20,000 nt of DNA. It comes from Podospora anserina. Its lineage: Eukaryota. Of this stretch, positions 1-20,000 are shown in pieces (position 1 is the first letter of the stretch; every line of letters starts with the position of its first letter). The position numbers and the translations under genes are program-made. A model generated the notes under the pieces. It did not search any database, was not told the DNA's origin, and saw only the letters and a program-made list of their open reading frames with translations. The stretch is from positions 7,860,012 through 7,880,011 of the forward strand of contig CM030332.1 of NCBI GenBank assembly GCA_017654855.1. Reading direction: 5' to 3'.

Positions 1-1874
1 TGAATGAATGAATGAAAGAGTGTGGCATCAACGATGAGATAGGTAGTGCAGAGATAGCCGAAGCAGACGGGTGTTGGCGAAAATGTCAACTTGTCAACAG
101 GAGTATTGAGCAATAGAGACCACGTCTGTGTATGTATAGTATACTCAGTATGTATCTGTAAGAGGTGAAAATGAAGATATCGGGATGGCAACAAACGACC
201 TTCGCGTCCAAGACAACACCAACCTGGAACAGTATCCTTGGGCTGAGCAAGATGCGTCAAGCAGGCACTTGCCGCTTGGCCCAATCCCATACACATCACA
301 GATATGCATGGCAGGCAAGACAGACGCCAGAAATACGAGGCCTTGAGGTCTTAGAATGAGATATGATAGTGTGCAGCTGTCTCGATGGCTCTCAGGCAAT
401 CACAGAACGCACAGCAAGCACAGATGTGCCTGCTGATCGGAACCCCTGTTCGGGTCCGGCTGGCTCTTGCTTCCCCGATTGTTGAGATGTTGTAGTTTTG
501 GCACCTTCGGTCTGATTCCTCTCCGCCTTGGGGGGCTTAAGGTGCAGGAGGGGTTGGGAGGGGGAAGTCGCATAGTCTTGCCTGATTCAATCATCTTTGG
601 ACGAAAAGTTCCGTCTTGGGTGTTATGCCCGTAAGCATCTTGGGGCTTTGAAACCATCAGGTAAACGCTGCTGCAACTTCTCCGCACTTGGTGATAGTTC
701 TTGTGGTTTATAATTCGAGACTCGAGATACGGGTGCGCAAACCCAGCTTACCAGATCACATGTTGCATCCAACATCTTTTCGCTAGCGGGAGGATTTTGC
801 GATTCACCTGATCGTCAGACGGCATTTGCACATCCACCAAGCGTTGTCCGGATGAGCCCTGGGTTTTGTTTGGTGTTGCCTTCATCGTGCCTCTCTGTCA
901 GTCCACAAACAGTGTGACAGAGCCTGCCTTTCAAACCGCAGAAATTGTCCATTCTACCGTCTCCTGTCCATCAAAACAAAACTCTGAACCTGATACTCAC
1001 ACGGACCCGGATGCTGCCCCGAGGACCCGAGTCGGCAAAAAGACCAAAGCTTGTCGTCCACGGACCATGTGTCAAAGCTCCCGACCCGGAGATGGAATCC
1101 AGACCCCAACCCGCCTGTCCGCTCCATCAGCAAACGCTTTGACCAGCTGAGCCGCATAGCAGGGGCCTTTAAGAAATGCCATTCCAAACAAGAATCCCGG
1201 TTTTGGCTTGATCGATGACGTTTGCTCAAATCTGCCAGTGAAAAACTCGGCCAACTTTTCTGCTTTGCTGATTGATCCTCGTAGGGAAGCCACAATTTGC
1301 TGAGCTGTTTGCCGCTCGCCATAGCGTATCATCAGTCAGCAACCGAAAAGGCTCTTCCGGCCGGGTCAACGTTGGGGCTAGCCCGTCCGGCCGCAGGAGT
1401 CGGGGCCAGCTATTGTTGAGCCATCCCGGGCATCCAGAGTCAAATTGAATCAAAGCCCAAGATAGGCAGGATGGAGACTCCGACCCTCCATCCATTACCA
1501 AAACTGAGCGATATCATCGGACTCACCCATCCAATCTCCAAAATCCACAAGCGCTTTTGCGCCTTCTTCGCACGTCTGGACTCCGCTCCAAGCAGTCGGG
1601 GACTGGGCAGGGTCCAATGGGAGCCGAGCTGACCCCTGTCTAGAGGCTGTAAAATCTGGGTCTTGTGTCCTGCCGTTTGCTGCTCTGCACATCTTTGATG
1701 CTGCAGGTTATCACCTTCTCTGCCCGCCCGCATCCGCTTTCGCTGCCCGGAGAACTGCTCCTCCTGCTGCATCTCTAGATTCCTCATCGTCTTGTTTTGG
1801 ACAGCTTGCCTCCCACCATCGACTAACTGCGTGTTGTCCTGTTCCATTTTGAGCGCGCTGCTTAGGATACTCAA

Positions 1875-1928
1875 TTTTTTTTCCTTTTTTTTTCTTTTTT
1901 TTCTTTTTTTCTTTTCTTCTTCTTCTCT
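1875..1928 (+). promoter_or_regulatory. 54-nt pure pyrimidine, poly(dT)-rich tract upstream of SEC2 (likely nucleosome-depleted promoter or 5' UTR element)
   Basis: Uninterrupted T/C run about 200 nt upstream of the first coding exon. Function inferred from the general behaviour of poly(dA:dT) tracts. Confidence 0.55.
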
Positions 1929-2132
1929 GCTTATCGACGCATGCCTCGGCTGACGGTGGCCGTGACCGTCCGACATAACACCTCAGACATTCATCTCGCT
2001 GTCTCACCCGCCGGTAGCAGACGCGATTTCCTTGTGCGGCCACAAGGTCGAGTAACGGAGGAAGCAGCGGCCTTCTTTTGGTGATTCAAGGACCCGCCAG
2101 CTTCTGGTGTGGTCCTTCGCAAATCTCCCAAG

Positions 2133-4415
2133 CTGGATTACAAGTATGTGCACGACAGGGAACGCGCTTCGCTCGATAATCCCCCAACGCTCCTTGCAAG
2201 GCGTCACATGGCCGTTACTAACAAGCTGTGGCAAAGCTTCGTTACGGTGGCCGGCTGGTCCTCGCATCAGCCTGTCCAGTCCGTCGGTCGCCCCAAGGTG
2301 GCCCACAACAGATCGCTCTCTAGTATCTTGAGAGCTGCCTCGCCGAAGCCTTCGCCGGGCCACGCTAGGGCCAATTCTATTGCCGAATCGTCCATGACCG
2401 CCGACATTGCCCGTCCTGTTCCCTCTACGCCCCAGCCGCAGCGACTCTTCTCACCCCAGGAACATGATGACGAGAACGACTTGAGCACCATCCCCGACCC
2501 TAGGAGCAGGGCGATGAGCCCTGCAGACCCCGAAACCATGGCCGCCCCCCACCATCCCGATCTCGACCAGGAGGTCGCAACTTTGAGCACCAAGCTCATC
2601 AACGCCATCAACCACCAGACGACTTTGGACGATAATCTCTCTGCGACGAGGTTGGAATTGGAAAAGGCCCGCGAGCAGGTTCGGCAGTTGGAAGTCCAGG
2701 TGGCCGAGCAGAGGGAGATGCTGGCAGGGGACGTTTGGGTTCGAAGGAAAACCGTCGAGGCCGAAAAGAGCCATCTTCTGGCGCGTGTGGCGGAGGAGAA
2801 GCGGGCGCGTGCCGACGTGGAACAGCAGAAAAAGAAGATTGAGCAGGAACTGGAGAACTTGACGGCTGCTCTCTTTGAAGAGGCTAACAAGATGGTTATC
2901 TCGGCCAAAGAGGAGGCTCGAAGAGAACAGGAAGTCCTTCAGCGCAAGAATGATCAGCTGAAATCCCAGCTTGCCGACACGGAAGCCATTCTTAGGTCGC
3001 AACAGGAACAGCTGGTCCAGCTGAAGAACGTTATGGAGCAGATGACGGCAGCGAATGAGGAGCAGGCTCCCCCTACCTGCCCATCGTCACCGACCTTCAG
3101 CAAATTCGAGGACTGCGATGGTCCCTCCGTTACCATGAACCACCCGCACCACACCCATAGTCAGAGTCTCCCGGCTGCGCTTTCGCCGTCATACCCAACC
3201 AGCTTCACGCAGCTGCTACACCCGGTCCTTCGCACAGACTTGGCGGCATTCCGGGATTTCAAGGATCTTGTCCAAACATCGAAGCGGCTCTCGTCCCAGC
3301 GCACTCCTTCGAATGCTTCAAACTCTGGATTGGTCTCACTTGGGCTCGGTCTCGGGTCTGTGGCGTCCCATGTCACGGCGGGCAACCTGTCCAGTACATC
3401 TCTTGCGACCAATGCCACCGCCGGCTCGCCGGCGACCTCGCCGCAGACGCCAAATACCCCCGCTTCCACCGTGAGCACAACCTCTTCTGCCGCCGCGCCT
3501 GTCCTGCCCCATTTGAAGGAGACCAAGTTCTACAAGAGGGTCTTGACGGAGGATATCGAGCCGACCCTTCGATTGGACAGTGCGCCTGGCCTTTCTTGGC
3601 TCGCTCGCCGGAGCGTATTGACTGCCATGACGGAAGGTACATTGGTTGTTGAGCCCGCGCCGTCCACGACCACTGGCAGATTTGGCAGAATCATGAGACC
3701 TGAATTGATCCCATGCTCTCTATGCGGCGAGCAGAGGACTGAAGAGCAGTATCTTCGGACACATCGTTTCCGCACCAGCGAGTCCGACTCGGCACAAAAC
3801 GCATATCCCCTTTGCAAATACTGTCTTGGTCGGGTTCGGTCTACTTGCGATTTCCTCGGGTTTTTGCGTATTGTGAAGGACGGCCATTGGCGTGCCGAGG
3901 ACGAGGATGCTGAACGGGCCGCTTGGGAGGAGAGCGTTCGGTTGAGAGATCAGATGTTCTGGAGCCGCATCGGAGGTGGCGTCGTGCCTGGAGGGCATGT
4001 TCATCGAGGAGTCTCCAGTGTTGCGCCTAGCATCCGCGGCGAGCGAAGCCCCAGGCCGAGCCACGAAATCTCGGAGAAGTTTGCAGATGTACCCGAGGTT
4101 CCCGAACCTGTCGACGCGGCCAAAGAGCTGCCCAAAACGCCTGAGCAGCGCCCCGCAGACGAGACGCTGCCTGTTCCTCAAGCGCCACCTGCGCTTGACA
4201 AAGTGGAGGAGGTTGACGACGACAAGACACCACCTGCCGTGGTCGAGGACGACTCCAAAACACCCCCGGCGGCGATCAAGGACGAAAAACCACCACCCGC
4301 AGTGGAAGAGTCTCAGATCCCGCCACCAGCCCTTGATGAGCCTGTCCAGTCCCTCAAGCCGCAACCATCTGTCCAACAAGTCGAGGTTAAGCCTCTGTCT
4401 TTGACGATACCCTGA
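2133..4415 (+). CDS. SEC2: Rab GDP/GTP exchange factor Sec2 (Sec4 GEF). Proposed join(2133..2143,2237..4415), 729 aa if started at CUG 2133. The start is uncertain: alternatives are AUG 2208 (intron retained) and AUG 2394.
   Basis: Long ORF with a coiled coil carrying the Sec2p-domain signature 'IEQELENLTAALFEEANKMV', the fungal Sec2 blocks 'FYKRVLTEDIEPTLRLDSAPGLSWLARR' and 'WEESVRLRDQMFWSRIGGGVVP', and CxxC pairs (CSLC, CKYC). Stop TGA at 4413-4415. Confidence 0.92.
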   Translation: MDYKYVHDRERASLDNPPTLLARRHMAVTNKLWQSFVTVAGWSSHQPVQSVGRPKVAHNRSLSSILRAASPKPSPGHARANSIAESSMTADIARPVPSTPQPQRLFSPQEHDDENDLSTIPDPRSRAMSPADPETMAAPHHPDLDQEVATLSTKLINAINHQTTLDDNLSATRLELEKAREQVRQLEVQVAEQREMLAGDVWVRRKTVEAEKSHLLARVAEEKRARADVEQQKKKIEQELENLTAALFEEANKMVISAKEEARREQEVLQRKNDQLKSQLADTEAILRSQQEQLVQLKNVMEQMTAANEEQAPPTCPSSPTFSKFEDCDGPSVTMNHPHHTHSQSLPAALSPSYPTSFTQLLHPVLRTDLAAFRDFKDLVQTSKRLSSQRTPSNASNSGLVSLGLGLGSVASHVTAGNLSSTSLATNATAGSPATSPQTPNTPASTVSTTSSAAAPVLPHLKETKFYKRVLTEDIEPTLRLDSAPGLSWLARRSVLTAMTEGTLVVEPAPSTTTGRFGRIMRPELIPCSLCGEQRTEEQYLRTHRFRTSESDSAQNAYPLCKYCLGRVRSTCDFLGFLRIVKDGHWRAEDEDAERAAWEESVRLRDQMFWSRIGGGVVPGGHVHRGVSSVAPSIRGERSPRPSHEISEKFADVPEVPEPVDAAKELPKTPEQRPADETLPVPQAPPALDKVEEVDDDKTPPAVVEDDSKTPPAAIKDEKPPPAVEESQIPPPALDEPVQSLKPQPSVQQVEVKPLSLTIP
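2144..2236 (+). other. Spliceosomal intron at the 5' end of SEC2 (93 nt, in frame, no stop codon)
   Basis: Donor GTATGT at 2144, perfect branch site TACTAAC at 2216-2222, acceptor AAG at 2234-2236. Splicing keeps the frame: AA|C = Asn, then FVTVAGW. Confidence 0.75.
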
Positions 4416-5622
4416 TTGGCTGTTCATCTTTGCGAGCAATGCCAATCCAGTACATAATTCCCAACCTTGTCGACACAAGTTCCAGCTTCGACAATGGACG
4501 ACACATAGGCACATAGCCCAAAAGCCTGGATTATAGGACATTTAATAATGTATTAATACCGGCTCACGACCTGCTGTTTTTGTTTGGTTTTCCTCTTGGG
4601 GACAAACGGCATAGTCATAGATGAGCAGAAGCACATTTGGCGTTTCGGTCATACCATTCATTCGTTTTGTTTTTTCCTGTTTTATCTCTATCCGGTCTGG
4701 GCTTGGTACTGAGATTTCTTTTGGGGGAAAAGCGACCATTACCATTCCTGGCGTTTTTGGGTCTTTTTGTTTCATCTGGGATTTCCTTGTGTCGCTGTTT
4801 CAATTTTTTTCGCTCTCGTTTTTTTTGTTGTTTTTTTTTTGGCAAAGCAGAATGCAAATCATGGATGGATGGTTGTGGTTGTGGTTGTGGGTGGGTAAAG
4901 GGGGATAAGAGGGGGGGGGGGAAGGGGAGAAGAACCCCTGGATTGTAAGGATACCTAACGAATGGATTGTGGTTTTCTTTTCTTTTTTCTTTTTCTGTTG
5001 TTCACCTTTATGCTGTTCCTGATTTTCCATACATAGTATTAGTATTATCTGTCTACCTTACCATGAGGATAAGGGGCTGAAGAAAGGGGGGTTATCAAGT
5101 TTGGATGAAGATATGGTTAGATTCCCATTGAAGATGTTTTTTCTGCTTCCCTTTTGTGACTGTGTAATTAATGTGTTGTGTTATTTGTTTTGGTTTCAAA
5201 CTCTCTCCCTCAGCAAACCCCAACTCGGGCCAAACCATAGACCTTGACTCTTCCCAATCTCGGGATTAGTACTACTGTCCCTCGAACCAGGAACATGCGC
5301 TTCCAGAAGGAGCCCTTAGTATGGAAAAAGAAAAAAAAACCACTCGACCATGGAATCAAGCACTGGACATCAGATGTCACTGCGAAAGGAATTTTTTCGC
5401 ATCCACATTGCGGTATCGGTATGGAGAGTGAAAAATAAAATAAAAACATCTGATAGATGACTTTGTTCGGTGTATGGCTGGTGGACGGTGGAGTGAGATT
5501 GGTAAATGGGGGAGGGAAGGGTACGGGATGTGGTGGAATGCCGGAGGGAGGTGGAGAAGGGGGGTTGGAGAGGCAGAGGTATGCGGCAAGTTTTGTCTTT
5601 GCTGTGTTGGCCTGTTGTGTTG

Positions 5623-5664
5623 GAAGAAGAAGAAGAAGAAGAAGAAGGAGAAGAAGAAGAAGAA
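5623..5664. repeat. (GAA)8-GGA-(GAA)5 microsatellite
   Basis: Read directly from the sequence. It explains the poly-R/K/E/L ORFs at 5210-5845. Confidence 0.95.
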
Positions 5665-6656
5665 GAGGGAAGCTCACACCTTGGGGGGGTTGGGTTTTAG
5701 ATAAGGGGGGAGTATAATGAGGCAAAAAGCGCCAAGGTTTTGTTCGAGGTCCCGGGGAAAAAAAGCTGGTGAAAAAATGGTCGGGGCTGAGTTGATGGAG
5801 GAGGTGATGTCTGGTCGTTGGTTGTTTATGGATTTTATGGGTCATACCTTGGCAATAAGGGAACGAAGGGTACGGGGGGGACAGGGGAGGGGGGACATAT
5901 CGACGACGGTCATACCAGCGAGAAAGACTCGAGTTTAAATCTAGGAACTATTGAGCAACTCGTAAAACTCTTCAGACAGGGCGAGATCCCAATTCTACCT
6001 CACGACATGGTGTCATCCCAGCATGTTCAAGTTGGGTGATAGGAGGCGAGGCTGTGCCACCAACTTTGTAAAAGCCAACAGAGTGGAAGGAGTGATGTCC
6101 AGGATGGGTGTAGATATGATGTGCTGTGAGATGTAGATATGGTGCTGTTGTGAATGGAAGAGTGGTAATAATGTGTTATTGTGGTAAGGGGGTAATGTGC
6201 TTAGTAATGTGTAAAAAGGGGGGAATGTGTTAGAGTGTTAATGGCAGAACTGTGCAGCTAGAACATGGTCAAGCAGGCAACAAAAGGAAGGAACGTGTGG
6301 TGGTGATGAAGCGGTAACCTGGTTAGGGGCAAAAGAGGGAGGCAATGTCTAAGTAAATCTCAGCATTTGTAGACCTTTGACAATGGTCTCGAACCTCACC
6401 GGGAAAGTAAAGAAACCCAAATGTTTATTTTCGACAGCCGCTATCACATCTATCGAGACTCTCCCTAAATAACACCGTAGGTGTTACTTTTACCCCTGCT
6501 TGACCTAACGCCCAGAGCCAGAAAGTGGTCTCTCGGCAGACATCTTCCTTTGTCGCTTTGAATCATACTTACTCCCGCTCCGAAGCAGACATGGAATAAC
6601 AACAACTAGTTCAACATGCTTATGCCTTTACATCCACCACCCAAACAGTTTGCTGC

Positions 6657-6681
6657 TATATATATATATATATACATATAT
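6657..6681. repeat. (TA)n microsatellite in the 3' region of the BAR-SH3 gene
   Basis: (TA)9 followed by CATATAT, read directly. Confidence 0.9.
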
Positions 6682-6839
6682 GCCCAGTCATCCACCCATA
6701 ACATCCCTCCATTATCCTTTCAAACCAGCAAAACACAAATAACAAAGCTTATTCCCGAGAAGAAACGTCAAGAAATGCCCCCCTCTGATACCTTTCCCCC
6801 AGCCATAACCCCGGTTCCATCTGTCCGTTTCCCTAACCC

Positions 6840-8333
6840 TCAAGCAGGCCGGCAATAATTCGCCGGAAAGCTCCCCCTAACCCCCCTCAACTCCCCCACC
6901 CACCAATCCTGGTCCGTCCGCGTCTTGGTCACCACCTTGATCCGCTCCCCTTCATCAAAACTCAGATCTCCCTGCCCCTGCCCAGCAAACGGGTACAGCG
7001 CGACAACCCACTGCTCCTGCACCAACGCGGGCTTCTTCGGCGGCGGTGGAGGAGGAGGCCGTTTCTTCACCACCAACCCCCCGTTGACCATAATACTTCC
7101 CACCGCTGGATTTGGCGAAACAGACCGCTCACGGGCCGGCTTTGAACGATCGATATTCGCTCCGCCGAGGTGAGACGCCGTGGTGAATTCTGTCGGGTTG
7201 GCCCATTCCGGTCGGCGGGAGCTGAAAGACGAAGGGGGTGTTGTTGCCGGGGATCGGGAGGGAGAGGGTGGTTTGAGGGCGTGAGATGATGGGATCCGCA
7301 TGGGGCGGGGTTGGAGGCTGTTGCTGCTGCTGTTGGTGCTGGGGATGAGGCCAGAAGGCGTGCGCCTGTAGCCGTTGGAAGGTGGAGGTTGGGTGTAGCC
7401 GCCTTTGTGGCGGATGAAACTGATGTGTTCGATTTGGGATTGGACGGGGCTGCAGGCGGCGTTCCAGACTGCAATCACGTCTTCCATTGGGGGTGCCGGC
7501 GAGGGGAAGTTGGAGTCCTCGCAGTAGTTGTGGAGGGTGGTGTAATAGAGGCCCAGAAGCCTGTTCTGGATGAGGACCAGAGCAGCGAGGAGGGGAGGGA
7601 CGATGCTGAAGGTCGCCTCGACAATAGGGGGCAGCGTTTGGCGGAGGTGCTCATCTGCTATGTTGAACTCCTAGATGGGAATTAGTCATGAGAGATCCGA
7701 GAGCAACACTTGGCTCTGGGGCTGGCTCACATCAGCCACACGAGATAACTCATCCTGACACTTTGCAAGAGATGCATCTTCCTTGGCGTTGCGTCCGGGT
7801 TTTCGTTGGAGCTTCAGCGTCTTGTCCTGGACCTTTTCGTAGTCCAGTCTTTTGTTCTCGCGCTTCTTGATCGTCTTGCGAATGGGGGTGATGTAGGACC
7901 GAGCATCCGTTGCCGGCCTCAGAATCCGTTCCTCAATGGCCACAATCTCTTGCAACAGTTCTGTCTTGAGGTCGCCATACGTTTCCTTCAAACGGAGAGT
8001 GCGTTCTAGCTGTAACTGAGGGGTCGGTGCTGCCTCACGGCCATGGCCATCCGTGGCTCCCACAATGGGATCATACAGGCCCTCGAACTCAACCACCATG
8101 TTGTGTTGCGAGTTGATCAGGGAATCCCACGAGTCTCTCCATGCACGAGCATTCTCAATCAGCTACTTCTAATATCAGTCATGATTGCACTGCCACCATC
8201 GCGGATTCGATCAACTTACCGTAGCAAGAACCTTGTCTGCATCCTCATAATCCTTCAGGAGAACAGACACTTTGGCATTGTCTCCGGGGCCCTTGTTCAA
8301 GAGCTTGCCAAACTGTCTTTGCATTGACTGCAT
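6840..8333 (-). CDS. BAR-domain + C-terminal SH3 protein, Rvs167/amphiphysin-like. complement(join(6840..7670,7731..8162,8220..8333)), 458 aa.
   Basis: ATG at 8333 (cgccatcATG) gives MQSMQRQFGKL. Intron 8219-8163 (GTAAGT..CTGAT..TAG) and intron 7730-7671 (GTGAGC..CTAAT..TAG) are both phase 0. BAR-like helix 'IRKTIKKRENKRLDYEK', Pro/Ser linker, canonical SH3 'VVALYPFAGQGQGDLSFDEGERIKV...WWVGELRGVRGSFPANYC'. Probably a paralog of RVS167 rather than the ortholog, so no symbol given. Confidence 0.9.
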
Positions 8334-9126
8334 GATGGCGTTTCGACTTCACCACGGTGTGGATGCCTGGTGAGAATCCGAAAAAGGGGGAAACCAGGTT
8401 TTTGTTCGGCCGAGGGGCGTTCGTTTGGGTTGGGGGGAGGGGTCTTCCTGTGCAACACGTAACTTACGCCACATATGCAGCAGCCATGTGTTTGTGGAAG
8501 GGGACAGGTTCAGATCCGGACACAGGAGGTTATCATGAGCCGTCGCCAGGCAGGATGAAAAGAGAAGTATACAGAGAAAACCAGCAAAGGGGTCAAGGTA
8601 ATTAATGTAATTTGAGCTGGCCTGTTTGTCGGCTGTAGGGTCTCACAAGCCGCAGAAACGATGGGCAATGGCGCGAAGGCTCATGTTCGTCCCAACACCA
8701 CTTTTCGAGGCGCAGCTGTTGCGGAACGGGGTCTGGCAACTGTTAAAAACAGGGTGAAGAGAACAAAAAACCGGCCCAAAAAGGTCAGTGATATGCGTTG
8801 ATGAACATTTTAGAAAAAGAGAAGGAGGGGGTGCCAGCCAACGGAGTGTTTGCCCAGCACGCCCAGGTAACGAGCGGGAGGCTCCTGCACTGCCCGGCAC
8901 CATTTCCGAGTGCCACGAGAAGTGGACTGCAGTGGGCGAACCCCCCCAAGCAAAGGTCCGATCCACTGGCGAGCCTTTCTTGAAACAGGGCCAACTGGCA
9001 ACGTCAACTTGTGTGAAGTCTTACTTTTGCCCGCTGGCCAACCAATCATGGCTAGGAAAAGCCTAAATAGCGGATATCTGCACAGGCCTTGTGTGAGTTT
9101 GGATGGGTGGTCAAAGGTGGGTTGGG

Positions 9127-9174
9127 GTCACGTGAAGGCGCGCAGCAACGCGACCCCAATCTCCCCGCGCGCGT
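9127..9174 (+). promoter_or_regulatory. Cluster of candidate cis-elements upstream of the DUF2439 gene: GTCACGTGA E-box (9127-9135), MCB-like ACGCGA (9148-9153), CCAAT (9156-9160), CGCGCGCGT (9166-9174)
   Basis: Motifs read directly, 115-165 nt upstream of ATG 9290 within the 956-bp divergent intergenic region. The binding factors (Cbf1/bHLH, MBF, HAP complex) are inferred. Confidence 0.45.
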
Positions 9175-9289
9175 CAATCGATTCGGAGTCCAAATGTGCT
9201 GCCTACCTGGCAATTTACCGGAATCACCCTATCAATCACCAGTCAAAGGCCATGTGGTAGTATCGACCATCTCGACATGCTTTTCGACA

Positions 9290-10618
9290 ATGCCCGCCAT
9301 CACTTCGTCGGGAGCCAGGCCAGAGCTCGCCGGCGGTGGGAGCAGCGCCCCGGTGTTGGAATTTCTCTGTCTCTTCACCCACGACTTGCAAAGGAAACAA
9401 AAACGATGGCAAGATGGACGCCTCAAGTATCATACCTTCAACAAGCGGGTTATGGTGTACGATGACCGGGGAAACTCTGTGGGCGACATGCACTGGCAGC
9501 GAGACTGGGACTTTGACGAGGGCGAGGAAATCAAGCTGGATCGGGGAGGGGTCATTGTGCAGGTTCAGGAGTGTGTTGGACGTCAAGACCAGGATTTGAC
9601 TGATCTGTTGGACAAAAGAGCAAAGGAAAAGGAGGAACGTCAAAGCCGTACGGCGACGAGGGTGGCTCCTGCGGCCTTTGGACTACGCACGCCAGCAATT
9701 CCATCAAGGGTATATCCAGCTCAAATTGCCGGTCCCCGATCGCATCACAGGCGTCTTGACCAGGTCCTAACTCCGACGGGCCACCATGGACGAGCTCTCG
9801 TGCCGACTGAATCACCTTTTGAGCAGCGTCAGCGAGACCAGGAGACTCCTGATGCCAACAAGGAGACTCCCTTGGCGAAAAGGAGGAAACACGACGATAC
9901 GCCCCCGAGCAAGCTAGGCTACGCCCAGAGTTTGTTTGGTGCTCCTCTCACTCTCTCGGCGGTACCCATGAGCTCAGCCCCTGTCCGGCGGCCTGCGGCA
10001 TCAGCGACGCGGATGCATTCTGGCCCTGCGTCCTCCCAAGAAAATGATTCACCGGCGGGAGAGCCCGAAGAGCGGGAATCCCACCCGTCAAAGAGGAGAA
10101 AGCGTGATGACACGCCGCCTAGTAAGATGGGGTATTCCCAGAGTCTGTTTGGCGCCACCCTCAACTTATCAGCTGTCCCTATGAGTTCTGCCCCGGCTCT
10201 CCGACGAACTACATCGGTGGCACGAGGGCATACAGAACCACCCTCCTCTCAAGAACATGGGCCACAGCCACAAGAACCGACCAGTGGGGTCCAGGAGATT
10301 CCAGTTAACCCTTCTGTACGAGCTGGTCTTTCACGGTCTACTGTAACAGCGCCTCTCTTGAAGACTCGTTTACCGCCCTTGGGAAGCGCCTCGAAACCTG
10401 CAGCAAAAAACGAGGCTGATAAGGCCCGCGCAAGACAGAGAGATGTTGCGGTTGAGTTTCCGGCGGAGGATACTCGCATGAATTCTGACCGCGGGGACAG
10501 TGATTTATCTGCGACGAGGAACCGAAACGCAGCGAAATATATCGACAGAGGTCAGATCCGTGGCCAGAAAGTTGCACCAAAGCCGAAAAAGCCACCTCCG
10601 GTGGTAATTCTTGATCAC

Positions 10619-10650
<32 letters not shown>

Positions 10651-13039
10651 CGATGTGGAGGGCGGAGAGGATGACACGAATCTCAACGACAAGAACCAGG
10701 CGCCTATACAGGACAAAGATATTGGAGAGAGTCGCACGCTTCCCAGGAACATGCCCAAACAACGTTCCAAGAAGCCCACGACCAAGACGCCCTTCACAAA
10801 TGCAGCCCCTGCCACGAAACAAGCGAAATCATCGAAGAGCACAAGGAACAGCAAAACAAAAAAGGCCCAGGACACTGGCTCTAAACTCCCAGTCGAAGAT
10901 GAAAGAGCACCCGAGGGTCTTGGACTTAATATGCCACCTGAAGGGCCAAGGGCACAGTTGCGTATCCAACCACACCAGAAGCGTGGCCTGCTTGTGTCTA
11001 ATGAGAAAGGAAACAAGTCCAAAAAGCCCAAAGTACGCCATGCTCAATCCCATGCCGAGTTGGAATACGATGGAGAGCCTTTTGTTCCAAATCCAGCGCC
11101 TATGACCATGTCAGAGGAGGACGGTCCGTTTGCGTCCTTTGTCGATGCTCCACAAGAGGCACAGACAGTCCCCAAGCCCAAAACACCGTCTCTCCTGCAA
11201 GATGTACATAGCTTGGGAGCCAGACACGAGAGCCTGGCAAATTCTCAGGCCAGTAATGAGGATCAGCCATCAAACATTCGGGCCAATGATGACCCATCTC
11301 TGGACTCTAACAAGACTTTCTCCGTTCCTCCCCCTGCCGCTTCAAAAACCAATATGATGGGGGCCAATGACGAAGGCACTGCAGGCCTTTACGGCGCTGA
11401 GCGCTCAAGAAAGAGATCACCAGGTCAGCAAAGGACGGTCGATTTGGTCAAAGATACCACCCAGGATCGAGGGAGCACCGTTCAACCTCTGGAGTTGCCG
11501 CGAGCCCCGACAGGACCGATCGCTGAACCGCAAACCAGCCCCAGGTATCTGCAAGGCAAAATGACAGATGAAGAGGACGCCAGCGAGAGGCCTCGAGCTC
11601 GTCTACCCAGGAAAAAGGTGACATTGGCACTGGATGAAAGTGACAATGACAGCCTGCCAACTCGCAAAACCAAGAAGCGAATGACAATGGCATTAGACGA
11701 AAGCGATGATGAAAGGCCAGCAAGCTGCCAGAGCACCAGCCGAGATATATCGGTATCAGAAGAGAGTGCGGGTGAGAAGAGGCCAATGCGCCGCAGTAAC
11801 AGACGCACAGCGAAAGCATTTGTTGGAAGCGATGATGAACGCCCGCCTACACGTCAGACCAGGAGCAACACAACAGTAGCAGTTTCGGAAGAAAGCGACA
11901 GCGAGGAGCTTCCCCAAGTCCCTGTGGCTCCAAGGCTAGCCAGACTCAGGAAGAGTGTCAAAAGCAGGGAAATCATTGGCTTCATACCGTCGAGTTCCCC
12001 CGTCATGGAGGTGGCTACCGTAGCAGAGCCTCGGCCAGCCCCTATTCCGACTTCTTTGCCAGCTCCTACCCCAGCTCCTCTGCCCTCTTCTTTGCCACCT
12101 CTTTCCCTAATTCCCGGTTTGATGGACACACCCCCAGGTCTAGAGGCCAACGACATGAGCTCTCCGGGCTATTCCAATGGCCCGAAGGCTCCCGCGCCAG
12201 GAACAGGCATCCCCAAACCAGAGCCCGTGACTGTGCCAGTCGTACAAAGTCTACAAACCAGCAGGGTGTTGCCCCCTTTGCCCGCCTTCGAGTCAACAAC
12301 AGACGTACCTTCGGCTGTTCGGCGGGACAACTTACAACCTACCATCACAAGCCGGGAAACACCGGTCAAGGAGTCTGCCCAAGCTCCCACGCCAGCCCAC
12401 CTCGAACAATCTATCTGCGATTTCCTGAGTGGCGAGCCCCCGCACCACCACCTCGCTTCTGCTCCGGGGGCAGATAAGGCTGGGCAGTCTGCAGTTGCTC
12501 ATCAGCTGACCATGCCATCGCTCGACACGAGCTCGACTTCTGTATCGATGCGACCAGTTTCTGCCAAGGGACCGAATTTGATTGCAGAAGAAGCGGAGGG
12601 TGTCTCAAGGTCACACGAAGCCGTCAGTCATCAAGAGGTGCATGAGAACCCAATTGCCGTCCCGCGGGATGTTGGGGTTTCTCTGGTTGCATCAAATAAC
12701 CCCAACGGTCAAGCACCGCAGGTTCCACCTGCTGCTCCTACTAGACCGAAAATCGCGAACCCGGCCACTCGCGGCCGTAAGGCTGCCCTCAAATCACACG
12801 CTGCTGGTCAAGTTCCCCAATCTATTCTACCGTTGGAACCCGCCCCTGTACGGCTGACTGTGCGGCCACCTGAGACAGCACGGCCCGGAGCAGCCGCTGG
12901 CGGGCGCCCTAGATATAAGATGCAGCTACCGGGCTTTACCTCGGCGAAGGAGACAGCAAAGGACTCTGGGGTGGATGTCGGGCCTTGGAGCAGGGAGGCC
13001 CATGACCTCTTCGGGAGTGGCCGACCTTCTGAGGCTTAG
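9290..13039 (+). CDS. DUF2439-domain protein (Mte1/Dbl2/ZGRF1-N-like, likely DNA recombination/repair factor), 1249 aa, single exon, mostly disordered
   Basis: First in-frame ATG at 9290 (acaATG). N-terminal 'EFLCLFTHDLQRKQKRWQDGRLKYHTFNKRVMVYDDRGNSVGD...EGEEIKLDRGGVIVQV' matches the DUF2439 pattern. Long low-complexity body, C-terminal 'GPWSREAHDLFG', stop TAG at 13037-13039. Confidence 0.88.
10619..10654 (+). repeat. Coding (GAT)10-GAC-GAT microsatellite encoding poly-Asp
   Basis: Read directly; in frame within the DUF2439 CDS. Confidence 0.95.
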
Positions 13040-14365
13040 GTTGCTGGTTTGCATACTAGGTCTATATTGAGGCTCATGGAGTGTGCAGTGTATGGTTCTT
13101 AGAGTAAGCAGGCCGGCCGGTTGATGTTGAATGGATTCAGGGACGCCAAACCCTGCGGGCGGATGGAGGCCATATTAAGAGTCAAGTCGTTGTACTGTTT
13201 GCTCTGGGTACATGCTCACCGTGGCGCCGCTGCGTTCAATTTGCTGGTCTGATTCGGAGCTTTAGTACTACGTACGAACTTATGTCGAGATGAAGTATTT
13301 ATCAACAAAGCATGGGCGCATCTTTGCACCACACTGAGCTCAAATGCTGTACACAAACCACCACTGTATCCTGCCGCTGGGATATGCACTTCACCTCCTA
13401 CCCGTTGGAGCCGGCAGACAGACACGAGAAAATATACATCCGGTTACCAAATCTTGGGTAGGTAGTTGTACACAAGGTGAATCATCGCACCACGCTCGGG
13501 TAATAACTGCCACTACCAGGCACCACGCAAGGGGACCAGTCAACCAGACGGGCGGTAATGCGCATCCCGGTTGCCTAGGGCCTGCTGTACAACACTGTAG
13601 TCCATCGAGTCAAAAGTCATCACGGTACATCTTTCAGCTCGCAGAGGCAAGGCTATTTTGGATGCTTCATGATCCATCCAATCAGAGCGGCAGCTCCCCA
13701 AACCAGCAGTTCATGTTTTTCGGCTACGATTCCCTCATCCGGGCCTTTCGACCGGACTAGCTGGGCCGACAAAGGCATGGATACCAGGTAAGGAGGCTAT
13801 GGTGAGAGGAGGACGGCCGAAGCAGTATATTTGCCATCTACATCCATCTGCATGGGAAAGGCCCGTATGCCCTCCGACCTAGTCAAAACATACCTTTTCC
13901 ATTGGATCAGATATATGGGGACTTTCTCGACACGCCGGCAGGAATCCCCACCCAACAATGTCACACAAGGGCCTCAGAGATCGGTTCCTCACTTTCTTTC
14001 CTACCCACTCAGTCCCCGGCAGTGCCTCGTGGTCACTCTTTGTGGGAATTTGCTCGGACTAACCAATGGACCACCCGGGCCTGTAACTCCTCCAAAACAG
14101 AACCCCGAGAGTTCTCCCCAACCGGATGCCGTCCCGTCTAGTTTCCATATTGCCATCCACATGACTCAGCCGCATGTGGCATCGAACGCACAATACGACG
14201 CGGATGAGGTGGGAGAGGGGGCTGTTCAGCAAACCCTTTCTGCCCCTTGCCAAGGAAGAGAGACAAGAGAAAGACACGAACAGTATGGCATCTTTGCACT
14301 TGTGCCACGCCCTCACTGTCACCAGCTTGTCTCGTTGTAAAAGGTCGAGTGACCATGATTCCACA

Positions 14366-14395
14366 CACCACCACCACCACCACCACCACCACCAC
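14366..14395. repeat. (CAC)10 microsatellite, intergenic
   Basis: Read directly. Confidence 0.95.
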
Positions 14396-14852
14396 CAAGC
14401 ATCACAACCGGCGGCAGCTCACTTACAGACACGTTGCTGGCCGTTTTCTAGACCGGATCCACTCGCCCAAGGCACGTCTTGGAGGGAGAATAGAACCTGG
14501 GAGACTACTACGACAATGTACAACGGTATACGTATATACCTAGACACGTATACTTTACACGACCGCAAGGCCCAACCCAACTACGGTACTCGCCTATTCT
14601 CATACACCTTTTCCTTGGGTATGATAGGTAGCTGATCACCCATCAGCCGCACCTCAACAATTGGAGAAGGAAAGACATACGATCTAACCAGTTTCCAGTT
14701 TTTGGTAGGCGTTCTCTTGGGCCTTCCTTCCTCCCCCCCCCCCAACACACACGCACACCCACAACTGGACGATGGCCACCTGCGAGCCAAGACAAAGCTC
14801 GTACAAAAATACAACATCAAAAGTTCAATTGGAGATTCTCATTGGGGCACGC

Positions 14853-14870
14853 AAAAAAAAAAAAAAAAAA
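14853..14870. repeat. A18 homopolymer
   Basis: Read directly. Confidence 0.95.
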
Positions 14871-17101
14871 GACCCGGATGGGAGGGCCGGACGGGGGCTG
14901 GGGGCCCAATGAGAAATTGGAAACAACGAGGGAGAGCTTATGAAAGATTTCCATATTTTATTACAACCCGGAAAAATAAGGCCGAGCGAATGAGGTTGTA
15001 AAATGGGCAAGGTGGTACAAGGCACAGACAGAGGGGTGGGGGTTTAGACAAAACAAAAACGGCCGAAAAGATATCTTTTCTTATGCATGCTGGGGAATTG
15101 CGGATGGGATGGGGGTAGGGGGGAGGATAGGCAACGCGTGGTGGTTTGGTAGCAGATGCGAGGGGATGACGAAGCAAAGTGACGGGAGAGATGGGTGTGA
15201 GAGATGGGATGAACCAGACAGAACCAAGAACTTGTTTGACGCACGTCGGGATCAAAATCTCTCTCTCAAACTACCTTGTAGGGCTGAATAGAAAGATGAG
15301 ACCTGGTGAGTGGAGTGGTTCCACAGAATGGAAGTGTGGAACAGGGAAGAGGGAAAGCATCAGCGCTAAGCCGTGTGGGGATTAGAAGATGGTTGATGAC
15401 TTCGTAGAAGGGCAGTTGGATCACAAGATGTTTGGGGATGGGAGTCGATTCGATCGGGCGAGAGGAACGGGGGGATGTGATGGGATTACAAAGACTTACG
15501 ATCGTGGGCTATTACTAGAGTATCAGAAAATGGATGCGGTCATCGTAGCATTCATTCTGAGAGGGAAAAACGTCGGGGAGCGAGCTGTGCGATGGTTGAA
15601 CGAGAGAGTTGGAAGTTGAATGGAAATTCCATTTGAGTTTAGCGTTCCCGAACGCCACTTGGTTGTCGGCCGCCAGTGGACACAATGGACAGCAGCCTCG
15701 CCTTAGTGCAAAAACATGGCTGTCTACGCCTCTCCTAATTGCATTAGCCCAGTAGCACACTTACACAGCACGAACAAAGTGCGGGGGCATCTCCCCCCAT
15801 CTCCAGCTCCTCCTCACCACTCGTCAATTCCCGTCATTTTGCCCGGCTCTTCGTGGTGCGCGAACTACTCCCCACACAGAGCAGCCCGAAACACTCGTCC
15901 GCAACACCCAAAGAAGCACTTTCCATTGCGGCCCTGTCTGGCGGTGAGGAAGAAAGCCGTCGTACGCTCTCACGGCTCCCTCCTCCACGTTCCGGCTCGC
16001 CGAGTCTCCGCACAATACAACGGCTACGCCCTTTGGAAGCAGTCGCTTTCAACGGTTTGGCCCGGGGGGATGATGCGGCGTTTCTGGTCTTGTGTCCCCC
16101 CCCCCCGCTCCCCCCCTGGCTTACGTGTTGGTTGGAGCTTCAGCTTGTCGCGCTCTTCCTGTTGGTCTTTAATCACCATTGAACGCCGCACGTCTACCTT
16201 CACACACCCGGCTCGCCATGGCCCCCTGGCCATTACCTAGCTGCTCCGAGTGAGAGCCACAACGGATGGAGGCGGGTTGGAATGGGTGTGGATGGTGGAT
16301 TACCTGCGGTGTGGATTATGGTTTTGGGTTGCACTCACTCCATGTCACTAGACACCCCCATCTCCCACCTCGCCGCCCATCGCCCCGTCAGTCTGTCGGC
16401 TCTGGGGAACGTTCGTCTGCCATCACGTTCGTGAATCGGAAGGGGAGGGGGGGTGGTGAAGCCTCGCATGGGTGGGGGGAGGGGGTCACCGCTCGGACTC
16501 AACGGCGCCGTACACTACACACCTCTCAACCATCGAGAACAGCGGTAGGTACGTGATGGGAGTGCGCCATGCTTCCTTTTCTAGGTTGATCACACGAAAG
16601 CCCAGAGAAGTCTCTTGCTTGCTTGGTTCGTCAACATCCTTGCTCGAGCATGGATGATATTTAGTTCCGTTAGGTCCCGACTGCTCGGGTCGCCTTCTTT
16701 TGTTCGGCATGTTGATCTCAGCGCGCTGTTGCCAGAGCACAATCAGGCTGTGTGTGCCTTGGGGTGTGGTCTGCCTTGTCTTGCTGGCAGCTACAAGATT
16801 CACACCGGCCCGCCGCTTCTTTTTTGACTCTTGCCTACCCCGGGATTTTTGTTTCTCTGCCCTCCATCATCTGTCTTTGTGACCTTTGCAACTGGTTGCG
16901 GGGGTGGTGATCGATCCAACCTACAACGTTGTCGTCCGCTATTCTCATTTGTTGCCCCTTTCTTTTGTCATACTATATCGATACAACTTTCCTCCTTTTG
17001 CTCGTTGGGTGCTACCTGATACCACAGCCTTGCCTCACCATTTTCACGCCCTCGGCTCGGAGCTCGTCACCTTGCCTGCTTCCCCGCCGACAGCTTTCTC
17101 G

Positions 17102-19038
17102 ATGTCCCGGCCGCAAAAACGCAAGCTCGCCTCCGGCGTGTCTGAGCCTAGGCCGAAGCGATTCTCGTGGCGAGGCAAGGGTCCAGTCCCTCGGCCTACC
17201 CCAAGCGAGGAGACCCAGGCGCTCTACGATATCTGGCAGCAGGCCGAGCGTGAAGTGAACCTAGCAGACCTGCGGAGGTTGAACGAGCCACCGACCTTTG
17301 TCGGCCATGACGAGTTTCTCCTCTCACCCTCGCAAGCAACTTCGAGATCTCGTTCCCCTTCCTGCGCCAGCACCACTCACTCGGTCACAAAGGCGATGAA
17401 TGGTGTCGACCTCAACCAACAAGGATCGAAGTCCAAAAAGAAACGGGCCACGCGTACCAAACCGCTGAGCAAGCCTGCCAAGGCCAAAGCAGCGTTCATA
17501 CGAAAGCTGGGAGCTTGTGAGGACTGCAGGAAACGACGTGTCGGGGTAAGATTGCTCCACCTTTGTCTGCGTCACTTGGGTTGCCTCTAACCTGGCCTTG
17601 CAGTGCACTCGCGAACACTGGGATCTTCATCTCTTCGAGGAAGCATGGAGGGTCAAATACGGACCGTTGCCCGACGAGGAGGATATCAAGCCTACTCCGC
17701 TACCCGAATTAGGCGTGGAATATTTCAAGACCGAGTTCCAACTCACCCGGATTCTAACCCCCGAGGTCGCCGCCGCACCACCGCCTCCAGACCCGAGCAA
17801 CCGGTACCAGGCTCGGTTCAGTGAACTGGATGACCTTGCCGGTGTTGGAGGGCAGGTCGTCTCCGCTGCTGGCGCGCCGCTGGGACCGGTCGATGAGGAG
17901 ATTGACATCGACAATATGCTGCAGACATTGCAGCATGAGGACCACGAGGAGCCGCCGCTCATCCCTGTCGAGTTTACCGACTTCTTTGACACCGACTTCG
18001 ATCTGGACTTTGGCGGCGCTGACATTTTTCAACCAGCCCCCGAGACGAGCTTCAACCCCGAGCCCGCAGACGATAGCTGGCTTGGAGACACAGATTATCA
18101 GTGTGTGCCTGTAGGCAAACAGACCTACAACTTTGTCGGACAGCTGCAGTTTGAATGTCTCGGAGCCTCTGCCGCCGAGCATGACGGTGTGGAATTCCCT
18201 TGTGCGCAACGCTTCAACACGTTAGACTTGCTCATCGAGCACTTCTACAGCGCGCATTATGTTTTTGAGAATCACGAGGAGAGAGGAAGGTGCCTGAGCT
18301 GCTTGCTCGACTGGGATCTTACCAGCGCCGAGGAGTTAACCGAGCCTTGCAAGCAGTGTGGCCAGGACCGGCACGAGAAGTGGTACTGGGGATTCATCAG
18401 CAAGGGCACACCGCCGAGCTTGACTTCGGGGACCACGTCGGTGAGGGTTGCCAGTCAAGACGGATATGGCTACGGGATGCAGCAGGGAGGGTCGCCGTTT
18501 GGGAACCAGTCGACCGATCTCTACGGCCATGGCAGCGGGGGTGGGTATGACTTTGGTGGAGGATTCCTCTTTGGGGACTACGGGGACGGGCGCAATCAGT
18601 ACTACAAGGCGGCCCAGCACCTGACGAAGCAGCCGTACAAACCCACGATCAACAGAGGCAGCAAAGCGATGCCGGCTTTTGGGTCTAATCCGGCTTCCTC
18701 TATCTTCGTTGGATTCTCCCTTCTTTCGGTCATCGCCACACGCCTGTATTTGGCCGTCGGAGCTCCCTATCAGCCAGCCTCTTCATTGACGGTGTCGAGC
18801 CTAAGTTGGTGGGCGGCTTTCGTCCCAGAGTTGTCGGTTGTTTGCATCGCTGCCGGGTTGGTAGCGATGTGGCTGTTTCGACATGTTGTTCAGTATCGGG
18901 AGGATTCGGTATGTCCTTGCCCTTCTTGTCTCTGGTTGGCGTGATGATTGCTAATGTAAATGACAGCTGTATGCTGCCCTGAGTATAGCCAGAGCGGAGG
19001 CTCTTGAGGGTTCCGTGAGAGCTGCAGTTGCTGCTTAA
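17102..19038 (+). CDS. Uncharacterised zinc-finger, transcription-factor-like protein with two predicted C-terminal transmembrane helices. join(17102..17545,17604..18908,18967..19038), 606 aa.
   Basis: Intron 17546-17603 (GTAAGA..CTAAC..CAG) and intron 18909-18966 (GTATGT..CTAAT..CAG) are both 58 nt and phase 0; they join track ORFs 16886-17590 and 17598-18944 and a last exon ending TAA at 19036-19038. The product has NLS-like basic patches, 'RKLGACEDCRKRRVG|CTREH', an acidic/Phe-rich segment, a C2H2-type finger, CxxC-x15-CxxC and two hydrophobic stretches. Confidence 0.85.
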
Positions 19039-19380
19039 AAGACTTTGCGTGCGTTTTTCTTCTGTCTGGGCTTACACGGTAGATTACTATGACGCAAGTC
19101 AGAATTTTGGTTTTTGGTTTTTGGATACCTCTCCCACGCTTCTTGTGTTTCCTATCCCCTTCCTTTCCTTTACTCGACACATGGTGACTCGAGTGTCGGG
19201 TGGTGGTTTCGATACTTTCGGCCATTTCTTTTCTTCCTAATTCTCCTTGCAATGTTTCTTTCCCTGTACTGGCTTCTTAATGTCATGGAACCATCGGAGG
19301 ACAACTGCCGGGTTTGGAGGAGGAAAATGTGTATTCAGCGACATTGGGTGGAATACTGCTTTTTGTACTGTCGAGTCATT

Positions 19381-19432
19381 GGTGATGAGGTAGGTGATGA
19401 GGTGATGAGGTGATGATGAGGTGATGAGGTGA
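19381..19432. repeat. Imperfect tandem repeat of GGTGATGA (5 full copies plus a partial)
   Basis: Copies start at 19381, 19393, 19401, 19409 and 19420. Confidence 0.9.
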
Positions 19433-20000
19433 CGAGTTGCCGAGACGCTTCCGACTTCTTCTTCTTCTTGGAGAACACATGGGAGTATGACGGGCGAGAT
19501 GACTTTTACAACCTACCCTTATATATACCTCTTTCTTCTCAACCTTGTCGGCGCCTACATGGATGTTTTCCAATTCTACCTCGCATTTCTGCTCCTATCA
19601 ATATCGCATCATGCCTACTGCCTACAGATCGTTTCATGCCAGTAACTTTAGTATGGGTAAAATTCCGCCTGTCACATTGCTCAATCGAAAGAGAGCGAGG
19701 CTTTGTTTGTGTGACCTGCAGGAGTAAAGCATGGATCAAAGCTTGAACACTGCCACGCAACTGCGAGATTGCATTGGACGGGAACCGACAGGCAGCAGAA
19801 AGACGGTGGAAGGTGCATCACCACCACCTCATCGGTTTAAAGTGCGGGGAAGGGAAGGAGTCATCGAGCTGGAGATGTTGAGATAGGTTTTGTTGACCTT
19901 GATGGCGCCTTTGAGAAACTTTGTCGCCTGATCCGAATGCAGGTTGTCGGGTTTGTGAAAGGGGAAAGGAGGAGGCGAAAAGAGAGCAAAGGGGCTGTTT

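What the first reader, a model, noticed from the sequence alone, without database searches (positions are those of the whole stretch)
17102..19038. Candidate undescribed membrane-tethered zinc transcription factor (SREBP/Sre2-like topology without a bHLH)
Seen in the spliced 606-aa protein, from N to C: NLS-like 'RPQKRK' and 'RPKR'; a basic helix plus Cys motif (KKKRATRTKPL..KAAFIRKLGACEDCRKRRVGCTREH); an acidic/aromatic segment like an activation domain (EFTDFFDTDFDLDFGGADIF); two further Zn modules; a Gly/Tyr/Gln-rich linker; two hydrophobic segments, IFVGFSLLSVIATRLYLAVGA (~18702-18764) and LSWWAAFVPELSVVCIAAGLVAMWLF (~18801-18878), separated by a ~12-aa loop; and a ~30-aa tail. Established: fungal membrane-bound TFs include the SREBPs (bHLH + 2 TM; Dsc E3 ligase and rhomboid processing, e.g. 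S. pombe Sre1/Sre2, Aspergillus SrbA) and Spt23/Mga2 (1 TM; Rsp5/proteasome). Inference: this protein is a latent ER/Golgi hairpin-anchored TF of another DNA-binding class, released by regulated proteolysis. I do not recognise it as a named gene. No canonical [LP]PxY Rsp5 motif was seen, which fits a Dsc/rhomboid/SPP route better.
Basis: partly seen in the sequence, partly recalled or inferred. Interest (0 to 1): 0.8.

Follow-up and report, generated by a model that had tools for sequence, protein, structure and literature searches.

The report
Conserved fungal zinc-finger protein with membrane hairpin
This Podospora gene encodes an uncharacterised protein, conserved in many filamentous fungi, with three zinc-binding modules at the front and two membrane-type helices at the end; it may be a membrane-held gene regulator, but no experiment has tested that.

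Summary
The 3-exon gene (17102-17545, 17604-18908, 18967-19038, +) gives a 606-aa protein. It is 594/606 identical to a 606-aa hypothetical protein of Podospora pseudoanserina. Contigs from 4 of 4 laid runs skip both 58-nt GT..AG introns and join all exons.

A whole-library profile search found 278 clusters (114 at E<=1e-10). The 30 representatives looked up are all named 'hypothetical' or left unnamed, and the named ones come from Sordariomycetes and Leotiomycetes. A later search added a Neurospora crassa homologue.

Across 34 divergent members, 11 of the 12 invariant columns are Cys or His. They define three modules: a basic C-x2-C-x6-C-x(1-3)-H knuckle, a long-loop C2H2, and a CxxC...CxxC ribbon. 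Of 50 unselected proteins with the N motif and zinc domain, 35 have at least one C-terminal hydrophobic segment and 27 have two. Flanking charges fit an N-in/C-in hairpin.

No Pfam family matches. The knuckle resembles only the first half of a Zn2Cys6 cluster, below threshold. The second helix is only marginally hydrophobic. DNA binding, localisation and proteolytic release are untested. An inner-nuclear-membrane anchor or a non-transcriptional adaptor fits about as well.

Verdict: a real, undescribed family. The architecture is supported; the 'latent transcription factor' reading stays a hypothesis (about 0.35).

The parts
16861..19500 (+). Minimum extent of the spliced transcript-like contig (5' leader from at least 16861; 3' part beyond 19500)
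   Evidence: the X1 contig of 2624 nt lies on 16861-17544, 17603-18907 and 18966-19500. The contigs of X5, X9 and X13 start before 16700 and also run on past 19500.
17102..17545 (+). Exon 1, ATG to codon 148
17546..17603 (+). Intron 1 (58 nt, GT..AG), phase 0. It splits the Cys motif between G148 and C149.
   Evidence: Many ORF-type database fragments end at profile position 146-148, which suggests the intron position is conserved.
17604..18908 (+). Exon 2, codons 149-583
18909..18966 (+). Intron 2 (58 nt, GT..AG)
18967..19038 (+). Exon 3, codons 584-606 plus TAA
17108..17161 (+). N-terminal basic, bipartite-NLS-like motif (aa 3-20: RPQKRK ... RPKR)
   Evidence: aa 1-35 has 10 K/R and 1 D/E. 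A similar R/K cluster right after the start Met is visible in about a third of the 34 aligned members (read by eye).
17207..17284 (+). Conserved helix, aa 36-61 (family consensus ETQxLYN...)
   Evidence: AF2 helix 36-61, block pLDDT 91-95; conserved in the alignment
17429..17660 (+). N-terminal basic zinc-knuckle module, aa 110-167 (interrupted by intron 1). It comprises a basic run, GPL/KPL, a helix, G-A-C-x2-C-R-x-R-R-V-x-C-x(1-3)-H and a second helix.
   Evidence: R134, C139, C142 and H153 are invariant and C149 is at least 90% conserved in 34 sequences. In a 23-sequence module alignment L, R, C, C, R, V, C and H are invariant. AF2 pLDDT is about 90. Weak likeness to the first 13-15 positions of Zn2Cys6.
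17877..18089 (+). Acidic/aromatic disordered segment, aa 240-310
   Evidence: 0 K/R, 21 D/E, 8 F/W/Y. pLDDT is below 50 for most of it. Strong acidity is specific to the Podospora clade (net 13-16 per 50 aa, against a family median of 7).
18087..18404 (+). Central zinc domain, aa 310-415. It holds a long-loop C2H2 (C333, C348, H361, H366) followed by a C4 ribbon (C378, C381, C397, C400).
   Evidence: All eight ligands are invariant in 34 sequences. AF2 gives a beta-strand/helix domain with pLDDT 89-96. Weak PDB profile matches to RanBP2/NZF-type fingers, E = 0.1-1.
18405..18674 (+). Disordered Gly/Tyr/Gln-rich linker, aa 416-505. It begins with the conserved PSLTSG..S.RV motif.
   Evidence: pLDDT below 50 for 420-509; alignment
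18690..18764 (+). Hydrophobic helix 1, aa 511-535
   Evidence: KD maximum 1.97. AF2 helix 511-533. Rough insertion energy +1.45 kcal/mol. A hydrophobic segment is present at this position across the family.
18801..18881 (+). Hydrophobic helix 2, aa 548-574, with the conserved motif P-E-L-S-V-x-C-I-A-A-G-L...W-L-F-R-H-V
   Evidence: KD maximum 2.04. AF2 helix 548-596. P556, L558, S559, C562, I563, A564, A565, G566, W571 and H575 are invariant in the 5-sequence alignment. Rough insertion energy is +1.06 (17 residues) to +2.8 (19 residues).
18882..19035 (+). C-terminal tail, aa 575-606 (interrupted by intron 2). It is basic next to the helix and holds an (L)E-x-x-G-S-V-R motif shared with distant members.
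   Evidence: alignment of the C-terminus; 84 K/R against 31 D/E after helix 2 in 27 sequences

Best explanation
The gene encodes a member of an undescribed protein family of filamentous ascomycetes.

Shown: it has three conserved zinc-ligand sets, an N-terminal basic knuckle module, long disordered linkers and a C-terminal pair of hydrophobic helices. A joined, intron-free form spanning all exons is present in assembled runs.

Inferred:
- There is no signal peptide, and the charges are positive on both outer flanks. The roughly 510-residue N-terminal part and the short tail should therefore face the cytosol or nucleoplasm, and the two helices should form a hairpin in an ER-type membrane.
- The most likely function is a membrane-held zinc-finger regulator of transcription. 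The basic knuckle (related to the DNA-contacting first half of a Zn2Cys6 cluster) and the C2H2/ribbon domain would bind nucleic acid. The acidic/aromatic stretch would activate transcription. The N-terminal basic motifs would drive nuclear import once the soluble part is cut from the hairpin by regulated proteolysis.
- The strongly conserved second helix, rich in small residues, and the conserved tail would be the recognition elements for that step.
For: Gene model and expression form:
- The spliced joints appear in 4 of 4 laid runs.
- The protein is 594/606 identical to an annotated 606-aa protein.

Family:
- 278 clusters at E<=1e-3, 114 at E<=1e-10 and 30 at E<=1e-30.
- The 30 representatives looked up (10 per call) are all 'hypothetical', 'uncharacterized' or unnamed. 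The named ones come from Sordariales, Thozetella, Magnaporthiopsis, Xylariales, Zalerion and five Leotiomycete genera.
- A Neurospora crassa homologue has the same layout.

Zinc ligands:
- Of the 12 invariant columns in 34 sequences, 11 are Cys or His.
- AF2 models the N module and the zinc domain at pLDDT of about 90.

N module:
- Aa 105-152 carry 17 K/R against 3 D/E.
- Sub-threshold Zn_clus matches to profile positions 2-15 occur in 7 of 34 members, best E = 0.0039.
- Of the 6 PDB matches at E<=10, 5 are Zn2Cys6 proteins (Put3 twice, Rsc30, Rsc3 twice).
- All ten best named Atlas clusters for the module are Zn_clus clusters, at a low score of 0.77.

Membrane part:
- Of 50 unselected listed proteins with the N motif and zinc domain, 27 have two or more C-terminal hydrophobic segments, 8 have one and 15 have none.
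- 14 of those 15 end 126 residues or fewer after the zinc domain, so they are probably truncated.
- No hydrophobic stretch occurs in the first 60 residues of any of the 34 sequences. Charges in 27 sequences: 67 K/R vs 15 D/E before helix 1, 45 vs 58 in the loop, and 84 vs 31 after helix 2.
- Helix 2 is the best-conserved part of the C-terminal third.

Precedent:
[quoted passage not shown] Passages were read in PMC12926077.
Against: - No tool result shows DNA binding, nuclear function, membrane insertion or cleavage.
- No Pfam family reaches its threshold in this protein or in any of the 34 members.
- Foldseek found 0 PDB matches at E<=0.001.
- The knuckle has one zinc site, not the binuclear six-Cys cluster. 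A single long-loop C2H2 plus a ribbon is as typical of protein, ubiquitin or RNA binding as of DNA binding (weak RanBP2/NZF-type matches).
- The same N module is fused to a caspase-like domain in a second family without hydrophobic segments.
- On an unweighted biological hydrophobicity sum (scale values recalled by me) the two segments score +1.45 and +2.8 kcal/mol. In the family the second-best segment has a median of +3.6 and is <=2.0 in only 6 of 34 members. A full hairpin is therefore not certain.
- The strongly acidic stretch is specific to the Podospora clade.
- The 34-sequence alignment was chosen partly for having C-terminal hydrophobic segments, so its helix and charge counts are biased. 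One search gives the unselected count.
- The neighbouring genes (Sec2-type GEF, BAR-SH3 protein, ZGRF1-like protein) give no functional hint.
Confidence: 0.35

Rival explanations
1. Resident inner-nuclear-membrane (or nuclear-envelope) zinc-finger protein. The N-terminal NLS-like motifs and the long disordered linker carry the hairpin-anchored protein through the pore membrane. It stays anchored there and binds DNA, chromatin or nuclear-pore components, with no proteolytic release.
For: - The layout is basic N-terminal motifs, folded modules, a disordered linker of about 95 residues, then membrane helices.
- This matches the NLS-plus-unfolded-linker route described for yeast Heh1/Heh2. Only the abstracts of PMC4695851 and PMC4569319 were seen, in the listing.
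- The C4 ribbon gives its best, though insignificant, PDB profile matches to RanBP2-type fingers of Nup153 and RanBP2 (E = 0.14-0.6).
- The linker holds a few FG-type dipeptides.
- A membrane-anchored DNA-binding protein treated as a transcription factor in Fusarium (a Bqt4 homologue) exists. Only the listing of PMC10375492 was seen.
Against: - No LEM/HeH, MSC or KilA-N domain is found.
- The RanBP2-type match is not significant. This protein lacks the W-x-C start and has a 15-residue rather than a 10-residue spacer.
- The high conservation of helix 2 and of the tail motif is not explained by simple anchoring.
Confidence: 0.25
2. Membrane-anchored zinc-finger adaptor with no role in transcription. 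For example, it could be a ubiquitin-, RNA- or protein-binding scaffold on the cytosolic face of the ER, Golgi, mitochondria or peroxisomes. The basic knuckle would then be an interaction or targeting module.
For: - The N module is promiscuous. It is joined to a caspase-like domain (P0139, Pfam Peptidase_C14 E = 5.7e-5, above cut-off; relatives P0116, P0123, P0101, P0129) and to other unannotated architectures.
- The best sequence matches of the C4 ribbon include ubiquitin-binding NZF fingers (TAB2, Npl4, HOIP), at E = 0.17-1.3.
- Several conserved short linear motifs (D-L-x-G-[IV]-G; P-S-L-T-S-G; the tail G-S-V-R) point to protein-protein contacts.
- The helices are moderately hydrophobic and have basic flanks.
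Against: - The very basic module with Zn2Cys6-like C-x2-C-R-x-R-K-V-K-C wording is more typical of nuclear regulators.
- So are the N-terminal NLS-like motifs and the acidic/aromatic stretch.
- The NZF-type matches are not significant, and Pfam zf-RanBP is absent at E<=1 in all 34 members.
Confidence: 0.25
3. The C-terminal hydrophobic segments do not span a membrane. They could be a monotopic or amphipathic association, or a buried helical pair. The protein would then be an ordinary soluble nuclear zinc-finger protein.
For: - The rough insertion energies are positive (+1.45 and +2.8 kcal/mol).
- Helix 1 holds an Arg, or His/Glu in orthologues.
- AF2 confidence for the helices is only about 70-80.
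Against: - These are the only hydrophobic stretches in the protein. The best window elsewhere scores +9.5.
- They recur at the same place in 35 of 50 unselected homologues, with the remainder mostly truncated.
- 22 of 34 members have a segment at <=1.0 kcal/mol.
- The flank charges follow the positive-inside rule.
Confidence: 0.07

Closest known systems
Fungal SREBPs, especially S. pombe Sre2 (membrane-bound bHLH factors released via the Dsc E3 ligase / Rbd2 route)
   Same: Predicted topology: a large cytosolic N-terminal regulatory part, two helices with a short loop, and, as in Sre2, no large C-terminal sensor domain. The concept is a latent factor released by proteolysis (PMC12926077, passages read).
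   Different: There is no bHLH-zip domain and no sequence similarity. The putative nucleic-acid-binding parts are zinc modules. Cleavage, Dsc dependence and localisation are untested.
Zn2Cys6 (Gal4-type) binuclear cluster, Pfam PF00172
   Same: The wording of the first sub-site is shared: A-C-x2-C-R-x-R-[RK]-V-x-C preceded by a basic stretch. Sub-threshold matches to profile positions 2-15 occur in 7 of 34 members. Put3, Rsc3 and Rsc30 are the only recurrent PDB matches.
   Different: The second three cysteines are absent. A His 1-3 residues after the third Cys is invariant instead, so at most one zinc is bound. No member reaches the Pfam gathering score.
Yeast inner-nuclear-membrane proteins Heh1/Heh2 (NLS + unfolded linker + two membrane helices)
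   Same: Basic import-type motifs, long disordered linkers and two C-terminal helices. The transport principle comes from the abstracts of PMC4695851 and PMC4569319 (listing).
   Different: No LEM/HeH or MSC domain. The order and spacing of the elements differ. Localisation is unknown.
Mga2/Spt23 (single C-terminal anchor, Rsp5/proteasome processing)
   Same: The idea of an ER-anchored latent activator (recalled knowledge).
   Different: No IPT/ankyrin domains. There are two helices rather than one. There is no PY motif in this protein, and none is positionally conserved in the family (10 of 34 members have one, at scattered places).
RanBP2/NZF-type zinc fingers
   Same: Many family members have W-x-C-x2-C-x10-C-x2-C. 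The profile gives its best PDB matches to Nup153, RanBP2, TAB2, Npl4 and HOIP fingers.
   Different: E-values are 0.1-1.3, which is not significant. Pfam zf-RanBP is not matched at E<=1 in any of the 34 members. The Podospora protein lacks the Trp and has a 15-residue spacer.

Membership tests
Zn2Cys6 fungal binuclear cluster (PF00172) | Six cysteines, C-x2-C-x6-C-x5-12-C-x2-C-x6-8-C, binding two zinc ions | tested here: not met
   Only C139, C142 and C149 are present, followed by the invariant H153. No further Cys occurs before residue 315.
Zn2Cys6 fungal binuclear cluster (PF00172) | Pfam gathering score (21 bits) | tested here: not met
   There is no hit in the window's exon proteins or in P0004. 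7 of 34 members hit at E<=1, with a best of 17.7 bits, covering profile positions 2-15 only.
SREBP (Sre1/Sre2/SrbA) | bHLH-leucine-zipper DNA-binding domain | tested here: not met
   No HLH family appears at E<=10 or at E<=1 in the 34 members.
SREBP (Sre1/Sre2/SrbA) | Two membrane helices separated by a short lumenal loop, with the N-terminus cytosolic | tested here: inconclusive
   Two hydrophobic helices lie at aa 511-535 and 548-574, with a 12-residue loop, no signal peptide and positive outer flanks. However, the helices are only marginally hydrophobic. No dedicated topology predictor was available and no experiment exists.
SREBP (Sre1/Sre2/SrbA) | Release of the N-terminal part by regulated proteolysis (Dsc E3 ligase / rhomboid or S1P/S2P) | not testable with these tools
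   This needs westerns in wild type and in dsc, rbd and spp mutants.
Classical C2H2 zinc finger (PF00096) | C-x2-4-C-x12-H-x3-5-H | tested here: not met
   The spacing is C333-x14-C348-x12-H361-x4-H366, and the Cys-Cys spacer ranges from about 6 to 20 in the family. PF00096 is matched by 1 of 34 members at E = 0.17. The His half of the pattern is met.
RanBP2/NZF zinc finger (PF00641) | W-x-C-x2-C-x10-C-x2-C, recognised by the profile | tested here: inconclusive
   The pattern is present in several members but not in this protein. PDB profile matches are at E = 0.1-1.3. There is no Pfam match at E<=1.
LEM/HeH inner-nuclear-membrane proteins (Heh1/Heh2/Man1) | N-terminal HeH/LEM domain and C-terminal MSC domain | tested here: not met
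   No Pfam match. The tail is only 33 residues long.
Mga2/Spt23 | IPT/TIG and ankyrin domains with a single C-terminal anchor | tested here: not met
   No Pfam match. There are two hydrophobic segments.

The most novel reading that the evidence does not exclude
The basic single-zinc 'half-cluster' knuckle (R-x-G-P-L...K-A-A-L-x-R-K-L-G-A-C-x2-C-R-x-R-R-V-x-C-x(1-3)-H) is a new fungal DNA-binding or nuclear-signalling module, and it is always kept latent by a C-terminal restraint. In this family the restraint is a membrane hairpin cut by intramembrane or Dsc-type proteolysis. In the sister family it is a caspase-like domain. Together these would form a new class of protease-released regulators in Sordariomycetes and Leotiomycetes, including Neurospora crassa.
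Probability: 0.15. Interest if true: 0.8.

Novelty: new variant of a known kind. Interest (0 to 1): 0.55.

Why it matters
Only two kinds of membrane-bound transcription factors are established in fungi: SREBPs and Mga2/Spt23.

A census of Aspergillus nidulans predicted that 24 of 520 putative factors carry membrane helices, and 402 of the 520 remain functionally uncharacterised (bioRxiv 10.1101/2021.03.09.434684, passages read).

This family would be a third kind with a different zinc-based front end, if its function is confirmed. It is conserved from Podospora to Neurospora, Magnaporthiopsis and Leotiomycetes, and a joined, intron-free form of the gene is present in assembled runs. It can be tested directly in model fungi that have deletion collections.

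It also defines an unannotated zinc module and a conserved helix motif, both of which deserve profile models whatever the function turns out to be.

Tried and rejected
- Whole-genome search: no genome is held for this window. Paralogues and Dsc/rhomboid genes could therefore not be looked for.
- Word-index search with the 34-sequence profile gave only the 6 close relatives already known.
- Foldseek against the PDB: 0 matches at E<=0.001, only generic zinc ribbons.
- ESM Atlas, whole protein: best score 0.80 (DUF7896, homeobox/C2H2 clusters). This is below the level the tool calls meaningful. Pfam did not confirm DUF7896 or zf-C2H2_fungi.
- Copper-fist idea. I recalled a C-x2-C-x8-C-x-H zinc module in Ace1/Amt1-type factors. 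No copper-fist chain appeared among the PDB matches at E<=10, and no Pfam hit appeared. Dropped.
- RanBP2/NZF idea: kept only as a weak lead.
- PY motif: absent here and not positionally conserved.
- Gene neighbourhood: Sec2-type GEF, BAR-SH3 and ZGRF1-like genes, with no cluster logic.
- Earlier findings of this scan: nothing by place or by sequence.
- Sequencing runs: no RNA holder is listed. The tool marks X1-X15 as 'RNA?' by guess.
- Literature:
  - 'Pa_1_21150', my guess at the P. anserina gene name from the relative's locus tag, gave 0 papers.
  - The searches found no description of this family.
[quoted passage not shown] It could not be linked to or separated from this family because no sequence or identifier mapping was available.
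- Supplementary tables of the papers were not open.
Full report
**1. What is in the sequence**

Reading 16500-20000 and translating the frames gives three exons on the + strand:
- 17102-17545 (148 codons);
- 17604-18908 (435 codons);
- 18967-19038 (23 codons plus TAA).

The two introns are 58 nt each, with GT..AG ends and CTAAC/CTAAT-type branch sites. Joined by coordinates in a script, the CDS is 1821 nt and gives 606 aa without an internal stop.

The protein is 594/606 identical to a 606-aa annotated hypothetical protein of Podospora pseudoanserina (QC764_121150, P0004). The window is therefore from a species of the Podospora anserina group.

Public runs hold the stretch. The tool lists no holder on record as RNA and marks X1-X15 as 'RNA?' by guess. 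I laid four of these runs, from four study codes. In each, one contig skips exactly both introns and runs from upstream of the ATG to beyond 19500. The joined, intron-free form therefore exists, and both 'halves' lie on one molecule.

**2. It is a family, not a one-off**

Close orthologues of 54-97% identity occur in Triangularia, Cercophora and Apiosordaria, and a 29%-identical protein comes from an unnamed JGI record.

A profile of five sequences, searched against 1.84 billion representatives, found 278 clusters at E<=1e-3, 114 at E<=1e-10 and 30 at E<=1e-30. I looked up 30 representatives, 10 per call. All are 'hypothetical', 'uncharacterized' or unnamed. The named ones come from:
- Sordariales: Podospora didyma, Lasiosphaeria, Thermothelomyces, Humicola, Echria, Corynascus, Mycothermus, Copromyces/Pseudoneurospora;
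- other Sordariomycetes: Thozetella, Magnaporthiopsis, a Xylariales sp., Zalerion;
- Leotiomycetes: Lachnellula, Rhexocercosporidium, Acephala, Amylocarpus, Venustampulla.

A further search found homologues in Neurospora crassa, N. hispaniola and Sordaria brevicollis. These have the same layout.

Many short hits end at profile position 146-148, which is the exon-1 end. These look like ORF-type fragments cut at a conserved intron.

**3. Conserved anatomy**

In an alignment of 34 full-length members (mean column identity 21%), the invariant columns are R134, C139, C142, H153, C333, C348, H361, H366, C378, C381, C397 and C400, and C149 is at least 90% conserved. This gives three ligand sets:
- (a) a knuckle, C-x2-C-x6-C-x(1-3)-H, inside a very basic module (17 K/R against 3 D/E in aa 105-152). 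The family wording is R-x-G-P-L...K-A-A-L-x-R-K-L-G-A-C-x2-C-R-x-R-[RK]-V-x-C-x-H-x-D...F-E.
- (b) a C2H2 with a long, variable Cys-Cys loop.
- (c) a CxxC...CxxC ribbon.

AlphaFold2 on this alignment, with P0004 as the target, gave a mean pLDDT of 60.4. Confident regions are:
- a helix at aa 36-61 (pLDDT 91-95);
- the N module at aa 120-170 (about 90);
- a strand/helix zinc domain at aa 310-415 (89-96);
- two helices at aa 511-533 and 548-596 (about 70-80).

Everything else is predicted disordered.

Further conserved short motifs are visible in the alignment:
- an R/K cluster right after the start Met, in about a third of members;
- a Ser/Thr-rich S-R-S-P-S-C-A-S-T-T-H-S stretch;
- D-L-x-G-[IV]-G;
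- P-S-L-T-S-G-x-S-x-R-V just after the zinc domain;
- the helix-2 motif P-E-L-S-V-x-C-I-A-A-G-L...W-L-F-[RK]-H-V;
- a tail motif, E-x-x-G-S-V-R.

The strongly acidic/aromatic stretch (aa 240-310: 0 K/R, 21 D/E, 8 aromatic residues) is specific to the Podospora clade. It reaches net 13-16 per 50 residues, against a family median of 7.

**4. The membrane part**

Kyte-Doolittle 19-residue maxima are 1.97 (aa 515-533) and 2.04 (aa 552-570). No other window in the protein exceeds 1.4.

An unselected count was made on the 50 listed proteins that carry both the N motif and the zinc domain:
- 27 have two or more hydrophobic segments C-terminal to the zinc domain;
- 8 have one;
- 15 have none. Of these 15, 14 end 126 residues or fewer after the zinc domain, too short to reach the helices, so they are probably truncated models or contig ends. 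One (P0049) is long enough and truly lacks them.

None of the 34 aligned members has a signal-peptide-like stretch in its first 60 residues. In the 27 members with two segments, the flanks carry 67 K/R against 15 D/E before helix 1, 45 against 58 in the loop (mean 24 residues), and 84 against 31 after helix 2. This fits the positive-inside rule for an N-in/C-in hairpin. These 34 sequences were chosen partly for having such segments, so the charge count is descriptive only.

Against a clean hairpin, I summed the centre values of the Hessa biological scale without position weighting. The scale values were recalled by me. The sums are +1.45 kcal/mol for helix 1 and +2.8 (19 residues) or +1.06 (17 residues) for helix 2. 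In the family the best segment has a median of +0.5 (22 of 34 members at <=1.0). The second segment has a median of +3.6 (6 of 34 at <=2.0). The best window elsewhere has a median of +10.5.

One true membrane helix is therefore well supported. The second helix is the better conserved but is marginal, and may need the first for insertion or may be re-entrant. No dedicated topology predictor was available.

**5. What the zinc modules resemble**

Pfam gives nothing for this protein.

Among the 34 members, 7 match Zn_clus at E<=1. The best is 0.0039 and 17.7 bits, against a cut-off of 21, and the match always covers only profile positions 2-15, that is the first three cysteines.

A profile of the N module alone found six PDB chains at E<=10. 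Five of them are Zn2Cys6 proteins (Put3 twice, Rsc30, Rsc3 twice), at E = 1.2-7.8, which is not significant. The Atlas feature search of the module gave only Zn_clus clusters among its ten best named hits, at a low score of 0.77.

The module thus looks like the DNA-contacting first half of a Zn2Cys6 cluster that has swapped the second half for a single His. It fails the family's defining six-Cys feature.

The whole-family profile gives its best PDB matches for the C4 ribbon to RanBP2/NZF-type fingers (Nup153, RanBP2, TAB2, Npl4, HOIP, RBM5/10), at E = 0.1-1.3. Several members have the W-x-C-x2-C-x10-C-x2-C pattern, but this protein does not. Pfam does not confirm the assignment. Foldseek on the model found nothing at E<=0.001.

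**6. The N module is mobile**

A second family of 566-636 aa (P0139, P0116, P0123, P0101, P0129 and fragments) shares only the Ser/Thr stretch and the basic knuckle. It continues into a common C-terminal domain that Pfam recognises as Peptidase_C14 in P0139 (E = 5.7e-5, 23.3 bits, cut-off 21.4). It has no hydrophobic segments.

Other listed proteins carry the module in yet other unannotated contexts. This cuts both ways:
- It shows an autonomous module, as a DNA-binding or targeting domain would be.
- It also shows that the module is not tied to membrane anchoring.

**7. How it most likely works**

Shown:
- the gene model and its intron-free joined form;
- the conserved zinc-ligand sets;
- the basic module;
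- the disordered linkers;
- the conserved C-terminal hydrophobic helices with positive outer flanks.

Inferred:
- The N-terminal part of about 510 residues faces the cytosol or nucleoplasm.
- The protein is a membrane-held zinc-finger regulator.

I rank the readings as follows:
- (i) A latent transcription regulator released by proteolysis, probability 0.35. This is favoured by the Zn2Cys6-like basic knuckle, the NLS-like motifs, the acidic stretch, the unusually conserved small-residue-rich helix 2 and tail, and the fungal SREBP precedent (PMC12926077, passages read).
- (ii) A resident inner-nuclear-membrane protein using an NLS-plus-linker route as in Heh1/Heh2, probability 0.25 (abstracts of PMC4695851 and PMC4569319, listing).
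- (iii) A non-transcriptional membrane-anchored adaptor, probability 0.25.
- (iv) Not membrane-spanning, probability 0.07.

I confirmed that absence, but it is weak evidence.

**8. Novelty**

No characterised or named member appeared among the 30 representatives looked up plus the hits. No Pfam model covers the protein. My literature searches found no description, and supplementary tables were not open.

A census of A. nidulans factors notes 24 of 520 with predicted membrane helices, and 402 of the 520 remain functionally uncharacterised.

If the function is confirmed, this is a new variant of a known kind: a membrane-bound transcription factor with a new DNA-binding class. As it stands it is a real, conserved, undescribed family with a well-supported architecture and an untested function. 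Interest: 0.55.

Noticed in passing
P0139, P0116, P0123, P0101, P0129 (database proteins; not in the window): A sister family joins the same basic zinc-knuckle module to a caspase-like C-terminal domain. Only P0139 (Triangularia verruculosa) passes Pfam Peptidase_C14. In the printed sequences only P0139 keeps a Cys in the I-L-D-C-A-Y stretch, where the other four have M-D-A-A-Y. Two of the five also lack the His of the Y-x-G-H-S stretch. Reading these positions as the catalytic dyad is my inference from recalled caspase motifs.
   Followed up: partly
window 2085-4415 (+), 6840-8162 (-), 9071-13039 (+): The neighbouring genes are a Sec2p-type Rab GEF (Pfam Sec2p, E = 9e-28), a BAR plus SH3 (amphiphysin/Rvs167-like) gene in two ORF pieces, and a ZGRF1-like N-terminal-domain protein of more than 1300 aa. 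They have no evident functional link to the finding.
   Followed up: partly
window 19380-19440: An imperfect tandem run of GGTGATGAG-type units lies in the 3' region, inside the stretch covered by the spliced contigs.
   Followed up: no
window 17064: The contig of run X13 reads C where the window has T, 38 nt upstream of the ATG. The other three runs agree with the window. This is probably a strain difference.
   Followed up: no
window 17546-17603 and database fragments: Dozens of short database proteins end at profile position 146-148, exactly at the exon-1/intron-1 boundary that splits the Cys motif between G148 and C149. The intron position therefore appears conserved across the family. It also means ORF-based gene calls systematically truncate these proteins.
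   Followed up: partly
Literature lead (Neurospora crassa NCU04487): [quoted passage not shown] Whether it is the N. crassa member of this family (P0173) could not be checked.
   Followed up: partly
window 17760-17810, 18405-18450 and 18990-19020 (aa ~224-231, 417-430 and 593-601): Three short linear motifs are conserved far beyond the Podospora clade and have no known meaning: D-L-x-G-[IV]-G in the first linker, P-S-L-T-S-G-x-S-x-R-V after the zinc domain, and E-x-x-G-S-V-R in the tail.
   Followed up: no
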